A stretch of 64,000 nt of DNA, taken from contig NW_021833026.1 in the NCBI RefSeq assembly GCF_006345805.1, positions 558,001 through 622,000 of the forward strand, read 5' to 3'. The translations under genes were made by a program, and so were the position numbers. The notes under the pieces were generated by a model that made no database searches, had not been told where the DNA came from, and saw only the letters and a list, made by a program, of their open reading frames with translations. This DNA comes from Octopus sinensis. Lineage: Eukaryota. Shown piece after piece: positions 1 through 64,000 of this stretch. Within the stretch, counting starts at the first letter, position 1; each line of letters starts with the position of its first letter.

Positions 1-1156
1 CTGGAAACCGAGGTGGAAAAAGATAGCATGCCAGGACCACTTCAAAATTACCCGGAAAGCTAGAGATATCTTCCTGGAGGAGTTTGCTTTGATCTGCATA
101 AGATAAATGTACGTTTGCGAATTTGTTTCTTTTAGAGTGTGCCTCATTACTACGGGGCTACAAGAGACGAACAGTTGATCAGAGTTGAACTCTGAATCAA
201 CAAAAGATGCGATCTTTATTCCGCTAAGCAGAAGAAACGTGTTTAATGAATAAATATGACCTGCTTTCGGGTGAATTATCATTGATTCATAATGCTACAA
301 TAAATATTGTACCTTTGGGCTAGGATGGTATTGTGAACAATTTTTACAAGCACCATCAGAATACTTTCAGTGTAGGTAATTCAATCAACCCGTATACTGT
401 GATAAGAAAGATTATGCAGGTTAAATACAGAAATGAGTGGATTGACAGGGATGAATGTCAACAAATTGATGTCAATTAAGAAAGACACTTCAAGAGACGA
501 TACTACGAGCACAATGATGTGAAACTAAGAAGTGGACAGAAAGACTCGTAACTCCAAGTATGAGTCGTCGTGATAGGGAAAAGACGGCAAGGATAGTGGC
601 CCAGTACCTCATAAAGTAAAAATGCGAATTGAAAATTCCATTGAAATCTCATAACTTAGCTAACTAGTGTTTTAAATTCTCATTTTAATATAATTTAAGT
701 CTAGAATTGAAAATCAGATGGTCGCATGAAAAAAGTTCAAAATTCATTTAAGAAAATATACTTTATAAGGAGTTGACTCACATGATAAAGGGAATTATGA
801 ATATAATAAAGTAAACTCTGAAAAGCTCACCCAAATATATCCAGGTAAATTTCCACATTGAAATAAAGAAAACTATTATGTAATATCAATCGCCAATAAA
901 CTTAATATTAACAAACAAAAAAAATAGTCAAAAATTCCAACTTTAAAAGCAAAGTCTAAACAACCTACAAAATAGGTAAAAACACGAGACTCAATAATGT
1001 ATATTGAGACCTCGTGCCTACAAATGTAAGATAACATACCTGACTATAAACCTCTCTTGTTCGACAACTCTAGTGATAATTTAATGTAAAATAGCAAATA
1101 GGAATATATTATTCAATTCAAATATATTTTAAAATATCAGAAAATGATAAAAATGT

Positions 1157-1478
1157 TTATGAAGTGATCGCCTTGATCGCATTCTTTTTGGCATCACTTT
1201 TCTGTTTTTTTAGAGTGTTGATCCTTTCCCTCTCAGCACATGCTTCTTCTAGAACTTTGATTTTTGCAGGAAAACGAGCAGGGACGCCTGGATCCTTTGG
1301 CCGTCTGGCTAAAAATATAAAATAAATGAATACATTTTGTTAAACGTTTTTTGTGGTCTCGATTAACTTTTTTTCGATGTTGACGAGCTTTTTTTCGAAT
1401 CATTCTTCCTACTTTATAGGACGAACATTTGTTTTCTACGAATATACAAATTACAATTAACAAACTCAGTTTCCGCAT
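1157..1478 (-). CDS. GNL3/nucleostemin/Nug1-like N-terminal (GN3L_Grn1) domain only, about 90 aa, 2 micro-introns
   Basis: Spliced (30-nt and 25-nt GT-AG introns): MRKLKNKCSSYKVGRMIRKKARQHRKKVNRDHKKRLTKSRRPKDPGVPARFPAKIKVLEEACAERERINTLKKQKSDAKKNAIKAITS*. Matches the GNL3 pattern KKVREHHRK...RKDPGVP. No GTPase motifs follow. Confidence 0.7.
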
Positions 1479-1764
1479 CACAAGACTATATAAAAACGTG
1501 CTCCTATTATTAATTATAAATATTATTAATTTAAAATTAAATTATATTTTTATTGATAAAAATTCCCAAGTTTACTTGAATTTATACTTTCATATATCAC
1601 CATCGGGTCTTTTTCCTTTAGGGCATCTTGATAGCATCAATTTAAAATCATTGATATTGGATCATAACTAATTATATTAATTTTTGTTTAAATCTAAAAA
1701 AATAAATAATAAATTACAGGCAAACAAATTGAAATTTTTTGTCATTGATTTGTTTCTTGTTAGT

Positions 1765-2588
1765 ATGGAGGCAATTCAGGCAGAGTTAGATCAAATAGAA
1801 GAAAAGAAGATCAAAGATACCGCCAATGTTATAACACACATGCAATCTATATTTTATAACATAATCCGAGCTCGGTCTCGCCTCATCAAGAAAATACCCA
1901 ATTTTTGGCACAACGTGGTTGGGTTTCCAGTCTCAAATGGTTTAGTTCCTCAATTTTCCACAAACAAAATCATTATTGACCACTGAAGACAAGGAATTGC
2001 TTCTTCAAATCCAGGAATTCTTCGTTCTCGACTACCCTGATGACACATATTCCATTAAAATGATATTCGCCACTCCAAATCGTTTTTTCACCAACAAATC
2101 CCTGGTCAAAAACGTGGTCCATCAAAACAAGCGTTTTTACATATCCCAAGAGACCATAATCGACTGGAATCCCGGAATGGCAGGTCCTCACCTTGACCTT
2201 TAGAGAGACCTTTACATGAAAAACAGGAATACTCTACTCGGCTGGTTCGAGTCTTCCTCGGATATGGATTATTTGGCTTACAAAATTATTGCCGAGTTGT
2301 GGACGTGTCCGCTTGTTTATTTCCTGGTGTTTTTCCGTGAATTATTGTAGGGTGGAAAATTAAGCCAGGAAGTGATTGATATTCCACAGGAGAATTCCAC
2401 GGATTTCCAGGATCCACTTTTTAACGTTTTTTTGTAGTTTAAGATGACAGGACGAAGACGGAGAGTCCGTGCTTTCAATGGAACTGACGGAGGAGAGGGG
2501 AATCACGTTGATTCCACTGAATGGATTGATGACTGCCTCCATTTTCGAGTTTGAATCACAGCAAAATGGATCCGATAGTTCCTTCTAG
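1765..2588 (+). CDS. NAP family histone chaperone (SET/TSPY-like)
   Basis: RSRLIKKIPNFW, FFTNKSLVK, TIIDWNPG and ELWTCPL motifs after removing micro-introns; 3' end approximate. Confidence 0.8.
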
Positions 2589-2831
2589 TTTACAATTTTG
2601 TTTTTTTGGTTTCTTGAAATGAGTTATTTTTTGAAAGATAAATTTGATGTTTTATTTCTGTTTTTGTGGAATCAGGGGATATTTCTGAGTAGACCCGCCC
2701 TATTATGATTTTGGTCTGAGGGTTGGTAAATTACAGTTGCCAAATTGTTGGCTTTATTTATAGATTTTGCCTTATGTTTACTCTTTTGAGGTTGATTTTC
2801 CGGTAAAATAATTAATTTAAAAACAATGTTT

Positions 2832-3110
2832 TCATAAATGAAAAAACAACTTGTATGCAGTTAGCAAAATTATGAAATAAATTCCGAGTTTAATTAGCCA
2901 AGAGAGTTGTAAAAGTCTTAGTTCGGACTATTTTCATGACTAGACAAGCAAACCTTAATATCAGTCAAGTTTGTCACAACACGTGCAATACTTCTGAGTA
3001 GTCTGAATATAAAATATCTATGTCCTCCAGTTAGTCTATAATAGACACTCCAGAACTCACTCTACTTCGATTAGGTCTGTCAAATCGTTCAGGAGCGAGG
3101 CCACTTGTTC
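2832..3110 (-). CDS. Candidate small spliced tail-anchored protein (possibly SNARE-like); 5' end not resolved
   Basis: Frame stays open across two GT-AG introns (3036-3060, 25 nt; 2928-2953, 26 nt): IEQVASLLNDLTDLIEVELTGGHRYFIFRLLRSIARVVTNLTDIKSELRLLQLSWLIKLGIYFIILLTAYKLFFHL*, ending in a hydrophobic segment. Confidence 0.3.
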
Positions 3111-3869
3111 AATGCTAAATTATTAATTTTTTCATAATGGAAATAGTTGTTTTAAATAATTACAAGTCGATTGGTTAATGGAAATGCTCAAGTACTTAAT
3201 TGACATTAATTCATTATTACATGTTATTACCTAGTTATGTCATTTGAGTCCACTTGATGATTTTTTTTCTAAAATTTTTTTTATTATACAGAATACTATT
3301 TTTTTATTTGGAATCATACGGAATGTTGTAACCTTGTTTTTAAATAACATATTCCGGGCATTTATAGCAATTATTGTACGGCATAACATTTGGTCGATGT
3401 GCTAAAAATAAAAATTAACATTCTTTTATTGACAAATTAATTAATCTTTAATTTGTAAATTCGATTTTTTCCCAAAATATATTTCAATGTAAACTATTAA
3501 ATTTTATAATTACCGTCGAGACCATTTCAAATATCCTATTCGTTTGACTGCATTAAAATTCGATTCAGATTTAAAAAGTGAAAATTTCGAAATACTTCAC
3601 CTCTGAACTGGAAAATTCAATATTAACTGTTTGAAAGTGTAATTTCATCAAGTTGAAATTAACCTAAACACTTCCTAGTAATTAAGGACATGCTGAAGAG
3701 TGCCAATTAAACTTATTTATAATAACAACATTTATCCCAAAACACCCATAAAGTACCCGAAAATTCTTAAAAATCAAAAAAAATAAACAAAATTGTCTTA
3801 AATTGAATAAAAATATAAGTCATGGTACAAAAAAAACTTCCAGGTAAAAAATGTTTTACAAAATGATAA

Positions 3870-4856
3870 TCACAACTTGGGCCTTCTCTTAGCGGACAAC
3901 TGATAGAAAAAATCTCTGACATCCTCATCAGTGACAGCCTCCCCCGTCTCGACAAAATGTGAGGCAAATTGATTGAACTCATCGACCATATCTCTGACTC
4001 CCTGGGCCAAAAGAGACTGCTGATAAAAGCTCATTCCACTATTCCACTCCACTTTGTCCTCATCCTTTATTTCAGAGCCACAATCCTCCGGATCTATCAA
4101 AAACTCGACTCCTTCCCGTCGATACATGTCCCTACATTCCTCACACCTACACAGACGACTCCTCCACTCACTCTCGAACACAATCAGTCCACTCCCTTCC
4201 ATCACCCCACTCTTGAGGGGACATGACACATTGGTCGAAGAAGACCCATAAAAATACAAAAACATGTGTTTTCCAGCACAGAAATGACACACCAATTCCT
4301 CGTCGTTGGTGAACTCCGAGTGTGTGATTCCTTCCAAATGCTGCCATATCAGTCACTGAGTGTACCTCTGGATGGAACCAGTCCTCACATATCACGCATT
4401 GGACTACTAATCCATCTTCCGGGTCGAATGGACATTTACACGTACAATATAATCCATCGAAATTACTCCCATAAACATTACTCTCATTCCTGTCCTTTCC
4501 CTGTGGATATAACTATATATACTTACCGGGCACAGTCTGCAGGGAGTGGAGGATAATTTAGAGTTTCCGCAGTCACATTTGAAATTCCGTTTTGTGTAAA
4601 GTTCGTGCATTTCGTGGCCTTCGTGGCAGTGGTACGAACAGGCGAGACATATTCCGGCCGGTTCGGAGCCTCGGCAGGTTACACAGGAATAGAGTGGTTG
4701 ACGGACTATCGATGGCTGTAAGATTAGTTGATTGTATAATACATATGTGCAGGTTTTATCATCACAATTTCCAAATAAAGCTTTTATTTGCCGTTCTTGT
4801 TCTTCCTCTGACTTTATAACGTCTATTAAGTTGACAATATCCCCATCGTCACACAT
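3870..4856 (-). CDS. UBR7: UBR7 E3 ligase (UBR box + PHD-like)
   Basis: RQPLYSCVTC...GICLACSYHCHEGHEMHELYTKRNFKCDCGNSK, YCTCKCPF, QCVICEDWFH, and RLCRCEECRDMY..VEFLIDPED. Confidence 0.92.
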
Positions 4857-5048
4857 GACTCCAAAAATAATTCAAATTTATTTATTATTAATTAAATTAA
4901 TCTTTAGTGATAATTTTGCTAAAAAACTCTCAGAAAATTTTTAATAAAAATCTTTCAAATTAAATTCTACTTTTTCATAACTGCTTGTAAAAATTATTAA
5001 ATTAATTTAATAAAACAAAAAGTATTAGTTTAATATTAGTTGATTAAT

Positions 5049-6000
5049 TTAATTAGGTCTTAATATTTTGTTAGTTTGACCGTAGTTTGGAAGAGTGGCT
5101 TCCTGCTCGGAGGCAAACTCATAGAAACCTACAAATTAAGTGCCCACTCACCCCTCGAGTCCTCCTTTAACAACAACGATATGTTTTTGCTGTTTTTTTT
5201 CTCTCTCAACTTTAAACAGGCAATTTTTGGATTCACTTTTTTATCTGCCACTCAATCAACAAAAACAAACCTCGGACTTGCTTTTCCAATGTTTTGATCA
5301 GTACAGCTGCCTCCTTTAAAATATTCAATTTGCTCTGCATCATTGATTTCCCCCCAAAAATAGAACAGACCCGTCCAAGCTCTTTAAAAGACATGTTGAT
5401 GTCGTGGACTCGCATTCTGGAGTAACTCCAAAACACACCTTTCGCGACTGTTGTTGGCATATCGTCGATATTTCTCTTTGCACATTTTGGTTGATCTGTT
5501 CATTTATACACCACACTACTCTATCTGATCCATGTTCCCAGAATCGACCATCAAAGGGTCTCCCATTCCCGGGTAGGTCGGCGGTCCTAAGAAATACCTC
5601 AAAAACCTCCACCGTAATGCTCCATCTCCCCCCCGGCCATGTACTGCCAATAATCACCACCCAGTTACATCATAGTACTGATCTCCGTAGAAGCCCATCG
5701 AAGGATAGGACTCCCCGTAGCTTGGCTGGTATGCAGGCTCTTCGGGGACCTTTTAGATGTTACACGTGGATTACATGAAGGTAGTCTTCCTTTGACGGTG
5801 GGAGATAGGTGTGAGAATTATTGAAGGAGTCCTACCGTATGGAATAGAGCATACATAATTATTATTGTAGGTGAATTGGTTGGAATAGTATCTGTAGTAC
5901 TCGGATGTTTTGTCATCTTAATCTAATGTCTAATTCCTAGGGGCATCGTACAGTTCACTTCCTCTTCTGGGTAGAGGTTGCTGAACTGTGGATAGTCCAT
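5049..6000 (-). CDS. Class I bHLH E-protein (daughterless/TCF3-4-12 family)
   Basis: Spliced bHLH [27 protein letters not shown]...QSKLNILKEAAVLIKTLEKQVRDKKVNPKIACLK, matching [26 protein letters not shown]...QQVRERNLNPKAACLK. Start codon inferred. Confidence 0.88.
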
Positions 6001-6200
6001 TTACCAATTTATTAATGATCGCTATTTATGCACATTTAACAGCTGCTGCCTCTTCTGCTAACATCGATTCCAAATAATGATCATCTCAATTAGACCTAAT
6101 TCAGAATACTTTGTTTCTGTCTAATGCAAAAATTATAATTATTTTACCACACTGACTTAATTTGTCTTAAAAAATATTATATAATAGACATTCTTCTGGC

Positions 6201-6431
6201 ATGCCTCGTCGCCTTCCGGTAAAAAAGTGGTTGACACTTGAGGATCTATTTGATTACGCCCAAAATCAATCACCGAAAATATCCAAATTACTCCAAATGG
6301 ATCCCAACGTATTCCTCGAATGCTCGGTTGATGTTTAATTCATTTATACCAAGAAGTGCGGAAAAGTCATCGAATCGTTTTATAGCCTGAGGTATCATGA
6401 GTGTATTGAAAGTCCACTTGGAAATTATTAA
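6201..6431 (+). CDS. Small hypothetical protein with a C-x2-C-x12-H-x-C zinc-finger-like motif
   Basis: Removing a 27-nt GT-AG intron (6327-6353) gives MPRRLPVKKWLTLEDLFDYAQNQSPKISKLLQMDPNVFLECSKCGKVIESFYSLRYHECIESPLGNY*. Confidence 0.45.
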
Positions 6432-6902
6432 TCTAACTATTAATTATTGATATTAATTAATAAAAAACTATTTTTTAATAACAACGATTCTCTACTGCTT
6501 TTTCTGAAATATGTTGTTCGTCGTTTTCAATTATGGAGACCTGCTTAATGTGCTAGTTTCGTTACGGCAATAAATGTGCTTGTCTTTTTAAAAATGTAGA
6601 GACCGCCCAAAAAGTGGCTTTTTCTAGGAATTTAGTTTTGTTGTGTATTTTTTGATATAGAAATGATGTTATTTTATCTTCAACTTTTTGAAAAAGGTTT
6701 TTTCACTTACCGTCCTGAACGTATTCAAATTGCGGAAATTTGAATTTTTCAATAAAGAAAAGACTCTGGGAACAGAGCAAAATCTTTGTTTCCTCTCATG
6801 GGAAAAAACATATTCCGGAGTCACTGCGGAGAAATTCCCTAAAGTTCCGCTATTGGGTAAACAGATATATTTTGTGGTATAATAAAACTCGACAGTGATT
6901 AC

Positions 6903-7730
6903 TCATTTACGACATAAATAAAAATCTTGAAGGACTTGTTTGGCGACATTCTCAGAGATTGCAGTAATTACTTTACGTATGTCCGACTCCTCATTCAAAC
7001 AATCGGCCGCAGATGCCACAATCTCCCGAAGGGTCCTTTCGACAAATTCCGTCGCCTTCACTGAATTAGGAAAAGCCTCGCTTTGATGTTTTCTCTAATT
7101 GAAAATCAGACTATAAAGATACAAGGTCAGCCAGAATGTCCATAACAGTCTTGAATGCTTCCCTAAGATTGTTGAGAGCGTTGGAATGATCTCGGGACAG
7201 ACACGCTTCCCCATTTTTACTACAAAAAGAAAGAATTGACTAACGTAATCTCCGATTTTATCCTTTGGAGTGTGGATCTGTATTTTGTAGGACTCATCTC
7301 GAAGATTTCACTGATCAAAAATGAGGACCAACCTCTGTCTGTGATTCCGGTGATTGAACAAAGACTTTTTCTTAGTTTCAGCTGCTGAAGCCAATCTCTC
7401 TGACCCATATGTGTTGTGGCGAAGAGAAGCCAAAGACTTTGCAATGGAATGACTGGCTGGTTGTTTTTTAAGAATACTTGTTGTCGTTTGTTGAAGAAAG
7501 AGACTCGTTACTTTTGAGGTTAGTGTGGTGCTGATTGTACGAGAACGGAATAGTTGTTTGCGGTTTGTCAATGTTGTAGAAAGTGAAACGACTCGAGTGA
7601 CTTTTTGCTTTTTTGTCAGTGATGAAATCTGATTTTCTAGTTAATATAATTTAATTTTTGATTTTAAAGACTGTAAATCTGTTTACTTTAGTTCTGAAGG
7701 TTCTGTAGGTTTTTCCCAATGTCGTCTCAT
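6903..7730 (-). CDS. Hypothetical spliced protein, Ser/Thr-rich N-part and helical C-part
   Basis: Coding-like composition, open segments (7308-7571; 6903-7200) separated by micro-intron-like GT-AG pieces; no family recognised; limits approximate. Confidence 0.35.
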
Positions 7731-8549
7731 TTTCTCAGTTTTTTCACACTTGCATGAGTGCTCTAAAAATATTAGCTCCGATAAAAATGAATTTAAATAT
7801 TTATTACCAGCATTAGCCACATTAAAATTGACTTTGTTTTTAGAATTCCTAGTCTATAATAAATATAATTATTTATACTTTGTAGTCCTCATTCACATAT
7901 AATTTATTCTATATATAAATTATTTTAAGTATTACACTGTGTTTCCACGGACGCATTTTGAACTGTCGATCGGCATGGGTTAATATAGCAATCAATAATT
8001 GATTTCCTCCATCGCGGATTCGAATGCAATATGTTGCCAAATATTCTTTAATCGCTAAATAACATAATTTTCACCATCATAAACATATTTATGAATACTT
8101 TAAACAATTTTTTTACTTCAATACATATATTTTTTGCATAGTTAAAACGATTTTAACAATAAATTTGCATTTTCAGAAATCAATTTAATTTCCCAGATGC
8201 CGACAACTACGTTGTCGATTTCTGTTTTGATTGCCCACTAGCCTTTTTGATATATTGGTAGCCTGAGGACTAAATTCATTTGTTAAAATAATCTTCCTTG
8301 TCTCTGTTTGATTTAATGGAAGATTTTTATTTATGAATTAATCAAGAAGGGAAGGTTTTCTAAATAATGTCTTCTGACTCAATTGTTCTAACTCATCTGT
8401 TTTTAAGTCTTTTTGGAAATCTGTAAATACCATGGGAAGGCCAGGTTTTTAAAAAAACGACTAGAGATTCCATTTAAAGTAAATATTAATAACAAAAATC
8501 AAACAAATACATAAAATAAACAGAAAAAACTTTGTGTTTGAATATTATT

Positions 8550-9154
8550 TTAATCGGTATACGCAGCAATGTTGTTCGTAAAAAACCAGCGATGTTGATA
8601 TTTTATAAAGTTTTGTCTCGTAAATTTTTTAATGGCCCAATACCCAAAAATAATTCGTCCCAGAATAAAAATAGTTTCAATAAGATGTATTCCCAATTCA
8701 TGTGGGCTTTTATCCCTTTCCAAAACAGCTTCGTATAGAATATATCCAATGAAGGGAGTCTCAATAAAAACTGTAAGAACCCACCCCGATGTCAGTTCAA
8801 TAAGCTAAAAATAATAAAAAGAAAAACTTTGTCTCCTAAATTCCCATCCATTAGAAGGTATAGAGAAATTGGTTGAATAAGTGAGACACTAATTAGTCCT
8901 CCAAGAAATATACTGTCAGAATAAAACTGTTGTTATATATTGTAACATTACTTTTAAGGATAGTGATATTATCCATCCTAATGTCCAGATACAGTAGTAA
9001 ATTGTGTTGTAGAAAATACATATTTGTAATGGTAGACTTGCCTGACATCTATCAACTTTAATCTTAATAAAATATTTTAATAACCAAAGACGTCGGAGTA
9101 TTTGTCTATCTTTTTATACTTTTTTTCAGAATTAAAATTTATGCTTTTATACAT
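8550..9154 (-). CDS. TMEM17: TMEM17-like ciliary transition-zone membrane protein (Transmemb_17 family)
   Basis: Spliced: ASLPLQICIFYNTIYYCIWTLGWIISLSLK...QPISLYLLMDGNLGDKLIELTSGWVLTVFIETPFIGYILY...HELGIHLIETIFILGRIIFGYWAIKKF; parallels SSLALQMSLYFNTYY...RLYLGYVGNLQEKVPELAGFW. Not in the ORF track. Confidence 0.75.
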
Positions 9155-10367
9155 TTACGATTTGTATTCCGCTATGGTTACTATTTTTATTAATTTTGTA
9201 ATTTTATATTTATACATCATTAAACAAGTATAAAATAAATTTAAAATTCTAAACATAGGATTCCCTATAACACCAGTCCAAAACTTTCTCAGACGGACAA
9301 TTACAAACAAACCACCCAACACGGTTTCCTGACCTTGATTCAGATAAAACGGCTAAAAAGGACGAACGAGGTTTTATATGTTTCTGCAAGGAGTAGGAAA
9401 CCCACTCAGAGAAAGAGTGAACTAAACAGAGAAATTCAGGTTCGTCATAAAAAGTGCACTACAATTAAATAAAGCCACAAAAATGCATTATTTCTGTTGG
9501 TTGCCGATGGCACAACGAAAGCTGTCTATAGAGTTCAATATCTGCATCGTTGCTTTTACAATCCAAACCGTCAGCAGAAAATTTCCGTATGTTTAATAAA
9601 ATACTGGCATTATTTAACAGACATTCTACTTTCTTTTATTCAATAGTGCTGTTTGTTTCAAGTTATCAATCTAAACAAGCTTCGAAATGATTTGAGTCAA
9701 TGTATTTTTAGATTTAATATTCATTTCTATATTTAATTTCGAAAAGATTCCACATGTGATGGCATGATATTCTTATGGGTTATGATTGGTACAAAGCTCT
9801 AAAGTGCTGTCGAAAAATGATTCCTCTCACAGTTTAAAGCCTTGGAAAATGGTGTTCGGTTTCTAGATAAATCGGATATAAATATTCTGATCTCAGTTTG
9901 GCCAATGACTGCAAGTTTTTAGTTATTTACTTCTTTTTTTGTTTTAGGGATGCCAACCCAATTATTTTGCATATTTGAAAATCCCAAAGAATATTAAAAT
10001 TGAATATTGAGTGCCAATTCTGTGGTTTATGACAGTCTACGTGCCACGAAAATGGATATATCTTTTCTTTGATAGACGATATAATCGATCTGATTATATA
10101 TCTCGGAATCCAAAGGTGGGGAACCCGTCTAACCTGTTACATGGGTCACACAGCATAAAGGCAAGGAATCATTAAAATATCTTGTACGATGAAGATCAGC
10201 TGTCTAGATTTCCCACTTTGTCATTTGACTACAAAATTACCATTAGGCTAGAGAATCAGATTAAAAAAATTAATTAGTTTTTTTTAATTTAAATTTCTTA
10301 ATTTTTTAATATCTATAATATAATACATATATTTAAAATTAAACGGGATAGGTTTTATGTTGGCATA

Positions 10368-12035
10368 ATGGAAATTAACCAATACAGTTTGTTCTTTAAA
10401 TAAAACAGTTCAGATATCGAGGAACACAAGCAGTACATCAAAGATTGTATTAGTCTGGCCGATTTTGTATCAATTGACCAGGAATTTTCAGGTTTTTAAA
10501 CCACCAAACAATTCCAGGACTTCCCCAAATTTTTACCAGCCGTGTTTCGTCTCTTACAGAAGGCTTTGAAAAATACTGGCGAGCTCGAAAGGTAAATATA
10601 AACATATTTTTCATTTCCAGGATATAAGAAATCTCTCCGTGATTCAGTTTGGTCTTTCCACGTTCAAATATTCCGATAACAGGTAATATTAATCAAAATA
10701 AGTTATCAAGATGGCTGGTTCGATGTTTTCTCTTTTATCTCCTTCCTTCACAATCAACCCGTTCTAATCTGACATTCACAGTTAGTCCCATGAATATAAA
10801 TTTGTATTAGTTGCCCACCGCTCTGTTTTTGTCTAATAATTGCTTTGATTTCAATCGTTTGATCAGCAATGGTTTGTTTGATTATTTACTTCCTAGGCAT
10901 TTCCTACATGAACAGATCACAGGAATTAGAATTGGAGAATCACGGAAATGGATTGTCCAACGGGGTGGTTATTTCCTCGTTTTCCTCAATCATCCGACAT
11001 CTCTGTGATTCAGTTTTCACTAATTTGTCGTATTTTTAGAAGAAGCAAATAATTGGGCATAATTTATTCATCGATATACTTTTCTTTGTCGACAAATTTA
11101 TTGATTACCTCCCAAAAGTTTGTTTATTGATTTGATTAATGTAGAATTTCCCCTTGTTCGTCAAGACAGTCCATTCGCTCTTTAATAAGTACAGCTATTT
11201 GTTTATATATAGTTTATTTGACACGAAAGTGATTGCTGCTGCCTCCAATCTCGTGGTTTGTTGAAATGTTTAATTTTTCAGTTTCATGACACTTCTTTGC
11301 AGACAGTCTATCTCACGCTCAAAGAGAACGTGGCGTTTCCCGATTTCGGTATAAGGAGTATAAGGGAGTAGTTAGATGTGATGGATGGGGCGGACATTCA
11401 GTCAATCTGCACGTTTCATAATGCTATGTACGACTCCCTCATTTCGGGATTAGTTTTTATTGCATTACGAAATCATTTCGGAGCAATGAGTTTGGATTCA
11501 TTTCGTGAAAACTTCAATCATAGGTGAGCTTGGTTGTAGAAGGGAGTAGTGTCTTTATGTCGAGCAATGGACCCGATTCTGTACTGAGACTTAAAATTTC
11601 TAAAACAAGTTTGTGTTAGTGTTGTTATATCAGACATACCTCCCTCAGTAAAGTCGAATGTCCTGGTTATTTCTACCTCAGAACATCTTACTAATGATCA
11701 GCTTCTAAAAATATTTGCCAATTACAGTTAGAGGGATTTAACATTGGTAGGCCCCATAAACACGTATTGGGATGAGGATTGTGGACTTGTTTTTGTGAGA
11801 CTGTCTGGCACGAATATTAATTTAAAGATTGGTTTGGTTGTGGTTTGCTATTTTAGTACTTAATTCCGTGAATTTGGGGAGTCACGTGGTGGCGATTCCC
11901 TATTACAAGTACAGGGCTATTTGGAGAAGGAATGTTCCCTACGAAGATGAGAGTACATCAGAATTTATTCGACGGTCCATCAAAGAACATCAAACTTATA
12001 AGGACGATGATTTTCGGAATAAAACTATTCCTTAA
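10368..12035 (+). CDS. PARN: PARN-like CAF1/DEDDh deadenylase (R3H domain absent)
   Basis: ADFVSIDQEFSG, IQFGLSTFKY, FDFNRLISNGISY, IIGHNLFID, FDTKVIA, HNAMYDSLISG, then an RRM-like segment; many micro-introns. PNLDC1 not excluded. Confidence 0.8.
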
Positions 12036-12567
12036 TTTATTGATAGGAATTTTTAATGAATCTAAAAACCAATGGTTTTACTAGTAATTTTTATGAGCGA
12101 ACCAGTTTCCTGATACTGTAGCTTTTAAGAAATTAATGCGTGTGGTTTTGAGCTAAAGTGCTTAAAATAATTGTAAATGTTATTGTCATTACACGCTATT
12201 ATGTTGTAGAAAAATGCAGAGGAATCATGTCGATCGTCGAATTCAATTTAAAAGTTCTGAATATGTGTGTTAAACAAAGTTATTCAAATTTATTCAATAT
12301 TAATGAATGCTTGATTAGACATGAACTAGCAAAACCTAAAAACAAACAAAGAAATCATGCAAACAATATTGGAGAAAATAAAGAGGCTGTTCAATTAACA
12401 AAACATTTCGTTAACTTTTTTTAAACAAGGTAAACCTTCCATTCTTCCATGTCTGAGTATCTGCGCTTTTTCTACTCCAACAAACAGTTGATTGAAACTA
12501 AAAAATTTATGTAAATGATTGGAAATGAAGACATTGTATTGGATTTAGAAATCTAAGTTATGTCTAT

Positions 12568-14149
12568 TTATGACTGATCGGAGATTCCCAATTCCTCATT
12601 CTGTTCTTGTGTCCTCTCGTACTTCCTCGTCTGTAAATTGTCATCTGGTTCCTCTCCCTTAGAATAACCATTGGACAACTCACAGTTTGAATACGGCAAT
12701 TTCCGGCCAAATCATTCAGAAAAATTTTGACCCCATCACCATATTCTTCTCTACAAATCTAAAAAACTTAAAAATACAAAACACCCGATCCAAAAACCCT
12801 ACAACTCGCTGACATTTTTCACGACACTCTTCGGGGGCACTGTCCCCGGTAACAAAGACAGAAGAACGGGCAACCTAACCAATGTAATAAAAACATGTAC
12901 CATATCCCTCAGTCCCATCAAAAGACCTTCAACAGTTGTAAAAGTAGAATCCATGCCAACACCAGCTGTGCTCTCAAATTCAATCTCCGGGATCATAACC
13001 TTAGTGGACTCAGTCTAAATTGAACATTAAAAATCTAAAAAGCAACCAAAATAACTTCTCTCATCAAATCAAAAGTCGAATTAATAAGAAGCTCACATTC
13101 GACTCCATAAGTCTGGAAGGGTTCGGCAGACTTGACTTGGCAGCTCTTAAATCCACAATTCAAACATTTGGTGGTCATGAATACGACGCTCGAAAAATGT
13201 GGGACGTCGATCTTTTGGACTCTCAACTCACATTCACGGCGACAGGCCAAACAAGTCTCTGGCATTAAATGCATTTTGAGTTCTAAATCATCTTCACTCT
13301 CGTTGGATTCTTCATTTTTTACACCCCTTTTTTCCTCATCCTTCGTTTCGTAAAATTGCTGTTTCGTTATTAAAATAACGCCACTTCAAGTCCGATGAAC
13401 AAATCCTGTTCTTTAGTCCGCATGTAGTGCTCTTCCACCAGCCGTCCTCCCTCCTCAGAAGAGTCACTAAAAAGATCAGACAAGAGGAATACAAGATTTG
13501 AATATAACTATTGCCAGATGGGTCATCCAAGACCTATTTTTAGTACATGATGAACAAACTAGTTTGAAATTCCCAGTTTTTAAACATTCGTTAAATTGAT
13601 CGGAAATGTCGTCGATTTTGTCAGCAATTTCTGGGGTTTCGAGCTAAAAATGAAATGTCTCGAAATACCCTTCTGGCGGGCTGCATAATATTCAAATCTT
13701 TAATAAAATCACTAATCAGCCCCTCGCATGTCGTCAGGACTATATATACACATATTTTATACGTGTGCGATTTTTTTCAGGGGGTAACTCAATTTCTACA
13801 TCCGGAAACCGAATTGTAGCGAACTCACTGCGTACAATCAATCTCAGCAAATCCTGAAATATCCTCAATTTAGTTAGAACCGACGGAGATGTGGCATGTA
13901 AGGTCCAAATGACTCCCTGTGTCTTGAAATCAGTGAAAGCCTGAACAAATCGCTTTTTGTAGCAACAAGAATCACAGGCAAATGAAGCGACAGAAACGAT
14001 TTGAAAATGAGGAATATCCATTAACACTGACCTAAGTATGCCCTTTGGATTAGTTGGGCTATCTTTACCTTATTGCCACAGTTTACGCACACCTCCTCAT
14101 GTTCAGTTAGGTCGCGCACATAATCTCGCTCTACGATGTGGTCAACCAT
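12568..14149 (-). CDS. ZPR1: Zinc finger protein ZPR1
   Basis: Two ZPR1 modules: CVNCGN...DIPHFQIVSVASFACDSC, TTCEGL, LDDPSGNSYIQ; CLACRRE...DVPHFSSVVFMTTKCLNCGFKSCQVKS, IPEIEFE, FTTVEGLL. Confidence 0.9.
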
Positions 14150-14366
14150 CACTAACAGAATAAAACGTGATTTTATTTTTTATTTTTATTGTAATTATAT
14201 TTTATTAATATAAATTTTGCCCCATCAGCATATTTCTTCCAATTCTTCCCTTTGACTCGTAAAAATAAAGCTTAAAGTCTTTCGAGTAATTTATATGCTT
14301 TAATAAATATTTTCATAAAAACTAAACAAATGTGGGAAATCAAACCAAAATAAATAATCAAATATA

Positions 14367-15605
14367 CTATAAATATTTTTTGCATTCAATAATTGTAGCA
14401 ACGACTAGGAAACGATTCCTCGAGAGATCTCGCACAGCCTGAGTAAAATGACAAAATCCAAACCTTGAGGTACTCCTCCAACTCAATTGCCCCCCTTTTA
14501 AACCCCTCTCCCAAATAATACATCAAATCCTCAATCGAACTCTCCTCGCAAATCAAATTAAATATTCTATCAAATCAGCAAATCAAACAACTGTTTATGA
14601 AGTGGATAAACAGGCTCGAATAACTCAGTCAAAGAGGGGAAGGGGTCACTATTTGCCGAACACAGGGATTTGTACTCCACTTCCACAGCCTTCTTTCGAC
14701 TTTTACAAAAGGACACCCCCGAATCCATATCATTCAGAATATCCCTCAAAATGGACTGTCGTGATATCAATTCTTGCCGTTTCGACTCAAGCAATGACAA
14801 ATTTGTCTAAATAACCAAAAACTCACAACTTTTATTTGAGACTCGATCCCTGTTTTCAGTCTCGTCAGCTTCTCAGAAGCAGCGGAAATGAGTGACAGAC
14901 GGATTACGTCATCGATGGAGTCCCCTCTATTGGTGGAAGGTTGGGGACAGGCATCAGATGTGGGATATGGTGTGGCACGTGGGTAGACCTGTTCTTGTGG
15001 AAGGTCCCCGATCGCTGTCATTTTACGGTTAAATAAGACCACGGACAAATAACGGAATTTTTATGGAGAAAACTTGTTGTAAATTAGCACATAGATTTTG
15101 TAGAGATGATGTGTGTTCCTACATTTAGAAATAAGACTAAAACCTTCCATTGGTGAATATATTGAGTAAAGACTTGTCCATTGGGGGCGAGTTGTTCGCT
15201 CACATTCACAAACATGTTGTCACGTGGATCGACATAGACTAGTGGTGGCACATGAGGAAAATATTGCCGGAGATAAATTATGATGGGAATGTTGTAGGAT
15301 GAACCTGCCATTCGAAATAGGAATTATCACCTCTGTAATTTACTTGGATTGTGCCTCGGAGTGAGAAATAGACTTGGTAGAACCCATTTTCCTGATGTTC
15401 TATATAGAGTGAAAGAAGAGTACTATTTGGATGGTAGAATGCACTTAGCCCTTTATATATGTAAATGGTGTCTAATATTTGCTTGTTTGCCTTGCTGACG
15501 TAGTTGTAGTTACTCTACAAACAGTCATTAGAATTGTATAACAGTTTGAAGCTTTCTATAAACCTCATTGGCTGGAATGGGCACACAAACATCTCGGTTG
15601 GGCAT
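14367..15605 (-). CDS. TSG101: TSG101/Vps23 (ESCRT-I)
   Basis: UEV domain LRGTIQVNYRGSSYNIPIIIYLRQYFPHVPPLVYVDP; C-terminal SB domain PLHKQIFNLICEESSIEDLMYYLGEGFKKGAIELEEYLKAVRDLSRNRF after splicing. Confidence 0.9.
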
Positions 15606-16116
15606 CTCTCACCACAGGCAAATAAAATTATAATTCATTAATTAAACTAATTTCAAATAATCAACTTTAAAATCAGATGCACAAAAAATAGTTCCGCGTT
15701 GTCAGAATAATATACATTATTTAAATGCGTGTTTCAAACCTAGAATAACCAAACGAACAACTAAATGTTGCCACTTTTGAGGAGATCATTCGGGAGGACA
15801 ACATACCCAATGACACACCCGCCGCCCCCTACAGAAAATGTGCGGAAACAAGGAAAGAACGCCAGGCAAAAATGAGGACCCTCCTTAGATAAGCTGGGAT
15901 CACCTGATTAGTCATTCTGAATTTAGGACGGTGATCTTAGTTGAATAATAATAATTGACTTGCACATCAATAAAATTAATTTAAACGTCACTAACCGGCA
16001 TGTGCAGAGAATAACTGCGTAATAAATCACAGCAATATCAGGAAAGTGGAACACGACTACCAAAATTAAAAAAGATTAATTAAATTTCGTAATTATAGCC
16101 AGCAATGTAACCACAA

Positions 16117-17561
16117 CTAAGGCGAAATAAAATCTCCATCAAAAGAATTATTCGAGAAATCGTCATCCCTAAAAGTAACAACAAAAATCCAACCGAACTG
16201 TTAAAAAACTGTCAATAACTTTATAAAAAGGCAGCCTCTCAATTCCCATCATATCCCTGACATAGGGAATCATCACTTTTGGAAGTGTAGAAATAGCATC
16301 ATCCAATTTACTGGGAGATGTGTTAGTACTCAGACTAAGTCCCATCCGATTGAGAACTTCCAAATCATTGTACACTTGAAACACGTCATTAAACTTGAAC
16401 ACATACTCAGTCCTACCAATATGAATGTCCATTACTTGTCGTGAGATATACTGCAGTCAATCACAGTGTCCCGATCAGTGCTCAGAATTATAAAGGGCAG
16501 TCGGATTATCGAACTGGGGGGAAGTGTGCCCTGTTCGTCCACCAATTTCTTGTTCTTGTTTATCAGATTGCGAAATGACAGTTGCTGCATGCACAACTGC
16601 TGCACTGACTCAACTTTGTCCCTTATTTTCGAAATGAGGCGTTCCTTCTCGTTCTTCAGAGTTTATAAATCAGAGAACCTTCAGTTTGACACATTCCTGG
16701 ACTGAGGAAATTGGCATTCCGACCCATTTAATCTCCTTCTTTTCCTTAGAAATAATATTGACAGCCATCAGCACGTTCAAAGCATCATAAACTCTCCTTC
16801 TTATATTCTTTTGGTCGTATATTGCTCCCTTCAGTAAATATAAAACGTTCTACACATTTGAATATGGCAACATTCCGTCCTTTAATTCATTTTCCAGTGA
16901 CTCGGCCACCAACTCTTCCGCCACTTCGTTGTACGTCGTCACTCCCCGTCTTTTCACGAATTCACAGACTTTCACGGAAAACTGCCGAAGTCCGCGGTTT
17001 AGTCTGTCCGACTGTGCCAATACCTCTCCACTAGTATGACTGTATATGTTATACACATCATTTTTTGTTGTCTTTTGTGGACTGGGGGTGTCGTAACTTC
17101 CGCTGAGGAATATATAATTAGTTGCATGACTCAGAGAAGGCTGTTCGGTCTTGAGTGGCACAAACGATGGCCGGACTTGTTTTATTGGTCTGTTTGCTAC
17201 CACAGATCCATTATTTCCCAACAATTTGACTAAAATGACACCAAAACGGTCACCTGATGTTATTCTGCTTGGAGTTGCCTTCTTTAATGTCTGAGGGTTT
17301 ATCTTGAGGACTTTCACTGGCATCTATTGGCATTAGTTGACTCAAATTCACCGTGTTTACTGGCTGTTCGGTGGTTGGTTCACTGTCATCGGCTGGTCTT
17401 GGTCGTTTGGCTGAATATTGAGTACAATAATACCTTGGCTGGCGGAATCGTTCGGAGGTGATAATGCCTCCTTTTTTATCCTAACTATTTGTTTTATTTA
17501 TTTATAATATTCGATAATAGTATATTATTTAATTTTCTTATAAATAACCATCACTCCACAT
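16117..17561 (-). CDS. TFDP1: DP transcription factor (E2F partner)
   Basis: [81 protein letters not shown]; acidic tail DDDFSNNSF. Confidence 0.93.
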
Positions 17562-18019
17562 CACTAAATAATGTCTTATTTTTTAAGATTATTTTTATGG
17601 CAGTATTAATTATAGCTAACCATCTTAATTTAATAATAACATTTATAAAATTATTAAAATTATTATTTAATTAATTGAAATGACCAAACTCACATAAATA
17701 ATGAGGGATCCATTTCATAGAAGGCTTTCCCTAGAATTCTTTCCTTATGTAATATTTGGATAATAAGTAAAATAATTAAATCATAATTTTCCATTTTCTG
17801 TAATTCATTTGTTAACAGTTTTCTGAAGAGGCCATTTATGTTTATCTAGAAAAATATTCAACTGCACTTTTTATAAAAATAACCAACTCAGTTTGTTGTG
17901 TTCGTCCACCATTTTATTTTTAAAATCATTTTTGGTATAAATACATGAAAATAAACTATTTGAATTAATTAGAAGCCAATTAAAGATATCCAAAGTATCA
18001 ACAAATTATGTGCTTAGAA

Positions 18020-18720
18020 CTCGGCGTGTATAGGTGCAGCCCGCGGGCCTCATATGAAACAGTAATGTTTAGTGGAGTAATGCAACAGTACCGTGCAGTC
18101 CGATTGTTTGATATGTAGCCAGTTAATCGCTATACCGAAAGAATACAACTTAAAAAGGTATTCCAATCATATTTTGAAGGTACTAAGTTATTTATAAACC
18201 AAAATGTCCACCGCGTGTTTCAAAGCTAAATAAGTTAAGAAATAATTTGACTTTGTCACAGACTCATTTCACAAAAAATTACAATCGAAGTATTGCATCA
18301 GTTACTGCAGAATGTTTGCAGTGGATGGGTAATTATATTGTAACGCTGATTTCATCAAACAATGTCTGGTAAAAACAGCCAAAATTATTTGTCCAGATAA
18401 TGCGCCATTTGCTTTGATTCTTTCTATGCAGATAAAAGTTTGCAAATTGAATTGTTGGAGATCCAATCGGATACTAAAGGCCAAATATTTTGAGGTTCTA
18501 ATACCTGCTTTCTTTACGCATCTTTCTGAAAAGTTTGAAAACTTTAAAAATTTTGCTACCAAAATAATTGCAATATTTGGTTCGACAGATTCACAAAAAC
18601 TATTCATAAAATACGACTCAAATAAAAATTTATCAGGTTTAATTAAAATCGTGACTGTACGAATAATTGAGCCCAGTAAAATTGTATCAAAAAAATGTCA
18701 ATTATCCGGAAGTAACTTTA
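18020..18720 (+). mobile_element. Internally deleted SPIN/GTF2IRD2-like hAT transposase remnant
   Basis: ADFIKQCLVKTAKIICPDN (close DNA match to 60540-60620, opposite strand) joined directly to the C-terminal LSEKFENFKNFATKIIAIFGST; stops and frameshifts. Confidence 0.7.
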
Positions 18721-19048
18721 AGCACGATTAAAAATAGTGATTACATATTTAAATTTTCTTCTTTTTAATTTTTCATTAAAATAAATAATCTTTCCGGGAT
18801 GAAAATTATTATAAATGCGGCTCTCAAAGCGAAATGAGTTATAAACCCCTGCTCTAGAAGAATATTTAACAGGACTTTTAAAAATAGACAGTCTAATTAT
18901 AGTCTAAAATTTCATTTTTAAAATCATTTTTATTGTAAATATAAGCAAATAAAATAATTGACTTAAAATAAAGTCAGCTTTCTTGTAATTCTACCAATTA
19001 AATGTCAGGAAAAATAGATATTACGAAATATATTTATTACTTATCAGA

Positions 19049-19990
19049 ATGGGATTGACATTAATTGGTTTTAAGAGTGAATTAATGCTATTTCAGTTCT
19101 TGGACACCTTGGAAAAGTCGGCTATCTGTTTCAGGAGGTCGGGGATCCTGCGGGTTATTAAAAAACAGAAACCTCATATAGCAGGATTTCTTGCCTCTAA
19201 ATATGGAATGGTTGACAAACTATCTATCACTGAAAACTTCCCAAGAGAGGCTCATTTGCAATATTTATCGAATCAAATCAAGAACAAATCATTTCATTCT
19301 ATTTTGTTCAGATGTGAAGAGGATTCTAATGTTCACATTAAAATGTCTAGTGAGTGGTTCAACAAAGAGAACAATAAACCAAGAAGTGAAGCTTTTTATT
19401 GTATCTTGCAAGATCAAAATTTGTTCTTTCTACGTGTGGGGTGCTGTGCGATTATTGCAAGAAAGCTAAGAGGACAGTAGACCACATGGCTACCCGGTGG
19501 AATAGAATGCTAAACAGTGACTATGTAAGAAGGCACGACGAGGTTGTGAGATGCATCTATTTACACGTTTGCAGACATTTTGAAGTAAAGAAACTAAGAA
19601 GCTAAAGTCCCATTTGGTCCAATCTATAATGTCGAGATATAGTTTATCGACCCAAAATGTCGAGATACGGATAGATGCATCAATATCGACAAATACCCAA
19701 GTTCAGTTCAATAAGGGAGATATCTTTACGACAAGCTGAAGAATGAGATTACTATAGTTGAAGTAGGAATTACATTGCGGGGAAGACTCAAGCAAACCGA
19801 AATGGAAAAAGTACATAAATACGATCTTCTGGCTGGAGAACTAAAGATAGTTTACGGGTCACCTGTGAAAATTATTTCATTTGTGCTGACATGGGACAGA
19901 GTGGTTTCAACGTAAAAAAGCCTATATGAAAAAATTATTAGTTAAAGCCCCGATGAGAACATATATTCAGGTACTTGTGATAAAGATGAC
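19049..19990 (+). mobile_element. Degenerate 3' fragment of an RLE-type non-LTR retrotransposon
   Basis: FKSELMLFQFL, RSEAFYCILQDQNLF, CDYCKKAKRTVDHMATRWNRMLNSDYVRRHDEVVRCIYLHVC; related to the 41-44.5 kb element. Confidence 0.85.
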
Positions 19991-20191
19991 ACTAGAAAGC
20001 AAGGATAGTTCTCTCAAGAGAAGAAAACCTCCGGAGACCTAAATCAATAAATTAGTTAATTCCTCATTTTGGATTTAGTTACTTATCGGTTTAAAAAATT
20101 TTATTTATATAACCACGAATCCTAATGCACTTGTAATATAAATTCCTACAGATTTAAAGATAAATGAATAAAAACAGACTTAAACAAATTA

Positions 20192-21835
<1,644 letters not shown>

Positions 21836-22703
21836 ATGGCAGCAGGTCCTGTGACAGAAAGAAATCAAGATGCAACAGTATATGTGGGAGGCATTGACGA
21901 AAAAATTAACGAATCAATTTTATGGGAATTATTCTTACAAACAGGACCAATTGGTACTCTCATAATTCGATACTTGCAGTAAACGTCCACATTCCAAAGG
22001 ATCGTGTAACTGGAAGACACCAAGGATTTGGGTTTGTGGAATTTATGAGCGAAGAAGACGCAGATTACAGTGTCAAAATAATGAACATGATTAAACTCAA
22101 TGGGAAGCCAATAAAAGTAAACAAAGTAACATTTTATGATCACTTTTTTGGCTTCTGCACATTCAAAAAATATGGACGTGGGTGCAAATATTTTTGTGGG
22201 GAATCTCGCACCAGAAGTGGATGAAAAATTACTACACGACACATTCGGGGCTTTTGGGATGATAATGCAGGAACCGAAGGTACATTCTGGTCCCCAATTT
22301 CAGATTATGCGAGATCCCGATTCGGGTGTTTCGAAGGGATATGCTTTTATTAATTTTGCGAGTTTTGAATCCTCGGATGCGGCCATTGAGGCAATGAACG
22401 GGCAGTATTTGTGCAACAGGGCCATCACCATTTCATATGCCTTCAAGAAGGAAATCAAGGGAGAACGACATGGCTCTGTTGCCGGTGTGTTTTTGTTGTT
22501 TTATTTTTATTTTAGAGAGGATTCTTGCTGCACAAAATCCGCTTGCTCAGACTGATCGTCCTCATACTCTGTTTGCTGATGTTCCGCCTGCTTTTAGGAA
22601 TCAAATGCCTCCTTTCACGGGATTTAATCCATGTAGTTGTTTTTATTTTATTTCAGCAATGTTTATGCCCTCTCCTGCAAATAATTACCCTCCTAATGTT
22701 TGA
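21836..22703 (+). CDS. SF3B4: Splicing factor 3B subunit 4 (SAP49)
   Basis: [79 protein letters not shown]; short Pro-rich tail. Confidence 0.97.
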
Positions 22704-22860
22704 TTTTATTACTTTTTGAACTTATTATTTGTTTTGGAAAAGATTAATTCTTGTTTTAGTGTATATTAATTAGTATTTTTACTCTTAATGTTGATGGATG
22801 GTAGTTTTTTGATATAAAATAACTATTTTCACTCTTTTTTCACAGTTAGTAATTAGTTTG

Positions 22861-24330
22861 TTATTGTTGATGGTTTTGGGGGTTTAAAAATCTTCTTTTC
22901 AATTCTTTAGCCATCAAACCACGTTCTACAGACGTGTTGTTGAGAACGGAAGAATTTTCAGCAGCTCTTCTCGACAGGTAAGGCAATACATCCATGAGAA
23001 GTCCATAGGGGACACTTTTGTAGACATTGTACCCTGACATTCCCAGAGCGTATGTCACGTTGTCAGATACACCATAAAGTTGGCCAAACGAGACATATTT
23101 GGATGTGGGGTTGATATCTAATTTTTCCATTAAATCGACCACTTTAAGAATCGACTGCTCATTCTGTGTGGCTGCAATCAGACTGTACTTGTTTTCTTTT
23201 TTGGAAATTTTATTGAGGATGTGGTAGACCACTCGATCGTACATTTCCGACGTCTTTTCGAACGATTCATTGATAGGATTTGGAACTTTATTTGAAATGG
23301 CAGATTTTGTCTCAGACTCCATATAGGCACCCCGAACAATTTTAGCTCCCCAACAACGATTGTTGCCTTGAACTGTATCCAATTCCTCCAATAACGTGTC
23401 AAATGCAGTTTTTAGATAACACTGATGAGTATTCCAAACCATCGGTTTAGCTTTGTTGTGCTTGAACATCAAAGCTATTGTAAACAACTGAATTCCTCTG
23501 TTGAGCATTGTGTATTCCGCATCAACGAGGAGTCTTACCCCCTCGTTGATTGCACTTTCTCCAAACTTTCGGAGACATCCGACCGCATTCGACAAAAACA
23601 ACTGTTCGCTGGGTGTTAATGAATTGAAAATAGTCTGTTCTAATTTGACGTTATCTTCATTGAGCAATTTAAGCAGTTCAAAGACATAAAAACGAAAATC
23701 CTCCACTTTTTGAGTCCTTAAACCAAGTTCTACCAACAAAGATTGAGGAGCAAATGCGGTCATTTTGAAATGAATCATAGGAATGACATGGCCACACAAT
23801 TTACGAGCAATTTTGACACAATTTAGTGACCCTGAAAGGTTAATTAAGAGTTTATTGTGATATTTTCCACGTCCAGAAATTCTAGCCAAATCGTCTTCAC
23901 AAGCCAACATTAACAAAATGTTTATTCCTCGTTTATTCAAGTTTAATGAGACCTTCTCAAGCTCATCTTCCGTTTCTCCGCCGGCGAATTGCCCGTAAAT
24001 TGTGGATTTCATCAAATATTTAAATAATCGTTCTCTTAGTAAAAATTTAGTGGCCTTCATTAAAAAAATGGAATGAACTGAAATCAGCCGGAATGAACAT
24101 ATGTACAACACAACTATTGCTCTGAGTAGTTCTGCGTTGGTTTTAATATTCAGAGATTTTTCGATATTTTTGAAATCAGGTCTACAAATTTTGAGTTTTG
24201 GTAGGGTTTTTCTATATTTGACTATGTTACTATTCTCCTTCCATAAAATTAAAGATCCCCCGTGCGATGAACGGAACAAATATTTGGGGAATGTCTTCAG
24301 AATCTAGAATAATATAAACTATATTACCAT
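22861..24330 (-). CDS. PRODH2: Hydroxyproline/proline dehydrogenase, PRODH2-like
   Basis: YGQFAGGET, FKMTAF, LLVDAEYT, WNTHQCYLK, KIVRGAYM, GQLYG, VYKSVPYG, PYLSRRAAEN. ATG at 24330, a single 24-nt intron (24304-24327), then a 1443-nt exon. Confidence 0.85.
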
Positions 24331-24548
24331 TTTCAAAAAATGCATGAATAACGATCAATGCGTAAATGGATTGATTTATAGTTCAAATGACGTAATTTTT
24401 TATTCGAAATACTTATAATGCTTGGATATATAAAGTGCATAATGTTCTATAAACCAGCTGTAATTATTTAATTTTTATAGTTTTGCAACATAAATATTGT
24501 TCATTTCGTGACTTGACTATTCTTATCATAAAAAGTGATTTAAAATAC

Positions 24549-24946
24549 TTAAATACTTTATTAACCAAAAGACCAGGGTAAGCCAGTTAATTTTCATCCT
24601 GGGGTCAATTCTCGTTATCGTTCCCCTGCCCGCGAGGCAATGAGTACTTCTGGCACGACACAGCTGAAAAATGGGGATCTCTCAACTTCCTTTCGGTCTT
24701 AACGTGGCGTTATGGGGTCCACCATGCCAGTTGGAACTTCCAATCGAATATGGAAACGCTCAGGAGGCACTTAATGCCTACCGAAAAAGGACTTCTAGAA
24801 CTCTGACCCTGAAACATTGTCGTCTCAGTACGATCATTGTGGGCAGGATAGAACCTTTCAGAAGGATCTCCCTCGCTTGAATCGGGGATCACGGGGGATT
24901 ATAATTAACTGGCTTACCCTGGTCCTTTGGTCAATAAAGTATTTAA
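24549..24946. mobile_element. MITE-like element with 44-bp terminal inverted repeats
   Basis: 24549-24592 ttaaatactttattaaccaaaagaccagggtaagccagttaatt versus the reverse complement of 24903-24946 (2 mismatches); GC-richer core with no convincing ORF. Confidence 0.7.
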
Positions 24947-25112
24947 AATAAAATGATTAAAAATAAAATGGTTAAAAATTATTTATATCTTTAAAAAATA
25001 ATTGTTTGTATATCTAAATATTTAATTTGTTAAATTAATAATTAGTGTAATAATTTAAATATTAAATAGTGTACACGTTATCTGTTTGCCGTGTGTTTTT
25101 TAATTTCTTAGA

Positions 25113-25373
25113 ATGGATCAAGTTTCTGAACTTGTAAAACCTTTAAAAAAATATTACGTGGATTATCGCCGATTCTTAAACAAATGTGAAAGACCAGATG
25201 GCCGAGGTATATCATTATTTTTACATTTATAGAGTTTAGAAAAATAGCATCTGCCACATCAATAGGTTTTGCCATAATAGGTTTTATTGGTTACTTCATT
25301 AAACTCATCCACATTCCTATCAATAACATCATTGTGTATGCCATTGTGTATACATATGTTTAGAGGACATTAA
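25113..25373 (+). CDS. SEC61G: Sec61 gamma subunit
   Basis: [68 protein letters not shown]; introns of 26 and 28 nt. Not in the ORF track. Confidence 0.96.
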
Positions 25374-26559
25374 TACTCATTAAATCTTTTTTCGGACTTG
25401 TTAATTTTAGTATTACAATAAAGCTTTATTTTCTGTTAAATATAATTTGTGACATAAGACTATTTAGACAGGAAACGAGTCTGGGAACCACATTATAATC
25501 AAATTGACTAAATTCTTTGCAAACAGAAAAATAGAACATTCTTACGGGATTTTAGATCATGTAGAGGTGCTTTCGTGGAAAGTGACGTTGCCTTGTTTGA
25601 CATCAGAAGTCGTTTTGAGGAGCGTAGTTTTTTAAGGTCAAACGGCAAGGATACCTGGTTGAGAGATTATACTCTTCACATGCCATTGAACGTTATTTAG
25701 AATAAATAGAGACAGACTCGAGGAGTTACCTGGACTAATACAATGGAAGGAATTCTGGAGACGAACACATTTGGAGGCTGCCGTACAATGCACAGACAAA
25801 CCATTCAGTTGTCCCTGTACTGAGCAAAACAGAAGGATCTTTGACTACTGCCAGAAAACACAATGCCAAAGAGTTAGGGATGAAAAATCTCTTTAATACT
25901 GGATAGGTTCTTAAAGAAAATCAATAATCTTATTCGCACGGTAGCTAAAAATATGTGTAGATCTTTTTCGGTCTTGATTTTATGAATTAGCCGACTTAGA
26001 GGACCCAAAGGACGTACATTGGTCACCTGATCCCGGTTCTCAAATCAATCAACCGGAGGTTAAAAAGTGGGGATGATTTGGATGCAATGAGGAGCTTTGC
26101 ATGCAAAAGGTTGGAGATGGAAAAAAGATTATCTCAAAATCGTTTCAAGTGCCACACGTGTGGAAATATAACTATTATGTTTTTACTTCCAATAATAATA
26201 AATAAAATGTGTCTTTGATGGCTTGTATGTGTTCAAAATTAAGCATAATGTAGATTATTTTGTTGATTTTTCAAGGAATTTTATCAAAAGAGTAATAATT
26301 TATTTCCAAATACTGATCAAAATGTTTCAAGCGAATGAAATTTGATATGAGCTTTATATTAAACACAATTGAAGATGCAAAAAATATTGCACCATGTTTC
26401 TTTTGAATGGTAGAATTTAACTCCGCGTCATATCAAATAAATAGACTTAATTTACAAATTGATCGAGTTAATAATTTAGTAAACAATGAAAAATAATTTC
26501 AGTGTTGACGTAAATGAGTTTGATGTTTTAATATTTATTGTTACCCCAGGATCACCGGG

Positions 26560-27183
26560 TTATAAGGAAAAAAAGAGAAAAGTCCTAGCTAACCAATTGA
26601 TCCCAGACCATAGCAATGGACGGCATGTCGATAGCTCGAAACTGGGACGATAGAGGGGACTCGCAGGAATAGAGGCTTCCTCATCATTTTTTGTTGCCTT
26701 TTGATGAGAACTGCATCCATGGTGTCAGATAAAAGGTTCCGGCCAATCAATCTTTTGGCGGCTTCATGAATTGTGGATAATTTCATTAAGTAGGAGCGGA
26801 AGATGGGCATCTACTACGATTCGCTTGCGTAGGTTAGAGTCGGGTATATGAATTGATGATATACAGTTGATAGGCTCTTAGCGTTCCTGCAGAGGGGTTT
26901 TGAAATCAACTTCAGGATTTTCATTTTCATGAGCCCCGCCGTGACCCGGTTTTCGACATGTTTTTCCAAATTTGAGTCCTTGATCCAAGGTTACTCAAAG
27001 GATCGTTGGCGTGGCCGTAAAAGATATTGTCTCGTTGTTAATTGTGATTAAAAGTCTTCTCAAATAATGTTGTTTGCAAGTGGTGAATAAGGTTACAAAA
27101 GACTTCGCGGGCGATACTTTCAGTCGAAACTAAATCAAATGCTTTTGTAATATCCAAAGACACAAGAACAGTCCTTAAGAGAG
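26560..27183 (-). mobile_element. APE-type LINE, 3' part of reverse transcriptase (degenerate)
   Basis: LRTVLVSLDITKAFDLVS, VTLDQGLKFGKHVE, YHQFIYPTLTYASE; continues from the piece at 32084-33520. Confidence 0.75.
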
Positions 27184-27290
27184 TCCTTAAGATTGCATTT
27201 TTTTTTATAGTCTTAATAATAAAATGGTATGGTGTGTGTCTGTCTGTCTGTCTGTCTGTCTGTGTGTGCACACCAACTTCAAATTGGCAA

Positions 27291-28265
27291 TACGATGTCC
27301 TCGACTTACATGATGAGGTCCTTAAAACCTTCCCCCCAAAAAAAATTAAAAAAAAATTTTCTGCATTTTGGTTAAAATGAACAACTACAATGTCCTCGAC
27401 TTACATGATGAAGTCCTTAAAACCTTCCCCCCCAAACAAATTAAAAAAAAATTTTCTGCATTTTGGTTAAAATGAACAACTACAATGTCCTCGACTTACA
27501 TGATGAAGTCCTTAAAACCTTCCCCCCAAAAAAAATTAAAAAAAAATTTTCTGCATTTTGGTTAAAATGAACAACTACAATGTCCTCGACTTACATGATG
27601 AAGTCCTTAAAACCTTCCCCCCCAAACAAATTAAAAAAAAATTTTCTGCATTTTGGTTAAAATGAACAACTACAATGTCCTCGACTTACATGATGAAGTC
27701 CTTAAAACCTTCCCCCCAAAAAAAATTAAAAAAAAATTTTCTGCATTTTGGTTAAAATGAACAACTACAATGTCCTCGACTTACATGATGAAGTCCTTAA
27801 AACCTTCCCCCCAAAAAAAATTAAAAAAAAATTTTCTGCATTTTGGTTAAAATGAACAACTACAATGTCCTCGACTTACATGATGAAGTCCTTAAAACCT
27901 TCCCCCCAAAAAAAATTAAAAAAAAATTTTCTGCATTTTGGTTAAAATGAACAACTACAATGTCCTCGACTTACATGATGAAGTCCTTAAAACCTTCCCC
28001 CCAAAAAAAATTAAAAAAAAATTTTCTGCATTTTGGTTAAAATGAACAACTACAATGTCCTCGACTTACATGATGAAGTCCTTAAAATCTTCCCCCCAAA
28101 AAAAATTAAAAAAAATTTTCTGCATTTTGGTTAAAATGAACAACTACAATGTCCTCGACTTACATGATGAAGTCCTTAAAACCTTTCCCCAAAAATCAAA
28201 AAATATTTTCTGCATTTTGATTAAAATGAACAACGCGAATGTCCTCGACATTCATGATGAGGTCC
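27291..28265. repeat. Tandem array of a 95-bp unit, about 10 copies
   Basis: Unit tacaatgtcctcgacttacatgatgaagtccttaaaacc...gttaaaatgaacaac starts at 27291, 27386, 27481, 27576, 27671, 27766, 27861, 27956, 28051, 28145, with a degenerate partial copy after. Confidence 0.97.
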
Positions 28266-28486
28266 ATTAAAACCTTCAAGGCAAAAATCTCACGTATTAA
28301 GAATATCCTTGATGAAAACGACAGCGAGAATATTAACAATGATGAACTCCCAATTATTCGCGATAAAGAAATTCAATTCATCCTATGTTTTTCTCTTTAA
28401 ATTAAATGCATATATCATTATCGACCATGAATCAAAATTAAAGCTATTATCATATTTGACTTTGACAGAATGTGCAATCACAGATT

Positions 28487-28695
28487 GCACGACTTTGAAT
28501 ATAGAGTGTGCAATTAACAGATTTTGAAAAACCACTTTGATAGTTGAAACCACATTAGCACAATCATTAACACAATTTACCACCAATTGACGCACGACCT
28601 TGAATGATAGAGTGTGCAATTAACAGATTTTGAAAAACACTTTGATAGTTGAAACCACATTAGCACAACCATTAACACAATTTACCACCAATTGA
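28487..28695. repeat. Two tandem copies of an approximately 105-bp unit
   Basis: gcacgac(t/c)ttgaat...agagtgtgcaattaacagattttgaaaa...caccaattga at 28487 and 28592. Confidence 0.9.
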
Positions 28696-29409
28696 CAGCG
28701 CAATCAGAAGAATTTGCGTAAAAATATTAACTATTTACTTGAGTTTTTCGTAAAGATAGAATTTATTTTCGGTATGCCTCTTTTCCTAAACTTTTTTATT
28801 ATTCAAAAATAATTTTTTAAATAGATAACCGAAGGAGGAAAAACGAAGCTGAAGAAAAAACGGTCAGCTTAATAAGGTAATTAATTAAATCTTTTTTGTG
28901 TGTCGCTTTCTTGCCTGCCGCATTTCCGCCTGCCGCATCTCCCCCTGCCCCATTTCCGCCAGTAAAAAACAAAAAAATAAAAAAAGAAAAAAAAGGAAAT
29001 TACAAAGGAAAAATGAAAAAATTAAATATAAAAAAAATAAACCACAAAAATGAAAAAAAAGTTTGCAATGACAATAACAAGCCCAGGGACAGTCATTAAA
29101 GGTAGTTGGGTTATTTTTAGAGAGTGAGTGCTTTTCACATGGACAGCTGTATGTGGGATGCTCGAGGGTAGGCAGAAGAGAAAATTTATTCATATATGCC
29201 AAGGAAGGACGGACGACAAACATCGTTTATCAACAGCCGATAGAATAGGGTTACATTAAACCAGGTAGTTTATACATCTACATAAACTTATAGTTGTTTG
29301 ATGAAACAGGCCCTCCGCAGGAGCTAGGTCGCGGTGAGCGAAGCGAGCTGCCGAGCTAGTTACTTATATTTAATTAAAATGGGGAATAAGTTATACACGA
29401 ATTAATAAA

Positions 29410-29485
29410 GAGCCTGGAGGTCAGCTCAAAGTCGCCGCACTGCGTATCGAGTGGCAGTTTCCGCGGAGCACTGCGACCGAGATTG
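29410..29485 (-). mobile_element. Short 3'-end fragment of a CRE-type element
   Basis: Reverse complement aatctcggtcgcagtgctccgcggaaactgccactcgatacgc matches 31368-31440. Confidence 0.75.
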
Positions 29486-29949
29486 ATTTAATTGCATTGA
29501 TTTCTAATCAATAATCGTTTCAACAATAAAAATTTATTAAAATAAAGCGTCTACGTTTTTTTAACTTGATTCATATTAACTATTTTAGACTTCCCTGAAC
29601 TTGTTTTAAATAAAATAATAATAAAATAGACCTCTAGTCGATTGTTTGACAAAATTTGAACAACTTCAGCAGGTTCTCCATATGGGGATTCAAATCGGTT
29701 TAGCCTTAGGGAAGGATTTGTCCCAAAATCCTTTAGAACTCTAACCTAACAATTATTCACTAAAAATACTCCGCTCCCAATTGAAAAATCGTATTTCGAT
29801 TGATGAACATTCATTTTTTTATTCATGCGTTTAAAATATGGTGAATTAAATTAGGTGGAGAAAAATTCAATATAAAATCACTAGCATCCAAGTTGTCTAG
29901 CATATGTTATTCAAAATTTACCTGAAACATCTAAAATATCTTCTACATC

Positions 29950-31900
29950 CATATCCTCTGATGATACATGATAAAAATCATCCAAACACTCACTTTCTTT
30001 GAAATTAAAAAAATTAAAAAAACTTTTATCATCATGAATGACAGTGTTTATACCAGAAACTCCTCTTAGTTTTTTAAATGGTGTTTCATTTATAGAAGAA
30101 TTTATTAAATAAATAATAAATAATAAATAAATTTATAGAAGAATGAATAGTCGTGTTATATGTAAAAGTGCTTCGTTTAATAAATTGGATCCAGTTTTTA
30201 GTTGATTCTTCACTCATCAGCTTTGAAAGATTTCGTGTTAAAGTTTGATTAAATCTTTCCACGATACCCTGAAACAGATAAATATTGTGTTATTACTTGT
30301 GATTGAGGATGATTTGGCCTTCCGTAAATATGTTGGATTTTGTTTTTCGTGCAAAGAGAATCGAGATATTTATTCCTAAACTCAGTTCCATTATCTGTGT
30401 AGAATCTCGCAAAAGCCGATTTCTGAACAAATTTCTTCGAAAGCCTCACAAATATCTAAATTCCAATATAAAACATAAATATACTTATTGCAGATTTATT
30501 TTTAACTCCTTTACAAATGGCATACTTACTGTAAACATCAATGACGGTAAATATCCATTTGTAGCCATCGTTCGAATCGTTAAATTTTTTAACGTCTATA
30601 AGGTCTGCTTGGAATCGTTCATTTGGTCTTTTGGCAATCACATGGTACTTAGAATCTGAAACCTGCTATATAAATTTTTTATTTCGTCCTCTTTGTCTCT
30701 TCAGCCAGCGCACTGGCGGAACCCGGGTTTGCGACAGTCCTGGGAAGCATTGTCGCCGAAAAAGAGTCGACACACGTGGCATCCCAAACCAGGGACTTGC
30801 CTTCCCTAAAAGGAAAGGTCGTCATCCCGTCGGGACGCTTGCCGTCGCTCCGGGAAAGGCCGACTGGCTCTAGGGTGGAAGGGAAACCAGCCGACTCTAG
30901 AGCCCTCCTCACAACGTCATTCAGATGAGTGTGACGGGGAATTCTCCCGGCACTCTTCTTACACGACAAGGCGTGCAAGCCGTTTGACGAAATTGAGGAC
31001 CCGCACCGGCAAGGGTGGGGCTGGCAGATGTCCAAACCAATCGTAAGCTGATCCCAATCCGCAAGGATTCGTCGTCCAGTAGTAACCCCGTACTAGGAGT
31101 GGGGAGAGCTTTGAGCCAGTCACCCGTGTGCGGCTGACAGGCGCAGTTAAGGGTGACTGTCGCAAACCCGGGTTCCGCCAGTGCGCTGGCTGAAGAGACA
31201 AAGAGGACGAAATACCGGTGTATTTCGGACGCTTTTGAGTTTGCCCCCCTCGTCTTCGAAACCTCTGGAATCGTCGGAAAGGCTGCGACTCAACTCCTCA
31301 CCGCCATTGGTAGAAAAATCTCCACAAAAACAAACGACCGGAGGGAGACGAGCTGGCTGTTCCAGCGAATCTCGGTTGCTGTGCTCCGCGGAAACTGCCA
31401 CTCAATACGCAGCGCGGCATCGTTGAGCTGACCCTCAGGCCCTCGACAATTCCCTTAGCCACCCAATTGCTTTAAATTCTTTGTGTGTAAAAAAAAAAAA
31501 AAGTTTTTTATTTTATACTTTAAGTGGAATGGAAAACTTGCGTATTGAGCACTCTTTGACGACTCGTTCGATAATTTTACGCTTTATTGTAAAATAGGAG
31601 TGTAAACATTCCTGTTGCAGTTTACGAATTCCAGAATGGCTATTCCGGTGAATAGAATCTGCAATAGTTTGCATCTCACTCTCATTATCCATGCAAATAA
31701 CTAGTTTGTGCTTTTAAAATCTTTCGTCTTTGAGGTATAAGCAGTCATCAATGACAATAAATTTAGTGGATTTTTTAGTTAATTTATATTTTATTTGTCT
31801 TGAAGATGTCTGTACAGGTTGGCCATTTAAAATATTGACTATAGTATGATATTCTGAGATATTTTTTACAAAACCTATTATTACATATACAAGGGAATAC
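29950..31900 (-). pseudogene. Ginger2-like (rve integrase/KRBA2-type) transposase with three micro-introns, interrupted by a CRE insertion
   Basis: HRNSHSGIRKL..C (zinc-binding region, 31500-31700); RPNERFQADLID, YKWIFTVIDVYSKY, TDNGTEF, HPQSQ|GIVERFNQTL; introns 30456-30484 and 30269-30296; frameshifts present. Confidence 0.8.
30685..31503 (+). mobile_element. 5'-truncated, 5'-inverted CRE-clade non-LTR insertion with poly(A) and 10-bp TSD
   Basis: Minus part encodes CRCG...HALSC, RHTHLNDVV, KRPDG, VWDATC; plus part encodes KY, FETSG, LFQRISVAVLRGN, then poly(A). TSD ttttttattt at 30675-30684 and 31504-31513. Confidence 0.88.
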
Positions 31901-32083
31901 ATTTTAAAGAGGACATGTTGAAAATTGAATAATAACGCTAAAAATATTAAATATGCCCACACGAGTAACGAATGATTAAACCACATTAATTATGACATCT
32001 GACAGCCAATGACCTCGTAAAATGATTGATTGACAGGTGACATGTAGCCAGCATGGGATGCGTAACCACCATGGGACGCGACA

Positions 32084-33520
32084 TAATATCCAAAGACACA
32101 AGAACAGTCCTTAAGAGAGGTTTCTGGGCGTTGAATCCTTCAGAAATAAATTGAGTGTTTTTTCTAAACCCATGTTGGTACACAGACATTGGGATGTCAT
32201 CTCGAATACAATCAATGAACATCCTTTCCAAAACTTTTGAAATCGCGCAGAGGATAGAAATCGGTCTGTAAGAAGATGGCTCCTCGCTGGTTTGCCTGCC
32301 TTCCAATCGGTATTCTGTGAGATCTCTTCCAAATTTCAAGGATACAATTCGTGTTTATCGACGCGTTGAAAATCAGGGCTAGTGTCTCCAACGTCTTGGG
32401 GCCCAGATGTCCCAGCTCCATAGTAGATATAGAATCTGGTCCTCTAGCTCCCGACTTCCGTGTCCTGACTATCGTCCCACGAACGTCTTCAGCAGAAAAT
32501 AGGATCCAGTCTATAGGTGGTACTAGTTTAATTTTCTTTAAATAGACACGGTGATCTTTGGAGAAATCCTGATGTGAGATTGAAGCGTAATAGTTGATAT
32601 GGTATTGTGGTTAACTAGGACTTTTTCGAGATGTGTAGCAGTGGAGGTTTTGATGGATTTGATCGTATTATACACCCTTCTAACAGAAGGGTTTGAAGAG
32701 AGATCCTATCCACCATTTTGTGTCATTAACTTTGATCTGCGTGTCAATTTCACGGTTAAGAGCATGTATCCTAGCTGAATGAATGAATGAATTTTTATTA
32801 ACGGAAAAGCCGAAAAAAGAGGGAGAAAGCCGACTATTGCCTCCATTGGTATCCTAGCTATGTTCATTTTTTGAATGTTTCTTTTTCTTTAAAAAAGTTT
32901 CGTTCTTTTATCAGAAGTTTGGTCATTATCCCAAGTCCGTTTGACCATTTTATTAAGAAAGATGGAAAGGGCTTCTTAGCCATCCAGCAGGACCACCTGC
33001 CAAAAGACCAAAACCTCAACAACCAGAAGCACATCACCCCGAAAGAAGACCTACGGCTCATCGGTATGAATAGCTTCCTCGTTTTGATGAGAATCGCGTT
33101 GAACATTCTGACCATTTGTTCAACTGTTGCAAAGCAAAAAATGTGAAAATGACCAATAAAACTTTCGATGAAACTTTCTTGTAGTTAATAGAGGTAGGAT
33201 ACAATCACTTTATCAGTGTTCTCGTTTTGACTTCCAGAAATATAGGATTGTGGTCACTTCTAAAGTCATATTTTACTGACCAGTCGATAATAGAAGCCAA
33301 GGATGGAGATGCCAGTAAAATATCAACTGAGAAGGGTTTGTCATCTCTTCTTGAATGTTCCAAGAAACCTTGGAGTTGCATTGCTGGGCAAGAGTTTAGA
33401 TTCTTGAAGTAGTAATACGTGTTAAATATCCAAGCTTTGTGTGGAAGGTGTTTTAATATGACTGGCTTATTGTCATTTTGGGCAAAGATGATCGTTAAAA
33501 TCACGGACATGGTATTTGAA
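32084..33520 (-). mobile_element. APE-type LINE: endonuclease and 5' RT fragments
   Basis: DILLASP...FRSDHNPIF (APE), LALIFNASI, SYRPISILCAISKVLERM, QHGFRK, TVLVSLDI. Confidence 0.8.
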
Positions 33521-34204
33521 AAGTTTTCTGCAGATAATAAATTTCAGTGTCAAAATGCGATTTTCTTGTTATTTGTTGATACAACTGTTTATTGAGATAT
33601 TTTATTAGTGGGACACATTTTTTATTATTTTTATCAAAAATAAATGAATAGAAAAATTAAGGTTAAATGTTTAAATTATTTTTAATCCTGGTTCTATGCT
33701 TTTTAAAGGATTCATATTCTTTCTGACGATCTGGGAGTAAATATACGGTTTTTATTTTCTAAATTCTGAAATCGGTCTAGAAAAATTTTTTCCGCATGTT
33801 TAATTCATAAAACACGTGGCACTACACATTTTATCGTGTTATACTTTTAACGTATTGACCTATATTTTGACGTTGATATTCAGATGTATCCATTTTATCA
33901 AAAACGCTGCTAAAATTTAGTATTAACTACTGAGAAGTATAAAAACACTATTTCTTATTTGGAAAGCAATACGATTAACTAAAATAAAGGAGCCAAGATT
34001 TCTAAACAAGATTAAATGTTTTTTTACAAACCCTTGAGCTAATAACCAATAATAGAACAAAAAATTGTAATTACTTAAGATGATTTGAAAACTGAGTCTG
34101 AATTTACACTTAAAAACGATGAGGATAATGAATAAGAAATATCAAACTCGAATTATGAAAATTACTGAAGAACTAAATCAAATAGAGGTATAAAATTAAT
34201 AAAT

Positions 34205-35165
34205 TCAGCTAATTTCCGAAAAAGATTTGACAAGTCCAAATCGTTCAGAATTGTGATTAGAAATTCTGGCAATCCTAGAACAGAAATCCTTCCACTTCCC
34301 AGCACTCAACACTTTAAGAAAGGCCTTAGAATCGACAATGTTGCTAATCGAAGTCATATTGGACTGATCCTCGTCATTGTTGATTCCCCTCACCATCCTG
34401 CTGTCGGGCTGCACTGCTTCCATCTCCAACACCCTCTGCACCACATTTTCCAACCCCTCTCTAAAACTCAACCAACTTACAGCACCCTGAGGCGATTTGA
34501 AGGTCAGAAAACACCTGATGAGGTCTCATGTCCTCAAAAAGTTCAAGCAACAATATTTTGGTCAGATTGTCGCACGCGTATACTATTTTGAGCTCTTGAA
34601 AAATATCCTTATCAGTAAGACTGGCCAAAGCAGAACTCCTTTAAGGAAATTTAACATTTTTTGAATACTGGAGAGGATCGGACTCGGCTGCTATGGACAT
34701 GAGAGTATCGCTGAGTCGGAAAGCCTGGAAATTGAACACCCCATTTGAAATAGACTCAAAATCTAAGAAAATGACGAGTAGAATGTACCAAATGTGATCA
34801 TTATCGAATCAGGAGCAACTATTTGTGACTCATAACAGTTTATTATTGTGTCCACGTTATAAAAGGACTTGGAGGATGAATTTTGATACCATCCTGCCCG
34901 GTAGTAGTCCATGTTGACTTGTTTCATTAGTTGGGATATGTTTTGTTGATAGTCAGATTTTCTCTGGTTGGTGGACTCCTCGGTCATTGGGAAGATGTTC
35001 GTAACTTCGCAGGTATCGCCTGATACGATTCCAAAGAGTAGACCATAGCAAAGGTCTTTATTATTTGATGTATTTTTTGCATGTCTTATAAGTTTTGTAA
35101 CAGCCTGAAAAAATATAAATTTTAAAGGAAACCAAAGGACTCAGAGAAACTTTAGTAACCACCAT
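34205..35165 (-). CDS. EIF3H: Translation initiation factor eIF3 subunit h (MPN domain)
   Basis: Spliced: VSLSPLAVTKLIRH, YGLLFGIV...EVTNIFP, QVNMDYYRAGWYQ, FNFQAFRLSDTLM, DFCSRIARISNHNSERF; follows the eIF3h layout end to end. Confidence 0.85.
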
Positions 35166-35339
35166 AATACACGCAAGATATTTTATTACAAAATTAATTT
35201 ATTATTTTTTTAATATTATTAATATAAATGATTAATAATAAAATATATATTTGTGGTTTTAAAAAATCCATAATTCCAGAAAATTCCAAATAATTCCGGA
35301 CCTATGATAAAGCATTGTCTGAAAAAATAGACTTTCGTC

Positions 35340-38300
35340 GATGCTTAAAAGATGCTGGGATCCCCTAGACAGAACTCGGCTGAAAGAAAGAATAAGTGCC
35401 ATTGAAAAATCACTTTGTTATACAGCCCAATTTGAAAAAGAACGTGTTGGTTACGCCAATCAAAAATGCTCCACCCAAAACACCCCAAATTCTGGACAGC
35501 GTACAGTAAAATTACTGGAACCGGAACAAAGGCGGAAGTTATTCGCCTGAGACTTCCTGGAGGTTTGCCTGTCGAGCCAGGAGGAGATTACCGAACTCCT
35601 CCGCAATCAGCTCGCAAATGTTTTGAAAGCAGATCCATCTGCCTCCTTTCCTAAACCTCCTCCAGCAAATAACTCAGACAGATCGAAACACTGCCACCCG
35701 ATTACTGAATCCGAGACCTGGGAAGCAATAAGTGCAGCTAGAAATGCGGCTCCGGGATATGACAAGATCCCTATGTCCTGCTTCAAGCATGCATCAAGCT
35801 GTTTGGTGTCTCTGCTCACAAACCTCTTCAATTCCAGCCTAAAGAGAGGGTACGTCCCAAAATCATGGAAAAAAACTGAAGTTCGAATGGTCGAAAACCT
35901 AAGAAACCTAAAGAGGAAGCCTCGAGCTATAGGCCCATAAGCCTAATCTGCTCTATATCAAAGATAATGAGAGAATCGTCTACAGAAGCTAGTACGCCAC
36001 ATAGAAAAATCACTGGCTCTCCCACGATCAGTGGGGTTTTCGTCCTGGCCGGTCCTGTGCTGACTGCATCTATCGCTGAATTCGATAGTATCTAAGCAGG
36101 GGTTCTCAAGTGCGGCCCTCGGGGCCGCATGCGCCCCGAGAATCTTTTTGCGGCCCCGACTTCCAAACTTTAAAATAATTTTTTGATATAAAATTAATTG
36201 TAATTAATATTATTAAAGATAATATTTTAATACCTGTTTGTAAATATATTTCAGGTTGAGTATTTTTCATGCCATCAAAGAATATCGAACATTATCTCAA
36301 GAAAATAGAGAATTTCAAATTGAATGGAAAGAAAAGTTTTTTTTCGTTGAACTGAATGGTAAAGCTGTTTTTGTTTGATATGCAACTGTTCATTAATTCA
36401 TTGAAAAATTATACTATTGAACGTCATTATAAGAAGCACAATTTCCATATGTACTGATGGGGGGGGCGAATATGATTGGTCGTAATAAAGGGTTTCATGG
36501 ACTTTATTCAGAATGGAGACTTGAAAAAAATCTTGCCTATATTTTGGCAAACATTGTATCATTCATCAGGAGAATATAATCGCAAAGTCACTTAAAATGC
36601 AAAATGTAATAAGTACGGTGTTGTCCATTGTGAATTGGATACGCGGTAAATCTCTCAATCACAGGAGATTTAAAAAAATGTTAGTGGAAAATGACACAGT
36701 GCATAATGATGTGCTTTACCATACCACTGTTCGATGGTTGAGTCGTGCCGCGTGCCTAAAAGGTATATGTGCTTGTAGAAGTTAGATTTTATGAACTACT
36801 CCTCAAATAAGAGAATTTGTTAAAGACCACAAATACCATGATTTGTTGAGCAGTAAGAGAGTGGATTGCCGATTTAGCTTTTTGGTAGATCTAAAAACCC
36901 TCTCATTATCGTCGTTAAATTGTGAATTACAGGGGAAATATAAATTTTGCCATCAACTCTATGGATCTATGCTTCTTTTATATCAAAATTAAAACTTTGG
37001 AGGGATCAAATAATGCTCAAAGATACAATTCATTTTACTTGTTTGAGTGAAAATAAAGCTAACGGTTCATTTGAAAAATATACTACCATTATCAGTCACC
37101 TATTGTTGAATTTGAAAAACGTTCTAAGGTATTAAAATTTAGTTTATTTTAAGAATTTTGATGAAATTTGCCATCAATGAAAAATTTTTGCAGCACCATT
37201 CAATATAGATCCTAAGAATGCTCCGCCATCACTCAATTAGAATTGATAGACCTTCAATCAGATGTGCAATTTACCTCAGTGCAAAAGATTGAAAATTTAA
37301 TGGGAATTATAGTTCACTTCCCAAAGAAAAATATCCGAATATACTCATAAATGCTTATAAATATGCTTCATGTTCGGATCCACTTATTTATGTGAGTCAA
37401 TTTTCAGTAAAATGATTCACATAAAAAATAAATATCGAAATAAATTGACTGATAATCACTTATGCCAGCTTTTGCGATCTACATGTGCCTCCTATATTCC
37501 GTGTTATGACAAATTGTTAACAATTAGTTAAAATAGCTAACAATTTTTCGTTTTAGTTAACAATTTTCGTTTTAGTCATTTTCTTTAATTAATTAAGACT
37601 AACTATCTCGGTTTCTGAATAAAAAATGAATGAATCTAAAAAAAATTAGTTAAAAGTTAATGAAAGTTTTAATTTAATTTATTCTGCGGCCCCGAAGACA
37701 ATGGTTAATTATCGATTTGGCCCCGACGTTAAAAACTTGAGAAAACCCTGATCTAAAGCACGAGACTCTGGCTTATCGGCCAGTATTATCTGCTTGGATG
37801 TATCGAAGGCTTTCGACAGTGTCTGTCACTCAGTTTTGCTGGAAAATCTTGTGAATTGCGACATTGATGCGGAAACCCTTGAATGGCTAGCGAGCTTCTT
37901 GAATGGGAGGATCTCCTTTGTCAACTATCTTGGCCGAGACTCGAAAGCCATTCTCCAAAAAAGGGGAGTACCTCAGGGCTCAGTCCTAAGCCCGCTAGTA
38001 TTCAACGTATATATGGCAGACTTCCCTAAACCTGTGTTCATCTCAATGAATGTGCTCATCTATGCAGATGACGTCATTATCACGGACGAAACAGCCCTTC
38101 CGACGACGTCGGAAATGAAGCTAAAAATTTACATAGAACAAATACAACAGTGGATGGCAGTGAAATACTTGACTCTGTCAATCGAGAAATGCACGCTCAC
38201 TAGAGTGTCGGTGAAAAGAAGTGCGAAAATGTTACTATATACGATCGAATCCATCCGGAGGACCCACTCGTTTCTGTACCTGGGAGTCCAATTTTCCGAG

Positions 38301-38640
38301 AACGGAAGGTGTGAGGAAGATATCATCATGAGGAAAAAACGGTGCACACTGTGCTATTCATCTTCCGGGCAGCTATCCTTCCAGTACTGATGTATGGGCT
38401 GGAGGGGTGGATTTTGTCCCCCTCCAAGGCAAGAATTATAAAACTGCTGGAGAAAACGAGGAGATTAGCGCTCAAGGTGGCCTTCGGCGTAAATCTAAGA
38501 GAGAAAATACCGAGCTGGCGCGAAGTCTTTCCTATGATTGGCGAGCTTGCTGAAACCCAATTCCAAAAATTCCTAGAGAAGAGAAGAAAATAGCCCCGGA
38601 CGACCCTGTGTGTAAGGCCACTACTGGCCCTTAATTTCTT
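35340..38640 (+). mobile_element. APE-type LINE RT remnant split by a hAT insertion
   Basis: APGYDKIP, LFNSSLKRGYVPKSWK, GFRPGRSC, then after the hAT: LDVSKAFDSV, GVPQGSVLSPLVFNVYM, YADD, YLGV. Confidence 0.85.
36097..37750 (+). mobile_element. Buster/SPIN-like hAT DNA transposon, internally deleted
   Basis: TIRs caggggttctcaag / cttgagaaaaccctg; flanks atctaag and atctaaag (near-TSD with central TA); remnants of BED finger, CIIHQE, NHRRFK, TVRWLSR, FGSTY. Confidence 0.9.
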
Positions 38641-38849
38641 TTATGTCCGATATCCCTTTGCAAAATAAACCCTTATCTATTTATCTATCTATCTAATTTG
38701 GAAGAGTTGTCGATCTTTGAATTTTAGCGTTCTTTTTAAGGATAAGATCATTTTGAAAAAAAATTCATTAAAAATGTTTTAATATATATATTTATTAATA
38801 TTATTGAAATACATGTAAAAAGAATTCTCTAGAAACTCGTGTGTTTAGT

Positions 38850-39963
38850 ATGGCAGACCAAGTTTGGTTTTTAAATGATTTTTAGCAAAAATTATTGGGC
38901 AATGCGGAATACAAAAAGCGAAATTTTGCCAAGGCATTAGAATACTACCAAAAAGCAATTGAACTTGAGCCCACCGAAATGATTTACTACCTTAATGCAG
39001 CTGGTTAGTTCTAATGATTTACAGCCACAAACTCATAGCTGTCCTCCTCGAACAGACCGAATACCAACAAAGCATAGATATGTGCCTTCAGGCTATAAAC
39101 GTCGGGGAAGAACAAAACGCTTCTTTCAAGAACATAGCCAAGTTTGTCCATCTTGCTTATATCCAGGGCCTATGTCCGTGCAGGGAATGCCTCTTACAAG
39201 AAAGGGGACTTATTGGAGGCCAAGGAATTCTACAACAAGTCACTTCTTAACGAAAGAAATTCTGAAATTGTGTCCAAAGTGTACCAAATTGAAGTGGAAA
39301 TTCGTAAACGAGAAGCAGAGTCCTACATCAACCCAGAACTGTCCCAGAAAGAGAAAGAACAGGGCAATGCTCTGTTTAAAGAAGGAGAATTTCCTAAGGC
39401 AATTGAGCACTACACCGAGGCTATAAAACGCCTTCCGACTGATGCCAAGCTCTATTCGAATAGGGCTGCCTGTTATGCCAGTCTCCTGGCCTATCCTTCT
39501 GCTCTTAAGGATTGTGATAAGGCAATAGAGGTAGACCCCACTTTCAGTAAGTGGTGTCTTGTAATGTCTAGTTAAGCCATATCTGAGACAGGGGGCTATC
39601 CATGTTGCGATGAAGGACTCTATAAGGCCAGAAAGGCGTTTGAGAAGGCTTTGGATATTGACCCCAACTGTTCTGTATGGGAGGTCTTTTATTGTGGTAG
39701 GAGGCGATTGCTGGGCTGAGGAATTGTTCGGCAGGGGAGTCTGGGAATATGGACGAGATTAGACAGCAGGCAATGAATGATCCCGAGATTCAGAACATTC
39801 TGAGTGACCCTGCAATGAGGCTGATACTTGAACAGGCTCAGAATGATCCGTCTTCTCTCATGGCGTTCTCTTCTTTTTTATGATTGTTAGACATTTAAAG
39901 GACCCGACTATTGCCTCCAAATTTGAGAAGCTCGTCAAATCTGGAATTGTCGGGGTTAAATAA
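38850..39963 (+). CDS. STIP1: STIP1/HOP co-chaperone, TPR2A-TPR2B-DP2 only; one apparent 1-bp frameshift
   Basis: AKLLGNAEYKKRNFAKALEYYQKAIEL, YINPELSQKEKEQGNALFKEGEFPKAIEHYTEAIKR, YSNRAACY, AMNDPEIQNILSDPAMRLILEQ, KLVKSGIV*. Confidence 0.9.
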
Positions 39964-40319
39964 ATGTTTACTTTGTTGGGCTAATAATTACTTTTTCCTA
40001 TTCTACATTCTGACTGTTTATTTTTAGGTAGACTTAGTGTGCCTTCCGTTATCACATTCTTAACCTATTTCAAGAACTATTTATTAAAAGCTGCCATAAC
40101 GTAGTTTTCAAGTTTTTGGGTATTAAAGTTTCTATTTGATCTCAATAAACTTTTGAATTGCGAAAAGCATTGTTTGACAAATTATTTTTTTGTAATAATA
40201 GGATGGAGCTCTTAATCTGGTACCCATCTAGTGAATACGACTTTTGGTGGAATTCCAATTTCTAAAAACAACAATTGTCGCTTTGAGGAGACGCTCAGCG
40301 AATAGGAAAGCTAAATGTT

Positions 40320-40685
40320 TACTATTTTAATTAGCAGCAATTCCACGCAAGATGGCTATTGATATGCGTTGGAAAAGCCATGTCCGTTACCGATGGTCAT
40401 TTCTCCTTCTGCTTGCCAGGTCCCCCAGTTTAATAAGGAATTTTTTAGTTCTGGGACCGAGGACTCCCGACGTCTCCATTGCGATCGGGGCAAAGATATG
40501 ACGGTGAGATAATGCACTGTATTTCTTGATTTTTAGCGTTTCGGTCAGGTTAATGCGGAGCCCGGTTCTGCGCCTGACGTAAAGATGTGTCCGTGCAAGT
40601 CCCAGATGAGCGACTTGCCATTTTCGAAGGGAAAAGTCGTTAGGCCGTCAGGACGTTTACCATCTTCTGAACCAGACCGACCAAA
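40320..40685 (-). mobile_element. Degenerate CRE-type 3' fragment
   Basis: EDGKRPDGLTTFPFENGKSLIWD, KKY, FAPIAMETSGVLG, WLFQRISIAILRG. Confidence 0.8.
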
Positions 40686-40844
40686 AGATTTTTGACTTCC
40701 ATTAAACAATTGTCGCTTTTGGTTCTGAATAAGATTTGTGGCCTACATTATATGTAAAATATGGGCAACTCAATGAAATGGAAAAAATTAGGATATAGAT
40801 TTGTAAAAAATTTTCATTTAAATCGTAAATAAATTAAAACAATA

Positions 40845-40958
40845 CCTGCCATCATATACCTTGTAGCATCAGAAATAAGAAGCATAAAATTATCTTTTTC
40901 GACCATCAGATTTTCGATCAAATCATCAACAATCTGCGCTATAATATTTTTGTAGGTG
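40845..40958 (-). mobile_element. Possible hAT-like (DUF659-type) transposase remnant at the insertion site of the RLE element
   Basis: IIAQIVDDLIENLMVEKDNFMLLISDATRYMMAG resembles an LLxSDAAxYMxxAG transposase motif; short, recognised from memory only. Confidence 0.35.
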
Positions 40959-43900
40959 ATTAAAACCAATGTTTAATAATAATTAATTATGTAAATTCTA
41001 TCTTAAATTATTTAAGAATCCAGATCGTCAGTGATTTCTCTTCTTCGCTGGGAAGAAGAGTTTGCAACAAAATTCTCATCATTTTCCATTTCTGCGTCAA
41101 AGTAATTGTTCAACTGAGTGTCCTCACGACATGCCAGCTCCGCAAGTTGATTGGCGGCAGAGGCGTACTCCTCGTTGTCTACCTTCATCCCATGTCTGTG
41201 TTCAATAAGCATACTCTCTAGAGTCCTCTTCAGCACAACCGACTGGATGTATGTCCTCGTTCCTTCTTCAATGGATAATTTGTCCATATGACTTTTAAAG
41301 AACTTTGAGACAACTCCATCCCATGTCAAGACAATTGGAATAATCTTCACTTTTGCTTCATAGAGAACCGACAGTTCGTTTGCAAGCAGGTCATATTTGT
41401 GAAATTTCTCCACTTCAACTTGCTTTAAACGGTCTTGCGAGGTAACTCCCACTTCGATTAAATGAATTTCTCTTTTCCTCTTGTCATAAACGAAGATATC
41501 AGGTTTATTGAATTGAACCTTTGTTTCAGTCATAATTGAAGTGTCAACTCTGATTTCGACATTTTGGGTCGACATTGTTGACACGACTGAATGTCCTTTC
41601 AATTTCCTGCTTCGTTTTATTCCATACATTCGACACAAGTGGAGATGAATACACTTTACCACTTCGTTGTGTCTTCGGAGATAATCACTGTTTAGCATCC
41701 TACCACACCGCGTGGCTAGATGGTCAACAGTCTGCCTGCTTTTTTTGCAGTGGACGCATAGTGATCCCGTGTATGCAAAGAACAAATTCCTATCTTGCAA
41801 AAGACAGTACAATGCTTCGCTTCGTGGACCATTGTTCCCTTTCGATAGCCATTGCGAAGAAGTAGATATGTCGACATCTGATTCCTCCATACATTTGAAC
41901 ATCACCGAGTGTAGTGATTTACTGTTAATTCGGTTAAGCAAGAGTTTCCTTTGTGCGTCCTTCAGTAACTCAATGGTCAGATTTTCCCTGCCGACAGCTG
42001 CATATTTGGAGACAAGAAATTCTGCGATTGTGGCTAAGTGCCATTTTTTTCCTTTTATTACTCGCAGAATACCCGACCTCCGCAACAGGTAGTCGACTGT
42101 TTTTCCAAACTTTTAAGAAACTGGAAGAGCATTAATTCGCTTTTGAAAGAAATTGAGGCAAGTCCTCTTCCAAGGGTCTTGCGGTCCAAATACAACCTCT
42201 CCTTATTTGCAGGCTGGAGGTGTAACTTGAGAGTCGTAAGTAATCGGCGTATTTGTTGGTCAATATCATCAAATTCGTAAGGTTCATATTGATTAGCCCA
42301 ATATAATAATATATAGGGATAATGCATATTCATTGATTCCACGAAACAAATTTACAGCATTCAGGTTTGTTTTTGACAACATAGTTATCCTCTTCTTGAC
42401 ATTCTCCAATATGGAGTCCATAACTTTATTCTTGAGAACATTACTTCCGCCATCTTCAAGTACACCCAAGTAGCGATATCCGTTGATTCCATCGACAGTC
42501 TCACAGCATGATAAAGATTCCACATTAGATGCTGATTTTTCGGAATTCATCTCTAGGCCGACACTTTCAAAAAATCCATTAACAGCCTCCATCATTTTGA
42601 CTAACACATCTTCTTTGAGGGCAACTATTTTCAGATCGTCAATAAAGAAGAAATGATTGGTGGAGTATGTCAACATATTGGGATCTTCCCGACTAATTTC
42701 GAGTTTGGGAAACATGGAGTTAAGCATCCTGCTTAGGGGATCCATCGCCATAACGAATAGCAGCGGGGACAATGAATCTCCTTGGAGTATTCCCCGGCTT
42801 AACTTTACTTTCCCAATTCTTTTCCCATCGATATGTAAGTTTACTGTCCACTTCTTGACTATGTTTTTTACAAAGCTGACAATCCAATGTGGTATTCCAG
42901 AGCAATCCAATACGTGGAACAAGAACTCGTGATCAACTGAGTCAAATGCCTTCTTCACATCGACCCAAGCAGAATAGAGGCCATTTCCATACTCCTTATT
43001 TAAGCATTGGTTAATGAGGGCTTGCTCTTTGGCGCCTTGACATTGCTTCCTCGTCCCAAGCTGATTATCTGAGATTAAGCCAAATGCCTCGATGAAATCG
43101 GCCAGTTTGGCATTAACACATTTGGTGACAAGTTTATACAAAGTTGGCATACACGTTATAGGGCGTAAGTCCTTCGGGGTCTCACACTCACTTTTTTTAG
43201 GGATCAAGTAAGTTACGCCAGTGTAAAACCAGCTATCAGGCGTGTACTCTCCATTAATTATTCGGACTATCTCTTTACACAGAAACCCATGCAAAGAATC
43301 CATCTTCTTTAAGAAAAAGTTATACGTTCCGTCGCATCCGCATGCCTTCCAGTCAGGTGCATATTTGAGCATATCCATAATAAAATCACTTGTGAATTGA
43401 GGTCGCATGGTTTCAGCGCCAGTACACCTCACACCCACAAAATCATAAACTACGGGCCCCATATTTTTCTTGCTCCAGACATCTTCCCAAAATGATAAGC
43501 ACTCACCATCACCAAACCCATACAGGGTGGCTTCGTTGCTCGAAGATAAGTTTCGATAAAATCTTCTGCGGTTTAATTCAAAACACGCATTGTCTTTCCG
43601 GAAATTTTTCCTCGAGGAATGGATAGATATCTGTTTCTTTTTGATTCTAATTAGATCATTCAATAGAGTCTCAATTCTGGTTAGCTCCCCCTTCTTAGAC
43701 TTCTTATATCCGTAGCGGCAGAGAACATCCATTGCCTTTTGCTTTTCTGCCTGAGGCAAGGTTTGTTTGGAGAAGGAACGAACTGTGTCAATTTCATCTG
43801 CTAATTTAGAGATTTTTCTTCCGTGTTTTCCAACCATGTGCTCTGTGGTCTGGCTCTCGTAGTTAAGGCCAAATAAGCACACTGTGCAGCATATAGAATA

Positions 43901-44534
43901 TCGGTAATTTGATTAATATCTTGGGGCGGATCATCTTTTGTAATATGATAAATTGCAGAATTTAATCCAGCCAGGATATCAGTTTTTACCATCCTTCGTT
44001 GCACCTTTGGAGTTGGCTTTCGAGAGTCTCTCTGAATAGACTGAACTTTCCCAATTTGGAATTTGAGTTCCTCTAGGCAATTTCTGAAACTGGAAATTTC
44101 TACGTCCACATCATCTTGCACTCTGGAAGAGTCGCATCTTCCTTGCACATTGTTATTCCGTCTAGCCATGCTCTTTAGTTGGCATAAACTGGAGCACTTT
44201 GCCGAGTACTTCTCATTGAACTTCTCCAGGACAAGGTTCCAACCACCTCTTGGCATCCTTCCAAGTCTTTGCTTCGCGGCAAGGGCAATCTGAGACACCC
44301 ATTCGCCTTCAGAGACACCATTGACATTTCCGATGATCGCAGAAAGAGAATGCAAGTTAGTTTTGGCAGCATCACCAACAAGATCTTCTTTAACACCATT
44401 AGCTCTTGTGGCATTGTGAGGTCCCATAGGCGACGGTCCTGTCTTTTTTAAGTTCTTTTTATTTGCAGGAAGGCCCGTAGGTTTCGTTTTCCTTAACTGC
44501 TTGGAAACGTACATGCACACACCACAACAACTAA
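40959..44534 (-). mobile_element. Apparently full-length RLE-type (R4/Dong-like) non-LTR retrotransposon with 18-bp TSD
   Basis: RT: LRPITCMPTLYKL, WVDVKKAFDSV, GILQGDSLSPLLF, FFIDD, YRYLG. RLE: CVHC..TVDHLATRC, RRHNEV, NKPDI, EVG, EKFHKY. TSD ataat(a/t)tttttgtaggtg at 40941-40958 and 44535-44552. Confidence 0.92.
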
Positions 44535-45028
44535 ATAATTTTTTTGTAGGTGCATAATCAATTTGCTTAAATGAACCAAATAAATAATTTTAGAAAGTTT
44601 GATTGATCTAATTAAAACCGCGACATATTGTTTTAATTTTTGAGTTGAGTCATTGGTTACCGCAAAAAATTTTTTGTCTCCTCCCGTTGTGATTGAAAAA
44701 AGTCTGATGGCTCTTCGTTGTTCGCTTTTGATACTGGTAAAACATTAGTTTGAGATTCCACGTGTTGATACCTTCTCAAAGTGCACCTCTCTGCCTGGAT
44801 CTCGTGCTAATAGGGATGAATTTGCAAAATTAAAGAAATATCAGCGCTTTGCTGTTTGGCAAATAAAATATTTTGGAGAAAAAAATTTTTAATTGTCGCA
44901 ACTTTGGATGGGAGTTTATATTTTATTTGTATTTTTTTGTTTTACGAAAGCATTAAAGATAGGAATTCAAAATTTCTACATTGGCAGCCAAATTAATGAG
45001 GAATCAGTGAAAAACGTCAGGATTAAAA

Positions 45029-45510
45029 CTGGGTTTCCCGAACTTTTTCTTTCGTGACACCCCTAAAAATGTTGATTTTATCGTCAGCAAACCTAAATTA
45101 TATTTAAATAAATATTCGTTAAAAACATTTTACCAAAGAATATCAACAAAAAGAACTCTTTTCGAGAAACTAATGAGAATAATGTAATTGTTTTGTTACT
45201 ATTACAAACTCCTTTAATATCAGGAGTTAAACTTGAGAGTTGGACTTTCCTGTCAACCGACGCATTAATCGATTCTTGTATTTTCGCAGGGTATAACGAA
45301 AATGCAGATTCACATAAATATATTGTCGAAAATGGTAAGAGCACGCGGACAGCCTGGTCTGACAATTATGGATACTAATTTTGTATTTTATTCCAAAAAC
45401 TGAACAATGATTGACGTAAAAGTTCAGAAGGAAGAAAAGCTTTGCACAATTTTTTGTGACAAAACATCATCCCTAGTATTCGCCCGTAGCACCCACTTTG
45501 AAAAATGCTG
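45029..45510 (-). mobile_element. Short non-autonomous hAT (ZBED5/Buster-like C-terminus)
   Basis: VLLPFSTIYLCESAFSLY, VQLSSLTPDI; hAT-like ends ctgggtttcccgaacttt and caaagtgggtgc/cagcatttttcaaa; followed by atctaaaa. Confidence 0.7.
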
Positions 45511-45702
45511 ATCTAAAAAACAAACCTCAAAAGAAGCAGAGGTAAATTATCTAAAAAGAAAATCATAAAGAATAAAAACCACATGAAATAAAAAAACAGC
45601 ATTAAAAAGATATAATTTGAGTAAACAATAAATATATATTAACATCAGATAGACAGTATTGAATCATTAATCTCGTTAATAATTGATAAAATTAAAAACA
45701 AT

Positions 45703-45741
45703 TTCTGTCCACAATGCCACAACATTTTACGATCAATTTCA
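45703..45741 (+). pseudogene. POLR3K 5' fragment (deleted duplicate A)
   Basis: ttctgtccacaatgccacaacattttacgatcaatttca is identical to the 5' CDS of the intact gene and is embedded in duplicated flanks. Confidence 0.8.
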
Positions 45742-46187
45742 GTTTAAATCGGCTTTGATTATAATTCAATATTTTAGCAGTTTTATGTTCGCCAGACCAA
45801 TTATAAAATATTTGTTAATGTTAATAATCTTCATCTAACACCAAAAGTGTAAATTGAATAAAAAGGAAATCTTAAAAATATTTATCAACATGCTTTGCTC
45901 GATTTATTGAATTATAATCAAATTTTGTAGTTTCTAGAAAATTCTTTTTACATGTATTTCGTGCACGAATTTCTAATCACAATTCTTAACGATTCGGACT
46001 TGTCAAATCTTTTTCGGAAATTAACTGAATTTATTACTTTTATACCTTCATTTGATTTAATTTCACAGTAATTTTCATAATTCGAGTTTGATATTTCTTA
46101 TTCATTATCCTCATCGTTTTTGAATGTAAATTATATATTAACATCAGATAGACAGTATTTCATTAAATTAAAAACAATTTATATAGT

Positions 46188-46439
46188 TTCCAGTGCTATT
46201 CGTGTAACTATGATCTGCCTTGTGAACATACGTATATCTTTGAGTATCCTCGGGAATATAAGAAGGCGATAAACATATTTGCGAAAGAAGACAGGCCTGG
46301 TCTCAAAACAACTGTTAAATGTGAACAATGCGGTCATGAGGAGGCATTCTATCAAGAAATACAAATGAGGTCGGGAGATGAGCCAATGTCGACGTTCTAT
46401 CGATGTTGCAAATGCGAATTTACTTGGAGAAAGGACTAA
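46188..46439 (+). pseudogene. POLR3K 3' fragment lacking the start (deleted duplicate B)
   Basis: FQCYSCNYDLPCEHTYIFEYPREYKKAINIFAKEDRPGLKTTVKCEQCGHEEAFYQEIQMRSGDEPMSTFYRCCKCEFTWRKD*; upstream flank is joined directly to the FQC codon. Confidence 0.85.
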
Positions 46440-47497
46440 AGTTTTGATGTTTTTTTGTTTTCAAAGTGTCGTTTTATTATCAAAAATGTTCAAATATAAC
46501 TGTTATTAATTTTAACAAATTTTTAGTAGTTTAGGTCGAACTTGTTTAAATCGGCTTTGATTATAATTTAAAAAATCGATGCAAAGCATGTTTAAAAATA
46601 TTTAAAAATTTTTTTTTTCAATTTATACTTTTTTATTTCAAATTAAGGTGTTTAATATGATTTATTTGAAAAATGTGTTTTTTTTGCATAATTTGATATT
46701 GTTAAATGTTTTTGTTTTGTTTATTATGCGAAATGATTATATTTATACCAAATTCGTAGTAAAATATTATAAATAAATAAAAATAGTAAATATAAAAAAC
46801 ATTATAGTGCGATGAAAATATTTACATATTTTGATTTTTCTTATATATTAATAAATATTTCGTAATCTAACACGTAATTGTTGAACGATATAATTCTTAT
46901 TCAACCGAATTAACCAAGATTCTATAACGTAAAATATTTTTTAATAAAAAACATAAATACATTTTTTATTGATGTCGATTGCTGTGGTTTGTTCAAGTAA
47001 TCAAATAGGAGCATGCAGCTGTTAATTTTCGTTTCTTTATCGTTAATTTAAAATTTTTATACTTTCTAATGATCGTCTTTAGAGATATTTCGATTAAATA
47101 ATAAATCTACAAAAAATTGCTAAAAAAATAACTATAAAACTATAGATGTCGACACGGCACGTTATTTGTTAATAATCTATTTATTTTGACTAAATAAAAT
47201 AAATTTACTTAAATGATAAAATAATTTTTCGGGTCACCCCTAGTACTTTCTCGTTGCACCCATTTGGAAAATGCTGATCTAAACAAACTAACTTCAAAAG
47301 CAACAGAGGTAAATTATCGAAAAAGAATTATAAAAAGTAGAAACCACATTAAATAAAAACCGCATTAAAAAATATATAATTTTAGTAAACAATCGATATA
47401 TATTAACATAGATAGACAGTATTGCATCATTAATCTTGTTAATTATTGATTAAATTAAAAACAATTTATATAGTGTGTTTGTTTATTATTTAGTAGA

Positions 47498-47815
47498 ATG
47501 CTTCTTTTCTGTCCACAATGCCACAACATTTTACGATCAATTTCATACAAAGACAAACTCAGATTCCAGTGCTATTCGTGTGATTATGATCTGCCTTGTG
47601 AACAAACGTATATCTTTGAGTATCCTCGGGAATATAAGAAGGCGATGAACATATTTGCCAAAGAAGACAGGCCTGGTCTCAAAACAACCGTTAAATGCGA
47701 GCAATGCGGTCATGAGGAGGCATTCTACCAGGAAATACAAATGAGGTCGGGAGATGAGCCAATGTCGACGTTCTATCGATGTTGCAAATGCGAATTTACT
47801 TGGAGAGAGGACTAA
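47498..47815 (+). CDS. POLR3K: RNA polymerase III subunit RPC10/C11
   Basis: MLLFCPQCHN...FQCYSC; C-terminal TFIIS-like ribbon KCEQCGHEEAFYQEIQMRSGDEPMSTFYRCCKCEFTWRE; no introns. Confidence 0.92.
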   Translation: MLLFCPQCHNILRSISYKDKLRFQCYSCDYDLPCEQTYIFEYPREYKKAMNIFAKEDRPGLKTTVKCEQCGHEEAFYQEIQMRSGDEPMSTFYRCCKCEFTWRED

Positions 47816-47966
47816 AGTTTTGATGTTTTTTTGTTTTTAAAATGTCGTTTTATTATCAATTATTAATTTAACAATTTTTTAGTAGTTTAGATCAAACTTG
47901 TTTAAATCTGCTTTGATTATAATTTAATAAATCGATGAAAAGCATGTTTATTTATGTTGAAAAAGG

Positions 47967-48420
47967 CAATGTGACCGCACACGTGCCGCTGTGGCTGCAC
48001 TGTTGACCTTTTCGGTCTGCACCCTTTATCGTGCAGGAGGAGTGCCGGACGTTTCCCGAGGCATTCTGCTATGAACTCATCATACGGCGGGATTTCCTTC
48101 GGTCCTCGAACCACCGGGTCTTGACCGCGGCGACGGGAAACGTCCTGACGGGATGACCCTTTTCCCCTTTGAAGGCGGAAAAGGCCTCGTATGGGGTGCA
48201 ACCTGCTGGGACATTTTTTCTGCTTCTCACTTAACTTCGTGTGCTCTGGAGGCTAAATCTGCAGCTAAGAAAGCTGAAGATTAAAGCTATCAAAATATTC
48301 TGCCCTCTCGGAGGAGTTTTCTGTGGTGCCGATAGCGGCGGAGACGTCGGGTGCTCTTGGTCCAAAAACTGAAAAGTTCCTTCGCAAGCTCGGAGCCAAA
48401 ATCTCAATGCGCACCCAACA
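47967..48420 (+). mobile_element. Degenerate CRE-type fragment
   Basis: CRCGCTVD...[42 protein letters not shown]. Confidence 0.8.
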
Positions 48421-48829
48421 TTGATAAGCACTTTTTTTAATTTGTGTTCTTGAAATACACAAACTCTGCATCTATATATCCTAAAAAGTGCACAACAAAA
48501 ATTTTGATTAAGCTTTTTAGTAATATGAGACATCGCTTATTTGGTGATAACAATTTTTTGCTATAGTATTGTAATTCATTTTTATTTAAGAACAATTTCG
48601 GTTACTGTTTTTCCGTGGAGTAATGGGAAATACCTCTCGTGAGACTAAATTTTACGGACACCTTTTCGAAGACGCATATAGTTGATTCTATAATCAGTTT
48701 AGCTTCCCCCACTAAGAAGGCTGAAAAATATAAAATCTCGAAATATTCCAATCTGTAACACAACATCATCTTTTCTCCAATTTTCGTAGAAACGTCCGAA
48801 GGCAAGAGTAATAAATCGTGGTTTGAGTT

Positions 48830-49030
48830 TGGCTTCAGAGTTTGTCGAAATCATTAGGGTTTTTTTCTCGTAGATTAGGTCATGTTGCAGAACAGCCGGT
48901 AATGTTTTCCGGGGTTGTCCATGAATTTTTGTCCATCTGTCAGAAAGTATTCTTCCATGGTCTGATAGGCGGGTGCAGTTGGATCCATTCCCAGAATGTG
49001 CCCGAATAGCCTTCAGCAGCCTCTATTATG
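48830..49030 (-). mobile_element. LINE RT C-terminal fragment (RTE-like)
   Basis: RLFGHILGMDPTAPAYQTM...GQPRKTLPAVLQHDL resembles the RLRWFGH...GRPR tail. Confidence 0.5.
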
Positions 49031-50299
49031 TACATTGATATAAAAATTAATAGTTGTACTCTCCTCCTTCTTTCAACTTGATTTAAAAAAACTCACTACG
49101 CCAGTTGAGTTGATTAGAGCTACGTGCTTATTTGAAATTGGCCAAAGTACTGAGAAAATAAATTTTTCCTTAATAAATTGTGAAAAAATTGACCAATTTG
49201 CGAGGGTTAACTGTATATGTTACAATTACAGATTTAGAGTTATTAAAAGAACTCTTTTTAATTTTCGACCGAAAAAATTAATTTGAGCAGTTTTTATTCC
49301 AAGAGAAGCAGAAAAAAGACAAGTTAATTAGGCAGACGATATATTTATCAACAACTGTCACTGTCAGTCGAATTCCTCCGAGATATGTCCAAGAGCTAAA
49401 GAAAGCCGGCAGTTTGTGTCAATTTCAGTGTATTTGGGTAAACCAGCGGTCACGTTGAATTTGATAGAGACATCATCTACGCTTTATATTCAATTACAAT
49501 AGGAAACAAGTTGGTTCTCGACTTTCCCAAACATGTTTGAAATTGATTTGGAGATGGACAAGTCTAACTTATTTGTTCAAAAACACAATTTTAAAAGCAT
49601 GACCAAACTCGTTATGCAAGGAATTTTAAATTATAACAAAAAGTGATCACATCAGCCAAACATCTTTGTCTAAATAAATAATCTATTTTTAAATCTTTTT
49701 TTATTATCTCCGTACATAGCCCAGCATGAGCACCCACAACACTACTTTTGGTGAGGAAGGAATCTAATCGGGCCACTGGTGATGGTCTCTTAAAGTGTCA
49801 CCGGTTAGCGAGAGTGCCCTCCGAATATAAGTTACTAAAAGGCCTTTTCAGAGAAGCCTTAAAGGTCCTCTGCGTGATACTAAAAATTGCAGTATTATTG
49901 AACCGCATTACACAAAGACAATAATTTTGTGATATAATATATTTACTTTTCAAGCATTCATATTTAAATGGGTCTAGTATTCAAACTCGCACATATTTTG
50001 AGTAAAAGATTATCAAAAACAAATTTAGGTATTCTAAAGTGTCCTGTAATGTGCTTTTTACCAATTTTTGACTTATAGATAAAAGTGAGTGTATTACTCA
50101 TGGGAGTGATCTCTTTACTAATCGACTAAATATTTTATTATTTCTAATCTATACAATCGAAAATTCATTTTGAAGCAAAATAATTTTTATTACCATCAAG
50201 GTGGGGTTTGGGCAGTTTTAAGGAATGGTACTTTTGAAGACTTAATTTGTGATTTTACCAAATAAATCTACCATTTCTCAATGCAGCTTGAACAATCTC

Positions 50300-50900
50300 A
50301 GTGATTCTTGACTAGTTTGTTTTTGTCAGTGTTAGGGTGTGGCATATACAAGACACATAAATTTGATCGATGAATATAGCAGACTGAGACACTTTTAGAA
50401 TAGATTGTGCATTCTAATTAAATGCAGCTGACAATTGGATTACCCAGTGGTGACCATTAGACCACCCAGGACGAACAAAACATTGTAAACATTCCAATAA
50501 ACAATCTACCTATCAAAATATAGTAAAATAACAACAAAATCAGTTATATCAAACAGAAATTGAGGTTAGGAAAAGTTACTTTTTCAGGAGGTCGAGTTCC
50601 TGTTGAATTTGAATTATTTCTGTGGTGTAAAAAAGTTATTTTACCATCCATTTTACAAATCAGTCTCCCTTCATTGTCGAAAAGAGGCTTTCCTGAATTT
50701 TTGTAGAGAGAAAGCGCTTCCATGCAGTCCTCCTTGTCGATATTCTCCATCAATGCTTGAACTTTTTTGAGAACGTGGTAATATGTATCACCAAATGGTT
50801 CTACGTATGTTTCCTGTTGGTTCTGAGGTTCAGAGGAACTTTTTTGGCCAGTTTCCTGTAGAGTTATAAAAATTTCTTGTTATCAAAACATTTTTTTCTT
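50300..50900 (-). CDS. Probable spliced gene, unassigned
   Basis: About 100-codon open exon (QETYVEPFGDTYYHVLKKVQALMENIDKEDCMEAL...RPPEK) ending at a GT donor; no family recognised. Confidence 0.3.
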
Positions 50901-51857
50901 CTTCAGATCCAACCATTTTAATTACTATCTATGAGTAATTACAATCTTATTTGCTTTTAGGTTTGCCGATTTTATCTTGCTGATAAATAATACATTATTT
51001 TAATTAATATATACTAATATTTAAATTATTTTTTACGTTCTGCATTAAACCATTACATTTTAGTAAAAATGTGATCCATTCTTATGGCCTTATCTTATAT
51101 TATGTCAATAACGAATTAATGTTATTATAATCAATTATTGACGTTTTAATAGAACCAACTAAATTGAGTGGAAAGTGGCCACAGAGAAAATTAAACAAAT
51201 ACTTAATTATTTTCCCTACAAAATTAGCCCACAGACCCGTACCTGATAATGCAGCCCATTTGATAAATCCTGTTAATAATTGAATACTCAAAACATAATT
51301 GAATGAAGGCAGATAATTCCTGCGTTTCTGAATTAAATTCCAGCCTTTCGTCAATGAGGTACTTGTAGAGCTATTGTTTGTGTGGCACAAAACTCGAAAA
51401 TGTTTCTGTTTTATTAATAAATTATTTAATCAATTTGTGATAACTTTGTAGTATAACTACTTATAATAGTTTGCTTTATTCTTTTTTAAGTACAAATAAC
51501 ATTCTTTCTGTGCTTAGTAAATCATATCCGTAGGACAGACTCAGTTAAGAGTGGTATTATTAAACCCAAACTTTGAACACGACCTTAGTCAAAAATCTTT
51601 TCTGTCAAAAAATAGACAGTACTTTACTCCATGTCGTAAATGACACAATTCTTTCTGGGTGGGTACTCTCAAACCCATCAGAGTGAACTGATCTCATTCT
51701 GGATCCAAATTGTTTCGAATTCTATTCTACAAATTCCGAATGGAAACACTGTCAGTGTGTGCGATTAAGTAAAATTTTGATTATAATTTTATGGTTAACA
51801 ACCACAAAAGTAAGCTGCCCTGTAAAATAGATAAGTTTACTCGTCGAAGACATTAAC

Positions 51858-52244
51858 TCGGACTCGAATAGGAGGAGAATCGACTGAAAGCAGACGCAAT
51901 AATTAAAAATCAATTTTACCTGGACTATTCAAATAAATTATAATGCTCTTAATTATATGGTTGTCTCTCTGAACGAGTTAGTTAGCCTTGTTCTGTCAGG
52001 AAATTGAGACTAGGCTCACATCCAGTGATCAACATTTTCAAAAAATGACCTTCCCAGTGATTCTAAAGAAAAAAGCAAATCGCATTGCACTAGTTCTGGC
52101 ACCTGGTAGCAAGTAAAACGCGAATACAACCACATTGAACGCCAATTGAAATATAAATGGCACAAATTAGTAACTTGAGAAAAAGATGTAAAGTCGGCTT
52201 GAAAACAAAGATGGAAGATATAAAATAATCTCAAATTTTAATTA
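51858..52244. repeat. About 387-bp direct repeat, copy 1
   Basis: tcggactcgaatag...aataatctcaaattttaatta is near-identical to 55809-56192. Confidence 0.92.
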
Positions 52245-52391
52245 ATCTACATCTACTCTGTTTTATTTTGTTCAACAATAAAAATTCAATTCATAAAGAA
52301 TATTTAAAACACAAAAACGAGAAATCTGCCTTTATTTGACAAACTATAAATTTAAAATTCGTCCCAAAAATTATTCCGTTTCCGAGCTCTG

Positions 52392-53950
52392 TCAAGAATA
52401 GACATCGCGGAGATATCTTCCTCGTCTGCAAATTACAACTAACTTATTCCAACCATAAATTCTTTCCATTTTCGGACGAATATTTCCTGTGAAGTCCAAC
52501 GGGTTTTCGACGTTGTTAGAATAAATTTCCCGCTCTGGAGATATTGAAACTCTGTTTTCCCGCGGTTTGTCAAAATTTTTCACAACTTTCTCGTTTTTAA
52601 ATGTGTCAAAAAAGCATTTTTTCTTGCTTTTTTTAGGCACTTTATAAATAAGTGTTACTGTGCAATACTTGCTGGTCGAAAAGTAGTTTTTTGAGTGCAC
52701 TTAATTTTGGATGGTTTTTCAACGGTCTTTTCTTCAGTGACAGGAGAAGGGTCTTCAGTCCCAATACCAATACTGATAGCATCCACTCCCAAAGTCTCCC
52801 TAAGGAGTAAAATGACCAAATGTACGGGACGTCTGTTTGTGTGGAGGTTTCAGCATCTCGGGCTGTCTGAACAGCCACACTAAATTTATTCGGAGGCAGA
52901 TGAAATGCCGTTTTTGGAAAAGTTTTTTTATTTTGTTCGACTTTTATTTTTTCCTTAGGAGCGTCCAATCTGTAAATAAAAAGCATTTTTGGGTACATTT
53001 TTGACATTTGTACACCCACTTGATTTGGCTTTGATGTCTCCCCTGTCGATATACTTTTAGGTGAATCAGTTCTTGGATCATCTAAAAATTATTACTTTGG
53101 AGAATCGGCGGGAAATGAACGTGGAGTGGCCGATTGGTCGTCCCACATTTGAGCATTTCGGGAAATGAGTTGGAGAAAGTGATTCCGACTAAAGTGCATT
53201 CCTCTTCCTCGTTCCTCATATTCCGAAGCCAGTTTTCGAAGGCGGAGGATCTGCTCATACCAATTCTACGATTCAGGCCACTTTCGGTTCAACCTCCTCA
53301 TCCTTCCCTTCAGTGGGGGACCTATACGTGGACTGGTACTCCGAAGTCCTTCCTCTACAAAATTATGATGTCTTATTTACCGCGGCTGCTTGTCAAATAT
53401 TTTCGGCACTGTTGTTATGACTACTTAAATATTTTGTTACCTTTTTTATTGGTAGATTTCTACAAATAAAAATTTCATTAAAACCTTTTTTTGGGGTTCG
53501 GTGATGGTTTTTGGAGGTTTTCTCTCTTCAATAGTCCAATGCCTGTATTCTCGTTGATATTCAGATTTTTGCTATGATTTATATGAGATGGGATACTCTG
53601 GGAGCTGGTCTCATTTTTTCGACGGTGGAAGGGTCCGTGGTTACCATTTTTTCAGGTTTAGTTTTTGTAGTGTCATCAGTTTGAATCGAAATGTTGATTT
53701 TTGATTCATTTTGAAGTTTTGTGATTTTTTGAATTTGTTCATTCCCTTTTTGTTCCGACATGTCAGGTCTCGGAGGAGTAGGCTGAGGTTGTTCTATTTT
53801 TGTATGCGGAAGGCAGATTGTATTTGTTGGTTTCTCAATATGAAAATTGGAAATACTTTAGAAAAACGTTTTCTAATTTTGTATAAAATACCATTCGAGA
53901 ATTTGTCATTTTTTCCTATAACTGCATACTCCGAATCCCCATTGACCAAT
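52392..53950 (-). CDS. Hypothetical low-complexity protein with several xQT motifs
   Basis: Open segments rich in S/T/P/K/E with NISIQTD, SVAVQTA, ETSTQTD; exon structure not resolved. Confidence 0.4.
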
Positions 53951-54215
53951 TTTTCCGATGGTGGAAATCTCTTTTTACGGGCAAAAAATGGTTCTATAAA
54001 GAATTATGAATTTTTATGTATCCACCACATATTTCCTCACGCATTACAAGTAGTAACCGTTGCTACGAGTCTAGCCGTCTATAATTTAATGAACACTTAT
54101 TTATTAAATTTTATAAACAATTATTTATCAAAAACTCAACCTAATTATAATCATCCATTTTCGAGTTTCTAATTTAATCGCTCATAATATAAAATTATGC
54201 ACATCAAACAAAAAT

Positions 54216-55354
54216 TCAAATCATAGTCCCAACTAGGGAGACTTCCTCCTCGGATACAACAGGGTCAGGGAGTTGGCTGACAGATGGGAGAACCACCTCA
54301 GCACGCAGTCCATCATACTCTTCCTCCAAGTCACCTCCCCCAACAGTAAAGTCAAGAGAATCAATCCCTTCAAGCATAAGACTACACTCATCCATAGTAT
54401 GGCCAATCTCCTCCAAATCGACAGTAGGAGTACGAATACTGAGGACAGACATGACCTACCAGTCAGAAACAAAACCAACTGATTTATTAACCAAATTCAA
54501 GTCGTGTTGGGCGAGAATGGAAGTGAGGTTGTCCACAACTGCATCAATATAGTCAATTCTCTTCTCAATTCTCTTTCCTCTCCTCATAAGACGCAATGTC
54601 TGCAAAAATGACATTCATTTAACACCTTCAATTTATTGGAGGAATGGACACTTTCTCTGATGAGTTGATTGACTCTATAACTCACCCAAAGTACTATACA
54701 GGCAGAGGGAATCCTCCTTTTCCTTCCTTTGGACTCCCAACTCCTCCACCATCCACTCACATTTGTGCACAAATAAGTCAGACTGGCTTATTTGTCCATT
54801 TAACTTGATTAGACCATCCTGCATATTACAAGTGTCCATCCTCCTTAATATTCCTACCAGAGTGGTCTCGTCCACTCTCCATGAAAGTTCTTTGGCTAGT
54901 TGTTGTAAGGAAAGCACTCTGTTTTCCAGAATGTGGACAATTTCAGTCTCCAATTGCTATGAAATAGGGAAATGGAATACTTTAACACAGCCAGTGTGAA
55001 TATATTCCTTTTCATTGCTGGAAATAAAGAGACTGGAAAGGGAATTGACGAGGTTGTCCACAGTCCAGGATGTGTTTAGGGAGAATGATGTGAGGGATTG
55101 AAGTGTCCCTTCTCTGGTGATGAGGGAGGAGGTGAATACTTTTCCATTTCTTGAATTACATCGAATAGACATGGTGGAATACGACCGTTATTTGTGAATA
55201 CATTTTGGATTGAAAGTAATGATAATTTTATTTGTTTTGTGGCAGACATATGCTGGTTGATTTGTTTTGACCAATATTTGACTTTGGATAGTCTGTCTTG
55301 GGGGTTGACCTTGCTTATTGGTTGGTACATATTATACAAAGCCGAGTCACACAT
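54216..55354 (-). CDS. CHMP7: CHMP7-like ESCRT-II/III hybrid protein
   Basis: SALYNMY...VNPQDRLSKVKYWSKQI...IQNVFTNNGRIPPCLFDVIQEM..EGTL...SW parallels the CHMP7 N-terminus; Snf7-like C-part ending DLEEEYDGL. Confidence 0.75.
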
Positions 55355-55808
55355 CGGCAAGATCAATCTATTATTTATTTTAAATTGATATATATTTATA
55401 ATATAATTAAGAATTCATTAATTATTTTAACAAATATCAAAAAAGATTGACGGGCTGGACAAAAAGTTGAAGGCGTCATAGTAAAAGAAATTTCATTTTT
55501 AAAAGAGTCTTTTTTACTTTCAATTCTCCTGCCTACACAAAGCCATCCTAAGGTCTCTGAGATGAGTTTGAGGGTCGATAAAGAACAGTGATTCTCAATT
55601 TTTATGTACTAAAAAACAAAATTTTCTAAAGATCCTATCGGATTTTAGACATGTTTTTAATTGATCGTCTTTATGACGTGACTTGGTGTAGAAAAGCGGA
55701 GATTTTATTTCAGACCAAATGATGGCATTGCAATAAGCAATGAATATGAATTAAATTCGGACATTTTTGTTTCAAAAAACACAAATTCTTTTATTTTCCA
55801 AGACATGT

Positions 55809-56192
55809 TCGGACTCGAATAGAAGGAGAATCGACTGAAAGCAGACGCAATAATTAAAAATCAATTTTACCTGGACTTTCAAATAAATTATAATGCTCTT
55901 AATTATATGGTTGTCTTTCTGAACGAATTAGTTAGCCTTGTTCTGTCAGGGAAATGAGACTAGGCTCACATCCAGTGATCAACATTTTCAAAAAATGACC
56001 TTCCCAGTGATTCTAAAGAAAAAGCAAATCGCATTGCACTAGTTCTGGCATCTGGTAGCGAGTAAAGCGCGAATTCTACCACATTGAACGCCAATTGAAA
56101 TATAAATGGACAAATTAGTAACTTGAGAAAAAGATGTAAAGTCGACTTGAAAACAAAGATGGAAGATATAAAATAATCTCAAATTTTAATTA
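55809..56192. repeat. About 387-bp direct repeat, copy 2
   Basis: Near-identical to 51858-52244 with a few substitutions and single-base indels. Confidence 0.92.
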
Positions 56193-56706
56193 CAAATAAA
56201 TTTGTGTGGCCGTTCAGACAGCCCTTTTATTTTCCAAGACATAAAAATTATTTTAAATACCTACCTAACACAGGCCATTAATATATATTATTATCATTAA
56301 CCAGACATTTTTCAATTTGCAAGGAAAAAACAGTTTTTCTAAGTGTATTTTTAAGGAATTTTCAACGCTTTTAGCCATTTCGTCAATTTTTATCATTACT
56401 CACAGGTAAACTAAATGTCAGTAAACTATATTCTGACGACTGCTAATAACTAAAGCTGCAATGATCTTGTCTTTCTTGGCTGCCAAATAATCGGAATAGT
56501 GGCGGAGGCTTGGAATTCAAGAGGCAAATTGCCATGGGACTGAGTGCTTTCCTGAAAATGAACAATATATGAAAAATCGGAGATATTTGTTTAAGGAATA
56601 AATTCAATCGTGTTTTTCAAATATATAAATATTTCAAATTATCAAAATATTTAAATAAATTTCAAATAAAACTATATCTTGTTCTTGTGGGAACAACTAG
56701 AAGTTA

Positions 56707-59329
56707 ATGGACAAATATGATAACGAAATTATTCAAAATGTATTTTAACAACCAAAACATAGGATATTTGGGGAGAAAGTCTCTTAAAAAAGAAGACTCC
56801 TCAAAAACCTTCCCAACCCCCGAGAACTCTAAAATACTCTCCCTCATCCTCCTCCAAGACCAGTCTTATAAAGAATGGAATAAAACAATTAAATAGCCTG
56901 GAGACATCCCAGAAGGAATCCACCCCTCAAACCACCCCCCAAATGTCCTCCCCCTCCTTCGAATTTCCCGCCATTACTGATATCCCAATCGACAAATCTA
57001 CAAGTCGAGGGAGGACCTCGAATTACAGACGGCTGAACATGAAAAGACAATATCACCCACCTGGAAAGAGAAAGTCGAGAAAATATCCGCGATTCCGTGG
57101 AAGGACAGTCACGGAAGACCCCTCAGGTGAGGACCAGGTGATATTCCAGCTGACTTTGTGGTGGAACACACAGAGAGAGTGGTCTCCCTCTGCGATGGGT
57201 GGGAATTGGAAGGGGAGTGTCCTTCATTTGAGGGTTCTGTGGTGAGGGATGTGATAAAACGTGGTGATTGGGGAGTATCCTTCTAGATCAGTCATTGGTG
57301 GCCAATTTGTTCAAAATGGAGTCAATTGTGGGAGTAATAAACACAGCAGGACTCCACTTTGCTCAAAGAAGGGGGTCTATTGGCCTGGTTATTGTGGATG
57401 ATGATATAATCACTGAATTACCCCAATTTGTAGTGCACTGACTGACCAATGTAGCACTCCAATCCATCTGTTCGGTGTATTAACAATAAATGTAATTATT
57501 ATGAAATTAAGTCAATCACTGCCCAACTGACAGACCCGAATATTACCACAGTCGTCCTTCCCAGCAGAATATGTCTCAGGACCCTGCCTTTACTGGCTGT
57601 GGCATTGGGGACCAGGCTTGTCTCATTCGTGGCAATAATCGACGGTCAGAGGGTACTACCTGTGCCTGGATTTTCCACTGATTTATTCAACACAGTTCAA
57701 GTGTGACTTTTTGTTACAGTTTGTATAGAATATAAAGCACTACCATGGAATTACACGTTTTTGTGCTTTTGTAAACATAATGGACTGTGAATTGCTTGAG
57801 AAGGCTAAAATGGTGTTTAATACTGACAAGATTGTGAGTTATCCACAGACTGAGACACTCCTAAAGTGTTGTCCTGTCAATGAAATGGACTGTCGGGTAG
57901 AATAACAATTTGAGTGGGGAGAGTATTGTAGGGATAATGGAGCATGTCCACCTTCAGTACTCTTCGTTTATAGTGGTGTGTGACACTCCAAGCACAGTGG
58001 AGACATTATACAACAATATTGCCCGGACTACTGCTTTAGGCATGATTTGATATGTCAGTGTTCAGGCACTGTGCTGGCAGTCCATCAATATTCCCCAAAG
58101 GCACTGAGACTTGGAGTCCTCAAAAGACCCAAATTCAACCTTCTGTTCACAACTGAGAGATTCGGTCGTTATTTATTGTCTGATTGTGTGAGTACTGGTG
58201 AGTGTTGTGTCTGATTGGAAGCATTCATTTACTATGGAGTGCTACAGTCATTCTTCTCTGCCATTGGTCTAGTCAGGAATATGTTCTGTGTTACCCCCAT
58301 TGATCAGGTCTCCTCCTTTAATGACTCCTCTCGACATGTCCATCAACTCCATGTGGATAAATGTCAGTTTAGAGAGCTTTTGTGTGACTTGTTTGTGGGT
58401 GATCACAAATATATATTCCTTACTAGTGGTGATAAATATGATCTTCATCCCAATGGTGGTGTTTGTGTGTTATTAGGCAGTGATTGGGGGAGTTTGTGCT
58501 CGAATTGAGGAGGTGGTTGGTCACCAAAGGTTCCATTCTGTCTCCAATGGGTCTCCACGAGTTTGTGAGGTCGGATTTGATGGGACTGAGGATGAGTGGA
58601 CTTGTCTCCTCAATGAAGTGATATTACACGCCTCATGTTAATAGAATACATTTTTGTCACAGATTGCTAATTTTGTAAAGCCAGTTGACAATTGGTCGTC
58701 GTTCAGAGTGGATATAATTGATTTCTGTAATAAAATGGAATATGAATTGGTCTATGCAATATCAATGCTGTATTCTCTCAAATGGAGGGATCAGGGGGAT
58801 GGGTTTGTGGCCTCTTCTGGGTTGTCGGTGGAAATGAGTGATTATGGCACTGTTTTTGTGCATGATCCTCCCTATTTTGATTCAGAGAGAGTCGAAGAAT
58901 TGTTCAATGATTTGGTCACTCACCAGAGTCGGATAATTGAGAGGGGAATGGCACATGTGTCCCTAATCCACTATACTGTCCAGTAATGTGTGCATGACTA
59001 ATATTAGTCCCACTGACAATCCTCGACTAATCGACATGAATGAGATTAGACAAGAATATGAGAATAAAAGTGTGAAGGGAGTCTCATTCGAGCAAGATTT
59101 GGACTTGTTGAATGAATTGGTGGGGAGGTTTGTGAAGATGTATGGGGATGTACCGGGGATGAGTGGGAGAGTTGTGGCAATGCTCCTACACGGAATTGGG
59201 ACTCCTGCATTCCCGTCCTTCATTTGGAAATCTGTTAAACAGTTTTGGAGATGCGGGTTGTGTTTTGACTTTAACTCCCTCGTGAGATCAGCTCACAGTC
59301 TTTTACACATCCGGTCTTTTGATATTTGA
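56707..59329 (+). CDS. RECQL4: RECQL4-like protein with degenerate helicase motifs
   Basis: SNYRRLNMKRQ (cf. ENYVRLNMKQK), RHVH, FRVDIIDFCNKMEYELVYAISMLYSLKW...GLSVEMS, and C-terminal SGRVVAMLLHGIGTPAFP...FWR (cf. SSRAVARIFHGIGSPCYP...FWR); more than 10 micro-introns. Confidence 0.82.
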
Positions 59330-59879
59330 TTTTCTAATAAAATTACAGTTTACTCTCGATTGGAAGCTATAACTACATTTTTTGGACAAAATGCTTTTTT
59401 TGGTAAGGAAATTCCATTACTCGCCACGTTAAAATATTAAAAATTTATTAAAAAATTAATTTTGCAAATATTTATACTGCGTGTCTTTTTTGTGAACATG
59501 TAGAGTTTCCTGTCAGGTATTTCTAAAGTGGAGCTAGTGGTCTCCCCTTTGGGAGCTACAGAACATTTTAGGGAAGCCGCAAAAAATTGAGATCTTGAAT
59601 AACAAAAATTTAAATTGTATTATTATTAATAAGCACACTGCAAAATAACGTTAGTAAAGTTATCCCGCTTGTGCCACCCTCTCCTGGATGCGTTTTGTTA
59701 ATCGCTTCCAAGTCCCTTTGTTCCTCGATAGTTCCCTCAGGTAAAAAATATTTGATTTTTATTTTTGACTAGGACTGGCATTGATGACAGCTTTCAGTCT
59801 CGGGTCGGTTTCATTCTCGGCTCGCGATAAATAGATTTTCAATCTGACATCATGGCAATTCAAGCTTTTGCAAAGTAAC

Positions 59880-60740
59880 AAAGAAAATTTTCCATATACA
59901 CTGATTTAACAAACAAATTTCCTAATCTGCAGACGAGAGCTCAATTTGTTCAATTTTTAATCAAACTATTCTGTTAAACGTGGCTTCATCAAAACTAGTG
60001 GCGGTGATTGAGTCCATGACCTCTACTATAGTTTATTGTTTTCGTGACCAGACTAATAATTTTTTTTATCTTTAAAATTTTTGAGCACAAATTTGTCTGA
60101 TGATAATACAATGAAAATGTGCAAATGTATTCAACTCGCATTTTCGTACCAACTCCAGCATGTCGTCGAGCCATATTAGGGACACCATCGGTGCACAAAC
60201 ATACAAGCTTCTTTAAATCAAATCCATAATAAAAGAGAATTTGTTGTAGTTTTACAGACTTTTAGTAATATCGTGCATTAGTACCAGTTCGAGAAATTTT
60301 TTTATAAAATTTAAAAATCGAGTCACAAGCCCAAAAAAGATTGCTAATTGGGCAATTCCAATAACGTTGGCTGTTTCATCGATCGCAGTTGAAAAATATT
60401 AAAATTTCAACAATTCAAATTTTAATTGCTGTTTCAAATTTCTTTGACATTTCTTTGATTCAAATTTTAAAGACATTTCTTTGATATGTTCGGCAACTGT
60501 GTTTCTAGTCAAAAAAATCTCTAATGAAATTCTCATTATCTGGACAAATAATTTTGACTGTTTTGACCAGACATTGTTTGATGAAATCAGCATCACAATA
60601 TGATTTCCCATTCACTGCAAGCATTCTGCTGATTTCATAACTTGCAGTAACTGATGCAATACTTCGACTGTGATTTTTTGTGAAATGAGTCTGTGACGAA
60701 GTCAAATTATTTCATAACTCATTTAGCTTTGAAAGACGCG
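59880..60740 (-). mobile_element. GTF2IRD2/SPIN-like hAT transposase remnant
   Basis: ASYEISRMLAVNGKSYCDADFIKQCL, LTRNTVAEHI, TDG(V)PNM, GHGLNHRH; frameshifted. Confidence 0.8.
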
Positions 60741-60759
60741 GTGAACCTTTTGGTTTATA

Positions 60760-61200
60760 AATAACTTAGTACCAAGTAATAATATTGCTAAGGGGTATTT
60801 CATGTCTCCACAAATATTGTTCAACAGTTTTAAAAATTGTTAGTCCTCTTGTGTCGAGTTCAAGGTGTTCAGAAAATAAAAATTCTTCTTGAATTACATC
60901 ATTTTGATTAATATAAAATACGTAAATTGATAAAAATGCAAAACTCTCCGTAAATGTTGATTCATCAATTTGATTTGAAAATTTTTTTGTTCTTAAAAAT
61001 GCACATAATGTTTCTTCGATATCAGATGCCATTTACTAAAAGGAATTAATCAGAATCACAATTAACCATTAAATTTAGCACTTCCTTGACAGCTGCTAAT
61101 ATTAAAGACTCTCCAATTGTATGAGGTTTTCCTGATTTTGCTATCAATTGTGATATTTTGTATGATGCTAATGGACCTTTTCAAGCATCTTTGAATTTTT
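60760..61200 (-). mobile_element. ZBED5/SCAND3-like hAT transposase remnant
   Basis: ASYKISQLIAKSGKPHTIGESLI, MASDIEETL, QIDEST, EEFLF; includes a GT-AG micro-intron-like gap near 61030-61060. Confidence 0.75.
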
Positions 61201-61349
61201 TGTAAATATTTGGAAAAATGATTTTCTTAATTATTTTAATAATTTAATGTTCTTTTTTTTAATATTTTAACGTGAAAACTATAACTTTTTATTAATAAAG
61301 TTTAAAAACTGTGAAAATAAGTAGGGTTGTTCAATAAAGTTCAATTAGA

Positions 61350-63110
61350 ATATGGTTCTTTTGAAATTAACGACAAACCAACTTAATGAAATAAAAAATT
61401 TTGATGACACCACTACTATACACGATAAAGAAAAAAGGAGAAGGCTCAGGACGCTTAAAAATCGTTTTTGCTTCAAAGTTCCTGAAAAAACGTATATAAA
61501 AGTCGGAAATAAAAAACTGCGTTTTTTTACTCTAGAAGAAAGTGAGCTAAAGTTAAAAATTATTGAGGTATCCATTTTAAAACAATTGAAGATCGAGCAT
61601 ATGAATACTCATTTTGTTAGAGACAGAATGCTCTCGTTATTAAGAGACCAAATATATTCAGTAACAAGGGAAGAAATTTGTAGTGTGATAGCAAAATGTG
61701 TCTATTGCCAAGTAATGTTGTTAATCAGTGTTAGTCGAAAAATTTCATGGCAACAAAACCAACACTTTCCTTATAAAAATTCATATTTTAGTCTTTTTTA
61801 GCAGTCGAACTTATTTATGCGAAACCAACAACAAAGTTAAAAAAACAAGAAATAAGAAAAGCTATTTTTTAAGAAGCCAATCGATACTGAAGACTGGAGG
61901 ATCGTCTGAAATATAATTTTATTTTTGTCAAAAATACCGTTTTTGTCATCTTTCTTATTCCCTTTATCATCGTTTTGATCTTCGCCGCATCTCTTTTGAT
62001 CTTTTTCTTGGTTTCGAAGTCCTTTTGGTTTTCTGTTGCCACACACTTTTGGGATTTTTAAATTTCTCATAAAATGTGTATATGTCCGTTTTTTATCGAC
62101 GACATCTGATAAAATAATTGTTATACTAATCAAACAATATATTTGCCAGTCATCAGTTATGATAGGGTCTGGTAGTCTTATAAAATTGGCTCTTGGATTA
62201 TCCCATTGACGCATAGCTTCTCTCTCGATATCTATAAACGATATCGATATCTATCCAAATGTCATCATTCATTGTATTTGAATTGTCCCATTCTCTCCAC
62301 AGAGATTGTCTTTGTTCGTTTCTTTGTCTTTGAGTCTCATTTTGGCTATTCCAGTTGATGTCTGACCACTCATCGGCTTTACATCGACATGGAATTCTCA
62401 TGCAAGTACAGTTGTGATTATCTTCAGGCATATTTAATTGTTAACGCGTAAATAATATCGACTGTATTTATAGTCGATTTGGGGCGTTTCGGCTTAATAA
62501 AATTAGAAAATCAAAAAAAATTTACGACATTGACGCGTAATTTATTATTAAAATAGTAAAAAATATATTTTATTACTAATATTTTTTCAATATATTATTA
62601 GTAAAAAAAAGAATCCCAAAATAGTTTTTATTTACTCCTTTTGCATAACACAAATTCTTGAGTTTAGCCATTTCCCCAATGGCTTGTAAAAACTATTGAC
62701 TGGGTCTTTAAATAATACTTTCAAATTACCTTAGTAGTTCTTTTATCTTTAGAATACTGAAAACCAGCAAATTTTGCACAAATTTTGCACAAAAACTAAC
62801 CCTAACCCTAACAACAAAACCAACAAAACCAGAATGACATTACAGACAATGGGAAAGAGTTCAAGAATAAATGCATAAAGATAATGTGCTCCGAATTAAG
62901 ACGACCTAGAACACACCGGGTTCAGGGGCAAGTGGAGAGGTTTCTTATAGTCAATTTATTTGTAGGTTTAATCAATCAATTAAAAGATGGATTAGCTCTA
63001 CAAGTGCATACAACGGAATGCTAGGGAAATTCAAGGAATTTTATCAATAAATTGTATACAAATATAACACTACACAACATGAAACTACGAAATGGGCGCC
63101 CTTCAAAATT
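61350..63110 (+). mobile_element. Second Ginger2-like integrase remnant (N-part 61350-61840; core fragments 62840-63110)
   Basis: EHMNTHFVRDRM...VTREEICSVIAKCVYCQ (HHCC) with micro-intron-like inserts; TDNGKEFKN and QGQVERF downstream. Confidence 0.65.
61900..62431 (-). CDS. Hypothetical small protein lying between the Ginger2 fragments
   Basis: ATG ORF MPEDNHNCTCMRIPCRCKADEWS... overlapping a second open frame; no homology recognised. Confidence 0.2.
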
Positions 63111-63704
63111 TTTATGGGGGATAAAAGAGATTCGGAGAGAACAGAAGATCAAATAAATGCATTGTTAATGTTCGACGGAACAAATGCAGAACTAAGTGAT
63201 GAGTCAAATTCGAATTATTTTGAAAATGGCCATAAAAGAACTGAGAAACAAGTGCATGAAAACCTTGTTAAAGCTGGAGAGAAAATGAAAAAACGTCGTA
63301 AGTAGAAATATGACGCAAAAGACATTGAATTGGAGATACAGTGCTGCTGAAACACGCCAGGGATGATAACCCTGGTAACCGTAGATACCCATTATATGAC
63401 GAATTGGATATAAATAAGTACACAGTTTCAGAAAAATTTGAAACTACGTGTACTATTAATAAAGATAATGGAGAAACAGTATCAAACGTGCATTTTAGTA
63501 GATTGAAAAAATTTGATTAAAATTTTGAATTTTTTTATACGAATTAATTCTTATTTTTTATTGACTCCCATTAAATAAATAAATTTTTATTTATTTTGAA
63601 AATGTAAAGCACAAATGTATAATGTGTGATTTATGCAACAGGCAGAAATATAAAAACTAATAAAAGCTATAAAACCGGTGACATATTTTAAATTAGAAAA
63701 ATAC

Positions 63705-64000
63705 TTAATATCCCATCAGGTTTCTCAGGACAAATCTACCTTTGACAAAATTCATTTCTGAAAATAGAGATTCGCAGGCATACGTCGATGAAAAAATTGT
63801 TATTATCGCGATCGCTAATTTTTTTAAACAACAAAATTTATCAGGAACGGAATTCCATACTGTCAGTATTTTTTCTTGTGAGGTCTTTTCATGTGAAATT
63901 GATAATTGATCATTTTCAATTATTTCCAAAGTATTTTTCAAATCAACAAATTTCTGTTTCCAAATAAAACTGTAATGTAGATCTATTAGCTGCATTTCCA
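63705..64000 (-). mobile_element. hAT transposase C-terminal dimerisation region (EPM2AIP1/GTF2IRD2-like)
   Basis: LQLIDL, WNSVPDKFCCLKKLAIAIITIFSSTYACESLFSEMN; runs off the window. Confidence 0.8.

What the first reader, a model, noticed from the sequence alone, without database searches (positions are those of the whole stretch)
56707..59329. RECQ4 as a natural pseudo-helicase: frame intact, ATPase motifs erased
Seen: removing 21-28-nt introns (plus one 42-nt and one GC-AG) keeps one frame through the RecQ core, colinear with human RECQL4 as I recall it. Walker A PTGAGKS aligns to FKMESIV (57310-57330). Walker B DEAH aligns to DGQR (57641-57652). Motif III LTATA aligns to FVNIM. Motif VI QAVGRAGR aligns to SAIGLVRN (58257-58280), losing the arginine finger. 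Structural positions remain (SFIVVCD, AVH, FTTERFG, RHVH), as do the NYxRLNMK segment and the RECQ4 C-terminal domains. The extreme N-terminal Sld2-like homeodomain was not found; the protein starts near a WGxxL motif. Known: the N-terminal region of RECQ4 carries the replication-initiation role and can support viability without the helicase in vertebrate cells. Inference: a catalytically dead RECQ4 kept as a scaffold.
Basis: partly seen in the sequence, partly recalled or inferred. Interest (0 to 1): 0.85.

Follow-up and report, generated by a model that had tools for sequence, protein, structure and literature searches.

The report
ATPase-dead RECQ4 gene in a dicyemid

Summary
At 56707-59329 (+), removing 11 tiny introns (23-37 nt) gives a 776-aa open frame. 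A profile of 48 diverse RECQ4 orthologues matches it at 71 bits (E=3e-24). The match comes from the C-terminal region (56.6 bits), the N-terminal NYxRLNMK motif and the RHVH segment, all in RECQ4 order.

The helicase core between them scores -1.8 bits. In 75 held-out orthologues it scores 160-620 bits. Walker A, DExH, motif III and motif VI are kept in 98-99% of 150 RECQ4 representatives. Here they read NLFKMES, DGQR, FVNIM and SAIGLVRN. No GK[ST], DExH or QxxGRxxR occurs in any forward frame of the locus, so alternative splicing cannot restore them.

Weak matches in the right order and spacing (none of 1000 shuffles has more than one) show the middle is still the helicase remnant. An intact spliceable frame (1 of 200 shuffles), coding-frame codon usage and an AATAAA after the stop argue against an old pseudogene.

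The contig is labelled Octopus sinensis but looks dicyemid.

Not shown: expression, selection (no relatives found), or whether an active second copy exists. The scaffold role, docking through the tail reported to bind Mcm7 and ssDNA, is inference.

The parts
56707..59329 (+). RECQ4-derived gene: 12 exons, 776 codons plus a TGA stop. Exons: 56707-56739, 56763-57126, 57150-57263, 57287-57429, 57455-57694, 57729-57896, 57922-58039, 58066-58197, 58222-58455, 58493-58617, 58645-58982, 59008-59329.
   Evidence: Spliced model. RECQ4 profile 71.2 bits, E=3e-24. All 16 tested variants of the last three introns score 67.6-71.3 bits.
56763..57126 (+). N-terminal basic, low-complexity exon. It carries two RECQ4 N-terminal motifs, DIWGESLL (56763-56786; family vWGxHLN) and SNYRRLNMKRQY (NYRRLNMK = 57021-57044; family NF/YvRLNxKKK), and five [ST]P sites in about 60 aa.
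   Evidence: Profile domain 1 scores 8.6 bits, i-E 2.5e-5. The ORF fragment is third-best in the whole window, E=0.008 at Z=2719. Both motifs are conserved across orthologues.
57150..58455 (+). Degenerate helicase core (aa 133-499, seven exons). Walker A position reads NLFKMES/FKMESIV (57310-57330), Walker B DGQR (57641-57652), motif III region FVNIM (57768-57782), motif IV strand SFIVVCD (57964-57984), motif V FTTERFG (58146-58166), motif VI SAIGLVRN (58257-58280), and RHVH (58332-58343).
   Evidence: Core profile -0.9/-1.8 bits against 160-620 bits in 75 held-out orthologues. No Pfam family at E<=10. Three weak matches all lie on the diagonal, and 0 of 1000 shuffles has more than one. Global profile alignment z=2.3-3.2 in three of four gap settings. 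Motif alignment.
58040..58065 (+). Intron 7, GC-AG in the homology-preferred model. It is the only non-canonical splice site.
   Evidence: A canonical 23-nt GT-AG alternative (57980-58002) also keeps the frame but replaces about 22 aa. Codon usage weakly favours the GC-AG reading.
58493..59326 (+). RECQ4-specific C-terminal region: a shortened zinc-binding-domain region, a winged-helix segment (exon 11) and the extreme C-terminal block MSGRVVAMLLHGIGTPAFPSFIWKSVKQFWRCGLCFDFNSLV (59159-59284).
   Evidence: Profile domain 3 scores 56.6 bits, E=8e-20. C-terminal profile 66.8 bits. BLASTP to a human RECQL4 isoform 48.5 bits, E=2e-9. 52 bits to a scorpion RECQ4 over the last 70 aa.
59336..59341 (+). 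AATAAA, a likely polyadenylation signal starting 7 nt after the stop codon.
   Evidence: Read directly from the sequence.

Best explanation
This is the RECQ4 (RECQL4/Hrq1-family) gene of a dicyemid-like animal with tiny introns. Shown by computation: the protein keeps the RECQ4 layout, but its SF2 helicase core has drifted until no ATP-binding or ATP-hydrolysis residue remains, so it cannot be an ATPase or helicase. Inferred: the gene is still a working protein-coding gene, and the protein acts without catalysis. It probably acts as an adaptor. [quoted passage not shown] Its two N-terminal motifs and its cluster of S/T-P sites correspond to the disordered Sld2-like region that acts non-catalytically in activating the replicative helicase. 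The dead core would then serve only as a structural spacer.
For: RECQ4 ancestry:
- Profile of 48 diverse orthologues: 71.2 bits, E=3e-24, three domains in RECQ4 order.
- Unbiased six-frame scan: three exons of this gene rank top of 2,719 fragments.
- 133 of 150 RECQ4 representatives hit it at E<10 (Z=150), the best at 52 bits.

Dead ATPase:
- No Pfam DEAD or Helicase_C match at E<=10.
- Core scores -1.8 bits, against 160-620 bits in 75 held-out orthologues. Orthologues whose C-terminus is as diverged as this one still score 430-555 bits in the core.
- GKS is kept in 133/134 representatives, DExH in 134/135, [ST]AT in 137/140 and GRxGR in 133/134. None is present here.
- None occurs in any forward frame of 56000-59800.

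The middle is the helicase remnant:
- All 3 weak profile matches lie within 25 residues of the diagonal. No shuffle out of 1000 had more than one.
- Global profile alignment z=2.3-3.2 in three of four gap settings.
- hhalign P=0.04, in register.

Still a gene:
- No stop or frameshift over 776 codons. The core can be crossed with 6 short introns, matched by only 1 of 200 shuffles.
- The annotated frame has the best codon usage in 9 of 12 exons and 6 of 7 core exons, with stop codons left out of the scoring.
- AATAAA lies 7 nt after the stop.
- Other genes in the window keep strong Pfam matches, e.g. Pro_dh at 169 bits, so the loss is specific to this core.

Mechanism, from the literature:
- The last 92 aa of human RecQ4 raise ssDNA binding about fourfold (PMC5490261).
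- The extreme C-terminus binds the Mcm7 winged-helix domain, and the N-terminus acts non-catalytically in CMG activation (bioRxiv 10.1101/2025.08.05.668837).
- Recql4 K525A mice are normal, whereas truncations that also remove the C-terminus are pathogenic (PMC6636780).
Against: - There is no transcript evidence and no relative to measure selection against. Searches found none.
- One intron is GC-AG in the preferred model. It could instead be a recently broken splice site.
- Each local core match is insignificant alone, and one of four gap settings gave only z=1.5.
- The N-terminal Sld2-like domain was not found, so the classical essential part of RECQ4 is incomplete.
- In Xenopus egg extract, RecQL4 ATPase activity does matter for origin firing, especially without Mcm10 (same preprint). 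A dead copy as the only RECQ4 is therefore not an expected state.
- A second, active RECQ4 elsewhere in the genome cannot be excluded with these tools.
- Structure prediction of the spliced protein could not be run.
Confidence: 0.6

Rival explanations
1. It is a pseudogene: a RECQ4 gene that is no longer used, with an open frame that is either a recent leftover or luck.
For: There is no expression evidence. The database that holds this contig's ProDH protein returned no protein matching this locus. One splice site is GC rather than GT. The catalytic core looks neutral when compared with the family.
Against: The core has diverged to about random similarity, yet 776 codons carry no stop or frameshift, and all 11 introns are still removable in frame. 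The C-terminus keeps 57-67 bits while the core keeps none. That unevenness needs selection. Codon usage fits the coding frame. Only very recent inactivation would fit.
Confidence: 0.2
2. It is a degenerate paralogue. The genome also holds a normal, active RECQ4, and this copy was freed to lose catalysis and take on a side role or decay.
For: Loss of catalysis after duplication is the usual route to pseudoenzymes (general knowledge). Nothing here excludes a second copy outside the window.
Against: No second RECQ4-like piece lies in the 64-kb window. The D. japonicum genome is reported as strongly reduced, with 5,012 genes (PMC6736024), which makes retained duplicates less likely. This copy keeps N-terminal motifs, core remnant and C-terminus in the ancestral order, as an orthologue would.
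Confidence: 0.25
3. It is a gene-model artefact: the true transcript uses other exons or splice sites that restore Walker A and DEAH.
For: Intron choice is uncertain at several places.
Against: No GK[ST], [AG]xxxxGK[ST], DExH/D, [ST]AT in the right place or QxxGRxxR exists in any of the three forward frames of 56000-59800. No helicase-core match lies on either strand elsewhere in the window.
Confidence: 0.03
4. The middle 370 aa are not a helicase remnant but unrelated sequence that replaced the core.
For: hmmsearch, hmmalign and Pfam see nothing significant there.
Against: The length matches (367 aa against about 380). Three weak matches fall on the diagonal, which no shuffle out of 1000 equals. 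Global alignment z reaches 3.2. The family's hydrophobic strand patterns are kept at motifs II, IV, V and VI.
Confidence: 0.1

Closest known systems
Animal RECQ4 / human RECQL4 (structure 5LST)
   Same: Same order of parts: vWGxHLN motif, NF/YvRLNxKKK motif, a core of about 370 aa, RHVH, winged-helix region, and the terminal HGIGSPxFP...FWR...L..DFN block.
   Different: All four catalytic motifs are gone. The core is undetectable by profile (-1.8 bits against at least 160). The zinc-binding-domain region is about half as long. No N-terminal Sld2-like domain. 776 aa against about 1,200.
Mouse Recql4 K525A knock-in (PMC6636780)
   Same: A RECQ4 that cannot bind ATP yet supports normal physiology. 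In that study, truncations that also remove the C-terminal domain are pathogenic.
   Different: That is a single engineered point mutation in an otherwise intact helicase. Here nature has erased the whole active site and let the core drift.
Yeast Sld2 and Hrq1, and C. elegans SLD-2 (own knowledge)
   Same: They show that the replication-initiation and helicase parts of RECQ4 can be separated or lost in evolution.
   Different: Those lineages split or dropped whole domains. Here the helicase domain is kept as a dead shell, and the Sld2-like start is the part not found.
Known pseudo-helicase modules, e.g. the inactive C-terminal cassette of Brr2 (own knowledge)
   Same: A helicase fold kept for binding or regulation without catalysis.
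   Different: A different family. Brr2 keeps an active cassette in the same protein. No such partner is shown here.

Membership tests
RECQ4 (RECQL4/Hrq1) orthologue group | RECQ4-specific C-terminal region (winged-helix part and extreme C-terminal block) | tested here: met
   56.6 bits, E=8e-20 to the profile. 66.8 bits to the C-terminal profile. BLASTP E=2e-9 to a human RECQL4 isoform.
RECQ4 (RECQL4/Hrq1) orthologue group | N-terminal family motifs vWGxHLN and NF/YvRLNxKKK | tested here: met
   DIWGESLL and SNYRRLNMKRQY are present. Profile domain 8.6 bits, i-E 2.5e-5.
RECQ4 (RECQL4/Hrq1) orthologue group | SF2 helicase core with Walker A (GKS), DExH, motif III and motif VI (GRxGR) | tested here: not met
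   No Pfam DEAD or Helicase_C match. Core -1.8 bits. The motifs read NLFKMES, DGQR, FVNIM and SAIGLVRN. They are absent from all forward frames. They are 98-99% invariant in 150 representatives.
RECQ4 (RECQL4/Hrq1) orthologue group | N-terminal Sld2-like domain (Pfam PF11719) | tested here: not met
   No Pfam hit. No credible match to the profile's N-terminal positions anywhere in the window. Only 13 residues precede the WG motif. A very diverged or distant exon cannot be excluded.
RECQ4 (RECQL4/Hrq1) orthologue group | Zinc site of the RECQ4 zinc-binding domain | tested here: inconclusive
   The region is shortened (about 73 aa against about 131) and only loosely aligned. 'SPRVC' aligns with human 'PRRVC' by eye.
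RECQ4 (RECQL4/Hrq1) orthologue group | DNA-dependent ATPase and 3'-5' unwinding activity | not testable with these tools
   Needs recombinant protein. The sequence predicts none.
Pseudoenzyme (pseudo-helicase) | Homologous to an enzyme family but lacking its catalytic residues | tested here: met
Pseudoenzyme (pseudo-helicase) | Expressed and kept by selection | tested here: inconclusive
   Open spliceable frame, coding-frame codon usage, uneven conservation and AATAAA all favour it. There are no transcripts and no relatives for dN/dS.
Pseudogene | In-frame stops, frameshifts or lost splice sites | tested here: not met
   None in 776 codons. The single GC-AG intron has canonical alternatives that also keep the frame.

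The most novel reading that the evidence does not exclude
This is the animal's only RECQ4. Dicyemids would then replicate and maintain their genome with a RECQ4 that has no ATPase and no Sld2-like start. The indispensable module of RECQ4 would be the extreme C-terminal docking block plus the two short N-terminal motifs, with the helicase fold needed only as a spacer. That would be a natural counterpart of the helicase-dead mouse.
Probability: 0.3. Interest if true: 0.8.

Novelty: new variant of a known kind. Interest (0 to 1): 0.6.

Why it matters
Whether RECQ4 needs its helicase activity in vivo is a live dispute. ATP-binding-dead mice are normal (PMC6636780). In frog egg extract, by contrast, the ATPase promotes origin firing, most visibly without Mcm10 (bioRxiv 10.1101/2025.08.05.668837).

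A lineage that erased the active site but kept the frame, the N-terminal motifs and the C-terminal block would show which parts selection really holds on to. It points at the extreme C-terminus as the part to study. My literature searches found no report of a naturally ATPase-dead RECQ4.

The weight of the finding depends on two untested points: that the gene is expressed, and that no active copy exists.

Tried and rejected
- A minimal-intron path using GT-AG introns only gave a 761-aa model with no Pfam or PDB hit. I replaced it with the homology-guided model.
- That model also had no Pfam family at E<=10 and no RECQ4 hit in PDB by phmmer.
- It had no hit at E<=1 in the word-indexed 5.8-billion-protein search. 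That was a prefilter miss, because the same protein scores 52 bits against RECQ4 locally.
I used it with a human RECQL4 isoform instead, to collect diverse orthologues.
- By its description, structure prediction has the same limit to contiguous window translations. It was not run on the spliced protein, and I did not try to get round this.
- A mammal-only profile gave 32 bits.
- hmmalign would not align the core.
- My first semi-global alignment script was uninformative because free end gaps let it skip everything. I replaced it with a true global version.
- An exact look-up of a window ORF found nothing.
- A metagenome scan with the last exon found no relative (one search was a frame error).
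- Papers on dicyemid genomes do not mention RecQ or helicases.

Full report
**What is there.** The region 56707-59329 on the + strand reads as one gene once 11 very short introns are removed. The introns are 23, 23, 23, 25, 34, 25, 26, 24, 37, 27 and 25 nt. That leaves 12 exons and 776 codons, from the first ATG after an in-frame stop to TGA at 59327-59329. AATAAA follows 7 nt after the stop. Several introns have alternatives that also keep the frame. Intron 7 is GC-AG in the model that homology and codon usage prefer, and a canonical 23-nt GT-AG alternative exists. None of these choices affects what follows.

**Is it RECQ4?** Standard searches fail. There is no Pfam family at E<=10, no RECQ4 hit in PDB sequences, and nothing in the word-indexed protein search.

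Targeted tests are clear:
- BLASTP against a human RECQL4 isoform aligns aa 570-762 to the human C-terminal region (48.5 bits, E=2e-9) and picks out NYRRLNMK against NYVRLNMK.
- I collected 150 RECQ4 representatives at 50% clustering and built a profile from 48 near-complete ones. It scores the protein at 71.2 bits, E=3e-24.
- That score comes from three domains in RECQ4 order: the N-terminal motif region, the RHVH segment and the C-terminal 230 aa (56.6 bits).
- An unbiased scan of all 2,719 six-frame ORF fragments of the window puts three exons of this gene on top, in the right order.
- The protein hits 133 of the 150 representatives at E<10. The best is a scorpion RECQ4, at 52 bits over the last 70 residues.
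- Both N-terminal motifs, vWGxHLN and NF/YvRLNxKKK, are family-wide features.

**Is the ATPase erased?** Yes, and the loss is specific to this gene.
- The 367-aa stretch between the recognised parts scores -0.9 to -1.8 bits against the RECQ4 core profile.
- In 75 orthologues left out of the profile, the core scores 160-620 bits, typically 2-11 times the C-terminal score.
- Orthologues whose C-terminus is as diverged as this one (40-100 bits) still score 430-555 bits in the core.
- Across the 150 representatives, GKS is kept in 133 of 134, DExH in 134 of 135, [ST]AT in 137 of 140 and GRxGR in 133 of 134.
- Here the aligned positions read NLFKMES, DGQR, FVNIM (less certain) and SAIGLV-RN.
- No GK[ST], DExH/D or QxxGRxxR exists in any forward frame of 56000-59800, so no splice variant of this locus can restore them.
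- Other genes in the window keep strong Pfam matches: Pro_dh 169 bits, RRM 63 bits, plus TPR, WD40 and zf-UBR. General fast evolution therefore does not explain the loss.

**Is the middle still the helicase remnant?** Probably.
- Each local profile match is insignificant, and hmmalign declines to align the region.
- However, the three weak matches all fall within 25 residues of the main diagonal. In 1000 shuffles, none had more than one such match.
- A global profile alignment beats shuffles with z=2.3-3.2 in three of four gap settings and z=1.5 in the fourth. The reversed sequence behaves like a shuffle.
- hhalign gives P=0.04 for the motif Ia region, in register.

**Gene or pseudogene?**
- The 1.3-kb core can be crossed with six short GT-AG introns. 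Its reverse complement cannot be crossed, most other window segments cannot, and only 1 of 200 dinucleotide shuffles does as well.
- Codon usage was trained on other window genes and scored without stop codons. The annotated frame is best in 9 of 12 exons and 6 of 7 core exons.
- The core has drifted to about random similarity, yet there is not one stop in 776 codons, and the C-terminus remains well conserved. Long neutral decay does not fit that combination.
- Very recent inactivation cannot be excluded. I found no transcripts and no relatives for a dN/dS test.

**Where it comes from.** The window's proline/hydroxyproline dehydrogenase ORF is 100% identical to an NCBI protein named for Octopus sinensis. 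The next best hit in 5.8 billion proteins is 39%. The contig is VCDQ01001555.1 of GCA_006345805.1, 892 kb long.

Introns under 30 nt are reported in animals only for myxobolid myxozoans and Dicyema japonicum (PMC13644364). D. japonicum lives in the kidney of O. sinensis. Its genome has 36.7% GC, many LINEs and 5,012 genes (PMC6736024). The window has about 35% GC and carries LINE reverse transcriptases. The contig is therefore most likely dicyemid DNA assembled with its host. This is inference; I did not compare it with a dicyemid assembly.

**How it most likely works (inference).** The protein cannot hydrolyse ATP. What selection has kept is the following:
- The extreme C-terminal block. In human RecQ4 the last 92 aa raise ssDNA affinity about fourfold (PMC5490261). 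In frog this region mediates binding to the Mcm7 winged-helix domain, docking RecQL4 on the replicative helicase (bioRxiv 10.1101/2025.08.05.668837).
- Two short N-terminal motifs in a basic stretch rich in S/T-P sites. This resembles the disordered Sld2-like region that acts non-catalytically in helicase activation (same preprint).

An adaptor that bridges replisome or repair partners, with the dead core as a spacer, fits these facts. It also fits the normal phenotype of ATP-binding-dead mice, in contrast to truncations that also remove the C-terminus (PMC6636780). Against it, the same preprint finds that the ATPase contributes to origin firing. A dead copy as the only RECQ4 would therefore be unexpected.

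**Comparison and novelty.** The gene descends from RECQ4 but fails the family's enzymatic definition, so I class it as a pseudo-helicase variant of RECQ4. Evolution is known to split or drop RECQ4 parts (Sld2 and Hrq1 in yeast; own knowledge). Keeping the helicase domain as a dead shell while retaining the tail was not found in the literature I could search. I rate it a new variant of a known kind.

**Limits.**
- No eukaryotic genome collection was available to look for a second copy or for orthologues.

Noticed in passing
whole window; ProDH ORF at 22861-24279 (-): The window lies on VCDQ01001555.1 of the Octopus sinensis assembly GCA_006345805.1. Its ProDH is annotated as an octopus protein. 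The tiny introns, about 35% GC and a next-best protein hit of only 39% indicate dicyemid parasite DNA filed under the host, so parasite proteins probably sit in databases under the name Octopus sinensis.
   Followed up: partly
L001 (record 570861-598568), window about 12861-40568: Only one gene (ProDH, stretched over 7.7 kb) is called in 27.7 kb. Yet the same stretch holds recognisable WD40, RRM (SF3B4-like, by eye) and TPR (Hop/STIP1-like, by eye) exons. Genes with tiny introns, including the RECQ4-like gene, seem to be missed by the annotation.
   Followed up: partly
42293-43882 (-), 41012-42085 (-), 43801-44520 (-), 37794-38390 (+), 19049-19480 (+): LINE-type retrotransposon ORFs (RVT_1, 108 bits) and related copies that share the motif 'RRSGILRVIK'. 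This fits the repeat-rich, LINE-rich dicyemid genome described in PMC6736024.
   Followed up: partly
58040-58065: The only non-canonical (GC-AG) intron in the preferred model. A canonical 23-nt GT-AG intron at 57980-58002 also keeps the frame but gives a Cys-rich 22-aa segment instead of CDTPSTVETLYNNIARTTALG.
   Followed up: yes
56763-57000: Five [ST]P sites within about 60 residues of the N-terminal exon (KTPQK, YSPSS, STPQT, TTPQM, SSPSF). They resemble the CDK-site cluster of Sld2/RECQ4 N-termini (own knowledge). No statistics were done.
   Followed up: no
61352-61801 (+) and 59998-60261 (-): Downstream of the gene there is an ORF with a weak integrase zinc-binding match (E=6e-4) and, by eye, a remnant of a hAT-like transposase. 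These are probably mobile-element debris.
   Followed up: no
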